A DNA stretch of 64,000 nucleotides from an uncultured Candidatus Saccharibacteria bacterium (GTDB lineage Bacteria > Patescibacteriota > Saccharimonadia > Saccharimonadales > 2-12-FULL-41-12), in assembly GCA_947085855.1 (NCBI GenBank), contig CAMTYB010000002.1:87278-151277 (forward strand), written 5' to 3'. Positions 1 to 64,000 of the stretch are shown piece by piece; position 1 is the first letter of the stretch, and the number at the start of each line of letters is the position of its first letter. The position numbers were made by a program, and so were the translations under genes. The notes beneath the pieces are model-generated. The model was given only the letters and a program-made list of their open reading frames with translations, was not told the origin of the DNA and ran no database searches.

Positions 1-1665
1 GACTTTTTTGTTACACTCCGGTCGACTTCTGTCGGACAGAGAATAGGCGACATATTTAATGATGGCGATGCAAACAGTGTCGGGATTAATCCTGATGCGC
101 TCATCAAGGTTTTTCAAGCCTTTAATATGGTTGCACCGCATCGGGCTCAGGAGTTTGCCGAATTAGGTCTCACGACCGATCTGCCTACCAGACGAGAAGA
201 TTTAGATAGGGAAGCACTTGAATATTATTTTGTTGACGTCCTGCCCAAGCTAGCGGCTTTGAATTTAGCGAAAATGCGTAATGTTGGCTTAGTGCACACG
301 TTCCCACACTACAATAACTTCAATGGGCTCGGTGGTTTGGTGGATCTTGATTCGGTCCGCGGCAAAAAACTTGACCCAGAACTGCACGCGCCGCGCGAAT
401 TACGTTACATAGATGATGGGCTATATGCTGAAGGAGTTTTTGACGTCATTAGTTCAGATGGCAGGGGCTATGATGTGCAGTGGGATGATGTTTCCCAAGA
501 AGGTAAGCGGCGTTTTATTCGTACCTACTTGGCACGTATGGAGAAGCCGCTCAAGCCTGGTAATCAAGCGCGCTTTGTCATTGCAAGTATGCGACGCGTT
601 TTACCGAACGGCATATATGCGACCGGTAAGTTAGACTTCCGTTTTCTCGATGAATTTTATGGCGACACGGCACGCGCCTACGTGAACGCCTATCTTAAGG
701 GCCGAGAGCATTTTGGCGACGATAATCCAAAATTGGAAGCCAAAGAATTGGCTGAGCACCTGGTGTGGGCTAGCGGTTCTGTGCATGGAGTATGGGACTA
801 TTTCTCAACTCTTAAAGAAAATAGCGACGGTTTTATGATCTACAATGCCGGTAAACCTCCAACAAATGAGCAACTTATAGAGCAGCTGCCGATAGAAATG
901 GGCGCTAACAAGGATAGGAATATGATTTTCTCAGAGGCGATCCATCAGGTCTGCGTCCGACCTCGTCTGTCTGAAGAAGTAATACAACGTCAAGCCGAGT
1001 CAGTAACCATTGCGTACCGGGATTTCCTGCGTACTATTTCTCCTGACACGACGTTTAGCCAGACTGATATGTCTCGCTATTTCAGGACTCTTGTGAGAGA
1101 GTTGCAAATGGCTCTTGAGGTTCCTATCGACCTCCCTGCATTTGATGAATTTTGGACAGAGATGAAACGGGCCTTTAATGAAAAATGCTTGGACACTATT
1201 GACCGAGCGGTCATACCGGCCAATATGCCCGTAACTGATCCGGATAATCTGCTTGAGGAGTATATTGCAGGTTGGGAATATATTCGTCGCCCCGAACGAA
1301 GCGCTGTGCCGCCGCAAGACATCGAGGCATTAATGCACATCTGTGCCCACGTTCCGGCAGAATACGTAGATGCTATGGTTGATACCGAAACATTGCCACC
1401 AGTTGAGGTAGCGACAGAAGCTGAATTATTGCAAGTCGTCTTGGAAGACGACGAGTTTGTGCGTGCTGTGGTTACCGATGGGAATATCAATGACTACATA
1501 AATCACCCCGATTACTATGATGACGATGATAATCCAGACGCTGACTACATGCAGTTTAAACGGGCCGGCGATTTACCAACCAATGGTACGTGGGGCATTA
1601 TTATCACGCAGACAGGTCGCGGCAATCATCGGGTTTTTTACAAAACCCTCAAGCAATCGAACTAG
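1..1665 (+). CDS. Hypothetical cytoplasmic protein (at least 512 aa), possibly 5'-truncated by the window edge
   Basis: Long ORF with first ATG at 127 and stop TAG at 1663-1665. Frame 1 has no stop codon between base 1 and 126, and no -10 box or SD precedes 127, so the gene may start left of the window. No TM helix or catalytic motif recognised. Asp-rich C-terminal patch DYYDDDDNPDADY. Confidence 0.6.
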   Translation, partial: DFFVTLRSTSVGQRIGDIFNDGDANSVGINPDALIKVFQAFNMVAPHRAQEFAELGLTTDLPTRREDLDREALEYYFVDVLPKLAALNLAKMRNVGLVHTFPHYNNFNGLGGLVDLDSVRGKKLDPELHAPRELRYIDDGLYAEGVFDVISSDGRGYDVQWDDVSQEGKRRFIRTYLARMEKPLKPGNQARFVIASMRRVLPNGIYATGKLDFRFLDEFYGDTARAYVNAYLKGREHFGDDNPKLEAKELAEHLVWASGSVHGVWDYFSTLKENSDGFMIYNAGKPPTNEQLIEQLPIEMGANKDRNMIFSEAIHQVCVRPRLSEEVIQRQAESVTIAYRDFLRTISPDTTFSQTDMSRYFRTLVRELQMALEVPIDLPAFDEFWTEMKRAFNEKCLDTIDRAVIPANMPVTDPDNLLEEYIAGWEYIRRPERSAVPPQDIEALMHICAHVPAEYVDAMVDTETLPPVEVATEAELLQVVLEDDEFVRAVVTDGNINDYINHPDYYDDDDNPDADYMQFKRAGDLPTNGTWGIIITQTGRGNHRVFYKTLKQSN

Positions 1666-2540
1666 CGAGTTACCTTAACAACGTTAACTTGGTAGTAGCG
1701 TACGCCTACATTGGCAATGATTAAGCCTACGCCAAGGATAATCAACCACGTTTGGTAACTTTGCAGCGAACCAATGAATTCATCATAGACTGCGCTCAAT
1801 ACAATTGCTTGATTGGCATTTTGAGCGAGCAGACTCAGTTGCGCAGCTGCAGTTTGTGTCAGGACGACCAGCACAATGCCGGTAGAGAGCAGCACAATGC
1901 CAGCGAGTTTGATGAATTCCAGAGGGTTACTGAGGCGAAGCCAGCTGATAACCGTTAAACCAAGCAGCAGGATGATCGAAATCGGCGTAACAATAAGCAA
2001 GACCTGACTAGCCTTTTGAAGGTTGGGTATGGCCGAAGCATTGACCAAGGTAATGCGGGCATTGTCGCCTTCTGGCAGATTAATCTCAGTTCCTGGACGT
2101 AAGGTGCTGGCGATGGTCGTAATTCCCTCGCTGAACGTTGAGATATCAATAACGACATCGTTGGTGCGACCGTGAAATAGGCGTTCATTAAAGCGAGAAG
2201 CTACGGTGTTAAGCAATGAGGACGCGCGGTCATTGATGAGTAATGAAGCCACTAAGTTTTCGGTTGGTTCACTCAGGACGCGGCCGAGGACCGGCCGGTC
2301 GGCATAGAGTTTGCTGGCAACGCCGCCGCCAATCGTTTGGCGGACTTCTTCTTTTTGAATCGCGCTAACGATGTGTTCAGAAAAGCGTTGATTGTCAAAG
2401 AGATGATTCTTGGCCCAAATGCCTAAACTGGCGATTAGTAACAGTAAGCCGGCTACGAGGCAGAAGACAATGTGCTGCCAGCTGATAGGTCTGGCTTGAG
2501 GTGTTGAGGTTTGAGGGGTCTTGGCTTGTTTGGCAGGCAT
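1662..2540 (-). CDS. Hypothetical multi-pass membrane protein (292 aa)
   Basis: ORF on the minus strand. AAGGAGA Shine-Dalgarno lies 6 nt before the ATG at 2540 (MPAKQAK); the ORF-track start at 2564 is 8 codons further upstream. One N-terminal TM helix, an external domain of about 150 aa, then several C-terminal TM helices. Confidence 0.6.
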   Translation of the reverse strand: MPAKQAKTPQTSTPQARPISWQHIVFCLVAGLLLLIASLGIWAKNHLFDNQRFSEHIVSAIQKEEVRQTIGGGVASKLYADRPVLGRVLSEPTENLVASLLINDRASSLLNTVASRFNERLFHGRTNDVVIDISTFSEGITTIASTLRPGTEINLPEGDNARITLVNASAIPNLQKASQVLLIVTPISIILLLGLTVISWLRLSNPLEFIKLAGIVLLSTGIVLVVLTQTAAAQLSLLAQNANQAIVLSAVYDEFIGSLQSYQTWLIILGVGLIIANVGVRYYQVNVVKVTR

Positions 2541-2617
2541 AGTGATCTCCTTTGCCACCCTCATATAGTTCTGCCCTTGTTATACGTCTTGTTGTGCCTT
2601 TCGTCAACAATAGTCAA

Positions 2618-2641
2618 TAGACAAAGCCTTAGACAAAGCCT
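2618..2641. repeat. Perfect 12-bp tandem direct repeat TAGACAAAGCCT x2 in a divergent promoter region
   Basis: Read directly: tagacaaagcct at 2618-2629 and again at 2630-2641. Confidence 0.9.
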
Positions 2642-2666
2642 TTAAGTAAGGCGCCTTCATCACACT

Positions 2667-2695
2667 TTGAATTGTGGGGGGAAGTGCGCCATAAT
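2667..2695 (+). promoter_or_regulatory. Sigma70-type promoter TTGAAT-N17-CATAAT for the 2725 gene
   Basis: Hexamers at 2667-2672 and 2690-2695 with 17-nt spacing, 29 nt upstream of the ATG at 2725. Confidence 0.4.
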
Positions 2696-2724
2696 ATTCC
2701 TTATAACAATGAGTAAACAGATAG

Positions 2725-3375
2725 ATGTCTAACAATATTGCGAAGCACGAATTACTTCAGGCTCAATTTGCGCTGGCGGGCGCCATATTCCTGCAGGTAG
2801 TGGTATTGCTGGTGAATCAGGCACTCGATTTAGGACCGCAATATCTGATCATTGCTACAGAGATAGGCTTGGCAGTTTTACTTGCAGCCAGCTTGGGCAC
2901 ACATCGCAAGAATAGTCGCCAAGTCCGCAACCTGACTGCCGGCGCACTGCTCGGCTTTATTTCGTTTGCCAATATTATCTCATTGGGCTATGTGTTGTAC
3001 GCTTTGATCATTGGTCATGCAGATGTCTCTGGCTTAGAGTTGCTGGTATCGGCTATAGCGATCTTTCTGACAAATATTATTGTCTATGCTCTTTGGTATT
3101 GGGAGATTGACAGTCCTGGTCTGACGACTAAGCGCTGGTCTAAGCACGATAAGGATTTTCAGTTTACCCAGCAAGACATGCCACAGGAGTTTCCAGCCTG
3201 GCGACCTCAATTTGTTGATTATTTATATTTGTCTATTATTAACGCCGTTAACTTCGCGCCAGCCGATACGCGGCCGCTCACACGCAGCGCTAAATTACTG
3301 ATGGCTTCGCAGTCGCTAGTGTCGGTCTTTACGTTGGCGCTCGTAATCGCACGATCGGTTAGTATTCTTGGCTAA
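2725..3375 (+). CDS. Integral membrane protein, DUF1345-like
   Basis: 216 aa with 4-5 TM helices. The C-terminal segment DYLYLSIINAVNFAPADTRP...LVSVFTLALVIARSV resembles the conserved DUF1345 core as I remember it. Family assignment is tentative. Confidence 0.5.
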   Translation: MSNNIAKHELLQAQFALAGAIFLQVVVLLVNQALDLGPQYLIIATEIGLAVLLAASLGTHRKNSRQVRNLTAGALLGFISFANIISLGYVLYALIIGHADVSGLELLVSAIAIFLTNIIVYALWYWEIDSPGLTTKRWSKHDKDFQFTQQDMPQEFPAWRPQFVDYLYLSIINAVNFAPADTRPLTRSAKLLMASQSLVSVFTLALVIARSVSILG

Positions 3376-4360
3376 GGAAAAATCAAAGCAGCGCACGTGG
3401 CGCACATTTCTTACGTCCTTCAAAAAACGACCACATCGGCAACAAGCGCTCATGCTGCTCGGCGTAGGTGGCTCTACAGCAAGCCTGGCAGTATTTGCAG
3501 CCGAGCCAAGTTTCCCGACGCCAGATAAATTATTATTGTTTGCGCTCTTTGTTGGCCTCATGTTTCGCCAGGCTACACAAGTCTTTATACGGCTGGCGCC
3601 GTTTGTTGCATTGCTGCTGGTGTATGAATCCTTCCGTGGCATCGTGCCGCACCTAAATACGCGCGTGAATTTTATGTGGATGGTAGATGTCGATCGATGG
3701 CTATTTGGCGGTACACTGCCAACTACAACGTTGCAGAACTGGTGGTGGAATGGTCAGGTCCAGTGGTATGACTTCATGTTCTATCTTCCATATATGTTGC
3801 ATTTTGTTCTGCCGTTTGCCCTCGCAATTGTGATTTGGAAAACTCGAGAGCAAGAGTACTGGCGATACATCACCGCTTTCATTAGTATTTCGTTCTTTGC
3901 CTTCTTAGTATTTTTGGTGTTTCCGGCCGCGCCGCCCTGGATGGCAAGTGATCTTGGATACATTGAGGATATTGAGCGAATTTCCAGCAGTGTGTGGTTT
4001 TCGCTCGGTATACATAACTTTCCATCACTGTATAATCAGGTGTCGCCAAATCCCGTCGCAGCGGTGCCGTCGCTGCACGCTGGTTATGCCACTCTGTTTG
4101 CGATTTTTGTAATCACGCTGTTTAAATCGCGTTGGCGATACGTAAGTCTGGTTTACCCGGCTTTGATTTATGTAGGCACGGTCTATCAAGGCGAGCACTA
4201 TGCAATTGATGAAATCCTCGGCGGCGTATTGGCACTTGCAGGATTTGTATGGTCACCGTGGTTGTTGCGACAGGTGCAAAAAGTGCTGCTAACGCTTGAG
4301 CGGGCAGTCTTGTATTGTTACAATAGGCTAAAGTCTTCCGCACGAGCGTTTAATAATTAA
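3368..4360 (+). CDS. PAP2-superfamily membrane phosphatase/phosphotransferase (PAP2_C-like)
   Basis: Polytopic membrane protein with PAP2 C2/C3 motifs PSLHAGY and GEHYAIDEILGG. The start is uncertain: TTG at 3368 overlaps the upstream gene by 8 nt, and an internal ATG (MLLGVGG) is possible. Confidence 0.7.
   Translation: MAKEKSKQRTWRTFLTSFKKRPHRQQALMLLGVGGSTASLAVFAAEPSFPTPDKLLLFALFVGLMFRQATQVFIRLAPFVALLLVYESFRGIVPHLNTRVNFMWMVDVDRWLFGGTLPTTTLQNWWWNGQVQWYDFMFYLPYMLHFVLPFALAIVIWKTREQEYWRYITAFISISFFAFLVFLVFPAAPPWMASDLGYIEDIERISSSVWFSLGIHNFPSLYNQVSPNPVAAVPSLHAGYATLFAIFVITLFKSRWRYVSLVYPALIYVGTVYQGEHYAIDEILGGVLALAGFVWSPWLLRQVQKVLLTLERAVLYCYNRLKSSARAFNN
4296..4324 (+). promoter_or_regulatory. Candidate promoter TTGAGC-N17-TACAAT inside the 3' end of the PAP2 gene, feeding the riboswitch
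   Basis: Hexamers at 4296-4301 and 4319-4324 with 17-nt spacing. The same hexamer pair occurs at 6725-6753. Confidence 0.4.
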
Positions 4361-4494
4361 ATATAAAGAGTGCAGCGAGAGATCTAGCTCAATGACCTGC
4401 CGGCAACCCATTTGTTTCTTGCTAGAAGACTGCAAGTCGAAGTGAAGGTGCTCCAGCTAGACCCGGACGTATACTAAGTTCAGGGAAAGATATT
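4360..4494 (+). promoter_or_regulatory. SAM-I (S-box clan) riboswitch aptamer
   Basis: Conserved SAM-I core strings appear in order: AAAGAG, GCAG-CGAGAG...CUCAAUGA-CCUGC (P2 with kink-turn GA/UGA), CGGCAACC, GAAGGUGCUCCAGC, GGGAAAGAUAUU. P1 pairs AAUAU (4360-4364) with AUAUU (4490-4494). P2a is GCAG/CUGC. P3 has inner stem CUUGC/GCAAG. P4 is CCCGGAC/GUUCAGGG. A pseudoknot pairs the P2 loop UCUAG with the J3/4 CUAGA. The downstream gene is a Cys/Met-metabolism PLP enzyme, a classic SAM-regulated target. Confidence 0.8.
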
Positions 4495-4514
4495 GGCCAA
4501 AATATGAACTATAT

Positions 4515-4562
4515 ATCCTTTCTTTGACGGTGATTATACACGTCCGAAGAAGGGATATTTTT
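4515..4562 (+). terminator. Riboswitch expression platform: terminator / RBS-sequestering hairpin
   Basis: A 10-bp stem pairs AUCCUUUCUU (4515-4524) with AAGAAGGGAU (4547-4556), followed by U5 (4558-4562) and then the ATG at 4563. The 3' arm contains the GAAGGGA SD-like sequence. The 5' arm can instead pair with the P1 3' strand (GGGAAAGAUAU with AUAUCCUUUCU), the expected anti-terminator geometry of an OFF switch. Confidence 0.65.
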
Positions 4563-5735
4563 ATGACAGAAACTATTATGAAATCACCAATTCCGTGTTA
4601 CGAATCGGTTGAAGACCAGCGCTATGCCGGTACCCTCAAGCTTACCGGAGAGGATCCAACCTATTTACGCTATGGCACACCGATCCATGCCGAAGTCGAA
4701 GAGCGAGTAGCTGAACTAGCAGGTGCGGAGGCTGCAGATACCCTTATATTCAACAGCGGAATGAGTGCCTTGACGGCTACTATAAAGGCTGGAATTACGC
4801 TTTCTGGCCATGAAGCAGGTCGTGAAACGCTCAAGAAAATAGCCATTGGGCACGATATGTATACGGGCACTACACGTTGGACAGAAGCATATGCTCGACA
4901 GTATGGAATCGATCTATGCAAGTATGACGCAGGTGATAGCGCCGAGGTTGCAAAAGTACTGGAAGAGTTTAAGCCCGATGTGTTTGTTGCAGAAACTGTC
5001 GGCAACTATGTTAATGCGCCGGTTTTAGATCATGAACATGCCCTCGAAGTTAATCGTGCACTAGGGCAGAAATCATTGCTTATTTTTGACCGTACCTTGC
5101 CACTTTCCACGGCTAGCGACGTGTACGAAGCTACAGTACCTGCTGACCGAGCTGTTGTTGTAGACAGCGGAACCAAAGCAATGACACTTAATCAAGAAAC
5201 CCTAGGTGTAGTCATAACGAAAAACCCCGAAATCTTAACTGCTACTCGCGCCGTCCGTAATGACGACGGAACATTGCCAGGCGTAGGGAGCGCTCGCTAT
5301 ATAGCCGAATTGTTACCTGCAAAAGACGACTTCAATGAACGCAATCGTCGTGTTTTCAACAAAACCGGACAACTCGCTACCTATGCTTATCAGGCAAGCA
5401 GGGTAACTAATGAAGGGTTTATAGTAGGCCATCCGGCTTTGCCTTGCCATGGCAATTATCAAGACGTTCATGTGTCGGACTCAGGAAATATTACTCCTGT
5501 ATTCTTTTTACTTCCATTGGCATTCGGTAAGGGCTCGTTAGATTTTGCTCAAAAAATAGGCGATGACCCCGCAGTTCGTGAACACATTCAGCTGAGCGAC
5601 AGCTTTGGTTTTGACCAAACAGCGTTTTATTCTGCAGAAGCGGGACCATATGTACGCATTGCTCCGGGTGCCGAAACGGACGTCGATCAGCTTGGTCCGG
5701 CTCTATATAACGCACTAGTTAAGTCCTCACACTAG
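4563..5735 (+). CDS. Divergent PLP-dependent Cys/Met-metabolism family enzyme (cystathionine gamma-synthase / methionine gamma-lyase-like), 390 aa
   Basis: Family-like motifs: YLRYGTPI (compare YSRxxNPT), FNSGMSALTATI, DRTLPLS (compare DNTxxTP) and DSGTKAMT (PLP-lysine region SxTK). Start set at ATG 4563 because the track's TTG at 4524 lies inside the riboswitch hairpin. Confidence 0.7.
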   Translation: MTETIMKSPIPCYESVEDQRYAGTLKLTGEDPTYLRYGTPIHAEVEERVAELAGAEAADTLIFNSGMSALTATIKAGITLSGHEAGRETLKKIAIGHDMYTGTTRWTEAYARQYGIDLCKYDAGDSAEVAKVLEEFKPDVFVAETVGNYVNAPVLDHEHALEVNRALGQKSLLIFDRTLPLSTASDVYEATVPADRAVVVDSGTKAMTLNQETLGVVITKNPEILTATRAVRNDDGTLPGVGSARYIAELLPAKDDFNERNRRVFNKTGQLATYAYQASRVTNEGFIVGHPALPCHGNYQDVHVSDSGNITPVFFLLPLAFGKGSLDFAQKIGDDPAVREHIQLSDSFGFDQTAFYSAEAGPYVRIAPGAETDVDQLGPALYNALVKSSH

Positions 5736-5781
5736 TTATATAGTTCACAATATAAGATCTATTGGGGTACAATAAGCGGTA

Positions 5782-6708
5782 ATGATTACCAATTACCATA
5801 GTACGGCGCGTGCCCGGGCTTTGACTACTATTGACGAGCCGAGGGCTGGTTCATGGTGTCATGTGATAGAGCCCACTCCTGACGAACTTGATTATGTCGC
5901 GGATACATTTAAGCTAGACCGCGACATTTTAAATGATGCTATTGACGCCCACGAAGCACCACGTGTCGAGGTTGAGGATGGAGTTACCTACGTCTTTTTG
6001 CGCTATTGTCGACCAGAAGACCCCGACATTCCGACCGAACCAATTTTGATTATCTACACGACCGGAGCCATTGTTACTATCATGCGCTCCAACGACAACG
6101 TGTTGGAGCAAATTATTAATGGCACGGTGCCAATTCTGACAACTCAAAAAACTAAGGCTTTCTTGCACATCCTCGAGCAGATTAACCGGACCTATCGCTT
6201 GCAGCTCAATATTATTGCCAAGCAAATTTTGCGCTTTCGCTCGCAACTGCGTCACACCGATGTCAGTAGCAACGAAATCATGCTCTTCATTGAACTAGAA
6301 GAAGACCTTAACGAGTACTTATCGGCTCTGCAGCCGCAAGGACTCGTTTTAAATGCGCTGGAAAGTGGCAAGTATATGAAGTTGTACGAGGACGATAAAG
6401 ATTTGGTTGAAGATATCATGCTGGGTACCAGCGAGCTGATTGAGCTTACCAAGTCACGGTTGCGTTCAGTCGTGAATATTCGTCAGGCCTATGACGTGAT
6501 TGCTACCAATAACCTTAACCGTACGTTCCGACGGTTGACCTCAATTGCTATTTTCTTAACTATACCGACTATTTTTGGTGGAATTTTTGGCATGAACGTA
6601 GAGCTACCATTCCAGGATAGTAAGCTTGCCTTCATATTTATTATTCTATTGATTTTGGGGTCAATGTTTATTTTTTATTCATACTTCCGCAGGCGTAATT
6701 GGTTCTAG
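5782..6708 (+). CDS. corA: CorA-family magnesium/cobalt transporter
   Basis: 308 aa with a cytoplasmic N-domain and two C-terminal TM helices carrying the signature GMN motif (FGGIFGMNVELPF). Confidence 0.9.
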   Translation: MITNYHSTARARALTTIDEPRAGSWCHVIEPTPDELDYVADTFKLDRDILNDAIDAHEAPRVEVEDGVTYVFLRYCRPEDPDIPTEPILIIYTTGAIVTIMRSNDNVLEQIINGTVPILTTQKTKAFLHILEQINRTYRLQLNIIAKQILRFRSQLRHTDVSSNEIMLFIELEEDLNEYLSALQPQGLVLNALESGKYMKLYEDDKDLVEDIMLGTSELIELTKSRLRSVVNIRQAYDVIATNNLNRTFRRLTSIAIFLTIPTIFGGIFGMNVELPFQDSKLAFIFIILLILGSMFIFYSYFRRRNWF

Positions 6709-6724
6709 AATTCGCTAAAAATAG

Positions 6725-6753
6725 TTGAGCTTACGCTTTATTGGGCGTACAAT
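6725..6753 (+). promoter_or_regulatory. Candidate promoter TTGAGC-N17-TACAAT downstream of corA
   Basis: Hexamers at 6725-6730 and 6748-6753 with exactly 17-nt spacing. The predicted start near 6760 would give a transcript of about 50 nt ending at the 6779-6810 terminator. Confidence 0.35.
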
Positions 6754-6778
6754 GAAAGTGGAAGTGTGAGGCTTCCAC

Positions 6779-6810
6779 AGATCCTAGTCTCAAGACTGGG
6801 ATCTTTTTTT
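6779..6810 (+). terminator. Rho-independent terminator
   Basis: AGAUCCUAGUC (6779-6789) pairs with GACUGGGAUCU (6794-6804), giving 10-11 bp with one G-U and a UCAA loop, followed by a U-run to 6810. It is preceded by a perfect 7-bp hairpin GUGGAAG/CUUCCAC (6758-6778). Confidence 0.85.
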
Positions 6811-6833
6811 ACATCTGTAATCTAGGTATAAAT

Positions 6834-6870
6834 TGCAACAAAATCATCGCTTTTTGCAACAAAATTGCAA
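6834..6870. promoter_or_regulatory. Repeated TTGCAA(CAAAAT) motifs; candidate operator overlapping the ZIP-transporter promoter
   Basis: TTGCAACAAAAT occurs at 6834-6845 and 6854-6865, with a third self-complementary TTGCAA at 6865-6870. This forms TTGCAA-N5-TTGCAA at 6854-6870. The last hexamer is positioned as a -35 (TTGCAA-N17-TAGGCT, 6865-6893), 6 nt before the ATG at 6900. Confidence 0.4.
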
Positions 6871-6899
6871 ATTCTGGACGAGCGTTTTAGGCTAGTGCT

Positions 6900-7745
6900 A
6901 TGGATACATTATTGTTACTTATTTTACTCTCGTTGGTTGGCGGACTTCTCTCGTTGGTTGGCGGACTTATACTCATCAAGACCCACAAAAATGCCCAAGC
7001 CATGGCGCTCTATGGCACTCCTTTTGCCGCCGGTGCTTTGTTGGCAGCAGTTTTTATAGATCTACTACCTGAAGGAATTGAAGCAAGCTCAGCCGACACG
7101 GTGTTGCTGACAACCCTCATCGGTATCCTAATATTCTTTGTGGCTGAACGCTTTTTGCGTTGGTTTCATCATCACCACGAAGACGATAGCGACCTGCCAA
7201 AAGATCCGTCGGTAAATCTGATCATTGTTGGCGACACGCTGCATAATGCCCTAGACGGTGTAGCGATCGCCGCTGCCTTCTTGGTAAGCGTACCGACCGG
7301 TATTGTCACGACTTTAGCAGTAGCGGCGCATGAGATTCCACAAGAAATCGGGGATTTTGGCTTACTTCTTGCCAAGGGGGTGGAGCGCAGACGGGTCATT
7401 TTAATCAATATTTTAAGTGCACTTGCTACTACTATTGCAGCAGTCATCACCTATGTTCTAGGCAGCGATAATGCTTTGCCGGTAGGGATTCTGCTGGGTC
7501 TGAGTGCGGGCTTCTTGCTATATATTGCACTGAGCGACATTATTCCGACCATTCACGCCAAGAGCAATGCTGCCAAACTAGTTCAAGCTCAAACGGTCTT
7601 GTTGTTGGTGGGCGTGGTAGTAGTCGGGGCGGCGATCTCACTGGCTCATCAGTATGTTGACGTATCACACGATCACGAACATGCTGAGCACGTTGAGGTG
7701 CATGAAGACGCGCATGACGAGGCTCATGATGACCGCGATCACTAG
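6900..7745 (+). CDS. ZIP-family divalent metal (zinc) transporter
   Basis: 281 aa polytopic membrane protein with the ZIP signature HEIPQEIGDF, a HHHHEDD loop and a His/Asp-rich C-terminal tail (HDHEHAEHVEVHEDAHDEAHDDRDH). Confidence 0.9.
   Translation: MDTLLLLILLSLVGGLLSLVGGLILIKTHKNAQAMALYGTPFAAGALLAAVFIDLLPEGIEASSADTVLLTTLIGILIFFVAERFLRWFHHHHEDDSDLPKDPSVNLIIVGDTLHNALDGVAIAAAFLVSVPTGIVTTLAVAAHEIPQEIGDFGLLLAKGVERRRVILINILSALATTIAAVITYVLGSDNALPVGILLGLSAGFLLYIALSDIIPTIHAKSNAAKLVQAQTVLLLVGVVVVGAAISLAHQYVDVSHDHEHAEHVEVHEDAHDEAHDDRDH
6927..6968 (+). repeat. Perfect in-frame 21-bp tandem duplication inside the ZIP gene
   Basis: ctctcgttggttggcggactt at 6927-6947 is repeated exactly at 6948-6968. 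It encodes LSLVGGL-LSLVGGL in the first TM helix. Confidence 0.95.
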
Positions 7746-7778
7746 CTCGCTACCCCTTAATCAGTTACAATAAGCAGT

Positions 7779-8846
7779 ATGGAAATTGCTTTAGCAGCTG
7801 TGGTGGCGCTGAATATCGTACTCGTAATTTTGTTGCTACGCGGCAAAAGTCAGCCGTCTGATGCCACTGGTTTGATCAAGCAAGATATTACGACACTGTC
7901 AGAGAGTGTCGATAAGCTCAAGGAAAGCCTTGGGACGCAAATTAACGATCGGCTTGATCGTAACAGTGAGATGATGCAAAAAAGCATGATGGCGCAGTTT
8001 AAAGAATCAACCAAGATAGTTGCCGACGTAACGCATCGTTTGACCAAGCTCGATGAAACTAACAAACAGGTCGTTAATGTGGCTGATGAATTGAAGACAC
8101 TACAGAATGTACTGCAAAACCCTAAGCAACGCGGTGTGCTTGGCGAGTACTATTTGAGCCAGGTGCTAGAAAACGTTATGCCGCCTGACCGCTTTAGTCT
8201 GCAATACAAGTTTAAGAACGGCGAAATCGTTGATGCAGTGATTTACCTTGATAAGGGTAAGATTTTGCCAATTGACTCCAAATTTAGCCTTGAGAACTAC
8301 AACCGTCTTGTCGAAGAAAAAGATAAAACCCGTCGCGAAGCTCTGAGTGCGGCTTTTAAAGCTGATCTCAAGAAGCGAATCGACGAAACTGCCAAATATA
8401 TCCGGCCCGACGAAAACTGCATGGACTTTGCCTTTATGTTCATTCCAAGCGAAGCAATTTATTACGACTTGCTCATGAATAAGATTGGTACTGCTAACAC
8501 GAGCGCTCGTGACCTATTGGAATATGCATTCCGCGATAAAAAAGTGATCATAGTTAGCCCGACTAGCTTTATGGCCTATCTGCAGACGGTGTTGCAGGGG
8601 TTGCGCAGTTTGCAAATCGAAGATCAGGCCAAAGAGATTCAGCTTCGCGTTGGTCAGCTGGGTACTCACATTGCAAGTTACGAAACGTTTATGCAGAAAC
8701 TTGGCAATAGCTTGGGGACTACAGTAAATCATTACAACACAGCTCATAAAGAGTTAAAGAAAATTGATAAGGATGTCGTCAAAATCGCCAAGACGAGCCC
8801 GTCGATCGAGCCGCTAATACTTGACAAACCTCAGACCGATGGATAG
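7779..8846 (+). CDS. rmuC: DNA recombination protein RmuC
   Basis: 355 aa with an N-terminal TM helix, a coiled-coil region and a RmuC-type C-terminal domain (FAFMFIPSEAIYYDLL, VIIVSPTSFMAYLQ). Confidence 0.85.
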   Translation: MEIALAAVVALNIVLVILLLRGKSQPSDATGLIKQDITTLSESVDKLKESLGTQINDRLDRNSEMMQKSMMAQFKESTKIVADVTHRLTKLDETNKQVVNVADELKTLQNVLQNPKQRGVLGEYYLSQVLENVMPPDRFSLQYKFKNGEIVDAVIYLDKGKILPIDSKFSLENYNRLVEEKDKTRREALSAAFKADLKKRIDETAKYIRPDENCMDFAFMFIPSEAIYYDLLMNKIGTANTSARDLLEYAFRDKKVIIVSPTSFMAYLQTVLQGLRSLQIEDQAKEIQLRVGQLGTHIASYETFMQKLGNSLGTTVNHYNTAHKELKKIDKDVVKIAKTSPSIEPLILDKPQTDG

Positions 8847-8860
8847 TGTTAATTACTAGT

Positions 8861-9166
8861 ATGTTTAACCGAAATAAAAAAGAAGACAAAGACAAAAAAG
8901 AGCGCCAAGCTTTGGTTAAAAATCATGACCAGATTGCCAAAGCGCTGGAAATACTATTTGCGACTGAATACGTTGACCAAAAACGTCTGTATCTTCATAA
9001 CTTCTTTCGTGGCATGGCTTTTAGCGCCGGCGGTATCATTGGCGCCACGTTGATCATTAGTTTGGTAATTTGGTTGTTGTCGCTCTTTAATACCGTGCCG
9101 TTGATCGGACCGGTGTTTGACAAGGTGCGAAATAGTATCGAGACTACCGATCAGACCACATTCTAG
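8861..9166 (+). CDS. Small membrane protein (DUF5665-like)
   Basis: About 101 aa with a basic N-terminus and a hydrophobic segment FFRGMAFSAGGIIGATLIISLVIWLL. Start taken at ATG 8861; the track's GTG at 8846 overlaps the rmuC stop. Family call is tentative. Confidence 0.5.
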   Translation: MFNRNKKEDKDKKERQALVKNHDQIAKALEILFATEYVDQKRLYLHNFFRGMAFSAGGIIGATLIISLVIWLLSLFNTVPLIGPVFDKVRNSIETTDQTTF

Positions 9167-9664
9167 TTAGCGGAAGTTAATAAATTCGAGAGGGAAGTCG
9201 AAATCTTGGCCACGTACTAGTTGCATCACGGCCTGGAGTTCGTCCTTTTTTGGGCTGGTGATACGGATTTCTTCGCCTTGGATTTGGGTTTTAACTTTTG
9301 GATAATTATCACGAACTAGTGATGTTATCTTTTTGGCTTGGTCGCCCTTGAGGCCTTTTTTGAATGGAACCTGCTTAGTTGTTTTGAGGTTGCTGGTGGT
9401 GGACTCTTGGCTGATGTCGAGAGTTTTTTGACTCTGGTTACGTGAAGCCAGCTTTTTGCGGACAATATCAAGAATAGCGTCGATGTGGTAGTCCATATCT
9501 CCGGTGATGAGTAGTCCAGTTTTTTCAGTATCAAGCCAATCAAGCGCGGCTTGGGTCCCTTTCAGGTCGTAACGGCTGCCGAGTTCTTTGCGTGCTTGCT
9601 CGAAGACGTTGTTCATCTCGGCCTTGTCGTAGTCGGACACAATATCAAAAGAAAAATTTGCCAT
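9167..9664 (-). CDS. yajQ: YajQ-family nucleotide-binding protein (UPF0234)
   Basis: 165 aa. The N-terminus MANFSFDIVSDYDKAEMNNVFEQARKELGSRYDLKG and overall length match the YajQ family. Confidence 0.85.
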   Translation of the reverse strand: MANFSFDIVSDYDKAEMNNVFEQARKELGSRYDLKGTQAALDWLDTEKTGLLITGDMDYHIDAILDIVRKKLASRNQSQKTLDISQESTTSNLKTTKQVPFKKGLKGDQAKKITSLVRDNYPKVKTQIQGEEIRITSPKKDELQAVMQLVRGQDFDFPLEFINFR

Positions 9665-9737
9665 ATGCGTATTCTATCACGGACTTCATCTGCAAATCAG
9701 ATGTGAATGTGTGCTGTGTTTGCTACAATAAACAGAT

Positions 9738-10748
9738 ATGATAGATCAATCAATCGCTGATGGGCTGCGACAGCGCGCTTCTGGTGGCGACCAATCGGTT
9801 CTGAAAAGTGTTGAACTAAGGAGTTTGTATGATCAACTCAAAACACTGCCAGCCGAGCAGCGAGCCGAGTTTGGCCAGCAAATCAATGCTTTGCGCAATG
9901 AATTACAAACAGCTTTGGCATCGCATCAAGATCAAGCGCAGGATCTAGCGCCAATTGATGTAACTGCCCCGTGGGACGCAAATACGCCACCTAGTGAGCG
10001 ACCACAGGTCCTATCTGCCGCCCAGGGAACTATTCATCCGCTGACTGCCGAAATCGAACAGATTACCAATATCTTTTCGCGGATGGGTTTTGGCGTGATT
10101 GAATCTCGCCAAATTGACGACGATTACCATATGTTTGGCAGCCTTAACTTCCCTGAGGGTCACCCGGCTCGCGATGACTATGATACATTTATGACCGAAG
10201 AAGGCCTGATTGCTCCGGCCCATACCAGCACCATGCAAAATCGAATCCTAGCTGCAAATAAAGACTTACTCGAGCAAGGCCAGTCAATCGCCTACGTTAT
10301 CCCCGGTCGCGTGTTCCGGAACGAGGATCTAGATGCTACCCATGAGCATACCTTTCATCAGCTAGAAGGCATTTACGTTGGCAAAGATGTGCATGCTGGC
10401 ATGCTGGTAGCTACTTTGAAAACGTATTTAAACGAATACTTTGGCGAGGAATTGGCCGTGAAGTTGCAGCCGTTTTACTTTCCGTTTACCGAGCCAAGTT
10501 TTGAATTAGCCGTCGAGAGACCAAGTATTTTGCGCAAGGATGATTCGGAAGAACAGAAATGGCTTGAGCTACTAGGCTGTGGCATGATCCACCCGAATGT
10601 CCTCAAAGAAGCCGGCATTGACCCCAATGTCTACACTGGCTTTGCATGGGGTGGTGGTATCGAGCGCATGGTTATGATGAAGAATGGCATTGAAGATATT
10701 CGCCACTTCCAAGGCGCTAAGTTAGATTTCTTGAGGCAATTCGCATGA
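9738..10748 (+). CDS. pheS: Phenylalanine--tRNA ligase alpha subunit
   Basis: Class II aaRS motifs (HPARDDYDTF, FRNEDLDATH, FPFTEPSFE, GFAWGGGIERM). The 4-nt overlap with pheT is typical. Confidence 0.95.
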   Translation: MIDQSIADGLRQRASGGDQSVLKSVELRSLYDQLKTLPAEQRAEFGQQINALRNELQTALASHQDQAQDLAPIDVTAPWDANTPPSERPQVLSAAQGTIHPLTAEIEQITNIFSRMGFGVIESRQIDDDYHMFGSLNFPEGHPARDDYDTFMTEEGLIAPAHTSTMQNRILAANKDLLEQGQSIAYVIPGRVFRNEDLDATHEHTFHQLEGIYVGKDVHAGMLVATLKTYLNEYFGEELAVKLQPFYFPFTEPSFELAVERPSILRKDDSEEQKWLELLGCGMIHPNVLKEAGIDPNVYTGFAWGGGIERMVMMKNGIEDIRHFQGAKLDFLRQFA

Positions 10749-13264
10749 AATTTAGTACAAATACCCTTCGACGCTATCAAAAGATGTATAACTGGTCGAC
10801 CGACTTTATGCCGAACGGCCTTGATGAGCTCGTAACTAAAATCGGCGCTCAGTTAGGCGCGGTCGAAGAAGTAATCGACATTGGCTCCAAGTATAGCGGC
10901 GCCATAGTTGTTAAAGTTGCGTCTTGTGAGCAACATCCGAATGCTGATCGGCTTCATGTCTGCAAAATTGACGATGGCGGCGCCGCAAAAGACGTGAAGC
11001 GCGATAGCGACGGCTATGTGCAAGTTGTCTGCGGTGCACCAAATGTGCGAGAAGGCTTGAGTGCAGTGTGGTTGCCGCCGGGTGCTACCGTACCGAGTAC
11101 CTATGGCAGCGAGCCATTCACGCTGGACGCCCGTGAGCTGCGTGGCGTGGTTAGTAATGGTATGTTGGCTAGCCCCAAAGAACTCGCTGTCAGCGACAGT
11201 CACGAAGGATTACTCGAAATAGATGATGATATTAAGCCAGGTACAACCTTTGCCGAAGCCTACAATCTCGAAGGTGACTACGTTATTGATATTGAAAACA
11301 AAATGTTTACCCATCGTCCAGATTGCTTTGGTTGGATGGGCATAGCTCGCGAACTGGCTGGCATTCAAAACATCGCCTTCAGCAGTCCTGAGTGGTACGT
11401 TGAGCGGCCAGAGCTACCGCAGCCCACGGGCGAGCAGCTACCGTTGACGATTAAAAATGAATTACCTGATCTTGTGCCTCGTTTCACTGCTATTACGATG
11501 CGTGATGTCACGGTTGGCCCAAGCCCAGTCTGGCTGCAACTTGAGTTGGCCAAAATTGGCCAAAAGTCTATCAATAACATTGTTGATCTGACTAACTATA
11601 TAATGTTGCTCACTGGTCAGCCATTGCATGCCTACGATTACGACAAAGTGGCCGAGCGCAGCAAGGGCGAGGCTACACTTGTAGTGCGCCAGCCTCAAAA
11701 GGGCGAAACCGTCGCCTTATTGAATGGCAAGACGGTTGAACCGCGGGCCGAGGCAATTATGATTGCTACCGACAAAGAGCTGATTGGTGTCGGTGGCGTT
11801 ATGGGCGGTTCTGATACCGAAGTTGACGACACAACCACGAATATTATTATTGAGTGCGCCAACTTTGATATGTACTCAGTCCGCCGCACATCGATGGCGC
11901 ACGGCCTATTTACTGATGCAGTCGCCCGCTTTAATAAAGGCCAAAGCCCACACCAAAACCTGACTGTACTCCTTAAAATGCTAGCTGATGTTCAAGATTT
12001 TGTTGGTGGCACTGTGGCGAGCGAGCTTATTGACGATAATCACACTTCTCAGGATCAATGCTCGGCAGCTCTACCAAACATAGATTTTGTTAATAAACGC
12101 CTTGGTACTGAACTCGACCTGGCAACGGCCAAAACACTGCTGACTAATGTAGAATGTGTGGTGACTGATTCGCCTGACGGAACGTTTATTGTGACACCAC
12201 CTTTCTGGAGGACTGATATCCACATTCCTGAGGACGTTGTCGAAGAAATCGGCCGGCTGTATGGTTTCGACAAATTACGCTTTGAGTTGCCGGTTCGGAC
12301 TACCGCACCTGCGGTTGTACAGCCGCTCTTGGCCTATAAGGCTGAATTGCGGCAGCAGCTAGCCGCACTTGGCGCCAATGAAGTGTTGACCTATAGCTTT
12401 GTGCACGGTCAATTACTACAAAAGGCTGGTCAAGATCCTGAACAGGCTTTTAAGATTTCCAATGCTCTCAGTCCTGACTTGCAGTACTATCGCCTCAGCT
12501 TGACGCCGAGCATCCTCAATCACGTTCACGCCAATATCAAGGCTGGTCACGATGCCTTCGCACTGTTTGAGGTCAACAAAGTCCATACTAAGCTCCATGT
12601 CGCTGATGATGAAGGCGTACCAAAAGAATTTGAAAGCCTTGCTTTGGTTTATGCTAGTAAATCAAAATCCAAGTACGCCGCCTACTACCAGGCTCGAGTT
12701 TATCTTGATGAACTAGCTCGCAAGCAGGGTATAGCGCTCGAGTACCGTCCGATTACCGAAGCGCTTGATGCGGCAGCCATTCAGCCGTTTGATCCAGCTC
12801 GCGCAGCGTTGATCTATGCTGCCGGTACTGACACCGGGTTAGGAGTAATTGGTGAATACAAACAGTCGGTCAAACAGCAGCTTAAGCTGCCAGTCCAGGC
12901 TGCCGGCTTTGAAATTGATATCTCAGAACTTCTAGCTACGCCACGAACGGCAGGTTATCGACCGCTGTCGCGCTACCCGAGCATTTCGCAGGACATTTGT
13001 TTGCAAGTAGCCGATACCGTTACATACGCAGAGCTGACGGCTCAACTAGCTACTGCACTACAGAAACATGCAGCTGATGAGACGGTGGACTTTGAGCCAA
13101 TCGATATCTATACGTCTCATGAAAAAATTGCTGGCAAAAAGCGCATCACCTATCGCATCACCGTGATCAGCCAGGTTAGGACTTTGACCGAAGCAACCGC
13201 TTCTGGCTTGCTCGAAAAGGTGGCCAGCGAGCTGGCGCAATCATTGTCGGCCGAACGAATTTAG
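10745..13264 (+). CDS. pheT: Phenylalanine--tRNA ligase beta subunit
   Basis: 839 aa with an N-terminal tRNA-binding (OB) domain (HPNADRLHVCKID), B3/4 and B5 regions and a C-terminal FDX-ACB-like domain. Directly coupled to pheS. Confidence 0.95.
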   Translation: MKFSTNTLRRYQKMYNWSTDFMPNGLDELVTKIGAQLGAVEEVIDIGSKYSGAIVVKVASCEQHPNADRLHVCKIDDGGAAKDVKRDSDGYVQVVCGAPNVREGLSAVWLPPGATVPSTYGSEPFTLDARELRGVVSNGMLASPKELAVSDSHEGLLEIDDDIKPGTTFAEAYNLEGDYVIDIENKMFTHRPDCFGWMGIARELAGIQNIAFSSPEWYVERPELPQPTGEQLPLTIKNELPDLVPRFTAITMRDVTVGPSPVWLQLELAKIGQKSINNIVDLTNYIMLLTGQPLHAYDYDKVAERSKGEATLVVRQPQKGETVALLNGKTVEPRAEAIMIATDKELIGVGGVMGGSDTEVDDTTTNIIIECANFDMYSVRRTSMAHGLFTDAVARFNKGQSPHQNLTVLLKMLADVQDFVGGTVASELIDDNHTSQDQCSAALPNIDFVNKRLGTELDLATAKTLLTNVECVVTDSPDGTFIVTPPFWRTDIHIPEDVVEEIGRLYGFDKLRFELPVRTTAPAVVQPLLAYKAELRQQLAALGANEVLTYSFVHGQLLQKAGQDPEQAFKISNALSPDLQYYRLSLTPSILNHVHANIKAGHDAFALFEVNKVHTKLHVADDEGVPKEFESLALVYASKSKSKYAAYYQARVYLDELARKQGIALEYRPITEALDAAAIQPFDPARAALIYAAGTDTGLGVIGEYKQSVKQQLKLPVQAAGFEIDISELLATPRTAGYRPLSRYPSISQDICLQVADTVTYAELTAQLATALQKHAADETVDFEPIDIYTSHEKIAGKKRITYRITVISQVRTLTEATASGLLEKVASELAQSLSAERI

Positions 13265-13321
13265 AGACTGGTCGGGCTACCACAGGCTGTGCTAGAATAG
13301 CTGAATCGAAAGGGGTATTTT

Positions 13322-13876
13322 GTGAGTGTACGAGGCAACGGCCAACGAATCTTTATTCTTGTAATTGTGGGTGTATTTGTAGTAACAACCTTTGCGACAA
13401 CCGGTTTCGTTATATACGACGCCGCTAAGGGCGATTCAAATACAGCAACAACGGATCCTCAGCAGGAAGCTGAACAACAAGCAAATCAACAACAGCCAAA
13501 AAAGGAGGGCGGTTTGGAAGGAACAAAATTAGTAGGCTTTACGCCGGTAGCGAAAGTAGAAACATTACAGGTAACAGATACGAAGCCAGGCACTGGTACC
13601 GAGGCTAAAGCTGACTCAACCATTACTGCTCACTATACTGGCGCACTCGCCAAGGACGGCACCATCTTCCAGAGCAGCAAAGACACGGGTCAACCATTCA
13701 CTGCTCCGCTCAGCAATCTGATTCCGGGTTGGCAGCAAGGCATCCCAGGTATGAAAGCCGGTGGCACTCGCCGCATTCTCATCCCAGCTGCCCAAGCCTA
13801 CGGTGAAGCCTCGCAAGCTGGAATTCCAGCCAATTCTGACCTCGTGTTTGATATTGAATTGGTAGAGGTAAAATAG
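13322..13876 (+). CDS. Membrane-anchored FKBP-type peptidyl-prolyl cis-trans isomerase
   Basis: GTG start preceded by AAAGGGG. N-terminal TM helix, Gln-rich linker, then an FKBP domain (ITAHYTGALAKDGTIFQSS, IPGWQQGIPGMKAGGTRRILIP, LVFDIELV). Confidence 0.85.
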   Translation: MSVRGNGQRIFILVIVGVFVVTTFATTGFVIYDAAKGDSNTATTDPQQEAEQQANQQQPKKEGGLEGTKLVGFTPVAKVETLQVTDTKPGTGTEAKADSTITAHYTGALAKDGTIFQSSKDTGQPFTAPLSNLIPGWQQGIPGMKAGGTRRILIPAAQAYGEASQAGIPANSDLVFDIELVEVK

Positions 13877-13889
13877 TCAAAAACACTAC

Positions 13890-13929
13890 ATATAGCGTGC
13901 TTGACGACAGCATAACCGCTATATATAAT
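13890..13929 (+). promoter_or_regulatory. Promoter TTGACG-N17-TATAAT bracketed by the inverted repeat ATATAGCG-N19-CGCTATAT
   Basis: -35 at 13901-13906 and -10 at 13924-13929. The 8-bp inverted-repeat arms lie at 13890-13897 and 13917-13924. Upstream of the glutaredoxin-like/trxB pair. Confidence 0.5.
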
Positions 13930-13970
13930 GATTAGGAACAAAGTAAACGATAAAAAAGGATGCCAAAAAC

Positions 13971-14219
13971 ATGCCAAAAAACATCACCATTTTCACTACT
14001 AACACCTGCGCTTACTGCGTAATGGTTAAGCGCTGGCTCGGTGCCAAAGGAATTGCCTACGAAGAGGTTAATCTTGATCAGCACCCAGAGCGCCAAAAAG
14101 AGGCCTACGAATTGAGTGGCCAATTAGCCGTACCAGTAACTGTCATCACCAAAGAAGATGACACTAAGGAAGTGGTGATCGGTTATAACTTGGCTAAACT
14201 AGCGCCTGCGGTCGCGTAG
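13971..14219 (+). CDS. Glutaredoxin/NrdH-like small redox protein
   Basis: 82 aa thioredoxin fold with a CAYC active site (TNTCAYCVMVKRWL). AAGGA lies 10 nt upstream of the ATG. Confidence 0.8.
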   Translation: MPKNITIFTTNTCAYCVMVKRWLGAKGIAYEEVNLDQHPERQKEAYELSGQLAVPVTVITKEDDTKEVVIGYNLAKLAPAVA

Positions 14220-14225
14220 GATATT

Positions 14226-15209
14226 ATGAGCGATACTGTAACTCAGCACGACATTATTACTATTGGTGCGGGCCCAACCGCGCTGTCGGCAGCTATCTAT
14301 ACCACTCGTGAAGACCTCGACACGCTATTGTTTGAAAAAGGTGTTATTGGCGGCTTGGCTTCTATCACGGACTGGGTCGATAACTACCCAGGCTTCCCAG
14401 AAGGCATCTCTGGTTTAGATCTTGGTGAAAACCTGCGCAAACAAGCTGAGCGTTTTGGAGCCGTCATCGAACTCGGTGAAGTTACTGGTATTTCTAGCGA
14501 TGGTAAGCGCGTCAAACTCGAAACTACCAGCGGCCAAATGGAAGCTAAGGCTGTCCTGATTGCCACTGGCAGTGATTACAAGAAAATTGGTGTACCGGGC
14601 GAAGCCGAATACTACGGCCGTGGCGTGCACTACTGCGCAACCTGTGATGGTGCTTTTTATCGCGATAAGCGACTTGTGGTCGTCGGTGGCGGTAATTCTG
14701 CTGTCCAAGAAGCCATTTTCCTAACTCGCTTTGCAACTCACATTGACTTATTAGTTCGTGGTCCCAAAATGCGTGCTTCAGAAGTACTGCAGCATGAACT
14801 CGAAAAGCATAAAGATAAGATCACCGTTCATTTCAATACACCGACCGAAGAAATCTTGGCCGAAAACAACCTGGTCAACAAAGTTATTGCCACCAAAGAC
14901 GGCAAGCGAACCGAATTTGTAACTGACGGTGTCTTCGTCTTCGTTGGTCTCAAGCCTAATACCGAATTCTTGAAAGACGTAATTGAGCTCGATGAAATTG
15001 GCCTCGTCAAAACCAATATAGATTTGGAGACTAATCTGCCCGGTGTATTTGCGGCCGGCGACGTCCGTAGCGGGGCTACCATGCAAATTGCCAGCGCCGT
15101 TGGCGAAGGCGCCACGGCTGCCTTGCTCATGCGCAAATACCTAGAAGAACTTGATCGAGTCGAAGACACAAAAGCCTCCAAAAAGACCGAGAGTACCACC
15201 GTTAGTTAA
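14226..15209 (+). CDS. trxB: Thioredoxin-disulfide reductase
   Basis: FAD site GAGPTALSAAIY, redox-active CATCDG and NADPH site GGGNSAVQEA. Has a short Lys/Ser/Thr-rich C-terminal extension. Confidence 0.93.
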   Translation: MSDTVTQHDIITIGAGPTALSAAIYTTREDLDTLLFEKGVIGGLASITDWVDNYPGFPEGISGLDLGENLRKQAERFGAVIELGEVTGISSDGKRVKLETTSGQMEAKAVLIATGSDYKKIGVPGEAEYYGRGVHYCATCDGAFYRDKRLVVVGGGNSAVQEAIFLTRFATHIDLLVRGPKMRASEVLQHELEKHKDKITVHFNTPTEEILAENNLVNKVIATKDGKRTEFVTDGVFVFVGLKPNTEFLKDVIELDEIGLVKTNIDLETNLPGVFAAGDVRSGATMQIASAVGEGATAALLMRKYLEELDRVEDTKASKKTESTTVS

Positions 15210-15218
15210 GGAAATATA

Positions 15219-15710
15219 CTAAGCTTCTGCTAAGCATTTTTCAAGATCAGCAGTAATTCTTTGAATGCCTGTTTCTGTTAGAATCCGATTCATAACGTCA
15301 TTTAACATGCAGCTTGTGGCCATTGAAAACTCTAAAGCATCAATATCTTTTCGACGAGCTGCCCGAGTGTCGCCTTCCGGAAAAGGAAAGCTGCTCGCGA
15401 TAACGAGTCCAGTATTCCGATCAAATCTATACGCGGCCATAGAGCCACTCTCGCCCTTGCCTGTAATGATTTCGGCCGAAGGATTTCCCTCGACAGAAAG
15501 AGTCAATCTATCAGCAGTTTCAAAGTGTTTTTGTTGTTCTTGCTCGTCACGAAAGGACAGAATTATGCCCCGCATCCCGAGGCTTAAGTCTATGCCGCTT
15601 ACTCTGGCTGTGCGTTGGTTTTCGATGCCTTTTGTGTCAAATGAGAATTCATCAATAAATAACTCGCATACACGGTCCAAATTTTGAGCAGGAGATAACA
15701 CTTCACTCAT
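15219..15710 (-). CDS. Hypothetical protein (163 aa)
   Basis: Clean ORF, soluble, no recognised motif. It is the last gene of a minus-strand run (glpQ, FNR-like, this gene). Confidence 0.55.
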   Translation of the reverse strand: MSEVLSPAQNLDRVCELFIDEFSFDTKGIENQRTARVSGIDLSLGMRGIILSFRDEQEQQKHFETADRLTLSVEGNPSAEIITGKGESGSMAAYRFDRNTGLVIASSFPFPEGDTRAARRKDIDALEFSMATSCMLNDVMNRILTETGIQRITADLEKCLAEA

Positions 15711-15740
15711 AATTTTATTATTTTACAATATAATGTCTAT

Positions 15741-15773
15741 AAATACAATAAATACAATAAATACAATAAATAC
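15741..15773. repeat. 9-bp tandem repeat AAATACAAT, about 3.7 copies
   Basis: Read directly. Units start at 15741, 15750 and 15759, with a partial unit at 15768. A further TACAAT lies at 15724-15729. Confidence 0.95.
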
Positions 15774-15798
15774 GTCAAGAGGACGCCCAGCGCACTGC

Positions 15799-16470
15799 TC
15801 AATAGCCTTGGAAAAAATCAGTGTAAATGTGGCGCCTGGGGATGCCTTGCTCCTCTAATTCGGTAATAACGCGCTCAACTGTATGCTCGGGCCCAGCTAT
15901 GTAAATGTAGTGATCGGACGAGGGCTGAGTAAGCTGAGTAATCAACGTACCGGTCAGCTGTGTATCATTCTCGGTCGCAATGTGGCAATGTTCGCCCAGT
16001 TCGCCAAGTACATCTCCAAACATACTGTCCTCAAGCGACCGAATGCTATGAATCAATTGAATATCGCGCTGTTCTCCAGTAGCCTGCAAATCAGCAAGGA
16101 TGCTTCGAAAGGGAGTAATGCCAATGCCGATAGCTACAAAAATAAGTGGTAACGAGGCTAGTTTAGGTAGTACAAAATCTCCCATGGGAGCGGCAAGACT
16201 GACTTCTGAGCCGAGTGGTAGCTCAATTAGGGCCTTCTTGAAGCTGCTGCTCGCGGTATCATTCAGGCGCGTAGTAATACAGAGTAAGTCTTCGTGCGGA
16301 GCGCTCGACAGAGTGAACCAGCGTTTGTCTTTTCTGGCGTCAGCGGATTCGTGAGGGAGGTGTAGTTCGGTAAATTGGCCGGCAACGTAATGGATTGGCT
16401 GTGAGGGTTCAAAATAGAAACTAGCAACAGTTGCGTTAACTGATTCTTTTTTGACGAAACGAGCCTTCAT
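15799..16470 (-). CDS. FAD/NAD(P)-binding oxidoreductase of the ferredoxin-NADP reductase (FNR) family
   Basis: 223 aa with the RxYS-type flavin motif (RWFTLSS) and the NAD(P)-binding glycine motif (FVAIGIGITPF). Its start overlaps the glpQ stop (ATGA). Confidence 0.75.
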   Translation of the reverse strand: MKARFVKKESVNATVASFYFEPSQPIHYVAGQFTELHLPHESADARKDKRWFTLSSAPHEDLLCITTRLNDTASSSFKKALIELPLGSEVSLAAPMGDFVLPKLASLPLIFVAIGIGITPFRSILADLQATGEQRDIQLIHSIRSLEDSMFGDVLGELGEHCHIATENDTQLTGTLITQLTQPSSDHYIYIAGPEHTVERVITELEEQGIPRRHIYTDFFQGY

Positions 16471-17168
16471 GAACGTCTTCGCTTTTTGCGTAACCGATTA
16501 CGTATCGGCACTAGCTTATTTGGGTAATTAGTAATAATGAGCGCTGTTGGGTAAAGAAAATGAAGGAAGCGAGCCAAAAATGTGCGATTGACTGTAAAAA
16601 TCATGAATTTTTGATTATGTCGTTTGGAGTAGTGGTAGGCGAGCGGATTCATCACCCAAAAGTTGAGTGACACACCAGTAAAACCAAGTAAGCGAGCTTT
16701 GTAAACGGCCTCGAATGGCTTGGTGAGTTCAGATACGTATGTCTCTATATCTGGGCGAAGCTCAGAAAAGCGAAACATTTCCTGAGTATCAATGGCTGTG
16801 ACTAGAGGCCGTGGTCCGAGGTGTTTTTTGAGGGCTTTATCGAGGATTACGGCCCAATCCTTGCCTTTACAGTCCAAGAGGACCGGGGTTTTGTTGGCGG
16901 CTTCCATAGCTTCGGCAAACGTTGGAATCGGATAGCCGCTGTAGGTTGTGGTGGTGCTAATTTCTTCAAGTGTCATGTCGGCCACGTTTTTATTGACGCC
17001 AGCTATGCGATAGAGGCTGGGGTCATGGATAAGTACAAGTTGCTCATCTTTGGTGATCCGTAGATCAAACTCAATAATATCAACTCCACAAGCCACCGCT
17101 GCCTCGATGCTGGGGATAGTATTTTCGGGCTCAATTCCGGCAGCTCCCCGGTGTCCAATTACGATCAT
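16467..17168 (-). CDS. Glycerophosphodiester phosphodiesterase (GDPD family)
   Basis: MIVIGHRGAAGIEPENT...EFDLRITKDEQLVLIHD is the GDPD catalytic core. Start set at ATG 17168; the 49 extra codons in the ORF track run into the ppa gene on the other strand. Confidence 0.85.
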   Translation of the reverse strand: MIVIGHRGAAGIEPENTIPSIEAAVACGVDIIEFDLRITKDEQLVLIHDPSLYRIAGVNKNVADMTLEEISTTTTYSGYPIPTFAEAMEAANKTPVLLDCKGKDWAVILDKALKKHLGPRPLVTAIDTQEMFRFSELRPDIETYVSELTKPFEAVYKARLLGFTGVSLNFWVMNPLAYHYSKRHNQKFMIFTVNRTFLARFLHFLYPTALIITNYPNKLVPIRNRLRKKRRRS

Positions 17169-17223
17169 TATGGTATAAAGTATAAGATATAACCCATTAG
17201 AATATAAGAGAAAGTGAGTCAGT

Positions 17224-17754
17224 ATGCCTGATTTTAACAAAGTAGTCACTCCTGGCGATGTAGCTGGTGGCGAAATCAATACCGTAATTGAAATACCCCA
17301 GGGCTCAAGCCTCAAAATTGAATGGAACCGAGAATTGGCATGTTTTGAGCTTGATAGAGTAGAGCCAGAAATCTTTGCTAAGCCATGTAGCTACGGCTTT
17401 ATTCCGGCCACGCTTGATGAAGATGGTGATGAACTCGATACCTTAGTTGTGTCGCATGAACCGCTTCCAACCGGCTTACTGCTCAAGGCTCGTGTTGTCG
17501 GCATTCTGATATTTATTGATGACGGTGAGGCTGACCACAAGGTTGTCTGTGTGCCGGCTGATGACCGCAACAGTAAAGATTCTATCAAGAGCCTGGAAGA
17601 CTTGGGTGAGGGCTGGAAGCAGCAGATCGAGCACCACTTTACACACTACAAAGACCTCAAAAAACCAGGGAGCACCGTGGTAGAAGGTTGGGGTGATGTT
17701 GAAGAAGCCAAAAAAATCATCAACGAATGTATTGAGCGCTACCAGGGCAAATAG
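17224..17754 (+). CDS. ppa: Inorganic pyrophosphatase (family I)
   Basis: 176 aa. VIEIPQGSSLKIEW, YGFIPATLDEDGDELDTLV and the DHKVVCVPADD motif are typical of soluble PPase. Confidence 0.93.
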   Translation: MPDFNKVVTPGDVAGGEINTVIEIPQGSSLKIEWNRELACFELDRVEPEIFAKPCSYGFIPATLDEDGDELDTLVVSHEPLPTGLLLKARVVGILIFIDDGEADHKVVCVPADDRNSKDSIKSLEDLGEGWKQQIEHHFTHYKDLKKPGSTVVEGWGDVEEAKKIINECIERYQGK

Positions 17755-17818
17755 TTGAAACTGCTTACGTTTATTGCCATACTAAAGGCAAGCAAGACGT
17801 AAACAGGAACGAGCAGAC

Positions 17819-18835
17819 ATGAAAACACGGGTGGCAATTAATGGTTTTGGCCGAATTGGTCGAGTCTCATTTCGCGCTGCATTTGATCGCAGCGATCTAG
17901 AAATCGTCGGTATTAACGACTTAACCGACACGAAAACTCTAGCCCATTTGCTCAAACATGACAGTAACTACGGAGTGTATGATCAAGAGGTTACCTTTGA
18001 TGAACATCACCTGATTGTCGGTGGTCAGAAGATTCCGGTTTCGGCCGAAAAAGATCCAGCCGCTTTGCCCTGGAAAGATCTCAAAGTTGATGTTGTCATT
18101 GAATCAACTGGTCGTTTTACTAAGTATGAAGATGCCAAACTCCACCTTGCAGCCGGTGCCAAGAAAGTTGTTTTGTCTGGTCCAACCAAAAGTCCAGAAA
18201 TTAAGACCATTGTTATTGGTGCTAACGAGGATGCCTTAAAGGATGCCGGTGATATCGTCAGCAACGCCAGTTGTACGACCAACAGTGCAGCCGCCGTCAT
18301 GGATATACTCGAAGAGAATTTTGGAGTCGCCAAGGCTATGCTGACCACTGTCCACAGCTACACGGCCACGCAAAGCATTCAAGACGCCCCGAGCAAGGAT
18401 TTACGTGAAGCTCGTACGGCCGCTGCTAATATCGTGCCAACCAGTACAGGTGCTGCTATCGCAGTAGCACTGACCGTGCCAAGTCTGCAGGGCAAGTTTG
18501 ATGGCCTTAGTATTCGCGTGCCAACGCCAATCGTTTCGCTGAGCGATATTACACTTGTAACCAAGCGTGGTACTTCAGTCGAAGAAATTAATGAAGTCTT
18601 TAAAAAAGCCGCTAAAGAACCATATTACCAGGGAATCTTAGCTGTCAGCGAAGAGCCGTTGGTGAGTCGTGATTACATTGGCAACAGTCACTCCGGTATA
18701 GTCGACTTATTGCTTACCAAAGTGATAGGCGACGATCTAGTAAAGGTTGTGGTTTGGTACGACAACGAATGGGGTTACAGCAACCGCTTAGTTGAATTGG
18801 TAGCTGATCTCGGTAAACTGGTGCATGCCAGTTAA
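17819..18835 (+). CDS. gap: Glyceraldehyde-3-phosphate dehydrogenase (type I)
   Basis: INGFGRIGR NAD-binding motif, catalytic SNASCTTNS and C-terminal WYDNEWGYSNR. Confidence 0.96.
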   Translation: MKTRVAINGFGRIGRVSFRAAFDRSDLEIVGINDLTDTKTLAHLLKHDSNYGVYDQEVTFDEHHLIVGGQKIPVSAEKDPAALPWKDLKVDVVIESTGRFTKYEDAKLHLAAGAKKVVLSGPTKSPEIKTIVIGANEDALKDAGDIVSNASCTTNSAAAVMDILEENFGVAKAMLTTVHSYTATQSIQDAPSKDLREARTAAANIVPTSTGAAIAVALTVPSLQGKFDGLSIRVPTPIVSLSDITLVTKRGTSVEEINEVFKKAAKEPYYQGILAVSEEPLVSRDYIGNSHSGIVDLLLTKVIGDDLVKVVVWYDNEWGYSNRLVELVADLGKLVHAS

Positions 18836-18861
18836 ACGCAGTTTGCGGTATACTAGTCAGC

Positions 18862-19356
18862 ATGAAGCTTGCACTCAGTACTGACCACGCTGGTTTTGAA
18901 CGACTCCACAATCTAAAAAAGTTTCTTGAATCACTCGGGCACGAGTGCATTTATTTTGGACCAGAAAGCTTCAATCCAGAAGATGATTACCCAGATTTTA
19001 TAAGCCCAGCTGCTCAAGCAGTTGCCAGTGGTGAATGCCAAGCCGGCATTATTTTTGGCGGTAGTGGCGAAGGTGAAGCCATGGCTGCTAACCGTGTGGC
19101 TGGTGTGCGGTGCACCGTCTATTACGGACCTGCTCAAGCAGTTGAAGCTCTTGAAGTTGAAGGTACTGTTTCGCATGATGATTTTGAGATTTTGCGCCTC
19201 AGCCGCGAACATAATGACGCTAATATGCTGAGCTTAGCCGGCAGATTCCTTACGAAAGAAGCAGTCGAACAAGCCGTGTCTCTGTGGTTGTCTACGCCTT
19301 TTAGCCAAAAAGAGCGCCATCAACGTCGCATCGCCAAACTAGACGGCCAGTCGTAG
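18862..19356 (+). CDS. rpiB: Ribose-5-phosphate isomerase B (RpiB/LacA/LacB family)
   Basis: 164 aa. MKLALSTDHAGF...GIIFGGSGEGEAMAANRVAGVRC matches the RpiB fold signature. Confidence 0.85.
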   Translation: MKLALSTDHAGFERLHNLKKFLESLGHECIYFGPESFNPEDDYPDFISPAAQAVASGECQAGIIFGGSGEGEAMAANRVAGVRCTVYYGPAQAVEALEVEGTVSHDDFEILRLSREHNDANMLSLAGRFLTKEAVEQAVSLWLSTPFSQKERHQRRIAKLDGQS

Positions 19357-19365
19357 CAGGAGATT

Positions 19366-19998
19366 ATGGTGGGTGCAGTTGTTTGTCCAACCGTTACAGC
19401 AACCAGTCTGGCTGATTACCAGGTGCAGATTAAGCGCCTCGCGCCGTTTGCCAAACGAGTGCATATAGACCTCATGGACGGCGAGTTTGCGCCGACGGTG
19501 TCGCCTGATCTTAAAGACATCTGGTGGCCGCCCCACTTCATGGTAGATATCCACATTATGTATCAGCGCCCAATGGAGCACCTTAACGACTTGGTTCGTC
19601 TGCAGCCGAACATGGTTGTTTTTCATGCCGAAGCCATCTTGCAGCACATGCATATGGCAGCTGAACTGCACAAAGAGGGCATTAAGGTTGGCCTAGCACT
19701 TTTGCCAGAAACCACGATTGCTCGTATCGAAAAAATACTACACAGTTTTGATCACCTCTTAATTTTTAGTGGTGACCTTGGCCATTTTGGTGGCCATGCC
19801 GATCTGAGTCTGCTTTCTAAAATTACAGAAGCCAAAGCTCACCATCCAGATTTAGAAATTGGTTGGGACGGCGGCATACATGCCGAAAATGTACGTCTGC
19901 TGGTTGAAGGCGGGGTAGATGTCTTGAACGTCGGTGGCTTTATTCAGAAGGCCGATGATCCACAGACTGCCTATCAACAGCTTGCCGATCTGTTATAA
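19366..19998 (+). CDS. rpe: Ribulose-phosphate 3-epimerase-like TIM-barrel protein (divergent)
   Basis: 210 aa. HIDLMDGEFAP (compare HxDVMDGHFVP) and the C-terminal GGI...VEGGVDVLNVGGFI phosphate-binding region. Sits in a pentose-phosphate gene run. Confidence 0.7.
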   Translation: MVGAVVCPTVTATSLADYQVQIKRLAPFAKRVHIDLMDGEFAPTVSPDLKDIWWPPHFMVDIHIMYQRPMEHLNDLVRLQPNMVVFHAEAILQHMHMAAELHKEGIKVGLALLPETTIARIEKILHSFDHLLIFSGDLGHFGGHADLSLLSKITEAKAHHPDLEIGWDGGIHAENVRLLVEGGVDVLNVGGFIQKADDPQTAYQQLADLL

Positions 19999-20009
19999 TC
20001 GTAAGCATA

Positions 20010-20867
20010 ATGACAAAAACGCTGAGCATACCTGAGCTAGAAGAGACTGCTAACGAAATCCGCAAAAGCATCATCAAGATGCTAGAAAAGGCGGGGAGTG
20101 GTCACAGCGCTGGTCCATTGGGCTTGGCCGACATATTCACAGCCTTATATTTTGATGTTCTTAAACACGATCCTAAAAAGCCCGACTGGGAAGAGCGCGA
20201 TATTCTGTTGCTTAGCAATGGCCATACGGTGCCAGTACGCTATGCGGCCATGGCGCACGCCGGCTACTTTCCAAAAGATGAGCTCATGACCTTGCGTCAG
20301 CTCGGCTCGCGCTTGCAGGGCCATCCGGAGCGCACTAAGTTGCCAGGCTTAGAAAATACGAGCGGTCCGCTGGGCTGCGGTTTGAGTCAAGCAGCCGGTA
20401 TGTCCCTCGCAATGCGCATGAATAAAGACATGCAGCGTTGGATTTACGTAGTCCTGGGCGATGGTGAACTCGACGAAGGCAATATCTGGGAAGCTGCCAT
20501 GCTGGCCAGCAAATACAAACTCAGCAATATTATTGGCATTATTGATCGCAATAACATTCAGATTGACGGCCCGACTGAAACGGTCATGCCGCTGGAAGAC
20601 TTAGCTGCTAAGTGGGAAGCTTTTGGCTGGCATGTGCTAGAAGTTGACGGCAACAACATCGAAGCTGTCATTGATACGTGTGCTCTGGCTCGCGCTATTG
20701 TCGATAAGCCAGTCATGATCATTGCGCGCACCATACCGGGCAAAGGCGTTGGCTTTATGGAATATGACTATCACTGGCATGGCGCGCCACCTAATCACGA
20801 ACAAGCTAAACAGGCGCTCCATGATCTACGGACTCTCAAAGGCAAGATTCGGGGTGAACATGAGTGA
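20010..20867 (+). CDS. Transketolase, N-terminal (TPP-binding) subunit
   Basis: 285 aa. GSGHSAGPLGLADI, SNGHTVP and GDGELDEGNIWEA TPP-binding motifs. Split-gene arrangement with the next ORF. Confidence 0.93.
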   Translation: MTKTLSIPELEETANEIRKSIIKMLEKAGSGHSAGPLGLADIFTALYFDVLKHDPKKPDWEERDILLLSNGHTVPVRYAAMAHAGYFPKDELMTLRQLGSRLQGHPERTKLPGLENTSGPLGCGLSQAAGMSLAMRMNKDMQRWIYVVLGDGELDEGNIWEAAMLASKYKLSNIIGIIDRNNIQIDGPTETVMPLEDLAAKWEAFGWHVLEVDGNNIEAVIDTCALARAIVDKPVMIIARTIPGKGVGFMEYDYHWHGAPPNHEQAKQALHDLRTLKGKIRGEHE

Positions 20868-21837
20868 TCTACACTTACTTGAAAATATTTGGGGCAAAGA
20901 TGTTGCCAGTGAACCAATTCGAAAAGGCTTTGGTAAAGGTTTACTGCAAGCCGGAAAAGATGATGAAAATGTAGTAGCGGCTTGCGCCGACTTGACCGGC
21001 AGTACGCAGATGAATCTGTTCGCCGAAGAATTTCCTGAGCGTTTTGTGCAGATTGGCGTCGCAGAGCAAAATTTGGTTACGGTCGGCTCCGGTCTGGCAG
21101 CTATGGGTAAGATTCCATTTGTCAGTAGCTACGCGGCTTTTAGTCCCGGACGTAACTGGGAGCAGATTCGGACGACGATTTGTCTAAACGATCAGCCTGT
21201 TAAAATTGTTGGCTCTCATGCAGGGATTAGCGTCGGGCCAGATGGCGCAACGCACCAGATGCTGGAAGATATTGCGCTGATGCGGGTGCTGCCCAACATG
21301 GTAGTGATCGTTCCGGGAGATAGCGTTGAAGCAGAGAAAGCAACTCGGGCACTTGCTAAAGATAAGCGTCCTGCTTATCTGCGTTTAGCTCGCGAAGCGA
21401 CACCAATTGTCACTACTCAAGATACACCGTTTGAAATTGGCAAGGCGTACGTTTATGCGCCAGGCAACGACATTACTATCGTAGCCACCGGAACTATGAC
21501 CTATCAGGCTATGGTTGCGGCCCATAAACTATACGTACAAGGCATCGATGCCGAAGTCATTCATGTGCCGACAATTAAGCCGCTCGATGAAACGACTATT
21601 CTGGCGAGTGCTCGCAAAACCAAGCATGTCATAACCGTCGAAGAAGCCCAGATTAACGGTGGTCTTGGTGGCGCTGTGGCTGAGTTATTGTCAGAAAAAG
21701 AACCGGTCCGCTTGAAACGTATGGGCATGGAAGATCACTTTGGTGAATCTGGTGCGCCAGATGAGTTACTTGAAAAATTTGGTTTGACCGCCAAGCATAT
21801 TATGCTCGTGGCTCATCAGATGGTTGGTCATAAATAA
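20860..21837 (+). CDS. Transketolase, C-terminal (pyrimidine-binding) subunit
   Basis: Start at ATG 20860 overlaps the upstream stop (ATGAGTGA). RFVQIGVAEQNLV, HAGISVGPDGATHQ and the C-terminal transketolase domain are present. The track's start at 20722 is an out-of-context extension. Confidence 0.93.
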   Translation: MSDLHLLENIWGKDVASEPIRKGFGKGLLQAGKDDENVVAACADLTGSTQMNLFAEEFPERFVQIGVAEQNLVTVGSGLAAMGKIPFVSSYAAFSPGRNWEQIRTTICLNDQPVKIVGSHAGISVGPDGATHQMLEDIALMRVLPNMVVIVPGDSVEAEKATRALAKDKRPAYLRLAREATPIVTTQDTPFEIGKAYVYAPGNDITIVATGTMTYQAMVAAHKLYVQGIDAEVIHVPTIKPLDETTILASARKTKHVITVEEAQINGGLGGAVAELLSEKEPVRLKRMGMEDHFGESGAPDELLEKFGLTAKHIMLVAHQMVGHK

Positions 21838-21861
21838 ACTGATTATTGTATACTGCACTAT

Positions 21862-22776
21862 ATGCCGCTAACGCTTAAACAAATACGAGAAAATACCACC
21901 GCCGCCCGTGCTCTGATGGCTAAAGCCCGCGCTGAAGGCTTTGCCGTCGGCGCCTTCAACCTTGATAATCAGGACATCCTCAAGGCGGTTGTACGGGCCG
22001 CTGTCGCTAAACAGTCGCCGTTATTAGTAGAAGTCAGCCACGGTGAGGTCACTGCACTTGGTATCGACAACATTCGTGACATGGTCGATAACTACAAAGA
22101 AGAGCTTGGCATTGAAATTTATATCAACCTCGACCACAGCCCAAGCGTGGAGGATGCCAAGGCTGGCATTGAGGCTGGCTATGAATTTATCCATATTGAT
22201 GTCTCTCAGGCTAAACATGATGCCACAGAAGAAGAAATTATCGCTGCCACCAAAGAAGTGGTTGAGTATGCCCAGCTAACCGGTGCTTTAGTAGAAAGTG
22301 AGCCTCATTACTTCGGCGGTGGCTCAGCACTCTTTAAAGAGGCCTTTGATTACAATGAAATCAAGAAGACCTTTAGTACGCCAGAAGGCGCTCAACACTT
22401 TGTTGAGGCGACCGGAATCGACACCTTTGCGGCAGCCATTGGCAATTTGCACGGGTCATACCCAGTGCCTAAAGTGCTCGACCTGGAGCTACTGGAGCGT
22501 ATTCGAGAAGTTATTAACTGTAATATTAGCCTGCATGGCGGTAGCGGTACGCCGCTGCACTATTTCGAAAAAGCGGCCAAAATTGGCGTTACTAAAATTA
22601 ACATCAATTCTGATATACGGCTGGCTTACCGCAATACCCTCTTTAAAGTACTCCAAGAGCATCCAGACGAAATCGCTGTTCTCAAACTGACAGATGAAGT
22701 GATAGCTGCCGTCCAAGAAGTCGTCGAATCCAAAATCGATGCCTTCGGCAGCGCCCGCAAAATTACAACGAACTAG
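21862..22776 (+). CDS. fba: Class II fructose-bisphosphate aldolase
   Basis: 304 aa. FNLDNQD, LDHS, LHGGSGTP and INSD motifs of class II (metal-dependent) aldolases. Confidence 0.9.
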   Translation: MPLTLKQIRENTTAARALMAKARAEGFAVGAFNLDNQDILKAVVRAAVAKQSPLLVEVSHGEVTALGIDNIRDMVDNYKEELGIEIYINLDHSPSVEDAKAGIEAGYEFIHIDVSQAKHDATEEEIIAATKEVVEYAQLTGALVESEPHYFGGGSALFKEAFDYNEIKKTFSTPEGAQHFVEATGIDTFAAAIGNLHGSYPVPKVLDLELLERIREVINCNISLHGGSGTPLHYFEKAAKIGVTKININSDIRLAYRNTLFKVLQEHPDEIAVLKLTDEVIAAVQEVVESKIDAFGSARKITTN

Positions 22777-22902
22777 GTGTAGCTTGCGGCCAGGCCGTAT
22801 CGGCACCGTGAGCGTACCAATTCCATTTGCATATTGCTTGCGCTTCGGTTTTTTGGCACAATGTGAACTAGATATAAGCATAAACAGCTAAAAGGTGGGT
22901 TG

Positions 22903-23901
22903 ATGAGCCAAATTGATGTGCTGAGCGTAGGTGATGTAGTTACTGATGCCTTTATTAAGTTACTCGATGACCGAGCAGGTGTACAAGAGACCGAACAAGG
23001 GCCGATACTGTCTATGCCATTCGGTATGAAAGTGCCATATGACCATGCTGAAATTTTGCCAGCAGTCGGGAATGCTCCAAATGCAGCCGTAAATTTTGCT
23101 AAACTTGGCTTCAATAGCGGCCTCGTCTCTAATGTTGGTCACGATGCAGCCGGCCGCGAAATTATCCATACGCTCGAAAAAGCTGATGTTGAGACGCACC
23201 TCGTCCGCATAAATAGCCGCAAGGTAAGCAACTATCATTATGTTTTATGGTACAAAAATGAGCGAACTATCCTGATACGTCATGAAGAGTATGATTATCA
23301 CTGGCCGCACCTCAAGCCAAAAGAAATACCAAAATGGATTTACTTTAGTTCAATCAGCAAGCATGCACTCGATTTTCATGATGACCTTGTTGAATGGCTC
23401 GAGAAGCACCCTGAGGTTAAATTAGCGTTCCAGCCCGGCACATTTCAGATGGAAGCTGGCGTCAAACGGATGAAGCATGTGTACGCACGATCAGAGGTAG
23501 TGGCGGTTAATCGTGAAGAAGCAGCTCTGATTACTGGTGGCAACCACGACGACATCCATGAGCTACTCGATAAAGTACATGAACTGGGTCCAAAAGTTGT
23601 CTTAATCAGCGATGGGCCTAAGGGTAGTTACGCGTGTGATGGTGAGCGTCGCTTCAAGATGCCTATCTATCCCGATCCAGGGCCGCCTGTAGAACGGACT
23701 GGAGCTGGCGATGCCTTCACTTCGACATTTGTGGCTGCCATCATGAAGGGCAACACGGTAGATGGTGCCTTGCAGTGGGCGCCAATTAGCTCAATGAATG
23801 TGGTGCAGCATGTTGGTGCCCAGGCTGGCTTACTAACTGAACGCGAGCTCGCCAACTTACTTCAAAAAGCACCTGAATGGTACAAGCCGGAGCGGCTGTA
23901 A
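22903..23901 (+). CDS. PfkB-family carbohydrate kinase
   Basis: About 332 aa with the ribokinase-fold signature TGAGDAFTSTFVAA and an N-terminal GD..TD motif. AAGGTGG SD precedes ATG 22903. Substrate not assignable from sequence. Confidence 0.8.
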   Translation: MSQIDVLSVGDVVTDAFIKLLDDRAGVQETEQGPILSMPFGMKVPYDHAEILPAVGNAPNAAVNFAKLGFNSGLVSNVGHDAAGREIIHTLEKADVETHLVRINSRKVSNYHYVLWYKNERTILIRHEEYDYHWPHLKPKEIPKWIYFSSISKHALDFHDDLVEWLEKHPEVKLAFQPGTFQMEAGVKRMKHVYARSEVVAVNREEAALITGGNHDDIHELLDKVHELGPKVVLISDGPKGSYACDGERRFKMPIYPDPGPPVERTGAGDAFTSTFVAAIMKGNTVDGALQWAPISSMNVVQHVGAQAGLLTERELANLLQKAPEWYKPERL

Positions 23902-23922
23902 ACTGAGTCACCAACGCCTGTT

Positions 23923-25149
23923 ATGAGTCGACTAATATCTGACATTCTGCAAAGTCCAGAACCTGACTTTAGTCATGAGCTACAAGACTGGGAGAATATG
24001 ACCGGCCGCACGGGACGTGATCTGCAGCTTATTTCTGATATTGCAGTTGCCCGCAAGCAAACCTTGAGCAAGCTTGGTTTAGATGAAAATGACACTACTG
24101 CTAAAGAATTGTTTTATGCCTTACGCCACCGCGCTCAAGACACAAACAGCCATTTTGAGGACTTTCTGGACGTGGACTACACCGTTACGCCAGAAGAGTT
24201 AATGCAAAAGATTATTACATTTATCAACGGCTTAGGTATTGCTCGTGATGTTTGGGTGGTAAAACATGCTGCCGTAAAGGAACTGTTGCGTGCCCAGCCA
24301 CCTAAGAAGCTGTTACGCATTCTTGGTTTGCGATCAGTCGACTCTGTGTTGAAGCGCTCAAACGCCTGCGAATTGCTTTCACTTGCTTTTGAAGTTGAGT
24401 CGGCCGAATGGACCAACCGCTTCCAGAAAAAATATAAATTATTCAAGCCGGCCGATTTTCAAGCCGGCAAGAGCAACCTGTACTTAGTTGAAGCGGCCAA
24501 GGCCAAGAAATTGTATGCTGGTGGTTACGAGCGTACGAAACTCATAATCCCCAACTACGAAACTGCTACCATTCTACTGTTCCCACCACACAAACGATTC
24601 CCGCAAGATACATTGGTTTTGACGCTGGCTATCTTGCAAGCCCTCTATGACGTTAGGGTCTATAGCGCCTATTTCCGTTTTATTAGCGTTCGGCCCAACT
24701 TTGGACCAGCCTTTTCAAAAGTAATGCAAGCTGGCTTGCCAGGCGGACTATACGAAAACAAAATCGGCTGGCGTGTTCTTCAGCGGCATTTTAGCCGTCA
24801 GCCACAATCGTTTGAAAACATCGAGCAACCGCACTTTCAATATGACGACGTTGTACTGGAGCACCCGCTCCAGACACTTCACGGCGTGTTACCGGACATG
24901 AATTTTTGGGTTGATATACCGCACGTCTTTGTTGACGATGAGAGTGGTAGACCAGTTTCATTCCACCTAATGGATGTATTACTGAATGCCAGCAACAAGA
25001 TACCGTACGAAGACAGTCGTCATCATAGTCTCCGGGGCACACTTTGGGAAGAGTTGGCGCTTCGCTATCTACAGCACGAAACGCTGGAGGCGGCTGTGAT
25101 CACCAACATGGAACAAGAAGACACTGCTAAGCAACGGGCGCGAACCTAG
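23923..25149 (+). CDS. Hypothetical protein (408 aa)
   Basis: Clean soluble ORF with no recognised motif. Its stop is 1 nt from the start of the next gene. Confidence 0.55.
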   Translation: MSRLISDILQSPEPDFSHELQDWENMTGRTGRDLQLISDIAVARKQTLSKLGLDENDTTAKELFYALRHRAQDTNSHFEDFLDVDYTVTPEELMQKIITFINGLGIARDVWVVKHAAVKELLRAQPPKKLLRILGLRSVDSVLKRSNACELLSLAFEVESAEWTNRFQKKYKLFKPADFQAGKSNLYLVEAAKAKKLYAGGYERTKLIIPNYETATILLFPPHKRFPQDTLVLTLAILQALYDVRVYSAYFRFISVRPNFGPAFSKVMQAGLPGGLYENKIGWRVLQRHFSRQPQSFENIEQPHFQYDDVVLEHPLQTLHGVLPDMNFWVDIPHVFVDDESGRPVSFHLMDVLLNASNKIPYEDSRHHSLRGTLWEELALRYLQHETLEAAVITNMEQEDTAKQRART

Positions 25150-25150
25150 T

Positions 25151-25714
25151 ATGTTTCAATTTTGCGTATCCGGTGCTACTAAGGGCGACAGTTATGACGA
25201 AGGCAAAGAGTTAGCCTGGTCGGCCGGCGAAGCAATTGCTGAAGCCGGTCACTCATTAATCACCGGAGCAACCGTGGGTCTGCCCAACATGGCAGCCGAA
25301 GGTTATAAACACGCTGGCGGAGGCTGTAGTTTAGGTGTTAGTCCTGCTACTAGTAAAATTGAGCACGTCCGTAAATATCGATTGCCTACCAAAGCGTATG
25401 ACGTCATCTTGTACTCCGGACTTCATTATGTAGGCCGAGATGCCTTACTCATTAACTCCTGCGATGCTGTTATTAGTGTTGGTGGTCGCATGGGGACGCT
25501 ACACGAATTCACGATTGCCGTAGAAACTGGTACGCCAATTGGAATTTTGCAAGGAGCAGGTGGCGTAAGCAACGAAATTATGGATTTATTGCATGCAGCT
25601 GGTGGCACATACGGCGATTTTGTAGTCTTTAGTGATGACCCAAAGGATCTGCTGCAGCAGCTGACCGGACTACTCAATACCAAGTACAAAGGCTACCTCT
25701 CGCTCTACGACTAG
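25151..25714 (+). CDS. TIGR00725 / LOG-like Rossmann-fold nucleotide-binding protein
   Basis: 187 aa. SGATKGD...[17 protein letters not shown]...[15 protein letters not shown] resembles the TIGR00725 (lysine-decarboxylase-like/LOG superfamily) pattern. Confidence 0.65.
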
Positions 25715-25745
25715 CCAACTCTGCGTGCACGGCTGCTACAATAGT

Positions 25746-27710
25746 ATGGTGAGTAAATTCCGCTTAAAATCTGACTATAAGCCAACTGGAGATCAGCCAA
25801 CCGCTATTAAGACCCTTACCGCAGGTCTAAATGATGGCGTCAAAGAGCAAACACTTCTTGGCGTAACTGGATCAGGTAAGACATTTACGATGGCTAATGT
25901 TGTCCAGAATGTCCAAAAACCTACTCTTGTCATGGCTCACAACAAAACATTGGCGGCGCAGCTTTATACTGAATTTAAACAATTTTTTCCTGACAACGCT
26001 GTTCATTACTTCGTAAGTTACTTTGACTATTATCAGCCAGAAGCCTACATTGCTCGTTCGGACACCTACATTGAGAAAGACAGCCAAATTAATGAAGAGA
26101 TTGAGCGATTACGTCACGCTGCCACATCTTCTCTGTTAAGTCGACGTGATGTTTTGATTGTCGCCAGTGTCAGCTGTATTTATGGCATTGGTTCCGTCGA
26201 GGATTACGATGGTATGTCAGTCAAAGTTGAAGTGGGCGAAACTCGCCGTCGCGACAAGTTATTGCGACATTTGACCGACATTCAGTATCAGCGCAACGAT
26301 ATAGATTTTCATCGCGGTACATTTCGAGTGCGCGGTGATGTTGTCGATGTTTTTCCAGCTAGTGAAGAATATGCCTACCGAATCGAATTCTTTGGCGACG
26401 AGATTGATCGCATCACTAAAATAGATCCTTTGACTGGCGAAGTTATCAAGTCTCTCGAGAGCCTCAAAGTTTATCCAGGCAGTCACTACGTTACGCCACA
26501 GCAAAAACTTAAAGCAGCATTGGGTAAAATTCGAGATGAACTTGATGGTCGGCTACGTTTATTTAAAGCCAACGGCCAACTCCTCGAAGCGCAACGACTC
26601 GAGCAGCGTACCAGATTTGACCTAGAAATGATGGAAGAAACCGGCTTCGTGAAAGGTATCGAAAACTATAGTCGCTATCTGACAAATCGAGCTCCTGGCG
26701 AACAGCCAGCCACGCTCATGGATTATTTCCCCGATGATTACCTACTGATGATCGACGAAAGTCACATGACAGTACCGCAGATACGCGGCATGTATAACGG
26801 TGATCGAGCACGCAAAGAGGTGTTGGTAGAGCATGGGTTTCGTCTGCCGAGTGCACTGGATAATCGACCATTAACATTTCAAGAATTTGAACGTCATATT
26901 AATCAGACGATATATGTCAGCGCGACACCGGCTGAATATGAGCTGAGTCGTAGCCCAGAGCCCGTTCAGCAGGTTATTCGTCCTACGGGGCTCATTGACC
27001 CGCCTATTGAAATTAGGCCAGTTGGCGGGCAGGTAGATGACTTGATTGCTGAAATCAGGGCAACTACCAAAAAAGGCCAGCGCGTGCTGGTAACGACGCT
27101 TACCAAGCGTATGGCCGAAGATTTAACTGAATACTTAAAAGAAATTAAGATTAAGGTGACATATTTGCACAGCGAGGTTGATACACTCGAGCGAACCGAC
27201 ATCCTGCGCGATCTGCGACTGGGTATCTACGACGTGGTAGTGGGGATTAATCTCCTGCGTGAAGGTCTTGATTTACCAGAGGTAAGCCTGGTGGCAATTC
27301 TCGATGCCGACAAAGAAGGCTTCTTACGTAGTGAACAAGCCTTGATCCAGACAGTAGGACGAGCGGCTCGCCATGTCGAAGGCCATGTCATTATGTACGC
27401 CGATAAAGTTACTGGCAGTATGCAGCGAACAATTGACGAAACTGACCGTCGTCGCACAATCCAACAGGACTACAACAAAAAACACGGTATTACTCCTGCC
27501 GGTATCGCCAAAAATATCGACAAAGGCATGCGCAAGGACCTGCCAGATAGTGAAAAACCAAAGCTCGATCTCAAGAAAATTCCAAAAGATGAATACAAGC
27601 ATCTCATCCGAGACCTGACGTCTCAAATGGATATGGCTGCCAAAAATCTACAATTCGAAAAGGCTGCCGACTTACGTGATGTCATTGAGGAAATTAAGCA
27701 AAAGATGTAA
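25746..27710 (+). CDS. uvrB: Excinuclease ABC subunit B
   Basis: [27 protein letters not shown], helicase motifs and the C-terminal UVR domain (FEKAADLRD). Start uncertain among GTG 25725, ATG 25746 and GTG 25749, because a TACAAT box lies at 25737-25742. Confidence 0.95.
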
Positions 27711-27716
27711 CTGTGG

Positions 27717-28724
27717 CTAAGCGACAACTGCCAATTGTTGTGGCTCATCTTTTGAAACATCTTGGTGTAGGAGTTCGAGTAGCTGCATTTGGGCAAAACC
27801 AGCTTCAACTGGGTTCGTTTGGGGCCAGGTGTGGTCAACCTCTCCCTCGGGGCCTTCATAAAACGCTTCGAGGTGCGTAATTTGGTCTAGCTCAATAATT
27901 TTCTTTGTTGATATCAAGGTATCATCGGGGCCCAGAATAGCAGCTGTTCGTATACCAAGCTCGCCTAACTGCTGAACTCTTTCTCGAATCGTGCAATTAC
28001 TGACGTCTATGCCTTCGAACGCGATGCGAGGGATGTCGCTCAACATATGTCGTGCTCCACGGAGCACCATGCTGAGTGGGAGATCGCCCATTTCCTTTTT
28101 TATAAATGGCTTGATATTCGCACTTAATTCACGGGTGTTGTGGTCATACATGCCGGCCGGTTCGTTCAGGATGACGCTTCGTACACTGTCGGGACGATGT
28201 AGGGCGACGTTGGTAGCAGTTTGGCCGCCTCGTGAATGACCTGATATATCAAATTCTTCATCAATATCTACTCCAAGTTCATGGGCGAGACGGACGCCAC
28301 CGCGCATGACTGCCCACAGTGCCTGGCTTGATAGTCGGCTCGGTTTGCCAAAATGTGATCGATTGAAGCGAGCCAGGAGTTGTTGCGGGCTCGCCGGTGC
28401 GTGCGTAAACGCTACCCACCCATTTCGAGCAAAAACTTCGGCTATATCACTGTAGGCACATTCTGGCGCAAAGTAGCCGAGGGTAAAGAGTGCCGGGTTG
28501 CGGTGCAGTATTTCATCAGGTACATACATGGTGAAGTTGACGTTGGCTCCAGCAATGCGATCGCTGCCTGGGTACGTAGTGAAGGGTATATTCAGGTCAT
28601 TGATGCTACCTTCAGTAGGTAGAAAAAGACCTCCATTTGATCGGAGGTCTGCAAAGGGTGTATTCGAAACTACCTCTAGTTGAGGAGATGGTATTGCTTG
28701 GTAGTGGCGGCTAGTCTGTGGCAC
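27717..28724 (-). CDS. Alpha/beta-fold hydrolase
   Basis: 335 aa with GTG start. Nucleophile elbow ISGHSRGGQ (GxSxG). No signal peptide seen. Confidence 0.65.
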   Translation of the reverse strand: MPQTSRHYQAIPSPQLEVVSNTPFADLRSNGGLFLPTEGSINDLNIPFTTYPGSDRIAGANVNFTMYVPDEILHRNPALFTLGYFAPECAYSDIAEVFARNGWVAFTHAPASPQQLLARFNRSHFGKPSRLSSQALWAVMRGGVRLAHELGVDIDEEFDISGHSRGGQTATNVALHRPDSVRSVILNEPAGMYDHNTRELSANIKPFIKKEMGDLPLSMVLRGARHMLSDIPRIAFEGIDVSNCTIRERVQQLGELGIRTAAILGPDDTLISTKKIIELDQITHLEAFYEGPEGEVDHTWPQTNPVEAGFAQMQLLELLHQDVSKDEPQQLAVVA

Positions 28725-28890
28725 GTGTGACTTTCTGATGTCTTAGTCCTGGTGAGCCGACTAAAACGCACATATAACTATTTAAGCTGAATATAGTCCG
28801 CTTAAGCATAAAAGTAAAGTACTTTTTTTGGACACTCTAACTGCCCAGAAACTGGTGGAGACCATGATTTTTCGCTATACTAGCCTCTAT

Positions 28891-29181
28891 ATGGCGAAAC
28901 TTACCAAAGAAGACATTCTTAAGCTTGCCCAGTTATGTAAGCTTACTCTGACTGAAGATCAAGTTGAAAAGTTTAGAATTGAGCTCGAAGAAATTGTTGA
29001 CTACGTTGAGCAGTTACAAGCGGTTGACGTCTCCGGTCTTGAACCAACCAATCAAGTAACTGGTCTGACTAACGTAACTCGACCGGACGAAGTCAAGCCC
29101 CAAGCCTCGCATGCCGAGTTGCTTAAGAATGTGCCACAGCGCGAAGGCGACTACATTAAAGTAAACCGTATGATCGGATAG
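28891..29181 (+). CDS. gatC: Asp/Glu-tRNA amidotransferase subunit C
   Basis: 96 aa from ATG 28891 (MAKLTKEDILKLAQLCKLTL...). TATACT -10 box lies 9 nt upstream. Followed by gatA. Confidence 0.9.
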   Translation: MAKLTKEDILKLAQLCKLTLTEDQVEKFRIELEEIVDYVEQLQAVDVSGLEPTNQVTGLTNVTRPDEVKPQASHAELLKNVPQREGDYIKVNRMIG

Positions 29182-29185
29182 TGTC

Positions 29186-30610
29186 ATGAGTAATTGGAAG
29201 CCACTTGCCGAACTAGTTCAAGACGTGAAAAGCGGTGCTGTAACACCGACAGACCTGGTGGAGCAGTCTCTAGCAGCGATCAAAGCCAAGGATGAGTTCA
29301 AGGCCATTATCGCGACGACTGAGGAGCGGGCGCTACAACGGGCTAAAGAAATCGAGGAACGGATTGCTAAAGGCGAAGACGTTGGTCGCTTGGCTGGTAT
29401 ACCATTTATCGCCAAAGACAATTTCTTGGTCTTTGGCGCCGACACGACTGCCGCCAGCAATATCCTGAAAGGTTTCGAGGCTCCCTATCAGTCAACCGCG
29501 ATTGATCGACTTGAGGCCGAGGGCGCCATTTGTGTGGCCAAGGCCAACCTTGATGCCTTTGCGCATGGCAGCAGTACCGAAAACAGTGACTTTATGACCA
29601 CTCGCAACCCGCACGATGTGGAACGAGTACCGGGCGGCAGTTCTGGTGGTTCGGCAGCCGCCGTGGCGCTACATCTAGCGCCTTTTGCGCTCGGAACAGA
29701 TACCGGCGGTTCAATACGCCAACCGGCGAGCTTGTCAGGTGTAGTTGGCTATAAACCAACGTATGGCCTGGTATCACGTAGTGGTGTCATTGCCATGGCC
29801 AGCAGCACGGATGTGATTGGTCCGCTTGCTCGCTCGGTCGCTGATGCAGCATTAGTACTAGAGTGTATGGCTGGCAAAGACGTTTTAGACGGAACGACTA
29901 TTGATCGCTCCGACACGGCCTATACCGACCTGACGGACAAACCTATGAAGGATCTAAAAGTTGGTGTTATTAAAGAGCATATGGCCGATGACGTTGATCC
30001 GGATGTCAAAAAACAGATTGAAGCAGCGATCGATACCTATAAAGCCCATGGTGCCACCGTTGAAGAAGTTAGTTTACCGTCACTGACGTTGGCTCTGGCT
30101 TGTTATTATGTGATTTGTCCAGCCGAAGTTAGTAGTAACTTGAGTCGCTATGATGGCCAGCGCTACGGTTTCTCCAACCCATCAAAAGATCTCGATAGCA
30201 GTTATAACACGAGCCGCTCTACCGGCTTTGGTGATGAAGCTAAGCGACGCATAATGATCGGTACCTACGTACTGAGCAGTGGTTACTACGACGCCTACTA
30301 CCAAAAGGCACAGTTAGTTAGAACTAAGATCATCAAAGAATTTCAACAAGCTTTCCAATCATTTGATATCCTGCTTGGGCCAACCTCACCGACAACCGCC
30401 TTTAAACTCGGCGAGAATACAAGCGATCCGCTCGCGATGTATCTGACAGATATTATGACAGTTGGTGTAAACTTGGTGGGTATTCCGGCCATTAGTATTC
30501 CGGTCGGCATGAGTAATGGTTTACCGGTTGGCTTGCAGATGATGGCCGATCAGCATAAAGACAGAGAGCTGCTAGCAGCAGCACACGCACTCGAAGGAGT
30601 TATGGCATGA
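29186..30610 (+). CDS. gatA: Asp/Glu-tRNA amidotransferase subunit A
   Basis: Amidase signature GGSSGGSAAAVA...GTDTGGSIRQPA. Confidence 0.95.
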   Translation: MSNWKPLAELVQDVKSGAVTPTDLVEQSLAAIKAKDEFKAIIATTEERALQRAKEIEERIAKGEDVGRLAGIPFIAKDNFLVFGADTTAASNILKGFEAPYQSTAIDRLEAEGAICVAKANLDAFAHGSSTENSDFMTTRNPHDVERVPGGSSGGSAAAVALHLAPFALGTDTGGSIRQPASLSGVVGYKPTYGLVSRSGVIAMASSTDVIGPLARSVADAALVLECMAGKDVLDGTTIDRSDTAYTDLTDKPMKDLKVGVIKEHMADDVDPDVKKQIEAAIDTYKAHGATVEEVSLPSLTLALACYYVICPAEVSSNLSRYDGQRYGFSNPSKDLDSSYNTSRSTGFGDEAKRRIMIGTYVLSSGYYDAYYQKAQLVRTKIIKEFQQAFQSFDILLGPTSPTTAFKLGENTSDPLAMYLTDIMTVGVNLVGIPAISIPVGMSNGLPVGLQMMADQHKDRELLAAAHALEGVMA

Positions 30611-31029
30611 ATTTTGGTATGAGCTTTGAAGCCTATGTAGCAATTGGTTTTGGGTCATTTGTCGGTCTCATTTTGTTGGTGTTGATAGTTTGGAAATTCC
30701 CCAAGCGCATCAAGCAGGATAAGTATTTGAAGCAGTGGCGACAGCTACAGACTCGTTGTGCCAACCGTGATCAATGGGGTCAGGCAATTGTAGACGCCGA
30801 TAATCTTCTCGATGAAGCTTTGCGCAAAAAACGCTACAAAGGGAAATCTATCGGCGAGCGATTAGTTGAAGCTCAAAAGGACTTCAGCGACAATGATGCA
30901 GTCTGGTTTGGCCATAAGCTTCGTAACAAAATTGATGCTAATCCAGAACTTTCGTTGCGTAAGTATGATGTCCAGAAGGCACTTGTTGGATTCCGTCAGG
31001 CCCTTAAAGATTTAGGAGCTCTCAAGTAA
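30607..31029 (+). CDS. Small single-pass membrane protein embedded in the gat operon
   Basis: 140 aa. One N-terminal TM helix (VAIGFGSFVGLILLVLIVW) followed by a basic helical domain. The start overlaps the gatA stop (ATGA) and the stop overlaps the gatB start (TAATG). Confidence 0.65.
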   Translation: MNFGMSFEAYVAIGFGSFVGLILLVLIVWKFPKRIKQDKYLKQWRQLQTRCANRDQWGQAIVDADNLLDEALRKKRYKGKSIGERLVEAQKDFSDNDAVWFGHKLRNKIDANPELSLRKYDVQKALVGFRQALKDLGALK

Positions 31030-32471
31030 TGGGTTCATATACACCGACGATTGGCATTGAGTGCCACGTTCAGCTAAAGACACAAACCAAGTTGTTTGCA
31101 GCAGTAACCAATGATGCTCGTGAGGCGCCGCCAAATACTTTGGTTAGTCATATTTGCTTAGGCATGCCAGGTGCGCTGCCAGTTTTAAATAAAGCCGCCA
31201 TCGATTTAGCTATGCAAGCAGCGTTTGCGCTTAACACTAAGCCGAGCACCTTTAGCACCTTTGACCGTAAACATTATTTTTATCCTGACCTACCAAAGGG
31301 TTATCAGATTTCGCAGTTTAAGCACCCGATTATCGAAGGTGGTTTCATTGACATAGTAGTTGACGGGAAAGAAAAGCGCATTGGCATCACACGGGCTCAC
31401 CTAGAAGAAGATGCCGGCAAAAGTACGCACCCCAATGGTAAAGACTACAGCTTGGTTGATCTGAACCGAGCTGGCACGCCGCTGCTAGAGATTGTCAGCG
31501 AACCGGATATCCATTCGCCGGCTGAAGCCAAAGCCTACGCTCACGAACTGTATCTACGGATGCGCTACGCCGACGTCAGCGATGCCGACTTATACTACGG
31601 CAACATGCGCTTTGATGTTAACGTCAGTGTTAGCAAAGATCCAAAAGTATTTGGTACTCGGACCGAAACCAAAAACATCAACAGCTTCCGTGCGGTTGAA
31701 AAAGTTGTCGAATACGAAATTGCTCGACAAACTGAAGTACTCGAAAAGGGCGGCACTATTACTCAAGAAACTCGCGGTTGGGACGATGCCAAACAGAAGA
31801 CCTTTACCCAGCGAACCAAAGAAGATGCCCATGACTACCGTTATTTCCCGGATCCTGACATTCCGCCGGTTGTACTTGAGCAGTCTGCTATCGATACGGC
31901 TCAGGCGGCTATGCCTCCTATGCCAGATGATGTCCGGCAACATTTGCACGATCTCAAGCTTGATGACTCAGCGATCGAAACAATTGTCGAGGCGCTACCG
32001 GCGGCTCGTCTCGTACTGCAGGCTGGCGAAAAGGGCGTAGGTAAGGATGATGTCCGTCGGATCGCGTTATGGTTGGCCGGTGAGGTACAGGCTGCGGTTG
32101 CTAATGACGAAAAGCTATCATGGGACAATGTCATACTCGAGCTTGATTCTCTTATGACACTCAGTAAACTAACAGCTGATTCTCAGGTTAGTTCAACTGG
32201 CGCTAAAGCTGTTCTGGCGCATCTTATTAAGGATGGCGGTGATGCCGAAAAGATTGCAAAAGAGCTGGATGTTTTACAGGTCTCTGATGAGGGCGCCCTC
32301 AAGGCCATTGTCGACGAGGTTATTGCTGCCAATCCAAAAGCAGCCGACGATGTTCGGAATGGCGAAATGAAGGCCATCGGTTTCCTCGTCGGGCAAGTTA
32401 TGAAGGCGTCAAAAGGCAAAGCCAACCCTGGTATGGTGCAGGGTCTCCTGAAGTCCAAGCTTAGCGCGTAG
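31029..32471 (+). CDS. gatB: Asp/Glu-tRNA amidotransferase subunit B
   Basis: IGIECHVQL, DRKHYFYPDLPKGYQISQ, the NRAGTPLLEIVSEPD motif and a C-terminal GatB/YqeY domain. Confidence 0.95.
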   Translation: MGSYTPTIGIECHVQLKTQTKLFAAVTNDAREAPPNTLVSHICLGMPGALPVLNKAAIDLAMQAAFALNTKPSTFSTFDRKHYFYPDLPKGYQISQFKHPIIEGGFIDIVVDGKEKRIGITRAHLEEDAGKSTHPNGKDYSLVDLNRAGTPLLEIVSEPDIHSPAEAKAYAHELYLRMRYADVSDADLYYGNMRFDVNVSVSKDPKVFGTRTETKNINSFRAVEKVVEYEIARQTEVLEKGGTITQETRGWDDAKQKTFTQRTKEDAHDYRYFPDPDIPPVVLEQSAIDTAQAAMPPMPDDVRQHLHDLKLDDSAIETIVEALPAARLVLQAGEKGVGKDDVRRIALWLAGEVQAAVANDEKLSWDNVILELDSLMTLSKLTADSQVSSTGAKAVLAHLIKDGGDAEKIAKELDVLQVSDEGALKAIVDEVIAANPKAADDVRNGEMKAIGFLVGQVMKASKGKANPGMVQGLLKSKLSA

Positions 32472-32525
32472 CCAGCATACGCTCAGGCATTTACGAAGTC
32501 AGCGAAGATAGGATACAATACCATC

Positions 32526-32792
32526 ATGGATACAGATTCAACATGGTTTGCAGTACTTGTCATCATCCTATCGATCTTTTTGGCTATATTCCTAGTCTTG
32601 TCGATTGTCTTGACTGCTAAACTCATTCAAATTGTCAATCATGTTAAACACATTGTGGCGCAAGCTGAACAAGTGGCTGACAGGGCTGAACATATCAGTG
32701 CCTTCTTTGAGAAAACAGCTACCCCTGTAGCTATCCTGAAACTTATATCTAATGTAACAGATACATTACAAAAGAAGGTGAAGAAGAAATGA
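32526..32792 (+). CDS. DUF948-like small membrane protein
   Basis: 88 aa with an N-terminal TM helix and a helical tail. Paired with a YtxH-type gene, as commonly seen in Gram-positive genomes. Confidence 0.5.
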   Translation: MDTDSTWFAVLVIILSIFLAIFLVLSIVLTAKLIQIVNHVKHIVAQAEQVADRAEHISAFFEKTATPVAILKLISNVTDTLQKKVKKK

Positions 32793-33193
32793 AAAAGAGC
32801 GCTGCAAAAATATTTGCCCTCGGCACCCTATTGGCTGCTGGTGCTGGCTATTTAGCTGGTATCTTGACTGCTCCAAAGAGTGGCAAAGAAACCCGTAAAG
32901 ATATTGCCAAAAACGCGAGCAAAGCTCGAGTTGATAGCGAACGCCAACTCAAAAAACTCCATAGTGAATTATCTGGCTTAATTAAAACAGCTGACGAGAG
33001 AACCAAACAGACACGCGCTAAGGCAAGCACCGAGTTAAAAGAAGCTACGGCCAAGGGCAAAGTAGCCAAAGAGAAGTCACGCGAAATTCTAAGCGCGCTG
33101 CACAACGGCGATGCAGATGATCCTAATCTTCAAGCCGCCCTTGAAGAGATCAAACTAGCCAAGACAAATCTTTCTAAATACTTAAAGAAATAA
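32789..33193 (+). CDS. YtxH-domain protein
   Basis: 134 aa. Hydrophobic N-terminus followed by the YtxH hallmark LTAPKSGKETRKDI and a Lys/Ala-rich helical region. Confidence 0.75.
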   Translation: MKKSAAKIFALGTLLAAGAGYLAGILTAPKSGKETRKDIAKNASKARVDSERQLKKLHSELSGLIKTADERTKQTRAKASTELKEATAKGKVAKEKSREILSALHNGDADDPNLQAALEEIKLAKTNLSKYLKK

Positions 33194-33298
33194 CAGAATC
33201 TACAACGTTTGTAGCTTGCAACGTGGCGTATAATATATGTAAAGCGTTTGTGTCTAAGTAATCGATCTACGTCGAAATAGAGAGGGTAAAACAACGTT

Positions 33299-36200
33299 GT
33301 GAGCAAAAATGCTGCCACACTTTCTGGCAAAGACTTTGTGCACCTGCACAATCATACCCAGTATAGCTTGCTCGACGGTCTCACCAAGATTCCAGCCTTG
33401 ATAGATTTCGTGAAATCAACAGGCATGGAGGCTGTTGCAGTTACCGACCATGGCACGCTGTCTGGTGCGGTTGAGTTCTATACAGCAGCAACCAGTAACG
33501 GTGTTAAGCCCATCATTGGCATGGAAGCCTATGTCGCCAGCCGAAAGCATACCGATAAAGATCCGAGCAAGGACAAACAGTACTATCACTTGATCATCTT
33601 GGCTATGAACAACACAGGTTATAAAAACCTGATGAAGCTATCTACCATCGCCAATCTTGACGGTTTTTACTATAAGCCGCGTATAGATCGTGAACTCCTG
33701 GAGAAATATAATGAAGGTTTGATTGTCTTGTCCGGCTGCATTAGCGGTGAATTTGGTGATTCCCTACGCCAAGGCCAGACCGAACAAGCTACCAAGACAG
33801 CCGAATGGTATAAGTCGGTCTTTGGCGATCGTTACTATATTGAAATTCAAGATCACGGTCACCCCAATCACCCAAGTTCGTGGCACGAACAAGTTGCTGT
33901 CAATAAAGAAGCTATTCAAATTGCTAAAAAGCTTGATATCCCAACTGTTGTCACCGGGGATGCTCACTACTTGAAGCACGAGGACCAAGAAGCGCATGAA
34001 ATTTTATTGTGCGTACAAACGGGCTCATTCTTATCCGATGAAAAGCGCATGAGTCTGAAGGATTTTGAACTTCACGTAGCTGAGCCTCAAGAAATCATTG
34101 ATCGCTGGGGCGATGAGCTACCGGAAGGCATCAGTAATACTCGAGCGATCGCTGATCGTTGCGAAGTTGAGCTGTCGCTTGGTAACATCCTGATTCCAAA
34201 GTTCCCGGTGCCAAAAGGTGAAACTGAGCGCAGTTACCTCGAGAAATTGACATATCGTGGTTTGGCGTGGCGCTATGGCGGCGCGGAAGAGGCGAATGAA
34301 TTAAGTGTTGCTGAGGCTAAAAAAACACTACCTGACGATGTTGCCGCTCGCGCCAAATACGAACTTGGTGTTATTGAAAGCATGGGCTTTAATGGCTACT
34401 TTTTGATCGTAGCTGACTTTATTAACTGGGGTAAAGACCAAGGGATTGTATTTGGTCCAGGTCGAGGAAGTGCAGCCGGTTCAATTATTGCCTACGCTAT
34501 GAAAATTACCGAGCTTGACCCGCTGATGTACGATTTGTTGTTTGAGCGTTTCTTGAATCCAGATCGCATTAGCATGCCCGACGTCGATATTGATATCCAG
34601 GATACACGACGAGATGAAGTTATTCAGTACTGTGTTGAGAAGTACGGCTCTGAACGGGTAGCCAATATTGTAACCTTTGGTCGCATGGCTGCCCGCAACG
34701 CGGTTCGTGACGTGGCTCGAGTGCTTCAAGTACCCTATGCCGAGTCCGACAGACTTGCCAAAATGATTCCGCCGCCAGTCCAAGGTCGGCATATACCGCT
34801 TGAGGTCTCAATTAAGAAAGACCCTGACCTCAAACGTGAATACGAGACTAACGAAAATGCTAAACGAGTCTTTGATCTCGCAATTCGCTTAGAAGGCACT
34901 ATTCGGAGCCATGGCGTCCATGCTGCTGGTGTTGTGATTGCTCCTGATGACATCGTGAACTTTACCCCGCTTGAAATGGCGCAAAAGGGTGTTGTATCGA
35001 CGCAGTATTCAATGGGTCCAATCGAAGATCTTGGCTTGCTCAAGATGGACTTTTTGGGTCTGTCTAACTTAACAATCGTCAAGAATACTCTGCGTATCGT
35101 GAAACGAGTTTATGATGTTGATGTTGATATTAACTCCTTGCCGCTTGATGATGAGAAAACGTACGAGCTGCTGCAGCGGGGTGACACCACGGGTGTTTTC
35201 CAATTTGAATCATCTGGCATGAAACGGTATCTCCGCGAACTGAAGCCAACCGAATTTGGTGACATTGTCGCCATGGGTGCGCTATATCGGCCGGGACCTT
35301 TAAGCGCGGGACTAACTGATAGTTTTATTCAGCGAAAAAATGGTTTGGAAGCAGTCACATATGACCACCCACTGATGGAGGCATCTTTAAAGGACACCTA
35401 TGGAGTGCTGGTTTACCAAGAGCAGTTCATGCAGATATCTCGAGACGTCTGTGGTTTCACCGGCGGTGAAGCCGATACCTTGCGCAAGGCTATAGGTAAG
35501 AAGAAGCGCGACATGATGATGAAAATGGAAAAGCGTTTCATCGAAGGTGCTGTTGAGAATGGCATCGACCGCAAACTTATTGAAAATTTCTGGAAGAAGC
35601 TGATGGGCTTTGCCGATTACTGCTTTAACAAGTCACACTCGGCCTGCTACGGGCTCATCTCGTACTGGACGGCATATCTAAAGGCTCATTACCCGGCGGC
35701 CTTTATGGCGGCTCTCATGACCAGTGACTATGACGATACAGATAGGCTAGCTATCGAAATAGCCGAGTGTAAACACATGGGTATAGAAGTGTTACCGCCA
35801 GATATTCAAGAGTCGTTTATAGAGTTTGCAGTTATACATACAGACCAAAAAGATCAGATACGTTTCGGCATGAATGCTATTAAGAATGTTGGCACGGGCG
35901 CTGTGGAAGAGATTTTGCGAGCGCGTGAGGTCGACAATGGCTTTGCCGATCTCGAAGACTTTTTGAAAAAGACAAACCCACGAATTGTTAACAGAAAAGC
36001 TATGGAAAGCCTCATAAAAGCCGGGGCCTTTGATAGCTTCGAAGACCGCGGCAAGCTGCTCAATAATGTCGACACCTTACTGGCATATTCCAACCGCATC
36101 CAGAAGGATATGGCGAGCGGTCAAACCGATCTATTTGGCGGTGTCATTGAAGAAACTGGCCTGGCGCCACGATTGGCACTCGATAATGCTGGCGAGACGT

Positions 36201-36940
36201 ATGCACCGCGTCAGTACTTGTTGTGGGAGCGTGAATTGCTTGGTATCTATCTGAGCAATCATCCCCTGAACGACTACGAAACCTACTTGTCCGAGCAGTG
36301 TGTGCCGATTATAGATATAACGCAAGCGATGGACGGTAAGTCTGTCAAAGTCGGTGGCTCAGTTGCTGAGTCGCGTGAAATTATGACCAAAAATGGCCAA
36401 AAGATGGCTTTCATAAAGATAGCTGACCTTAAAGGTGAAGTCGAGCTCATCCTTTTCCCGAACGCCTATCAGCAGACGGTTGGTATTTGGGAGCGGGATA
36501 CTGTCGTCGTGGTCTCTGGTAAAATTTCAACCAAAGATCGTGACGGTAACAGTGGCGGCGAAATCAAGATTATGGTAGATGATGCTCGCGAGGTTACACC
36601 TGAGCAAGCTGCTGCCTATCAGGTATCCGGTAAAAAGCCAAAAATACCCAAGGCTGGCAAAGCCAAAATTACCTTGGCCAAATCGGCTGCGAGTGAAGCT
36701 ATTACCAAAGAAATCGAGAAACGGATCTATATTCGACTCGAGAGCACCTCAGAAGATGACAAGCTCATGACCCTTAAGACGTTACTTGATAAGCGAACTG
36801 GCCTGACACCTGTGGTTTTGGTGGTTGGCAATAACAAAGAAAAGAAAATCATCAAATTGCCGCAATATGTTGATCCGAGCCAAGACTTGCTAGCAGATTT
36901 AGCCGAAGTGTTTGGCAAGCCAGCGGTTAAGTATCAGTAG
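33299..36940 (+). CDS. dnaE: DNA polymerase III alpha subunit
   Basis: 1213 aa. PHP domain HLHNHTQYSLLDG, polymerase core (GPGRGSAAGS, PDVDIDI), HhH and OB-fold regions. GTG start. Confidence 0.96.
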   Translation: MSKNAATLSGKDFVHLHNHTQYSLLDGLTKIPALIDFVKSTGMEAVAVTDHGTLSGAVEFYTAATSNGVKPIIGMEAYVASRKHTDKDPSKDKQYYHLIILAMNNTGYKNLMKLSTIANLDGFYYKPRIDRELLEKYNEGLIVLSGCISGEFGDSLRQGQTEQATKTAEWYKSVFGDRYYIEIQDHGHPNHPSSWHEQVAVNKEAIQIAKKLDIPTVVTGDAHYLKHEDQEAHEILLCVQTGSFLSDEKRMSLKDFELHVAEPQEIIDRWGDELPEGISNTRAIADRCEVELSLGNILIPKFPVPKGETERSYLEKLTYRGLAWRYGGAEEANELSVAEAKKTLPDDVAARAKYELGVIESMGFNGYFLIVADFINWGKDQGIVFGPGRGSAAGSIIAYAMKITELDPLMYDLLFERFLNPDRISMPDVDIDIQDTRRDEVIQYCVEKYGSERVANIVTFGRMAARNAVRDVARVLQVPYAESDRLAKMIPPPVQGRHIPLEVSIKKDPDLKREYETNENAKRVFDLAIRLEGTIRSHGVHAAGVVIAPDDIVNFTPLEMAQKGVVSTQYSMGPIEDLGLLKMDFLGLSNLTIVKNTLRIVKRVYDVDVDINSLPLDDEKTYELLQRGDTTGVFQFESSGMKRYLRELKPTEFGDIVAMGALYRPGPLSAGLTDSFIQRKNGLEAVTYDHPLMEASLKDTYGVLVYQEQFMQISRDVCGFTGGEADTLRKAIGKKKRDMMMKMEKRFIEGAVENGIDRKLIENFWKKLMGFADYCFNKSHSACYGLISYWTAYLKAHYPAAFMAALMTSDYDDTDRLAIEIAECKHMGIEVLPPDIQESFIEFAVIHTDQKDQIRFGMNAIKNVGTGAVEEILRAREVDNGFADLEDFLKKTNPRIVNRKAMESLIKAGAFDSFEDRGKLLNNVDTLLAYSNRIQKDMASGQTDLFGGVIEETGLAPRLALDNAGETYAPRQYLLWERELLGIYLSNHPLNDYETYLSEQCVPIIDITQAMDGKSVKVGGSVAESREIMTKNGQKMAFIKIADLKGEVELILFPNAYQQTVGIWERDTVVVVSGKISTKDRDGNSGGEIKIMVDDAREVTPEQAAAYQVSGKKPKIPKAGKAKITLAKSAASEAITKEIEKRIYIRLESTSEDDKLMTLKTLLDKRTGLTPVVLVVGNNKEKKIIKLPQYVDPSQDLLADLAEVFGKPAVKYQ

Positions 36941-37806
36941 ATTGAGCCAACGGTCTGGGTCGCGAGTGCAGCCAGAGCCAAGAGTGCAACTATTGTTATG
37001 TCTAGTAGCGGATGCGTAATTACAAAGCGTTCGCCTCGCTTAATAGCCCTTTTGACGCCACGGGCGTGTTTGATCAGTAGGTAGGCGACCAAGAAGCCGC
37101 TCAGCAAACCGATCGCAAAAGTGCTCCACGGGGCTTTACCGGAACTGAACGATTGAGCTGCTGTAAGATTTTTTGAACTATTAGCCTGTACGGCTGCAGT
37201 TTGGGCAGATTGCACGCCGTCTGATGGACGGGCGTAGAGAGCGACTACAACAGTTTCTGGTCCCTTGCCGAGGTAATCCGGCACATTGACGACACCAAAG
37301 CCAACCTCACTCAGTTCGTTATCAAGTAGCGTTGCCCGGTGTTCTGGGCTATTGAGCCAGCCATTGATGACTGTATCGCTTGAAGCAAAACCGAAGGCCA
37401 GGTTTTCAGCTGCCTTGCTATAGGTGTAATTGGCGGTTTGAATGAAAATCCATGGTTCGGTGCCGTCTGGAGCTACGTGTGACCAGTAGTTCTTGGACTT
37501 CATGTCTTCAGCCTTCGCCTGAGCGGCACGGTCGAGAGCAGAGTTATATGCCAGTGGAGTGACGCCAGCGGTTTTGCGGGCGTTATTAGTTGACTCTAGC
37601 AAGCCGCTTTCATGAGTATTCGCAGAATATCCCTTAACAACACCGTTTGACGAGGTAGACTGGATGTGCGCAAAGAGACCGAGACCAGTTACCAGTATGG
37701 TCAGTAGCGGAATGTATGGTGCGTACACCTTGAGGAATTTCTTAGAACGACGCTCTTTTGGGTGAGCGACATGGTGTGTTCGTTTATTGGAAGTTTTGAC
37801 TGGCAT
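36934..37806 (-). CDS. Membrane-anchored CAP/SCP (PR-1-like) domain protein
   Basis: 290 aa. Basic N-terminus and TM helix, a CAP domain (AEDMKSKNYWSH, GWLNSPEHRATLL), then two C-terminal TM helices. The stop overlaps the dnaE 3' end by 7 nt in convergent orientation. Confidence 0.75.
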   Translation of the reverse strand: MPVKTSNKRTHHVAHPKERRSKKFLKVYAPYIPLLTILVTGLGLFAHIQSTSSNGVVKGYSANTHESGLLESTNNARKTAGVTPLAYNSALDRAAQAKAEDMKSKNYWSHVAPDGTEPWIFIQTANYTYSKAAENLAFGFASSDTVINGWLNSPEHRATLLDNELSEVGFGVVNVPDYLGKGPETVVVALYARPSDGVQSAQTAAVQANSSKNLTAAQSFSSGKAPWSTFAIGLLSGFLVAYLLIKHARGVKRAIKRGERFVITHPLLDITIVALLALAALATQTVGSIY

Positions 37807-37855
37807 TTTTGATTTTATTAATTCCTTATTAACTATATCATGACGGAGTTAAAGT

Positions 37856-38365
37856 TTACGTATTATTGACCGAAAAACGCCAGTGATACATCACCATTGT
37901 GGCAGCCTCTACAACATTAAATGATTCCTTTTTTCCAAACATCGGAATTTCTAGAGTTACATCCATGTCCTCTAACAGCTCTCGATCCATGCCTTCTGCT
38001 TCACTGCCAAGAATAACTGCCAGCTTATCTGGCGGGACATAGTCGTTCAAAGGTACGCTGGTGGGTGTTTGTTCCAGCCCGGCAATCACAAACCCATCGT
38101 CTCGAAGGGCTTTCAGGGCCGACTCAATACTGTCAGCGTGTTCCCAGGCAACAAGCTTTTCAGCACCAAGAGCAGTTTTATGGATCTGCACCTCCAGTTT
38201 ATTTGCTATATGAGGTAAGCGATCGTCTGTCGGCGTCCGTGGGTAAGGAGTGTAGCCACTAAAGATGAGTTTAGTGACGCCAAGGCCCTCAGCCGTACGC
38301 AACAGGGAACCGATATTGTGCACACTACGGATATTATGGGCAATCAGGATGAGTTGTTTTGACAT
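37856..38365 (-). CDS. SpoU/TrmH-family RNA 2'-O-methyltransferase
   Basis: 169 aa. HNIGSLLRTAEGLG, VILGSEAEGM and IPMFGKKESFNVVEAATMVMY SPOUT motifs. Confidence 0.85.
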   Translation of the reverse strand: MSKQLILIAHNIRSVHNIGSLLRTAEGLGVTKLIFSGYTPYPRTPTDDRLPHIANKLEVQIHKTALGAEKLVAWEHADSIESALKALRDDGFVIAGLEQTPTSVPLNDYVPPDKLAVILGSEAEGMDRELLEDMDVTLEIPMFGKKESFNVVEAATMVMYHWRFSVNNT

Positions 38366-38444
38366 GTGACGCAGTATAACCCAGGGCAGGTCGCAATCAA
38401 ATCGAAGCTACTCCTTTCGACCTTCTTATGCTTAAATAGAAGTA

Positions 38445-40046
38445 ATGAGTCAAGATGCACGTCGCACTGAAGAGCAGTCTACTGAACGTCGCTCCAGAAT
38501 TCTGGGCATGGCCTACTTTGACACCTCGTTGCCAGGTGAAAAGCCGCTTTTTAAAGATATATTGCCGGTTGATGAGCTCAAGCAGTTACGTCTTGTACCA
38601 CTGCTGAGCGATGCACATAATATTAGCTTTGGTGTCACAAACACAACCTCGCAGCAGACTATGCAAACCTTGCGCAATCGCTTTCAAGATCATCGTATTA
38701 ACTTCGCCCTAATTTCTGATACTGGCTTTTCTGACTACATGAAGCTCTATGATCCGCCAAAACAAGTGGTATATGACGACGTAAGCTTTAGTAGTGATGA
38801 TAATGCCGAGCTGTTTCAACGAGTAACAAATACTTTGAATCAGGTATTGGCGGACGATATCCTCGGCTATCTTGTTAAGCAGACGTATCAACTCAAGGGT
38901 TCTGACATTCACTTGGAGTGTCAACGTGAAGCAATTCGCGTTCGTATTCGCGTGGACGGCGTGCTGCATCCAGTAGCTAATCTTAGTCACGACAAATATC
39001 GACAAGTATTATCAAGTGTCGCGATTGCAGCCAATGTGAGTACCGGTAGTCCTGAAGCTCAAACTGGTCATATCAACAAGACCTACAAGCTAGCCACAGG
39101 CGAGGAGGTTAATGTAAACCTCCGTGTTGAAACCGTGCCGACGGTGTACGGCATTGACGTGGTTATGCGACTATTCAATTTCAAACTCGAATACTTGAAG
39201 CTTGATAATCTTGGTTTGAATGAAAAGGAACGGGCGGCGGTAGATGATGTTATTAAACATCCATCGGGCCTTGTGCTGATCGTTGGTCCAACTGGCTCTG
39301 GTAAAACAACCACCCTGTACTCCATAATTAACACGCTCAATACGTCGGAGCGAAAGATCATTACGCTCGAAGATCCGGTTGAGTATTTCATGCCCGGGGT
39401 AGTCCAAATTCCGGTTGAGGGCGATCACAATCAACTTGGCTTCGCCGAAAAACTTCGAGCTGTCTTGCGTCTTGACCCCGACGTAATTATGGTAGGCGAA
39501 ATTCGTGATCAAGATACAGCACGGACGGCCCTCCAAGCCGCTCTAACTGGGCACTTGGTACTCTCGACGTTCCACGCCTCATCGGCCTCAGCGGCTCTGA
39601 CTCGTATGCTTGATGCTATCGGTATTAATCCACTCTTTTCGAGCGCAATCCATCTGGTTATGGCCCAGCGCTTAGTGCGACGGCTCGATGACAAGACTAA
39701 ACAGGCCTACAAACCCGACGAAGCCCTAAAAGCTCAGCTGCAACTCGTTATCGATGGATTGCCACCAGGTGTTGAGCGACCAAATCTTGATGACGTCACT
39801 TTGTATAAGCCGGGCAGCTCCGATGAGAATCCCTTTGGCTACAAAGGCCAACTCGCAATTAGAGAGCAATTCCAGATGACACCAGGCATTCAAGAGCTAT
39901 TGCATTTGCCTCCAGGTCAAGTCACGACCGAAATGCTCGAAAAGAAGGCCGTCGAAGACGGCATGCTCACCATGCTGCAAGACGGCCTCATGAAAGTCTT
40001 TGCCGGCGAGACGACTATCGACGAGATCTACCGCGTAGTTGGCTAG
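38445..40046 (+). CDS. GspE/PilB-family type II/IV secretion ATPase
   Basis: 533 aa. T2SSE_N-like N-domain, Walker A GPTGSGKTT, Asp box, Walker B LRLDPDVIMVGEIRD and His box TGHLVLSTFH. No pilC, pilM or pilT neighbours in this window. Confidence 0.9.
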   Translation: MSQDARRTEEQSTERRSRILGMAYFDTSLPGEKPLFKDILPVDELKQLRLVPLLSDAHNISFGVTNTTSQQTMQTLRNRFQDHRINFALISDTGFSDYMKLYDPPKQVVYDDVSFSSDDNAELFQRVTNTLNQVLADDILGYLVKQTYQLKGSDIHLECQREAIRVRIRVDGVLHPVANLSHDKYRQVLSSVAIAANVSTGSPEAQTGHINKTYKLATGEEVNVNLRVETVPTVYGIDVVMRLFNFKLEYLKLDNLGLNEKERAAVDDVIKHPSGLVLIVGPTGSGKTTTLYSIINTLNTSERKIITLEDPVEYFMPGVVQIPVEGDHNQLGFAEKLRAVLRLDPDVIMVGEIRDQDTARTALQAALTGHLVLSTFHASSASAALTRMLDAIGINPLFSSAIHLVMAQRLVRRLDDKTKQAYKPDEALKAQLQLVIDGLPPGVERPNLDDVTLYKPGSSDENPFGYKGQLAIREQFQMTPGIQELLHLPPGQVTTEMLEKKAVEDGMLTMLQDGLMKVFAGETTIDEIYRVVG

Positions 40047-40075
40047 ATACCGCTCATGCTACCGGTGTTATGAAC

Positions 40076-40104
40076 TTGACCAGAACTGGTATTTCTTTTA
40101 AAAT
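40076..40104 (+). promoter_or_regulatory. Promoter TTGACC-N17-TAAAAT with embedded palindrome ACCAGAACTGGT
   Basis: -35 at 40076-40081 and -10 at 40099-40104. The palindrome lies at 40079-40090. GTG at 40111 is 6 nt after the -10, so the mRNA is probably leaderless. Confidence 0.55.
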
Positions 40105-40107
40105 ATA

Positions 40108-42282
40108 TTGGTGAATTCATCTCTATCATCATCCTCTCCGGAAGCCCTTGAATCAAACCGAGGGCATATACTGCGAAATGAGCAGGAGCCCATTCCTTAT
40201 GGGGCCTATGCTGAGGCTCTTGATATTCATGTTGAAAAACCAGAAACTCAGGAAGTTTTACGTCCTGACCAGATAACTCGATTATTAGAATTGAAACAAT
40301 TCTTTATTGACGGTGCAGAGCGTGGCTATGTTCAAGAGGCTACTGGAGCCGGTAAATCGGTCTTGATGGTGCATGTGGTCAAGGCATTTCAGAACCTAGA
40401 ACAGATTGTTGGACGTAAACCAAACATCGCAATTGCTACATCCCGACGCAATCTCGTCGATCAAATTATTGGCAAGAACAACGACCCCAACGAGGAAAAG
40501 GGTTTTACCAGATTTGCGCCAGAACTCTCAGTCGGCTCGTACTTTAGTAATAGTAAAGCCGGCGAGAAAGATAATACACTCAGTTACGACGCAGTGGTGA
40601 CAACTTATAATTCGCTTAAAATCATGGCGGCTACGGAACTTACACGAAATCTTACAAATCAAGAAGAAGCTGAACTTCTCCAGAAAACCATAGATTTCTA
40701 TGTGAAGGAATATGGTCCGAACAATAACAAGGATATATTCGGACAGCTTAATGCTATAAAAAGTAAGTTCGGCGCGCCAAACAGAGTCTCGCTTGGCCGA
40801 AGTGTTATAAGTCAATTCGATCTATTTATGTTTGACGAAGGACATCACCTGATGGGCGAGGGCACAGAAGAAATACTTGCCAATGACATTCCAGAAGGCT
40901 TGCCCAAGATTGCCTGGACAGCGACGCCAGATGCTAATGAAGCCAAAAGACTCCAGAACACATTTCCATACGTGATTAGTAAGCGAAACACTCGTCAGGC
41001 TATTGAAGCTGGCATTTTGGCACCGGTGGTTGTGATTGGTCTCAAGAGTGATGCCAAAATTAAAGGGGCTGATTTGTACGACAGTAGCGGTGAATATCGC
41101 GATGAACGCCTAAGCTTTTTGGCTCGCGACAATCGTCGAAACTTGGTCGCAATCAAGGCGGCTCGAGTACTTATTGATCATGGTATTGGCGTTATCATGC
41201 CGTGTTTGCCTGGCGGTGAGGCACTGCATGCTCGTGTGATGGCTGACCAAATGTTCGGTTTCGACATTGAGGCCCGTGCTGTTTACTCCAATTCGCCTAA
41301 CCAGAAGCAAGTTTTAGCAGCCTATGAAGCTGGTGAAATTGATGCCCTGACATACACCCGTCTGCTCGGTGAGGGCTATGACTCTGATCGAACAAAGGGC
41401 CTTATTAACCTATCGCCTACTCGTTCAAATATCATTGGTCCACAGCGTCTCGGACGTATCCTTCGAAGAAACGGCGACGTGGCTTTTGCTATTGATATTA
41501 TTGATGAATACGATGAACTCAACCCGCCAATCCACGTGTCAGATGTGCTCGGGGGTCAACATATGGAAACAGGTGATGTCGTTGGCGAACTTACTGACGA
41601 GCAGCGTGAATTTACCGAAAAGGTCATAGAAGCGCTCAGAAAAGTAGTGCCATTAGCCGATGAGGTCAGAGCAGATTATACGGCGGGTCTTGGTACATTC
41701 AAGAATTACCCACCAATTATGGGTAGCGGTCTGTCGGCTCGACGTGAGCGCGAAGAAGCTACTGCATTACACTATGCTTCGGCGCAAAACGTAAGTCGAG
41801 GGTACGTTGGCGTCAGTGAAGAAATATTGAATAAGCTGTGGACCATGCGGGGCAAAGAGCCTGATGTTATTTACGGACACGATAGTTACACGATTCGACC
41901 GACCTATAACGCCCAAGTAGGTGAAAAGTATCTCGATGCAATGCCACGGGGTAATCCAGAACGAGCATTAAAAGATCCTGCAACAGGTGATGTGTGGTGG
42001 TCGGCAAAAGGATATGCTACATATCTTGGCACAAAGTACCCAGAGGCTACTCCAAAAGTCATTGAAAACCTTCTATCCGAATTTGAGAACCTTATCGAAT
42101 GGCAGCCAGCCTGTTTTGTGGATCCCCAGATGCGTGGAGGAGCTAATCGGTATGTGTATAAAATTTATAAAACAACTCCAGAGTCTACCGAATGGCTTGT
42201 ACGGAGTGTCGAAACATATATTGACATGCTGCGAGCAGCCGAGCGATCCGTCATGGGTAGAAAGAGAAAGAATGGTAAGTAA
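40108..42282 (+). CDS. SF2 DExH-box helicase (ResIII / Rad25-XPB-like motif set) with unknown C-terminal region of about 240 aa
   Basis: Motif I EATGAGKS, Ia IATSRRNLVDQ, II FDEGHH, III WTATPD, V LGEGYDSD and VI QRLGRILR. There is no ATG near the 5' end, so the start is TTG 40108 or GTG 40111. Confidence 0.85.
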   Translation: MVNSSLSSSSPEALESNRGHILRNEQEPIPYGAYAEALDIHVEKPETQEVLRPDQITRLLELKQFFIDGAERGYVQEATGAGKSVLMVHVVKAFQNLEQIVGRKPNIAIATSRRNLVDQIIGKNNDPNEEKGFTRFAPELSVGSYFSNSKAGEKDNTLSYDAVVTTYNSLKIMAATELTRNLTNQEEAELLQKTIDFYVKEYGPNNNKDIFGQLNAIKSKFGAPNRVSLGRSVISQFDLFMFDEGHHLMGEGTEEILANDIPEGLPKIAWTATPDANEAKRLQNTFPYVISKRNTRQAIEAGILAPVVVIGLKSDAKIKGADLYDSSGEYRDERLSFLARDNRRNLVAIKAARVLIDHGIGVIMPCLPGGEALHARVMADQMFGFDIEARAVYSNSPNQKQVLAAYEAGEIDALTYTRLLGEGYDSDRTKGLINLSPTRSNIIGPQRLGRILRRNGDVAFAIDIIDEYDELNPPIHVSDVLGGQHMETGDVVGELTDEQREFTEKVIEALRKVVPLADEVRADYTAGLGTFKNYPPIMGSGLSARREREEATALHYASAQNVSRGYVGVSEEILNKLWTMRGKEPDVIYGHDSYTIRPTYNAQVGEKYLDAMPRGNPERALKDPATGDVWWSAKGYATYLGTKYPEATPKVIENLLSEFENLIEWQPACFVDPQMRGGANRYVYKIYKTTPESTEWLVRSVETYIDMLRAAERSVMGRKRKNGK

Positions 42283-42283
42283 A

Positions 42284-42312
42284 TTGCCAATTTGTAACCT
42301 AAGTTATATAAT
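42284..42312 (+). promoter_or_regulatory. Promoter TTGCCA-N17-TATAAT ahead of the three orphan genes
   Basis: -35 at 42284-42289 (2 nt after the helicase stop) and -10 at 42307-42312, 21 nt before ATG 42334. Confidence 0.5.
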
Positions 42313-42333
42313 AATTTGAAAGAGCGACCAGAG

Positions 42334-44004
42334 ATGAATGATACGAATAATCCAGAAACATTAGATTTTGAGACCTTACGCACCATAGGTGGCGAAATGC
42401 GTCAGTTGATTGATAGTTGCCCAGAGCAGGTAGACCGGTCAGCCTATGAAGCGTGGCATGACGCTACAGTGCCGCAGTTGGAGACACTTGCCAGTCAAGT
42501 GCCGTACCCTGTATTGTTTGATCATTTTAATACGACGTCAGATACACTTGGCCATGCAAAGCAAGAGGAGGAGTCAGAGAGCGAGGCTTTTGAGGCTGAA
42601 AAGATTATCATCTCTGCGAGCCGTAGTGTCGTAAGTCAAAGATCGGCTGCCAACCGCAAGCAAGCCGAGGCTGTTGAAGCTCGTCTCATCGCTGAAGCTG
42701 AGGGTAAGCTTGATGTAGTCAAACAAGCTGCAGAAGTGGCGGAAGCTGCTCATGCTGAGATATCTGAAGTTGTAGAAGCGGTTAGCTTGCCGTGGCCAGC
42801 TACTTTCGACACCATTGAAGCGGTCCTCGCATATCGTGAAAGTGTCAGCGGCTTTGACATAGAAGACGAAACAACACCACGTCAATCTGGTGACCCAGCA
42901 GAATCTTCATTAGAAGCTGAAAAGGATGAACCCGGACCGTATGCACATTTAAGTGAGCAGCTCACACCACTCGAATTAGAGGGCCATGTTTCTCGGCACA
43001 TTCATGTGTATGAAGACCGGGACTTTGAGCCTGCGCATGATATCTATAAACGCGCTAAACAAAAGCAGGCAGCTGGTGAAAAATTAGGTCTTGAAGAAGA
43101 CGTACTGCTTACGATTGTGGCGTTATGGCAAGAGCGCTACCTAGAGAAGCCGTACATGTTGCAGTTTTTGAATGTCTACAGTTTCCAAGACATTGCTGGT
43201 ATTCACAAGAAGTTAATGCATTTCAGCAAAAAAGACCGCAGCAAGCGGCCTGATTTCGGTGACCTTGAGGTCCGAATTTTGGGTACTGCCCAAGATGGCA
43301 AGCCGATTAACTACAAAGCATCTAAGGCTTTGAAGGGTGCTGTGAAGCGAATGGACACGGGGGCCGAAACGAGAACCGGACTTACCTGGAGCAAGCTAAA
43401 CCTCCATGCCGAACAGGCCTGTGACATATTGGCTGAGCGAGTCCAAAGGGGTGGTGCTAAAAATAAATACCTTAAGGACTACATGATTGATGTTACCGAT
43501 CGTAATCCGCCACCTGGCAAGGCAAAAATCGGTTGGGTATTCCAATTTATTGTAAGTGACGCCATGATTGACATCCTTGGTATGCGAGAAGAAGAAGCCG
43601 TTGACGAAGTCAAAGAGCGCTTTGAGCGCAATATTGCTGCAATTGATACGTGGTTCGAGGAAAATGAGGCAGTTCTAAAGCAAGTGCCTAAGGAACTACG
43701 ATTCGAGAAGCGACCGACCAAACGCAGTAACTTCCGAAGGCGCTATCGTTTTGACAAGAATAGGGACAAACAGCACGAAGCAGTGTCGGCTGTCTACTCT
43801 CTTGAACGCTTGCGAGAAGATATTAAGCTTCGCTTAGCTGGCACAAGTGATAAGCCGCGTCATAAGCCATTTGAACGTGATGCACGCGGTGCTTTGAATC
43901 ATCAAATGGCATTGGCTCGCCGAGTTGAGGAACTAAAAGAAGGTCTCTTTACCTACGGAAGCAAGCCAGAATTGGTATCCGAAGAGATTGTGCCCCTTCA
44001 GTAA
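42334..44004 (+). CDS. Orphan protein A (556 aa), cytoplasmic, acidic N-terminal half and basic C-terminal patches
   Basis: Uninterrupted ORF with no TM helix, signal peptide or catalytic motif recognised. Ala/Glu-rich helical region (AEAVEARLIAEAEGKLDVVKQAAEVAEAAHAE) and basic tract KRPTKRSNFRRRYRFDKNRDK. Confidence 0.6.
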   Translation: MNDTNNPETLDFETLRTIGGEMRQLIDSCPEQVDRSAYEAWHDATVPQLETLASQVPYPVLFDHFNTTSDTLGHAKQEEESESEAFEAEKIIISASRSVVSQRSAANRKQAEAVEARLIAEAEGKLDVVKQAAEVAEAAHAEISEVVEAVSLPWPATFDTIEAVLAYRESVSGFDIEDETTPRQSGDPAESSLEAEKDEPGPYAHLSEQLTPLELEGHVSRHIHVYEDRDFEPAHDIYKRAKQKQAAGEKLGLEEDVLLTIVALWQERYLEKPYMLQFLNVYSFQDIAGIHKKLMHFSKKDRSKRPDFGDLEVRILGTAQDGKPINYKASKALKGAVKRMDTGAETRTGLTWSKLNLHAEQACDILAERVQRGGAKNKYLKDYMIDVTDRNPPPGKAKIGWVFQFIVSDAMIDILGMREEEAVDEVKERFERNIAAIDTWFEENEAVLKQVPKELRFEKRPTKRSNFRRRYRFDKNRDKQHEAVSAVYSLERLREDIKLRLAGTSDKPRHKPFERDARGALNHQMALARRVEELKEGLFTYGSKPELVSEEIVPLQ

Positions 44005-44020
44005 TAGCGGAAATTGATGT

Positions 44021-46174
44021 ATGCGTAAAGAATTAAAATCCCACCCGGTTCTTGCTGAGGCCTACGCTCTAGAAGAAGCTCGCGACACAATTAAAGGCTT
44101 CGACATTCTTCGATATGGCGTGCACGAAATTGGCCAGGAGCTGCCCGATGAGCCGGTGCACACCGAGTTAACACGAGCTGCGGACACTTTTCTTGTGGCT
44201 GATTATGATAGAGAGGCTCGACAACTAGACCCTATCGTAAAGAACCCTAATAGGGAGCATAAAATCGCTGAAGTGGCGGACGCATTTACTCATGTAATTG
44301 GTGTCGTTTCACACAAGGAAACAACACTCATGGGTAGGTATACCGGCTTTACAGTTGCCGTCAAGCAGGTTGAAAGAGGTTTACTCGCAGAGGAAATCGG
44401 TTCACTGAGGCAAGTCCTTGCTGGGCCTCATGAACGTAAGAAAGCCGAGATTGCACTTGAAGCCGAAAATGCTAAGGCAGTTACCGCAGAGATGAATCGT
44501 TTTCTAAAAGTTCTTGGGCGAATGCATGCGCCAGATGCAACATCTTCTTACATAATTAAAAGAGATGTTACGGCTATGACAAGATCGTCTCAAGCCGCAC
44601 AGCCAGACAAGGACGACAGACTTGGTATATATGACGGTGCAAGCTTTTCGCGTGCCGAAAAAAGACTCTTGCGACTTGTTGGGACGGAACATGATTTTGG
44701 TGAACGTAGCAAGCGGGTAGTCTTTGAGAGTGAGTTGATTGATCTGGTCGATCCAGAGCGCGCTAACTTCGATAGGCCGGCGGTGCAAGCAGAAATTCGG
44801 TTAATGAGCGACTCAATTATGAGTAAAATAGGGAGTCGAAAACTTACGGAATTAGAAGGCCATGGTGCGGCCACGAAAGTAGGGCTGCGTCGCGGCAAGA
44901 TTCACCCAATTAATAACCAGGGCCACCGCATCGATCATTTACCAGCCAAGACAGTCTACTGTTTAGTAGACGCAGCTGATATCAAAAAAGAGCGACTTAC
45001 TATTGATGGCCAGATGCATGAATGCACCTGGGAAAATACAGGCGGTTCTTCTGCTGCCAAAAATGAAAACGATACTCAATCTCGCGAACAACAGGCTTTG
45101 GACAGGCGAGGTCAGTCTATTGCCCTTGCTCAGTTTTGTCTCAAAACTCTCGAGATCAAGCTGGAGGACATAGCAGGGCACGAGGAAGACGAGGCTGTCA
45201 TTGCTAATATACGCGACGAGCAGACAAAAATAGCTGCCCTAGATGCGCACAGAGCTGCACGAGACGCATTTGCAGAAGAGATTTATGATCTGATGCAGGC
45301 GGCAGGTCTGGATAAAATCCGCCAGGAAATCCATGACATGAAAGTACCGGCAGACGAAAATCAATACCATCAAATCCTGGCACAACGAAATGCTGTCATG
45401 GAGCACGCGTTGCGTCTTGGTGAGTATGCACCATCAATAGCTGAGCGAATTGTTCAAAAAGCCAATGAGCTATGCGACATGCATCTTCCGGTTGACGGTA
45501 GCGGACAGCACTTGCACAACAAAGCCGAAGAACAGCTTGAACAGCTTAAAGAGCTTGAAGGTAGATTGTCATTAGATATGCCGGCAACGTGGTTATCGCT
45601 TAAACTGAAAGAATTAGCCCGAAGTGCAGCTCCCGAAGTTGTGAGCGGCACGACGTTAGAAGAATATAATCTTCAGCTTGAAGAAAAGCCTACGCTAGAT
45701 CCTGCCGATCTCATAAATGTAATGACTACACCTGCAGGCGCTGTACTGCCGCGAATCGGTGAGTATTTTGCCGCCTGTCAGGAGTACCCGATAACTGTTA
45801 AAAACTTGTCACAGGTGGTGTTTGGAAGTCTTCTTAATGTAGCGAAGAAAGACCGCACGCGCGTAGCCAATTACTTGTATCCTGCTGTCAAGTCACAGCA
45901 CAAACAATTGGTAGATTTGTTAATGGAAAAGGGCGTTGTTTTACAGAGGGGTTCAATAATTGATGACCCAGCGACTAATTCGCCCATGCACACACGAACA
46001 CTGAGAAGTTTTACTGTTGATGCGTTTGATCCTCAAAAGCACATTGGTTCACGTTACGTAGATGGCGTTCTGCATAATTGGGAACCGATACCTAACGAAC
46101 AAATTGAAGCAGTTCAAAACACGAAGAAACGGCATGATTCACAAGATGCCGGTGACGAACAAGTGAGTTCATGA
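44021..46174 (+). CDS. Orphan protein B (717 aa), cytoplasmic, helix-rich
   Basis: Uninterrupted ORF starting 16 nt after the previous stop. No TM helix, signal peptide, P-loop or nuclease motif recognised. Coiled-coil-like central region. Confidence 0.6.
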   Translation: MRKELKSHPVLAEAYALEEARDTIKGFDILRYGVHEIGQELPDEPVHTELTRAADTFLVADYDREARQLDPIVKNPNREHKIAEVADAFTHVIGVVSHKETTLMGRYTGFTVAVKQVERGLLAEEIGSLRQVLAGPHERKKAEIALEAENAKAVTAEMNRFLKVLGRMHAPDATSSYIIKRDVTAMTRSSQAAQPDKDDRLGIYDGASFSRAEKRLLRLVGTEHDFGERSKRVVFESELIDLVDPERANFDRPAVQAEIRLMSDSIMSKIGSRKLTELEGHGAATKVGLRRGKIHPINNQGHRIDHLPAKTVYCLVDAADIKKERLTIDGQMHECTWENTGGSSAAKNENDTQSREQQALDRRGQSIALAQFCLKTLEIKLEDIAGHEEDEAVIANIRDEQTKIAALDAHRAARDAFAEEIYDLMQAAGLDKIRQEIHDMKVPADENQYHQILAQRNAVMEHALRLGEYAPSIAERIVQKANELCDMHLPVDGSGQHLHNKAEEQLEQLKELEGRLSLDMPATWLSLKLKELARSAAPEVVSGTTLEEYNLQLEEKPTLDPADLINVMTTPAGAVLPRIGEYFAACQEYPITVKNLSQVVFGSLLNVAKKDRTRVANYLYPAVKSQHKQLVDLLMEKGVVLQRGSIIDDPATNSPMHTRTLRSFTVDAFDPQKHIGSRYVDGVLHNWEPIPNEQIEAVQNTKKRHDSQDAGDEQVSS

Positions 46175-47643
46175 TGGCCGAGCAGGTAGGTGAGTCAATC
46201 GAAGGACTGCAGATTTGGACGCCATATGACTCATTCCAAATGTCCTACAATATCATAGCCTTTCAAGAAGGTATGTCTCAGCTCAAGCTGCTTGATGTCA
46301 AAGGTCGCCCCAATGATGAAACCCTGTACGTTACCGGTCTCAACCAGGCTGTTTATGAAATTGTTACAAGCAAAGACATCACAGAGGAAATTGCTCTGTT
46401 CCATACGCTACAGCAGCCTATTATGTCGGCAGTTCAGCCTGATCAAGAAGTTGATTCGTCAAATATGCGAGAAGAAGCTCGTGTACGCAAGCTCCACCGC
46501 GGCATGGCACGGGCAGCTCTTTTGAGCGCGCACTATGCAGACAACTCCCTTGAGTTTAGCCATTCAACTGCCGATTTAGTGAGTGTCTTCAATATGCTGA
46601 CGCACCCTGTCCACCCGTTTGAGGAGTTGTCGGACAATGACATCAGAAAAGACCAGACGTTGTTTTATCTTTTTACGTTGGCTGCTATCAGGCACAAAAC
46701 AATTTCTCATGCGTATGCAAGTGAGATACGAGCTGCAGTTGCCAAAGGCACACTCTCTCCTAAGAATCGCGGCGGCACCAGAGGAACAAAGTCTTGGGAT
46801 GCCAGTCACGGTGTGCATTTTGAGCGGCGGATTGGCTTTGAGGAAAAAAAATTAGTACACGTGCCAAAGGGTAGAAAAGCAGGCACAGCTCAAGGTAGTG
46901 GACAAATTGTTAACAAGACTTCAAAAGCACCGCCAAAACCTCAACGAAAAAAAGGGGCTGGCAAAACAACAGGCAAAAGGCTCGTAAGTCGCAGGGAAGC
47001 GAGTCAGCGAGACACTCCTCGTGCTGTAACAGATCAAGAGCGTTTTATTAATGCTATAACAACAAGGCGTCGACAAATTGAATTTCCGTTGCGCGTCTCT
47101 GCTCAACACGAAGCGTATATAGGCGAGAATGGTGTATTTAATGAGGATCGACTGAGCCGTCACGCAGAAATCGGCCAACACGCAATCCGTGGATATCTTC
47201 ATATGGCCCGAGCGGATGGTCCGCGAGGGTCTTTGCCTGACCAAATGCTTGCTTTCATTGGAGGGAGATATCAGGATGGCGAGCACAAGACACTACTTGC
47301 AGGCAATTATTTGGCGACTAAATATAATCAGCAAGGTCGCACACAGAAGAAGTTAGAAGTTCCAGGCTTTGAACTTGAGGCAATGCCACTGGCTTTCGCG
47401 GCGCTACGTGCCTACGTCAATCGACACCATGTAAAAGGTGGTGAGGAATCAATCATGGTCAAAGAGTATTGCGAGCTTGTTCTGGCGTACTTAACTGAGG
47501 CGTATAAGCCTGAGCGACTTGAGGCCGAGCGACTACGGCTTGAAGCTGAATTAGCTCAGGAGCAATCGCAAGCGGCCAAGCCTGTGTCCTCACCTGAGCC
47601 TGCCGCAAGCGCTAAAAGCAGCCCAGATCAACCCCTTAAGTAA
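46171..47643 (+). CDS. Orphan protein C (490 aa) with a K/R-rich low-complexity linker
   Basis: The start overlaps the previous stop (ATGA at 46171-46174). Central basic tract KAPPKPQRKKGAGKTTGKRLVSRREASQR and a C-terminal coiled-coil/Pro-Ala-Ser tail. No recognised domain. Confidence 0.6.
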   Translation: MMAEQVGESIEGLQIWTPYDSFQMSYNIIAFQEGMSQLKLLDVKGRPNDETLYVTGLNQAVYEIVTSKDITEEIALFHTLQQPIMSAVQPDQEVDSSNMREEARVRKLHRGMARAALLSAHYADNSLEFSHSTADLVSVFNMLTHPVHPFEELSDNDIRKDQTLFYLFTLAAIRHKTISHAYASEIRAAVAKGTLSPKNRGGTRGTKSWDASHGVHFERRIGFEEKKLVHVPKGRKAGTAQGSGQIVNKTSKAPPKPQRKKGAGKTTGKRLVSRREASQRDTPRAVTDQERFINAITTRRRQIEFPLRVSAQHEAYIGENGVFNEDRLSRHAEIGQHAIRGYLHMARADGPRGSLPDQMLAFIGGRYQDGEHKTLLAGNYLATKYNQQGRTQKKLEVPGFELEAMPLAFAALRAYVNRHHVKGGEESIMVKEYCELVLAYLTEAYKPERLEAERLRLEAELAQEQSQAAKPVSSPEPAASAKSSPDQPLK

Positions 47644-47728
47644 GGTGTTTTCAATTCAAGCTAGTTATGTTATACTACTCACAACGATAATTTAGTAAAC
47701 ATAACGCCTGTATTAGGCTAGGGATGAT

Positions 47729-48205
47729 ATGTCGTCAGTAATTTCTGCTATCGAAGCAAAGTACAAGAAGCATCAAGTCGTCGATGTAAAAAGTGGCGAT
47801 ACTGTTAAAGTTCACCAGAAAATCCGTGAAGGCAACAAAGAGCGTGTCCAGGTTTTCGAGGGACTTGTTATTCGTACAGACCGAAAAGGCAGTCACACCA
47901 GCAGTATTGCCGTTCGTCGTATTGCCAGCGGTATAGGTGTAGAAAAGACCTACCTATTGCACAGCCCGCTTGTAGTTAAAGTAGAAGTTACTAAACGAAG
48001 TAAGGTTCGCCGTAATTACCTTACATACATGCGTGCTCGTACCGGTAAATCGGCTCGACTGGCTAACGTCGCCTTTGACCGTCAAACTGTCAACACTATT
48101 CCTGACGCACCTGTTGCCAAAGAAGAGCCAAAAGAAGACACACAAGTTGAAGAGCCAGTAGCAGCAAGCGAAGCAGCAAAGCCAGCTGAAGCTAAAAAAG
48201 CCTAA
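47729..48205 (+). CDS. rplS: 50S ribosomal protein L19 with a C-terminal extension of about 45 aa
   Basis: The L19 core (VDVKSGDTVKVHQKIREGNKERVQVFEGLVI...RRAKLYYLR-like RRNYLTYMR) is followed by an Ala/Glu/Pro/Lys-rich tail. Confidence 0.93.
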   Translation: MSSVISAIEAKYKKHQVVDVKSGDTVKVHQKIREGNKERVQVFEGLVIRTDRKGSHTSSIAVRRIASGIGVEKTYLLHSPLVVKVEVTKRSKVRRNYLTYMRARTGKSARLANVAFDRQTVNTIPDAPVAKEEPKEDTQVEEPVAASEAAKPAEAKKA

Positions 48206-48261
48206 GTTTTAGTAGCAATTATTTAATAAAAACATAACATAGTTCTTATATACTAAGAGCT

Positions 48262-48867
48262 ATGCAGTCGAGTACGTTTGTTTTTTCCGACACAGACCTA
48301 ATAATTGGCGTCGACGAAGTCGGTCGAGGTTGCTGGGCTGGCCCGCTTGTAGTAGGGCTGGTTATCTTGAACGATAATATACCAGGCTTGGCCGACTCAA
48401 AGGCACTGTCATCGGTGGTTCGCCGCAGGCTGGCTGTAGAAATCAAAGCTACCGCTCGTGTAGCCGAGCTTGGCTGGGTCGAGCCGGCTGAAATTGACGA
48501 GCTTGGCCTGACTGCAGCTACTACCCTCGCCATCGAGCGAGCCCTCGAAAAATGTGGGCCCATTGCATATGACCACATTGTAATTGATGGCTCGGTTAAT
48601 TTCTTGCCAGGTAATCCTAAGACAATCATTATTCCTAAAGCCGATAGCCTGGTGCCGGCAGTGTCGGCGGCCAGTATCTTGGCAAAAGTAGCTCGTGACG
48701 ACTTTATGGCACAGCAAGCCGAGATATATCAAGCATACGGATTCGAGAAGCATGTTGGCTACGGTACAAAATTACACAGAGATGCCCTACAGTTGCACGG
48801 TCTGACGCCACTGCACAGACAGAGTTTCCGGCCAATACAAGCAGTCCTTGCATCATCCCTGAGTTAA
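48262..48867 (+). CDS. rnhB: Ribonuclease HII
   Basis: IGVDEVGRGCWAGPLVV catalytic motif, ADSK and SAASILAKV motifs. Confidence 0.92.
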   Translation: MQSSTFVFSDTDLIIGVDEVGRGCWAGPLVVGLVILNDNIPGLADSKALSSVVRRRLAVEIKATARVAELGWVEPAEIDELGLTAATTLAIERALEKCGPIAYDHIVIDGSVNFLPGNPKTIIIPKADSLVPAVSAASILAKVARDDFMAQQAEIYQAYGFEKHVGYGTKLHRDALQLHGLTPLHRQSFRPIQAVLASSLS

Positions 48868-48874
48868 TTTTGTC

Positions 48875-49207
48875 ATGACGACTACAGAATGTGGCTCCCG
48901 AGCAGAGACTTTTGTTGCTCAACGACTCATTCAGTCTGGCTACGTAATCGTTGCCCAAAATTGGCGCACCAAATGGTGCGAAATTGATATTATCGCCAAG
49001 AAACATATGGCTGTTTACTTTGTAGAAGTTCGCTATCGCACGAATGATCACTATGGTGATGGCTTGGCCTCGATTACGCCTGCCAAGTATAGACAGATGC
49101 GATTAGCGGCTCAGATCTGGCTATCGCAACATTCGGCCGGTGAGGTACGTCTATGTGTTGCAAGTGTAGATGCGAGGAGTAACGTTCAATGGGTGGCGCT
49201 GGACTAG
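48875..49207 (+). CDS. YraN-family (UPF0102) endonuclease-like protein
   Basis: 110 aa. GYVIVAQNWRTKWCEIDIIAKK...VYFVEVRYR matches the YraN pattern. rnhB-yraN adjacency is common. Confidence 0.85.
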   Translation: MTTTECGSRAETFVAQRLIQSGYVIVAQNWRTKWCEIDIIAKKHMAVYFVEVRYRTNDHYGDGLASITPAKYRQMRLAAQIWLSQHSAGEVRLCVASVDARSNVQWVALD

Positions 49208-51774
49208 CGGTAGTCGGCAAAGAAATCGGTCAGGCGTGATTCTTCGCGTTGGCGCCATTCAACACGGGCTTGAATTTCGGAGCGGGCAATGGCAATGTTA
49301 CGTTTGAGGGCGATGATGTCTGCCTTTGGATTAAAGAAATCTAGGAAGCGCTGTTGGGCATCTTTAGTATTGACCACGGCGGCTGAATAGACCACAAAGT
49401 ATTCAAAGGACTTGCTGTCCCCAAACATTTTTTCTAAGCGATCCCAGTTATCCACGAGCCATTTCCAGGCAGCTTCGCGCGTTTCATAATTGCGCATCAG
49501 GTATGCGAACCAGCGGAAAATGTCTTGTGGACGGACGAAGCCATCTTTGCCAAGGGCTTTATCGATAATATATTGCCCAGCTTTCTCGTCTTTGACAGAA
49601 GTTATTCCCAGACAAATTGACAGCTGAACTTCTGGATTAGGAGTCGTTTGGTATTCATCCATGAGCGCGTCAATGTCAGCTACGCCGTTTTTTACAGCTG
49701 CACCGATGATGAGAGCCCTTTGTTCGGCTGGTAATTCGGCTGAATTTTTGGCTGCCTTGAAGCGTCGCAAGGCCTCTTCGATAGCTGCCTCGTCCTCACT
49801 ATTAACCATTACGCTTAAAATCAAGTGCCTGAGACTGATATCATTCGGGCTGTCATTCTCGCCATCGTTCCAGCCAAGTTTTTCGTACCACTCGCGAGCC
49901 AACGTACGTCGATATGTCTTAATAGCCTTGTGAGTCACCTTATCACCTTCTGTGAGGTGGATGCCGGTAGCAATAACTCGGGCCATGATAGACCATACGG
50001 CCTCGCGGGGCTCGGTGGAGGAGGCAGTAATGATGTTGAGAGCATCAGTGATTGGCGCGTCGCCACGACGACTGAGCAGCAGCATATCGTTTAGTACGTT
50101 GATACGCGATTCGGCAGCCAGAATTTGCTTAGCGAATGAATCAGCTAAGTATCGCTGGGCTTCCTGGTCTGTATAGTGAACGACCATGTGGCCGCTACCA
50201 TTTTTGTTGAACACAACTGGTTGTTTGCCAGAACGTGTTACGGAACCTGTTTTTGTTGCAAGGATCTCATTATCGAGGGTTTGATCGGCCAGTAAAGGAA
50301 TTGGCCAGATTGTCTGATCGGTATCTGTATCAAGTACAAAGCGCTCTTGAGCAAGGTCAATAGTGCCCGCTTTATGAGTGACGCTTAACAATGGCATGCC
50401 CGAGCGATGTATCCACGGCTCCATAAAACTACTGATGTCCTTCTTGCTTGCAGCTGCCATAGCTTCCCACAGGTCGCCGCCCACAGTATTTTTATAGGCG
50501 TGCTTGGCGAAGTAGTTTTTGAGGGCCTCTCGAAACGCATCGTCACCAATGTATTCACGCATCATTTTCAGCAGTCGACCGCCTTTTGCGTAGACAATCG
50601 CTGGGTCGAACAAAGTGTGAATTTCTTCTGGGTGATTTACAGCGACTTGTACGGCCTGTACGTCTGCGTACATGTCACGGTTAGAGCAGGAGATAACGTC
50701 TGATGCGGTGTATTGCTCCCACTGGAACCAATCGGGATGCAAACCATCAAGGGCAACATGTTCCATAAGGCTGGCAAAACTTTCGTTAAGCCACAGGTCA
50801 TCCCACCACTTCATAGTGACGAGGTCGCCAAACCATTGATGAGACATTTCGTGCGCCACAACCATAGAAACGTATTGCTCTGATGATTGCGAGCGGTTTT
50901 CAGGTTCAGTCAGCAGAGCAATCTCTCGATAGGTAATAAGGCCCCAATTCTCCATGGCGCCAGCTTCAAAGTCTGGTAGGGCTACTTGGTCACATTTCTT
51001 GAGTGGGAATTCTGTCTTAAAGTAATCTATGAAAAATTCCAAAATTGCCACGCCTTCTGTGTTGGCGTACATAAGTGAATTTTTGGGCTGCGCAACTGTT
51101 GACCAAGTACGTATGATGGTGCCATCTTGGCAGGTAGCTTCGACGCTATGCATTTCGCCGATTACAAAAGCCAACAAGTATGTGCTCATGATTGGCGTGG
51201 TCTCAAATCGGATCGTTTTTGTTTTGTCGTTGTTAGCAGCTTCGCTCAATTGCGGCATGTTAGACAAAGCAACTTCGTGAGAAGGTACGGTCAATTCCAG
51301 ATCAAATGTGGCCTTAGCCTCGGGCTCGTCAATGCACGGGAATACTTCACGGGCGTGGTGAGATTCAAATTGCGTAGCTAACAATAGCTTTTCGACACCG
51401 TCATGCTTGAAATAGCACGGATACAAGCCGTGCATTGGCTTAGTGATGGTGCCGGTAAACTCCAGTGTAATTGTGTAGTCGCCAGCTGGTAGGTTGTCTG
51501 TGGCATGAAGTCGAACTTCATCGTATTTGCTTTGGATGTTAATCCTATCAATTTCAATGTCTGTATCGCCAGCTTTGCTGTGATGCTGGAGTGTGGCAGC
51601 GGTAATCTTTAGGCCTTTTTGGTGCAAGGTAATCCGTTGCGAAGGTCGACCAACTTTTTTGCCTGTAACAGTGACGGTGCCAGAAAATGTTAAATCTTTG
51701 GAATTCGGAGTTAGAAACAATTGATAGCTGCTTGGATGAAACTGTTCATAAAGTCGTCGGACGGATTTGCTCAT
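49204..51774 (-). CDS. pepN: M1-family aminopeptidase N
   Basis: 856 aa. GAMENWG exopeptidase motif, the HEMSHQWFGDLV zinc site with downstream WLNESFA, and an ERAP1-like C-terminal domain. Confidence 0.93.
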   Translation of the reverse strand: MSKSVRRLYEQFHPSSYQLFLTPNSKDLTFSGTVTVTGKKVGRPSQRITLHQKGLKITAATLQHHSKAGDTDIEIDRINIQSKYDEVRLHATDNLPAGDYTITLEFTGTITKPMHGLYPCYFKHDGVEKLLLATQFESHHAREVFPCIDEPEAKATFDLELTVPSHEVALSNMPQLSEAANNDKTKTIRFETTPIMSTYLLAFVIGEMHSVEATCQDGTIIRTWSTVAQPKNSLMYANTEGVAILEFFIDYFKTEFPLKKCDQVALPDFEAGAMENWGLITYREIALLTEPENRSQSSEQYVSMVVAHEMSHQWFGDLVTMKWWDDLWLNESFASLMEHVALDGLHPDWFQWEQYTASDVISCSNRDMYADVQAVQVAVNHPEEIHTLFDPAIVYAKGGRLLKMMREYIGDDAFREALKNYFAKHAYKNTVGGDLWEAMAAASKKDISSFMEPWIHRSGMPLLSVTHKAGTIDLAQERFVLDTDTDQTIWPIPLLADQTLDNEILATKTGSVTRSGKQPVVFNKNGSGHMVVHYTDQEAQRYLADSFAKQILAAESRINVLNDMLLLSRRGDAPITDALNIITASSTEPREAVWSIMARVIATGIHLTEGDKVTHKAIKTYRRTLAREWYEKLGWNDGENDSPNDISLRHLILSVMVNSEDEAAIEEALRRFKAAKNSAELPAEQRALIIGAAVKNGVADIDALMDEYQTTPNPEVQLSICLGITSVKDEKAGQYIIDKALGKDGFVRPQDIFRWFAYLMRNYETREAAWKWLVDNWDRLEKMFGDSKSFEYFVVYSAAVVNTKDAQQRFLDFFNPKADIIALKRNIAIARSEIQARVEWRQREESRLTDFFADYR

Positions 51775-51836
51775 AAACTCTATACTAAACGATCTCTGGT
51801 CTGGGAGCCAAATTTTCCTACAAAAAGTAACTATAG

Positions 51837-51865
51837 TTGAAATTCCGACAACGGTACGTTATAAT
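51837..51865 (+). promoter_or_regulatory. Consensus-like promoter TTGAAA-N17-TATAAT for nusA
   Basis: -35 at 51837-51842 and -10 at 51860-51865, about 80 nt upstream of the nusA ATG. Confidence 0.6.
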
Positions 51866-51877
51866 AGCTACTGTTAG

Positions 51878-51901
51878 GTCGGCCAGCAGGTCGACTTTTT
51901 T
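51878..51901 (+). terminator. Intrinsic terminator (attenuator) within the nusA 5' leader
   Basis: GUCGGCC (51878-51884) pairs with GGUCGAC (51889-51895), a 7-bp stem with one G-U and an AGCA loop, followed by U6 (51896-51901). It lies between the promoter and the AAGGAGA SD of nusA. Confidence 0.65.
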
Positions 51902-51945
51902 CATACCGAAACACTCTAGAAATAACTAAATAAAAGGAGATCCTC

Positions 51946-53166
51946 ATGGAACTAGATGTAAAACAACTTGGCCTGATGATTAAAACCATTGCTGAAGAAA
52001 AAAACCTACCAGAAGACGCTGTGCAACAAGTTGTTGAACAGGCACTTGCTGCTGCGTATCGCAAAGACTTTGGTGATCGCGAACAAGAAGTTCGAGTCGC
52101 TATAAACCTGCACACCGGTGATATCGATGTCTTTGTTAGTAAAGAAGTGGTAGAAAAAGTTGGCGATGAACGCTTTGAGCTTAGCTTATCGCAAGCCCAA
52201 GCTATTAAGAAGAATGCCGAACTTGGTGATTTTATTGAAATTCAAGAAACTGCTGATAGCTTTGGTCGTGTTGCCGCTCAGACTGCCAAGCAAGTTATCT
52301 TGCAACGTTTGCGTGAGGCTGAACGTGAAATCATTATGACCGAATACCAAGATAAGATCGGTACCGTTGTAAATGGTATTGTGGCTCGCGTTGATGGACG
52401 TATGGTCCGGGTTGACCTCGGCAAGGCCCAAGCTATCATGCCTGGTAGCGAACAGATTCAGAACGAACGCTATCATGCCGGTCAGCGCCTTAAAGTTTAT
52501 TTGAAAGACCTCGAACGCGGTACTCGCGGTCCTCAGTTGGTGGTGTCCCGTGGTTCTACTGAATTCATGGAATGGCTCTTTCGTGGTGAGGTCCCTGAAA
52601 TGGAAAGTGGCGCTGTAGCCATTAAGGCTATTGCTCGAGAAGCTGGTGTGCGTAGTAAAATCGCTGTTACCAGCACCGTTCCAGGTGTTGACCCAGTCGG
52701 CACATTTGTCGGCGGTCACGGTACGCGCGTCAATGCTGTTATGAGTGAAATTGGCGAACAAGAGAAGATCGACATCATAGTATGGGATGACGACCAGGCT
52801 GCATTTATACAGAACGCCCTAAGCCCAACTAAAGTCACTTCGGTTAGTCTTGACCAAGAGAGCAAGAAAGCAGTCGTCCAAGTACCCGAAGACCAGCTCA
52901 GCATTGCAATTGGTAAGAGCGGCCAGAACGTCCGTTTGGCCAGCAAGCTGACAGGCTATGAAATTGATATCGTGTCTGACACGATGCCAGAAACTGAAAT
53001 TGCCCCGACTGCAGAAGTCGTGACTACTAAACCACTTGGTGGCCAGAAGTTGAAGCGCAAAGATCAGCTCGAAAGCAGCTTGCTAGAAGCCATCGAAGAA
53101 CATGGTGAAGAGACAACTGAAGCTGAATCTGGAGCGCAAGCTGAAAGCAAAGATACCAAGAAGTAG
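51946..53166 (+). CDS. nusA: Transcription termination/antitermination factor NusA
   Basis: N-terminal domain, S1 domain and two KH domains (IGKSGQNVRLAS), with an acidic C-terminal tail. Strong SD AAGGAGA. Confidence 0.95.
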   Translation: MELDVKQLGLMIKTIAEEKNLPEDAVQQVVEQALAAAYRKDFGDREQEVRVAINLHTGDIDVFVSKEVVEKVGDERFELSLSQAQAIKKNAELGDFIEIQETADSFGRVAAQTAKQVILQRLREAEREIIMTEYQDKIGTVVNGIVARVDGRMVRVDLGKAQAIMPGSEQIQNERYHAGQRLKVYLKDLERGTRGPQLVVSRGSTEFMEWLFRGEVPEMESGAVAIKAIAREAGVRSKIAVTSTVPGVDPVGTFVGGHGTRVNAVMSEIGEQEKIDIIVWDDDQAAFIQNALSPTKVTSVSLDQESKKAVVQVPEDQLSIAIGKSGQNVRLASKLTGYEIDIVSDTMPETEIAPTAEVVTTKPLGGQKLKRKDQLESSLLEAIEEHGEETTEAESGAQAESKDTKK

Positions 53167-53189
53167 TAATCTCTAACGAGCCTTATAGC

Positions 53190-53218
53190 TTGACAGCCAG
53201 ATTGACTACAGAGATAAT
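53190..53218 (+). promoter_or_regulatory. Promoter TTGACA-N17-GATAAT for the tail-fibre-like gene
   Basis: -35 at 53190-53195 and -10 at 53213-53218. The leader is A/C-rich, about 50 nt long, and has no obvious SD. Confidence 0.5.
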
Positions 53219-53277
53219 AGCTCTAGCACAAAGTAAAACCAAAACGTAACAAGTAACAAGGCCGAAACTGAACGAAC

Positions 53278-54402
53278 ATGGCGCGTTTACCTAATCCAGG
53301 CGGAGATGTGGGCAGTTGGGGAGGAATTCTCAATGATTTTCTGGCTCAAATTCACAACAGCGACGGCTCATTAAAAGATGGCGCTGTTACAAAAGCAAGT
53401 CTGAGCAGCAGCGTACAAGCCAGTCTAGACAATGCTGATGCTGCCGTTTCGGGCTCAGTACCTGATGCGTCGGCTAGCACCAAAGGTAAGGTGCAGCTTG
53501 CTGGCGATCTGACCGGAACAGCCGACAGCCCGACGATTGCCGATGGTGTGATTACGTCAGCAAAGCTGGCCGATAGCACGATTGTAAATACGGACATTTC
53601 TAGCAGTGCCGACATTGCTCAAGCCAAAATTCAAAACTTGACAACTGACCTGGCGAGCAAAGCAAATACGGCGGATGTATTTCTGAAGTCAGAAAACTTA
53701 TCTGGACTAACGAGTCCACTGACAGCTCGAACTAATTTAGAACTCGGTACTGCCGCTGTTGTTAATGTGCCAGGAAGCGGCAATGCAAGTGCTGCGCAAG
53801 TAGTAAAAGGTGATGATACGCGACTAAGTGATAGTCGTGCTCCGACTGACGCTTCAATAACACCCGCTAAACTAGCTGGCTCACCAACAGTTACTACAGG
53901 ACACGGTGTCACATGGAATGACACTGCGTGGGTAAGCACCGACCTAGTTACTCGAGCTGAATTTAATGCTCATGTAGATGATGCCTCAAGCGACTATCCG
54001 AGAGAGCTCGGTTACCTTGTAAAGCAGGACGGAAGCTTTAGCTCGACAACGACATTTGCATTTCCAACAACTGGCACAGATGTGCCGGGCACCACCCTTA
54101 CTGTTACTAAAGGTACGCGCCCAATTCTAATTCGAGTAAAAATTGGTCGCCTCGACAATCTAAATAATGACGGCACGTCGATCGTAACCTTACTTGAAGA
54201 TGACGCTGACGTCGACTTTTCGGTGATGGACATAGGTATTGCCGGCAAAGGGACGGGTGTAGTGCTTGAGTATCGTAGTACTGTAGCCGCTGGTGTGCAC
54301 ACCTACAAACTACGTCTATCGACGAGTTCTGGCCACACGGCTGTGCTTGCAGCCGATCTACTTTTGCCTGTCAGGATGTCAGTAATGGAAGTAGGCAGCT
54401 AA
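53278..54402 (+). CDS. Phage tail-fibre-like protein (374 aa)
   Basis: The N-terminus LPNPGGDVGSWGGILNDFL...HNSDGSLK, then TKGKVQLAGDLTGTADSPTI, TARTNLELGTAA and GDDTRLSDSR resemble recurrent motifs of phage tail-fibre/minor-tail proteins as I recall them. Ala/Ser/Thr/Gly-rich, with a beta-rich C-terminal domain and no signal peptide. Confidence 0.5.
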   Translation: MARLPNPGGDVGSWGGILNDFLAQIHNSDGSLKDGAVTKASLSSSVQASLDNADAAVSGSVPDASASTKGKVQLAGDLTGTADSPTIADGVITSAKLADSTIVNTDISSSADIAQAKIQNLTTDLASKANTADVFLKSENLSGLTSPLTARTNLELGTAAVVNVPGSGNASAAQVVKGDDTRLSDSRAPTDASITPAKLAGSPTVTTGHGVTWNDTAWVSTDLVTRAEFNAHVDDASSDYPRELGYLVKQDGSFSSTTTFAFPTTGTDVPGTTLTVTKGTRPILIRVKIGRLDNLNNDGTSIVTLLEDDADVDFSVMDIGIAGKGTGVVLEYRSTVAAGVHTYKLRLSTSSGHTAVLAADLLLPVRMSVMEVGS

Positions 54403-54406
54403 ACGT

Positions 54407-55138
54407 ATGGCAGGCATTTTTAGTAAATCAACCATCGATATTTCGAGCGGCCAATCTTTTGTCTACTTCACGCCCCTGTCATGGCATCCAACTGGTTCAA
54501 AGCCTGCTATTTTGTATGCTCATGGTCGCGGCGGTACGGCCCGCGACTTCTTCGATCCTTCAGTGTACGCTAAGCTCAAAGCGTTTACTGATGCTGGTTA
54601 TCCGCTTGTAGCCAACGATTTAGGCGGAACTACCAACTACGGTAATGATACGGCTATCACGCGTTTGGACCAGACTCGAACATTCGCCCAAGGTTCGCAG
54701 ATAGGCGCTAAGTCTGGCAAAGTTGTGTTATTCAGCGTCTCAATGGGCGGCCTCGCTGTTTGTAACTGGGCACGCCAAAATAAGTCTCTCGTATCGTGTA
54801 TTGTCATGACGGTTCCTGCTACCGAATTGGAGTACTATCATGATAACGACATCCTCGAAGGGGTTGATGCTGAAGCTGAAATTGATGCAGCCTACGGTGG
54901 CCATACAAATTATGTTAATTCCTTAGCAACCCACAGCCCTCTTAATTACGCTGCAGAGATCGCCGACTTACCTATCGCAATTTTTTATAATACAGATGAC
55001 AACATGGCTTCGCCAGCTCGCATTGAGGCTTTTGGGGCTGCAGTTGGGGCTAGTATGTTTCCCTCACTTGGCCTCCATACGCTCGATAATATAAATATGA
55101 CACAACTTATTTCTTTTATAGATACACATACTGCGTAG
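54407..55138 (+). CDS. Alpha/beta hydrolase (esterase/lipase-like), 243 aa
   Basis: Starts 4 nt after the previous stop. HGRGG oxyanion-type motif and nucleophile elbow VSMGGL (GxSxG variant). No signal peptide. Confidence 0.6.
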   Translation: MAGIFSKSTIDISSGQSFVYFTPLSWHPTGSKPAILYAHGRGGTARDFFDPSVYAKLKAFTDAGYPLVANDLGGTTNYGNDTAITRLDQTRTFAQGSQIGAKSGKVVLFSVSMGGLAVCNWARQNKSLVSCIVMTVPATELEYYHDNDILEGVDAEAEIDAAYGGHTNYVNSLATHSPLNYAAEIADLPIAIFYNTDDNMASPARIEAFGAAVGASMFPSLGLHTLDNINMTQLISFIDTHTA

Positions 55139-55148
55139 ATCAGGTTAA

Positions 55149-55175
55149 TTAGCACTCTTGACACGAGAGTGCTAA
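55149..55175. promoter_or_regulatory. CIRCE element (HrcA operator), perfect consensus
   Basis: TTAGCACTC (55149-55157) - N9 (ttgacacga) - GAGTGCTAA (55167-55175). The spacer contains TTGACA (55158-55163), a -35 box with TATCAT at 55180-85 (16-nt spacing). Confidence 0.9.
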
Positions 55176-55249
55176 CTGGTATCATGGTAGGTAGTGGTCC
55201 AACACATTGAGACAAAACTCAAAAGGCTGCTAGAAAGTGGGAAACATAT

Positions 55250-57745
55250 ATGATGCCATCTTCGCCTGATTTTCAAGAATTTTTAAACCATCTAACAGAT
55301 AACGCGTTAGCAAGTTTGCGCAATGCAGACGCTATTGCTCGTGGTACTGGCAGTGCTTACGTTGGCACGGAGCATCTGCTGTTGGGCGTGTTAGCGCAAG
55401 ACACGTCAATGGGAGCAAAATTACTTGAAGGTGCCGGGGTAACACTCCAAAAGGCCAAGCTGGCATTAAATGTTAATTCAGGACCCGTCCAAGCACTCGG
55501 GGCTAAAGGTTTAAGTGAAGTCGCTAAGCTTACTTTGCGAATGGCATACGAAATTGCCCAAGACTTTAGCCAGGATTTCTGCGGTACCGAGCATATTCTC
55601 TATAGTATCTTGAGTCAAAAGAACGCTCGTGCCACCGAGTTGCTCAAGAACATGGATGTCGAAGTTGACACTCTTATGCAAGAGCTGGAAAACTTCCTCA
55701 ATCGACAGCAGTCAAGTGGTGGCGGCATAGCCGAAGCCCGCAAGCCAGGTGCTCGCAAGCCAAAGAAGACAGCGCTTGATTTCTTTGGCACTGATTTAAC
55801 GGCCCAGGCTCGTAAGAACAAGCTTGATCCGGTGGTTGGTCGGGAAAACCAAATTCGTCGCATGATTACTATTTTGAGCCGACGAACCAAAAACAACCCA
55901 GTTCTCATTGGCGAACCTGGCGTTGGCAAAACTGCTATTGTCGAAGGTTTGGCAGCTCGAATTGTGGCAGAGGACGTACCAGATAATCTGTTAGATAAGC
56001 GTATTGTTATGCTTGATTTAACGGCCATGATTGCTGGCACAAAGTATCGTGGCGAGTTTGAAGAGCGCCTTAAGAAGGTGATGGAAGAACTTGAAAATGA
56101 TAAATCTACCATTGTTTTTGTAGATGAGCTGCACTTAATTGTTGGTGCCGGTGCGGCCGAAGGCGCCCTGGATGCCGGTAATATGCTTAAACCAGCCTTA
56201 GCCCGAGGTAAAATTCAATTAATTGGCGCCACTACAACCGATGAGTATACCAAGCACGTCGAAAAGGATGCTGCCTTGGAGCGCCGTTTTCAGCCAGTTC
56301 AGGTTCCAGAGGCAACTGAAATTGAAACGTTGGCCATCCTCAAAGGTCTCAAAAAGCACTACGAATCATTCCACGGAGTCACCGTAAGTGAAGAGGTGTT
56401 AGAAGACACTGTCCGCTTTGCGAAACGCTATATTAATGATCGCTTTATGCCAGACAAGGCTATTGATTTGCTTGATGAAGCCTCTGCTCACGTTCGAGTC
56501 GACAAGGGCAAAACTCCACCCGAATTGCGGGAAGCTCAAAAGGAATTGCGTCTACTGCAGGTCCGTATTGAAGATGCGGCCGCCAACGAAGACTACGAAG
56601 CAGCCGCTCGTTTTAAGACCCAGGCTAGCCAATTGAGTCAGAAGATCACCGATTTGCAGGCTAAATATCATGCGGTCAAGAAGCTGACTCTAACGAGTGA
56701 TGATGTGGCGGCTGTAGTCGCTCGTATTACTGGCGTACCTGTACAGAAAGTCATCCGCACCGAAGCTAAGTACTTGTTGAATCTTGAAAAGACGCTGAGC
56801 AAACACATTATCGGCCAAAAAGAAGCAATCAGTGCCGTAGCTCGAGCTGTGCGACGTAATCGCAGCGGCATAAGTGATGATAAGCGACCAATTGGCTCAT
56901 TTATCTTCTTGGGCCCAACCGGAGTTGGTAAGACTGAGTTGGCTCGCGTTTTGGCCCGTGAATTCTTCGGCCGCGAAGATGCACTGGTTAAGATTGACAT
57001 GAGCGAATTTGGCGAACATCACAATGTATCTCGTTTGATGGGTGCACCGGCTGGTTACGTTGGCTATGATGACGGCGGTCAATTGACAGATAAAATTCGT
57101 CGTCAACCTTATAGCTTGGTCTTGTTTGACGAAATCGAAAAGGCCCACCCTGATGTTTTCAATATGTTGTTGCAGTTGCTCGAAGACGGTCGCCTGACTG
57201 ATAGTAAGGGTCGAGTTATTGACTTTAGTAACACGGTTGTCATTATGACGAGTAATATTGGCGCTGAAAAGCTACAGAAAGAGGCTCGCCTTGGCTTTAG
57301 TGTCACTACAGCAGCTGAGCAGAAGAATTTAGCAGATCTACATGAACGCAATAAGAGCGACGTGCTTGAATCGCTGCGAAAGATGATGCGACCCGAATTG
57401 CTTAACCGTATCGATAACAATATTGTTTTTCAGGCGCTTACCAAAGAGGAGATTATGCAAATTCTCGACTTACAACTCGCCGACCTCGAAAAACGTCTGA
57501 TTCGACACGGTATTGGTCTAAAAGTTCAAACTTCGGCCAAGAAATACCTGACTGAGCATGGGTATGACGTGAAGAATGGCGTTCGTCCATTACGTCGTCA
57601 GCTGCAGGAGACTCTTGAAGATCACATTTCCCAGGGTCTATTAGAGGGTACGTATCACAAAGGTAATGTGGTTACTGTGGCCGCCCGGAGTGGCAAACTT
57701 ATATACAGCAGCAGTTCAGAAGCAGCCGTTACTCATAAGAAATAG
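55250..57745 (+). CDS. clpC: ATP-dependent Clp protease ATP-binding subunit ClpC
   Basis: Two Clp_N repeats, AAA-1 GEPGVGKTA, a UVR-like linker (DYEAAARFK), AAA-2 GPTGVGKTE and the ClpB_D2-small domain. Confidence 0.93.
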
Positions 57746-57803
57746 TTACATAGTTACGTTAAGTCGGTTATATCTCAACTGATTTAGGCTATAATAAGTC
57801 AAG

Positions 57804-58775
57804 ATGAAGCAGTTTCTCCGATTTGTAGTCGGCATTGTTGGCATACTAGTAATTGTTGGCTCGGTATATGGCGTCTTTAATCGACAAGCGATTCTTGATT
57901 TCTTTGCTCTCCGCAACTACAATCCGCCAGAACAGATCGTGGCTCTGGCTGATGATACAACCATGCAAGATGGCACTCGACGGGTGTTTTACGTCAACCA
58001 CCCTGAGTTAAATGACAAGACAGCTTTTAGGCAAAATTGTCCAACCAACGAACACTCTATTGTGCTGGGCTGCTACGTCGAGCGTAATGGTATCTACTTG
58101 CTTGATGTTACCGACGAACGTTTAACCGGTATTATCCAAGTGACCGCTGCGCACGAGGTACTGCATGCGGAATACGACAGATTAAGCTCAGCCGAACGAC
58201 AGCGCATCGATGGCCTGACAGCAGCTTTTCTTGCTACGCTCACAGACGATCGTGTTAAAAAAACAGTAGAAGAGTATCGGGCTAAAGACCCTTCAGTTGT
58301 GCCGAATGAGTTGCATTCTATTTTGGCCACTGAGGTAAAGGACTTATCAACGGAGCTGGAACAGTACTACGGTCAGTACTTTAAGGATCGCTCTAAAATA
58401 GTGGCTTATTCAGAGCGTTACGAGCAGACATTTATCGACCTCAAGAACCAGGTGGAAAAATTTGATGAGCAGCTCAATCAGTTAAAGATTGAAATTGAAT
58501 CAAACAAGGTCGCTATTGAGGGTCAAAATAAGGACCTGGAACAACAAAAGAATCGGCTTGATAATCTTATGAATTCAGGCGATACAGATGGTTACAATAA
58601 TGAGGTGCCTGCCTTTAACGGTCAAGTAAATGCGTATAACAGCCTTATCAATCAAACTCGTGGTTTGATCAGCCAATACAACAGTATTGTCGAAAAGCGC
58701 AATGCCATTGCTACGGCTGAGCAAGAGTTGGTCGAAGCACTCGACAGTAAAATAACTTCCAAAGAGATTCAGTAA
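57804..58775 (+). CDS. Membrane-anchored hypothetical protein with an HExxH motif and a coiled-coil tail
   Basis: 323 aa. N-terminal TM helix (FVVGIVGILVIVGSVYGVF), VTAAHEVLHAEY (HExxH), and a C-terminal Gln/Asn/Glu-rich coiled coil. TATAAT lies 8 nt before the ATG. Confidence 0.55.
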   Translation: MKQFLRFVVGIVGILVIVGSVYGVFNRQAILDFFALRNYNPPEQIVALADDTTMQDGTRRVFYVNHPELNDKTAFRQNCPTNEHSIVLGCYVERNGIYLLDVTDERLTGIIQVTAAHEVLHAEYDRLSSAERQRIDGLTAAFLATLTDDRVKKTVEEYRAKDPSVVPNELHSILATEVKDLSTELEQYYGQYFKDRSKIVAYSERYEQTFIDLKNQVEKFDEQLNQLKIEIESNKVAIEGQNKDLEQQKNRLDNLMNSGDTDGYNNEVPAFNGQVNAYNSLINQTRGLISQYNSIVEKRNAIATAEQELVEALDSKITSKEIQ

Positions 58776-60145
58776 TGGCTAAAAAATCTGCTACTCAGTT
58801 TGTCTGCAGTAATTGCGGTTCTGCAACTAGTCGCTGGAGCGGCAAGTGTATGACGTGTGGTGAATGGAATACGTTGCAAGAAGAGGCCGTTATAGTGCCT
58901 TTGACTGCTTCTGGCAAAGCATCTGGCTCGGGCAGCCTATCAATATCGGACTTGGCGACCGCCAGTAAAAAGGATCAGGTTAAACGAATCAAAACCACGA
59001 TTTCGGATGTTGACGCTGTGTTGGGCGGTGGTTTTGTGCCAGGCAGTGTTACGTTGATTGCCGGCCAACCCGGTATAGGCAAAAGCACGCTACTGCTGCA
59101 AATTGCAACCAGTGTAGCAGTTGCCCAAAATGTTCTGTATGTCAGCGGGGAAGAGTCGGCGCATCAAATTGGTCTGAGGGCACAGCGGCTTGGTGTTGCT
59201 AAAGCAAATGTGGATTTGGCGAGCAGTACCAGCGCTCACGAGATTGCAGCAACAATTGCTGGGCAGGGTTACGACTTAGTAATTATCGACTCGATCCAGA
59301 CCATTACTGTCGAAGGTGTGGCCTCGGCGGCTGGCACAGTCAGCCAGATCACCAACAGTACTCACGTACTAACGCAGGCTGCCAAGATTAAAAATACAGC
59401 CATTGTTTTGGTTGGTCACGTCACCAAGGAAGGCTCAATTGCTGGACCAAAAGTGTTGGAGCACGTTGTCGATACTGTTTTGCAGCTCGAAGGTGATCGT
59501 TATGGTGGCTTCAAGCTGCTGCGTAGTGTTAAGAATCGGTTTGGCTCAACTACCGAGGCGGGCATTTTTGAGATGCAAGATAACGGCCTTAAACAAATCG
59601 ATAACCCTTCGGCTGCTTTGCTTGAAGAACGACAGATAAGCGACGGCTCAGTTGTCCTTGCAACTATAGAAGGTAGTCGAGCTTTGCTGGTGGAAGTGCA
59701 GGCTTTGGTCAACAAAACCTCGTATGGCTATCCTAAGCGCACTGCAAGCGGCTTTGAACTGAATCGCCTCAATCTACTGGTTGCCATGCTCGAACGGCGT
59801 ACTAAGCTTAATTTGGCCGACCAAGACATTTATATCAATATTGTTGGTGGTATTAAAATTACAGAGCCAGGTGCTGATCTGGCAGTCTGCATGGCGATTG
59901 CATCAGCCGCCAAAGGCATGCAGCTGAAAAAGAATGCCGTAGTCTACGGCGAAGTTGGTTTATCTGGGGAAGTTCGACACGTGCCGTTTGCCGAAAAGCG
60001 AATTAGTGAGGCCCAGAAGCTCGGCTTTGATACCGTAATTGGTCCGGCATTGGCAAAATCACGATCTACCAAATCAACGACACTATTAAAACCAATTAAG
60101 GACGTCCGAACGGCCTTAAATACATATTTAGAAATGGAAAAATAA
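58775..60145 (+). CDS. radA: DNA repair protein RadA/Sms
   Basis: Zinc finger CSNCGS...CMTCGEWNT, Walker A GQPGIGKST, KNRFG motif and a Lon-like C-terminal domain. Confidence 0.95.
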   Translation: MAKKSATQFVCSNCGSATSRWSGKCMTCGEWNTLQEEAVIVPLTASGKASGSGSLSISDLATASKKDQVKRIKTTISDVDAVLGGGFVPGSVTLIAGQPGIGKSTLLLQIATSVAVAQNVLYVSGEESAHQIGLRAQRLGVAKANVDLASSTSAHEIAATIAGQGYDLVIIDSIQTITVEGVASAAGTVSQITNSTHVLTQAAKIKNTAIVLVGHVTKEGSIAGPKVLEHVVDTVLQLEGDRYGGFKLLRSVKNRFGSTTEAGIFEMQDNGLKQIDNPSAALLEERQISDGSVVLATIEGSRALLVEVQALVNKTSYGYPKRTASGFELNRLNLLVAMLERRTKLNLADQDIYINIVGGIKITEPGADLAVCMAIASAAKGMQLKKNAVVYGEVGLSGEVRHVPFAEKRISEAQKLGFDTVIGPALAKSRSTKSTTLLKPIKDVRTALNTYLEMEK

Positions 60146-60885
60146 TGGAACAAACCTTAGATACTATTCAAATCATCTTACTCATCGTAGTCATTGGACT
60201 GCTCTATAAATTATCAAACAGCAAAATACGAACCGGTAAGTACACAAAAACTACTAACAAAAAATTGGTTATGGATACCTCGGCGCTCATTGATGGTCGA
60301 ATTTTAGAAATTGCCAACGCTGGCTTCTTGCCGCTACAACTGGTGGTGCCACGCTTTATCATCAATGAATTGCAGCTTTTGGCTGACGGCAAAGACTCTC
60401 ATAAGCGCGGTCGAGCTCGGTTCGGTCTTGATCTGGTGCAAGCCCTGCAAGATAGTGACAATGCTTCTGTTGTCATTGCACAACAAGACTTTGACCGAAA
60501 AATACCAACCGATGATAGGCTGGTATTAATTGCCAAGAAGCTTTCGGCAGACTTATGCACCACTGACTATAATTTGAATAAAGTAGCTACCATCGAAGGT
60601 GTGCGCGTACTTAACGTAAACGAGCTGGCTCAAGCCTTACGGCCAATTGCGCTACCCGGTGAAGACAAGCGTGTTAAAATCGTCCAAAAAGGCAGCGGCA
60701 AGAACCAAGGCGTTGGCTATATGGATGATGGCTCGATGGTTGTCGTAGAGGACGCTGGCAGGGCAATCGGTAAAACCTTGGACATTGAAGTTAGTCGATA
60801 TATACAGACAGAGGCAGGCAAGATGCTATTTGCTAAGCGCAAGTCTAAGCAGGCAGAAGTGCAGCCCCGCAAAAGTGCCCAGTAA
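60145..60885 (+). CDS. PIN/TRAM-domain protein (YacL-like)
   Basis: 246 aa. N-terminal TM helix, PIN domain (VMDTSALIDGRI...TTDYNLNKVA) and TRAM-like C-terminus (KGSGKNQGVGYMDDGSMVVVE). The clpC...radA-yacL order resembles Gram-positive synteny. Confidence 0.8.
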   Translation: MEQTLDTIQIILLIVVIGLLYKLSNSKIRTGKYTKTTNKKLVMDTSALIDGRILEIANAGFLPLQLVVPRFIINELQLLADGKDSHKRGRARFGLDLVQALQDSDNASVVIAQQDFDRKIPTDDRLVLIAKKLSADLCTTDYNLNKVATIEGVRVLNVNELAQALRPIALPGEDKRVKIVQKGSGKNQGVGYMDDGSMVVVEDAGRAIGKTLDIEVSRYIQTEAGKMLFAKRKSKQAEVQPRKSAQ

Positions 60886-60887
60886 TT

Positions 60888-63869
60888 TTAGTTTACGGTT
60901 GTAACGTTCGAGGTACCGTTTGAGCCATCTCGGGCAACAACCTCGGTGCCTGGAGGGGCGCTACCAGCTGGTGCACTACAGTTACCTGAAGGACCGCCGC
61001 TACAGAGCGGTTGATTGTTGGAAACTCGATACACTGTGACGGTGCCATTTCCGCCCGACCAACTAAAGCCAGATGAGCTAGCATTGAGGCTAATTACCCC
61101 TGATGTTGGGGCAGAGCCAAAGTCGACAGTCTTAGTGTCCTTGGCGTCGTAAAGCACACTGTCAATTACTTCTGCACTGACTTCATGGCTACCCGATAAG
61201 GTTGATGCAAATGCGTGAGATACGGTAACTGGGCTGCTGTTCGCGTCAAAACTCTGGACCACACGTCCATCAACCAGGATGTTAATCTTGCCTCTAAAGC
61301 GGTCGCTAGACATGGGGTGAGTGCCCTTGGCTGCCGTCGCTGTAAAGGTGTAACTTGCTCCACTTCCACTCACCGCCAATGAAATGCTTGGCTTAGCATC
61401 TTCACACTTGTGTACATCGTCCTTTTCGGTAGTTGTCGCACCTGCTGTGCCATTAAAGCGGTCACTCGAGTAGGCATTAGCTGAAGCGTTGGCGCCACTT
61501 TGCTTGGCTCGGGGTGGAGTACAGTCGGTGGCAATTTTGTTAGAGACAATATCAATGGTTTGTCTCGTGTTAGGGTTGGTTTTTTTGTACCATGACGGGA
61601 AGAGGTCATTGGCAGGACTTGGTTCGACTGAGTTAACGCCAACATGGTTGCGGACAACAAATGCTGGAAGGGTTTGCACACCAGCTGGTTTTTTACGCTC
61701 TTCTGGCTTCAGGTTGTCGTGAGCCTTCTGCATCCAACCGGATACAATTGGTTGAGTCATGGTTTCCATAAAGCCGCTCAATTCTTTGGTGCGATCGTGA
61801 TAGCCGACCCATGTGCCAACAGCATATTGTGTTGACATGCCAACCATCCAACCATCCTTTGAGTCGTTTGTGGTACCCGTCTTAAAGCCGAACTTCCAGC
61901 CTTTGTACTTGTGTGACTTGTTGGCCATATAGCTGGCATTTGGGTCGCTCATCATGTCGCTGACGATGTAGGCAGTTTCATCACGAATAGCCTGGACGCC
62001 CTTGCTTGGCTTCCATTCCTCAACGACTTTATTGCTCGCATCTTCGATCTTAAGAATGTATGTTTGCGGAATATTAAGACCATTGCGGGATAGCGTGGCA
62101 ATGCCATGGACATGCTCATCCATTTTAAGAAACGCACCGTCGCCGATGGCAGCAGCCGCATAACACTTCTTGTCTTTGGTGAGCTGCTCGTCTATGTAGC
62201 ACTTGTAGTCGCCGCGGGCTTCACCTTCCGGTGTGCCTGGTGATTGCATCAACTTCTTAGATGTTTCAATTGTTTTATCAACACCTACGGTTAGCATGGC
62301 TTTGACGGCAGGTACGTTGCGAGATCCGCCCAGAGCGTATCGTAGGGTCAGCGGGCCAGGATAGCGGAAGTCATAATTGTTCAAACAGTTACCGGTTGGC
62401 GGTCGTGCTTTATTAGTACATGGGTAGCCTTCTAGTGGTCCCTGAGTGTCATATAATACCGAGCCGGCACCAGCGTTGGTACTGTGTTCAATAAGCGCAG
62501 CGTAATCATACGGCTTATAACTTGAACCAGGCGGCAATTTGAGTCGGGCGTAATTGTTCTGGCCGAACTCCTTGTTATTAAAGTCTGTACCGCCCACGAG
62601 AGCGACTACCTGACCGGTTTTCACATCTTCTGCCACCATGGCAGCAGTATCACCGCCCTGGCGCTTAACACGCGCGATGTTGTTAGCAATTTGGTCTTCG
62701 GCTAACTTCTGTTTTTCTAGATCGAGTGTGGTAGTAACTTTCATGCCGCCGACTTTGACGGTTTCTGGCCGACTCGCAATTAATTGCTCTTTCGCAGTCA
62801 GAACAAACCATGGAGCTTTGATGCCGTCGTACTTCGGCGAGCGCTGCTTGATCGTGGCAATAGTATCAACCTTTTTGGCGTTATCACGTTGTTCGGCTGT
62901 GATTTTACCTTGTTGTTGCATCAGATCAAGAATGTAATGCTGACGGCCGATCAGGGCTTCTTTGTCATAGCGGGCGCCATATGGTGAGTAATAGGTTGGA
63001 GACTGAGGCATTGCAGCTAAGAATGCTGCTTCATCAAGACTGGCATCTTTAGCTGACTTCTTGAAATAGTCCTGCATAGCAGCTTCAACGCCGTAGGTTA
63101 TATCGCCATACGGTGCAGTATTAAGGTAGCCAGTTAAAATCTCTTGCTTCGTGTAAGAGCGTTCCAGCTCAACTGATAAGATCAGCTCTTTAACTTTGCG
63201 GGTATAGGTGCGGTCTTTCGTCCAGTTCTGCGTTAATTTAACGAGCTGCTGGGTAATAGTAGAACCACCTTGAGTATTACCGTCACCGAAGGTGTTGCTC
63301 ACACCTGCACGGACGATGCCGCGGGTATCAAAGCCGCCATGCTGGAAAAAGTCTTTGTCTTCAACGGCGACAGTAGCATCTTTAAGGTGCTGTGACATAG
63401 CCTCGTCCTTAACGGGGATACGTTTGACAGCATCATAGTCTTCCCAGAGTAGGGTTTGTCCAGTTCGGTCATAGTATCTAATGGAGCCACCGAGGTTGTT
63501 GCCAGAAATGTCACGTAGGTTAGGCAAATCTTTGCGGAAGTAGGCAAAGGTACCAATTAAAAGTAGGAAGACAGCCAAAGCACCGATACCAGCGACTTTA
63601 AGGGCCATAATGCCGCCTTCGCGACTAAACCAGTACTTAAAGACGCGCTTAGGATGTAAGCGATAAATAGTTCGTTTGAGGCGACCTTTTGGCAACGTAG
63701 CAAGGTAAGCAGCTTTTTTACGTAAACGTGCATCTTTACCAGCCTTTAAACGGCCGTTGATGCTGCGATTCAACTTAATTTTGTTCCCGCTTTTTGTTAC
63801 GTAGTGGTTCCTGCTTTGGGTATGCAGTCCGCCTTTCCGCTTCTTCCCACGGTTGAGTGGTTTAGTCAT
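60888..63869 (-). CDS. Bifunctional class A penicillin-binding protein (PBP1A-type) with a long C-terminal extension
   Basis: 993 aa. Basic cytoplasmic N-terminus and TM helix, GT51 motifs (EDKDFFQHGGFD, GGSTITQQ, RKVKELILSVELE), transpeptidase motifs SSYK, SRN and KTGTT, then about 250 aa that are Ser/Gly/Thr-rich and Ig-like. AAGGAG SD. Confidence 0.92.
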   Translation of the reverse strand: MTKPLNRGKKRKGGLHTQSRNHYVTKSGNKIKLNRSINGRLKAGKDARLRKKAAYLATLPKGRLKRTIYRLHPKRVFKYWFSREGGIMALKVAGIGALAVFLLLIGTFAYFRKDLPNLRDISGNNLGGSIRYYDRTGQTLLWEDYDAVKRIPVKDEAMSQHLKDATVAVEDKDFFQHGGFDTRGIVRAGVSNTFGDGNTQGGSTITQQLVKLTQNWTKDRTYTRKVKELILSVELERSYTKQEILTGYLNTAPYGDITYGVEAAMQDYFKKSAKDASLDEAAFLAAMPQSPTYYSPYGARYDKEALIGRQHYILDLMQQQGKITAEQRDNAKKVDTIATIKQRSPKYDGIKAPWFVLTAKEQLIASRPETVKVGGMKVTTTLDLEKQKLAEDQIANNIARVKRQGGDTAAMVAEDVKTGQVVALVGGTDFNNKEFGQNNYARLKLPPGSSYKPYDYAALIEHSTNAGAGSVLYDTQGPLEGYPCTNKARPPTGNCLNNYDFRYPGPLTLRYALGGSRNVPAVKAMLTVGVDKTIETSKKLMQSPGTPEGEARGDYKCYIDEQLTKDKKCYAAAAIGDGAFLKMDEHVHGIATLSRNGLNIPQTYILKIEDASNKVVEEWKPSKGVQAIRDETAYIVSDMMSDPNASYMANKSHKYKGWKFGFKTGTTNDSKDGWMVGMSTQYAVGTWVGYHDRTKELSGFMETMTQPIVSGWMQKAHDNLKPEERKKPAGVQTLPAFVVRNHVGVNSVEPSPANDLFPSWYKKTNPNTRQTIDIVSNKIATDCTPPRAKQSGANASANAYSSDRFNGTAGATTTEKDDVHKCEDAKPSISLAVSGSGASYTFTATAAKGTHPMSSDRFRGKINILVDGRVVQSFDANSSPVTVSHAFASTLSGSHEVSAEVIDSVLYDAKDTKTVDFGSAPTSGVISLNASSSGFSWSGGNGTVTVYRVSNNQPLCSGGPSGNCSAPAGSAPPGTEVVARDGSNGTSNVTTVN

Positions 63870-64000
63870 GTGTTAGTCTGTGACTCCTTGATTGCAGTTC
63901 AATGTGACTATTATAGCAATTTTAACCATGAGTAAATAGCCATAATCTATTGAATATCATGCTCTCCTGAAATGTAGCTGAGGACAGGTATATATAATGA

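Follow-up and report, generated by a model that had tools for sequence, protein, structure and literature searches.

A probable phage-derived accessory cassette encoding a fibre-like protein and a predicted esterase between nusA and clpC of a Candidatus Saccharibacteria bacterium

We found that two genes lying between nusA and clpC of an uncultured Saccharibacterium, in a window of 64,000 nucleotides (the whole stretch of DNA analysed), are best explained as a phage-derived accessory cassette with its own predicted promoter, a reading that we hold with moderate confidence as a whole. Its parts differ in strength: that the pair is of phage origin, is intact and has relocated is very probable; a mechanism in which one protein binds and the other deacylates is evenly balanced; and use of the pair by the cell on the envelope of another cell is tentative and somewhat doubtful. 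Domestication for host-cell recognition we only infer.

The locus is laid out as follows.

51946..53166, left flank, nusA
53167..55145, plus strand, inserted cassette of promoter, leader and both genes, flanked by the nusA stop codon and the CIRCE/clpC promoter
53190..53218, plus strand, sigma-70-like predicted promoter TTGACA-N17-GATAAT, matching 11 of 12 consensus positions
53278..54402, plus strand, ORF1, 374-aa phage fibre-like protein
54407..55138, plus strand, ORF2, 243-aa alpha/beta-hydrolase, carboxylesterase-like
55149..55175, no strand assigned, CIRCE-type inverted repeat TTAGCACTC-N9-GAGTGCTAA (repeat I21), over the clpC promoter
55250..57745, right flank, clpC

The two genes are separated by 4 nt (ACGT). 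The initial annotation had described a two-gene unit with this gap between nusA and clpC, and we confirmed all of its coordinates and found the peptides that it quoted (LPNPGGDVGSWGGILNDFL, TKGKVQLAGDLTGTADSPTI, TARTNLELGTAA, GDDTRLSDSR and VSMGGL) in the sequence. Its claim that the unit has its own promoter stood in part: TTGACA-N17-GATAAT is present, and upstream of the pair at two further sites (L002, second site; L097, fourth site) there is again a GCTTGACA-type -35 with a -10 at a suitable distance, but the motif alone is not significant, with 4 promoter-like sites in the region versus 4.7 expected from shuffles.

The cassette is an insertion in one lineage of Saccharimonadia. In 35/35 related Saccharimonadia loci, nusA is followed by clpC without the pair, and NusA is up to 85% identical to its counterparts in Saccharimonadia metagenome-assembled genomes. 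In the empty-site relatives L009, L010, L011, L013 and L014, the CIRCE/clpC promoter starts 0-10 nt after the nusA stop codon; the CIRCE-type repeat is conserved there and forms the right-hand boundary, outside the cassette. We found the pair at three other chromosomal sites in relatives, between clpP and rpoB, between DAGK and FAD oxidase genes, and between a GH5 cellulase gene and pgk (fourth site, L097); the window lacks the genes that flank the second and third sites. Hence, the cassette has been relocated or re-acquired at four or more chromosomal sites. Neither the flanks of the pair here nor the other three sites contain an integrase, capsid or terminase gene, an attachment site or a tRNA target. 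The window has no tRNA gene or integrase, the cassette is not bordered by direct or inverted repeats, and no phage gene lies within ~8 kb on either side of the pair. The isolation of the pair, as first annotated, therefore extends to all four sites, none of which has a visible prophage.

Full-length orthologues share 45-99% identity in ORF1 and 73-99% in ORF2, so these are genes and not chance reading frames. Non-synonymous differences reach 0.06-0.26 per site and synonymous differences 0.58-0.90 per site, which is at or near saturation; because of this saturation most dN/dS ratios are incomputable, and selection is given as proportions of differing sites. The cassette is maintained intact under purifying selection.

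We also found that cassette alleles are exchanged between lineages. Compared with the close relative L005, the window shows an identity trough of 1.35 kb:

53378..54727, plus strand, stretch swapped for a divergent allele

Within this stretch the window and L005 are 58-77% identical at the nucleotide level, versus ~90% in the rest of ORF2 and mostly 85-97% in the flanking backbone. The swapped stretch spans the fibre gene and the 5' part of the esterase gene between near-identical backbones, and residues 186-374 of ORF1 are 85% identical to L097, at the fourth site, and just 72% identical to L005, at the window's own site. The initial annotation had looked to hypervariability of the C-terminal domain as a mark of receptor binding; across orthologues this domain is instead among the best-conserved parts, though it lies inside the stretch swapped relative to L005.

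These results bear on whether the pair is a functionless remnant of a decayed prophage, at most raw material for recombination with infecting phages, which we consider improbable. Such a remnant would fit the phage origin of every part, the retained phage N-terminal module described below, an allele-replacement stretch of the kind expected from exchange with the phage gene pool, and the presence, a few kb away at the third site, of an AAA_25 ATPase gene and a DnaG zinc ribbon gene, two kinds of gene that mobile elements typically carry. However, both reading frames are intact in 11/11 lineages despite saturated synonymous divergence, a strong predicted promoter accompanies the pair, and no further phage gene adjoins it at any of the four sites. 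Genomes of the Saccharibacteria group are strongly streamlined, so a useless 2 kb should not persist, which counts further against a remnant.

The maintained cassette is rare. An A1 pattern scan found 0 ORF1 orthologues in 185,579 GTDB species-representative genomes, IMG/VR and JGI metagenomes, and the orthologue group (11 clusters) is known only from Logan and ENA assemblies. Hence, symbiotic life cannot depend on the pair as a core function.

We found three modules in ORF1.

53278..53376, plus strand, residues 1-33, N-terminal module MARLPxPGxDxGxWGxILNDFLxxxHNxDGSLK
53461..53877, plus strand, residues 62-200, repeat shaft with DUF5907 (residues 62-115), an NLSGLTS..TARTNLELGTAA repeat and the DDTRLSDSRAPTD motif
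53983..54402, plus strand, residues 236-374, C-terminal TNF/C1q-like jelly-roll knob

The N-terminal module, which belongs to no Pfam family, is at residue 1 in 111/120 best homologues. Viral contigs in IMG/VR have it too (23 contigs), and two of them, L077 and L084, have the gene that carries it directly after the tape-measure gene; among cultured phages it occurs in Streptomyces phages only (6 records). The heads joined to the module vary among more than 100 Saccharibacterial proteins, and GDSL lipase and pectate-lyase domains are among them. In Saccharibacterial chromosomes, further fibre genes that encode the module likewise stand as isolated two-gene units, and the partner proteins of these other cassettes (402, 387, 319 and 410 aa) have no mutual similarity and no Pfam or PHROG match.

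In the shaft, residues 62-115 belong to Pfam DUF5907 (PF19264), with 46 bits against a cutoff of 27 (E 6.3e-12), and this was the only Pfam match of ORF1 at E <= 1. ORF1 also matched the minor tail/tail fibre PHROGs phrog_2012 (2.3e-8), phrog_8780 (1.5e-5) and phrog_35419 (2.6e-4), the shaft matched the solved short tail fibre gp92 (9zd7) at 3.7e-5, and residues 122-200 are 42-52% identical to Gordonia phage minor tail proteins (11 records). In 270-aa orthologues, a deletion leaves the shaft ~100 aa shorter. Together with the knob fold, these matches bear out the initial annotation of gene 1 as tail-fibre-like. By similarity, ORF1 groups with tail-fibre/minor-tail proteins; by location it does not, its flanks being nusA and clpC, and a place inside a phage tail module is seen only for phage relatives of its individual modules. 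A likeness to the lactococcal phage baseplate proteins BppU, whose comparison had been proposed, and BppL found no support, as Pfam matches of ORF1 are limited to DUF5907 and BppL_N (PF18338) occurs only in some longer paralogues.

The closest known counterparts of the shaft are minor tail proteins of Actinobacteria phages (for example ScarletRaider gp31; PHROGs 2012, 8780 and 35419), which share its repeats and a DDTRLxxxRxPTD motif, with 42-52% identity over ~78 aa. This match covers ~20% of ORF1, and the heads differ. In the Gordonia phage ScarletRaider, gp31 adjoins lysin B and other tail genes.

The AlphaFold2 monomer model of ORF1 has a mean pLDDT of 57 overall, with low confidence in the fibre/shaft part and 63-89 (ten-residue blocks) in the knob region. 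Foldseek searches of the knob against the PDB returned the BclA C-terminal domain, the TNF-like lectin PLTL, BC2L-C, C1q and phage knobs, at E 2.7e-5 to 4e-4 and with target-normalised TM-scores up to 0.71, and a search against BFVD returned 379 matches at E <= 1e-3, including a Microbacterium phage minor tail protein. By fold similarity, the knob is thus a TNF/C1q-like jelly-roll head; it is covered by no Pfam family and no annotated PHROG family, and its remote homologues fall into 82 representative clusters. The jelly-roll fold is shared with BclA of Bacillus anthracis, PLTL of Photorhabdus and the BC2L-C N-terminal lectin of Burkholderia (target-normalised TM 0.54-0.71). The closest alignments to these trimeric TNF/C1q-like heads have an rmsd of 3.5-3.9 Å over ~140-150 columns, at an identity of only 12-17%. 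As in BclA, a fibrous protein carries the domain at its C-terminal tip, and the phage homologue L057_306 has a collagen-like stalk; BclA, however, reaches the spore surface by export, and ORF1 lacks any export signal. From its sequence and model, ORF1 appears to consist entirely of phage-derived parts and to have the build of a trimeric phage fibre.

ORF2 was annotated initially as an alpha/beta-hydrolase with a VSMGGL elbow, and this assignment proved sound: the triad is intact, and the relatives in cultured phages are annotated as esterases. The AlphaFold2 model (pLDDT 93, pTM 0.92) gave 1826 Foldseek matches in the PDB at E <= 1e-3, with TM ~0.7 to feruloyl esterases, esterase D and YjfP, which places ORF2 in the alpha/beta-hydrolase fold. 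It falls below the Pfam gathering thresholds of Hydrolase_4 (25.7 versus 27 bits) and Abhydrolase_1 (22.6 versus 25.8), also matches phrog_789 (esterase/lipase), and appears to be a divergent member of the fold. At the level of the alignment (19 sequences), the nucleophile elbow and the Ser-Asp-His triad are conserved:

54740..54742, plus strand, Ser112 codon (TCA), nucleophile in the S-V-S-M-G-G elbow, invariant in 19 homologues
54998..55000, plus strand, Asp198 codon, predicted catalytic acid, nearly invariant in 19 sequences
55076..55078, plus strand, His224 codon, predicted catalytic base, nearly invariant in 19 sequences

ORF2 is a predicted Ser-Asp-His carboxylesterase. The relatives annotated as esterase in cultured phages come from 28 Gordonia and 2 Arthrobacter phage records, and identity to phage esterases is 27-41%.

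The mycobacteriophage lysin B (mycolylarabinogalactan esterase) is, like the phage relatives of ORF2, a serine esterase of Actinobacteria phages, and likeness to LysB/cutinase had been suggested. We rejected it: hhalign gave E 0.19 over 26 columns, with no profile similarity beyond the nucleophile elbow, and the profile of the ORF2 family did not match ScarletRaider LysB. LysB genes lie in lysis cassettes, not beside knob genes.

We next consider the two genes as a unit, defined here as a knob gene directly upstream of a hydrolase gene on the same strand, overlapping or <=4 nt apart. This module is carried by the window, L001-L006 and L097, and by the phage loci L057-L060, L062, L065-L067 and L071. 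In profile searches, with E-values calculated as for a database of nominally one million sequences, knob and hydrolase were matched at 3.7e-14 and 2.3e-87 in L057/L058, at 3.4e-5 and 8.4e-74 in L059/L060, and at 5.5e-8 and 3.5e-46 in gp25/gp26 of the Gordonia phage YorkOnyx. The IMG/VR contigs L065, L066, L067 and L071 have the pair, and L068-L070 have a weaker knob match. The homology of the knob is clear only with a profile from 80 remote representatives. A shallow hhalign of the 12-sequence A1 alignment against proteins upstream of phage esterases gave E 0.027 for L057_306 and 0.32 for L061_162, and against L059_363 it gave E 8.8e-5, from one motif. With the knob profile, L061_162 reached E 0.38 and is unproven, and gp33 of the Arthrobacter phage Seahorse had no match. 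By these profile matches, knob plus hydrolase is a conserved gene pair of phage structural clusters and forms an ancestral unit.

The closest known counterpart of the cassette is the pair of YorkOnyx (Kroosvirus), gp25 (hypothetical) and gp26 (esterase), together with those of contigs L057, L059, L065-L067 and L071; in each, the gene for a protein ending in a knob directly precedes, with no change of strand, a hydrolase gene of the ORF2 family, whose product shares the Ser/Asp/His positions and an AAYGG motif with ORF2. The phage pairs lie among head and tail genes, whereas the cassette lies alone between housekeeping genes, and gp25 is a bare 159-aa knob, to which ORF1 adds the N-terminal module and the repeat shaft. 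Identity between the YorkOnyx pair and the cassette is only ~31%, and the function of the phage pair is putative; we found nothing in the literature on the Kroosvirus esterase.

The resemblance to actinobacteriophages claimed initially holds for all modules with respect to their cultured relatives. Judged by similarity, all cultured-phage relatives of any module infect Actinobacteria (Gordonia, Arthrobacter and Streptomyces), an argument that is weakened because sequenced phages are strongly biased towards those of Actinobacteria. Most phage loci have a GC content of 55-74%, versus 47-54% in the cassette, in which GC gives no sign of recent transfer. Hence, given this gap and the low identity (27-41%), the transfer is old.

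The presence of the pair in phage structural modules argues against its being an anti-phage defence or decoy system, as does the finding that neither protein matches any PADLOC family. The pair does lie near SAVED/AAA genes at the third site, but we regard defence as extremely unlikely.

In keeping with the initial annotation, neither protein has a signal peptide. The maximum Kyte-Doolittle hydropathy over 19 residues is 1.42 in ORF1 and 1.27 in ORF2, so that neither has a hydrophobic N-terminus or a stretch that could act as a signal peptide or span the membrane; neither therefore groups with secreted or surface-anchored adhesins, which would be expected to have a signal peptide, lipobox, membrane anchor or cell-wall sorting signal. 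Hence, action outside the cell would need another export route or cell lysis, and export by a non-classical route may occur.

Missing export signals are normal in proteins that are assembled into phage particles, and the cassette could serve a phage or mobile element, for example as an alternative fibre and esterase for a particle that is encoded elsewhere or for an infecting phage. So strictly conserved an N-terminal module implies that it has a docking partner; in viral contigs it stands at the head of proteins whose genes come right behind the tape-measure gene, and other fibre genes with it are likewise isolated two-gene units. However, capsid, tail-tube, baseplate and lysis genes are absent from the window and from all flanks seen, and such a particle is not known in Saccharibacteria, which leaves service to a phage a doubtful explanation.

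If instead the pair serves the cell, it may have been domesticated as a surface adhesin and an envelope-modifying enzyme for recognising and attaching to an actinobacterial host. The cultured-phage relatives of three modules all infect Actinobacteria, the knob fold is common to trimeric glycan-binding lectins, the fibre/knob region is a hot spot of allele exchange between near-identical backbones, as expected of an interaction surface, and the N-terminal module stands on >100 Saccharibacterial proteins with differing heads. A host prophage has also been reported to bind TM7x (PMC13578794), which is a physical contact between phage and Saccharibacteria. Against this stand the absent export signal and the very narrow distribution of the pair. 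The adhesion factors in a Saccharibacteria genetics paper, as far as its available text goes, are type IV pili, a type IV secretion system and protein adhesins, with no fibre protein among them. Our literature search found no paper that links Saccharibacteria with minor tail proteins or DUF5907, and none that mentions DUF5907. On balance, we consider domestication as an adhesin unlikely.

A wider reading takes the >100 proteins with the N-terminal module as a modular host-recognition toolkit from Actinobacteria phages. Heads such as the TNF-like knob, pectate-lyase and GDSL esterase domains, whose genes each have a partner gene next to them, would be exchangeable on the conserved module, which would attach them to a cell-surface or secretion structure. 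The cassette of knob and esterase would be one tool of the set, with an envelope polymer of Actinobacteria as its target, and strains would swap it to alter their host range. As a whole, this reading has little probability.

For the accessory cassette that we favour, we propose that the knob would bind a cell-envelope glycopolymer, or would directly dock the esterase, and that the esterase would then strip acyl groups from the glycopolymer, like the receptor-modifying enzymes on phage particles. The cell would probably turn the pair on the actinobacterial-type envelope of a host or competitor. Tailspike esterases are domains inside the spike and mostly have the SGNH fold, whereas ORF2 is a separate alpha/beta-hydrolase protein. 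The logic that we propose the two share is that a fibre or spike brings a deacylating enzyme to a glycan (review PMC5380687; Moo19 and B2 tailspikes, PMC11654681).

Three elements of the locus are new: the pairing of a knob gene with a hydrolase gene, which is widespread across phage structural modules; a family of TNF-like knobs that has no Pfam entry; and a highly conserved N-terminal module in many Saccharibacterial fibre-like proteins and in phage tail proteins. A two-gene cassette can evidently occupy several chromosomal sites without recognisable mobility genes. Even if the cell makes no use of the pair, gene flow between the phage gene pool and Saccharibacteria is documented. The hosts of cultured Saccharibacteria are Actinobacteria, as are the hosts of the cultured-phage relatives of the pair. 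How the ultrasmall Saccharibacteria choose and grip their hosts is little understood beyond type IV pili, and the locus offers concrete candidates.

We found both genes of the pair, on the plus strand, at the positions where the initial annotation had placed them, with every peptide motif it quoted present in the sequence and the 4-nt gap confirmed. Its description of the pair and its reading of it as phage-like both hold. The features of the locus and of ORF1 are as follows:

51946..53166, nusA, left flank of the pair
53190-53218, TTGACA-N17-GATAAT promoter-like site upstream of ORF1
53278..54402, plus strand, ORF1, fibre-like protein of 374 aa
54407..55138, plus strand, ORF2, hydrolase of 243 aa, 4 nt after ORF1
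55149-55175, CIRCE-type operator (TTAGCACTC-N9-GAGTGCTAA), overlapping the clpC promoter at its -35 box
55250..57745, clpC, right flank of the pair
ORF1 aa 1-33, N-terminal module (MARLPNPGGDVGSWGGILNDFLAQIHNSDGSLK)
ORF1 aa 62-200, repeat shaft
ORF1 aa 236-374, knob, a beta-sandwich in the predicted model

As a bare consensus match, the TTGACA-N17-GATAAT site is unremarkable, since the scan found 4 promoter-like sites relative to 4.7 expected from shuffles. NusA is at most 85% identical to NusA of metagenome-assembled Saccharimonadia. Hence, the organism is a Saccharibacterium.

ORF1 is put together from phage modules, and every part of the pair is phage-derived. The repeat shaft scores above threshold for Pfam DUF5907, matches minor tail and tail fibre families in PHROGs as well as the solved short tail fibre 9zd7, and is 42-52% identical to minor tail proteins in eleven Gordonia phage records; about 100 aa of it are missing from 270-aa ORF1 orthologues. 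The knob has no Pfam family. Its model (pLDDT 63-89 by ten-residue blocks) is grouped by Foldseek with TNF/C1q-like trimeric heads, with matches to the BclA C-terminal domain, the lectins PLTL and BC2L-C, Pgp3, C1q and phage knobs, and it also matches many phage proteins, including a minor tail protein of a Microbacterium phage. An exhaustive search gave 82 remote representative clusters of the knob, mostly short proteins with the knob at the end. One remote homologue, P0143 (294 aa), has two knob domains in tandem, which shows that the knob can move and be duplicated as a unit.

The N-terminal module starts at the first residue in 111 of the 120 best homologues, which belong to Saccharibacteria or Patescibacteria wherever the source gives a name, and the domains downstream of it vary (PTR, BppL_N, GDSL lipase, pectate lyase and others). 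It is also carried by 23 IMG/VR viral contigs with a GC content of 34 to 70%, joined there to pectate-lyase-like or collagen-like bodies; in two viral contigs (L077 and L084) the module gene lies directly 3' of the tape-measure gene. Among 50,697 cultured phage records, only six, all of Streptomyces phages, contain the module. In two of these phages of about 113-116 kb, BRock (L099 6791-8244) and Alone3 (L100 7001-8909), the module gene sits within a tRNA gene array, away from the tail genes, and the next gene is small and enzyme-like, with the annotation enoyl-CoA hydratase-like in one and peptidase in the other; this arrangement is another fibre-plus-partner pair. Further Saccharibacterial fibre-like genes with the module (L072 10001-13005, L073 10001-13904 and L006 5821-7862 on the minus strand) likewise stand as isolated units amid housekeeping genes. 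They are followed by differing proteins of 402, 387 (plus 319) or 410 aa, which have no similarity to one another and no Pfam or PHROG match.

The ORF2 model is confident (pLDDT 93) and resembles feruloyl esterases, esterase D and YjfP (TM about 0.7), and its Pfam scores are slightly below threshold. Among ORF2 homologues, Ser112 of the VSMGG elbow is invariant and Asp198 and His224 are nearly so; ORF2 is thus an active-looking esterase whose predicted catalytic triad is intact. The initial annotation suggested a comparison with LysB; comparing profiles of ORF2 and a lysin B revealed no similarity, and we rejected that assignment.

Distant ORF2 homologues (27-41% identity) are located in phage structural regions. 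These loci were searched with a knob profile made from ORF1 and its remote representatives and a hydrolase profile made from the alignment of ORF2 homologues, with E-values scaled to a nominal database size of one million sequences. In the clear cases, the hydrolase is immediately preceded on its own strand by a knob gene that overlaps it or comes close to doing so: L057/L058, where the knob follows a collagen-like stalk (knob E 3.7e-14), L059/L060 (3.4e-5), Gordonia phage YorkOnyx, with knob gp25 and esterase gp26 (5.5e-8), and the IMG/VR contigs L065, L066, L067 and L071. The knob match is weaker and spans the full domain length in L068-L070; L061 and Arthrobacter phage Seahorse gave no convincing knob match. 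Judged from this conserved adjacency, knob and hydrolase are an ancestral phage unit. L071 (114.8 kb) is the sole phage-like contig with the knob-hydrolase pair that is near the window in GC content (47.8% and 47.4%, respectively), and may come from a phage infecting a low-GC host or be a wrongly assigned fragment of a bacterial genome.

The esterase occurs in 28 Gordonia and 2 Arthrobacter phage records, and the cultured-phage relatives of all three modules are phages of Actinobacteria only; phages of Actinobacteria are over-sampled. Most of the phage loci have a GC content of 55-74%, compared to 47-54% for the cassette. Hence, the transfer is old.

The pair is an insertion between nusA and clpC here and has relocated among chromosomal sites. 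The backbone of M1 peptidase, nusA, clpC, p323 and radA is kept in related Saccharimonadia, and in 35 related loci clpC follows nusA with the pair present in none. At the empty site, an inverted repeat of the CIRCE type, overlapping the clpC promoter, lies 0-10 nt past the nusA stop, and the cassette (about 53167-55145) fits exactly between that stop and the repeat. In other relatives this slot holds unrelated small genes; the junction is a recurrent insertion point across species. Such accessory genes occupy it in L007, L008, L012, L015, L018, L020-L023, L029, L033, L041 and L043, and include a small 'KMSGPDxDGCD' protein and lipoprotein-like proteins of 213-230 aa, among others. Three further sites carry the pair: one between clpP and rpoB, one between the DAGK and FAD oxidase genes, and one between the GH5 cellulase and pgk genes. 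DNA similarity between sites runs from the ORF1 start codon to the ORF2 stop, and at three of these four sites a GCTTGACA-type -35 precedes the pair.

We found no repeats, integrase or tRNA gene at the cassette ends and no tRNA genes in the window, nothing unusual in the cassette GC content, and, in a contig 99% identical to the window (L003), housekeeping genes only within 8 kb on both sides of the pair.

The CIRCE-type operator is kept before clpC in the related Saccharimonadia L007, L009-L011 and L013-L015. CIRCE and its repressor HrcA normally control groEL and dnaK, so that clpC appears to be a member of the HrcA regulon in these Saccharimonadia. At the DAGK-FAD oxidase site, L001 has genes for an AAA ATPase and a SAVED-domain protein (1-1990), possibly a CBASS-like defence pair, some 6 kb upstream of the knob-hydrolase pair. 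In L004 and L006, genes for an AAA_25 ATPase and a DnaG zinc ribbon are close by. The surroundings of the pair at this site have the look of a variable island.

Both genes differ among copies by 0.06-0.26 non-synonymous and 0.58-0.90 synonymous differences per site, the latter at or near saturation. Hence, both are under purifying selection. The knob and N-terminal module are the best-conserved parts of ORF1 among orthologues, so the hypervariable C-terminus predicted by the initial annotation fails in its simple form. Relative to L005, which has the pair at the same site, the backbone is mostly 85-97% identical, and identity falls to 58-77% over 53378-54727 (from near codon 35 of ORF1 to near codon 107 of ORF2) before returning to about 90%. 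For ORF1 aa 186-374, the closest allele is at the GH5 cellulase-pgk site (L097, 85%), compared to only 72% for L005. Hence, a divergent allele covering fibre and knob as well as the beginning of the esterase was swapped in. A second divergence hot spot is a 717-aa ORF (44021-46174, plus strand) with no Pfam or PHROG match; its comparable part, from 45278, has 51-64% DNA identity to L005, relative to the backbone at mostly 85-97%.

The initial annotation proposed that the pair is a domesticated receptor-binding and envelope-modifying unit, which we regard as a hypothesis. In the mechanism that we consider most likely, ORF1 would assemble as a trimeric fibre, with a knob that either attaches to a glycopolymer of the envelope or serves as the dock for the esterase, and ORF2 would deacylate that polymer, by analogy with particle-borne phage esterases (PMC5380687, PMC11654681). 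The pair might instead be a surface adhesin for host recognition; we found no export signal in ORF1 or ORF2. It might also be what survives of a prophage, or a component that a phage obtains in trans. A host prophage is reported to bind TM7x (PMC13578794), which makes contact of such phages with Saccharibacteria plausible and says nothing on the ORF1-ORF2 locus. As for a defence system, a PADLOC search gives no match to the pair, which argues against that reading.

The pair is rare. Phage receptor-binding genes residing in a bacterial chromosome are of an already known kind; three elements are undescribed: the family to which the knob belongs, its pairing with the hydrolase, and the N-terminal module common to many Saccharibacterial proteins.
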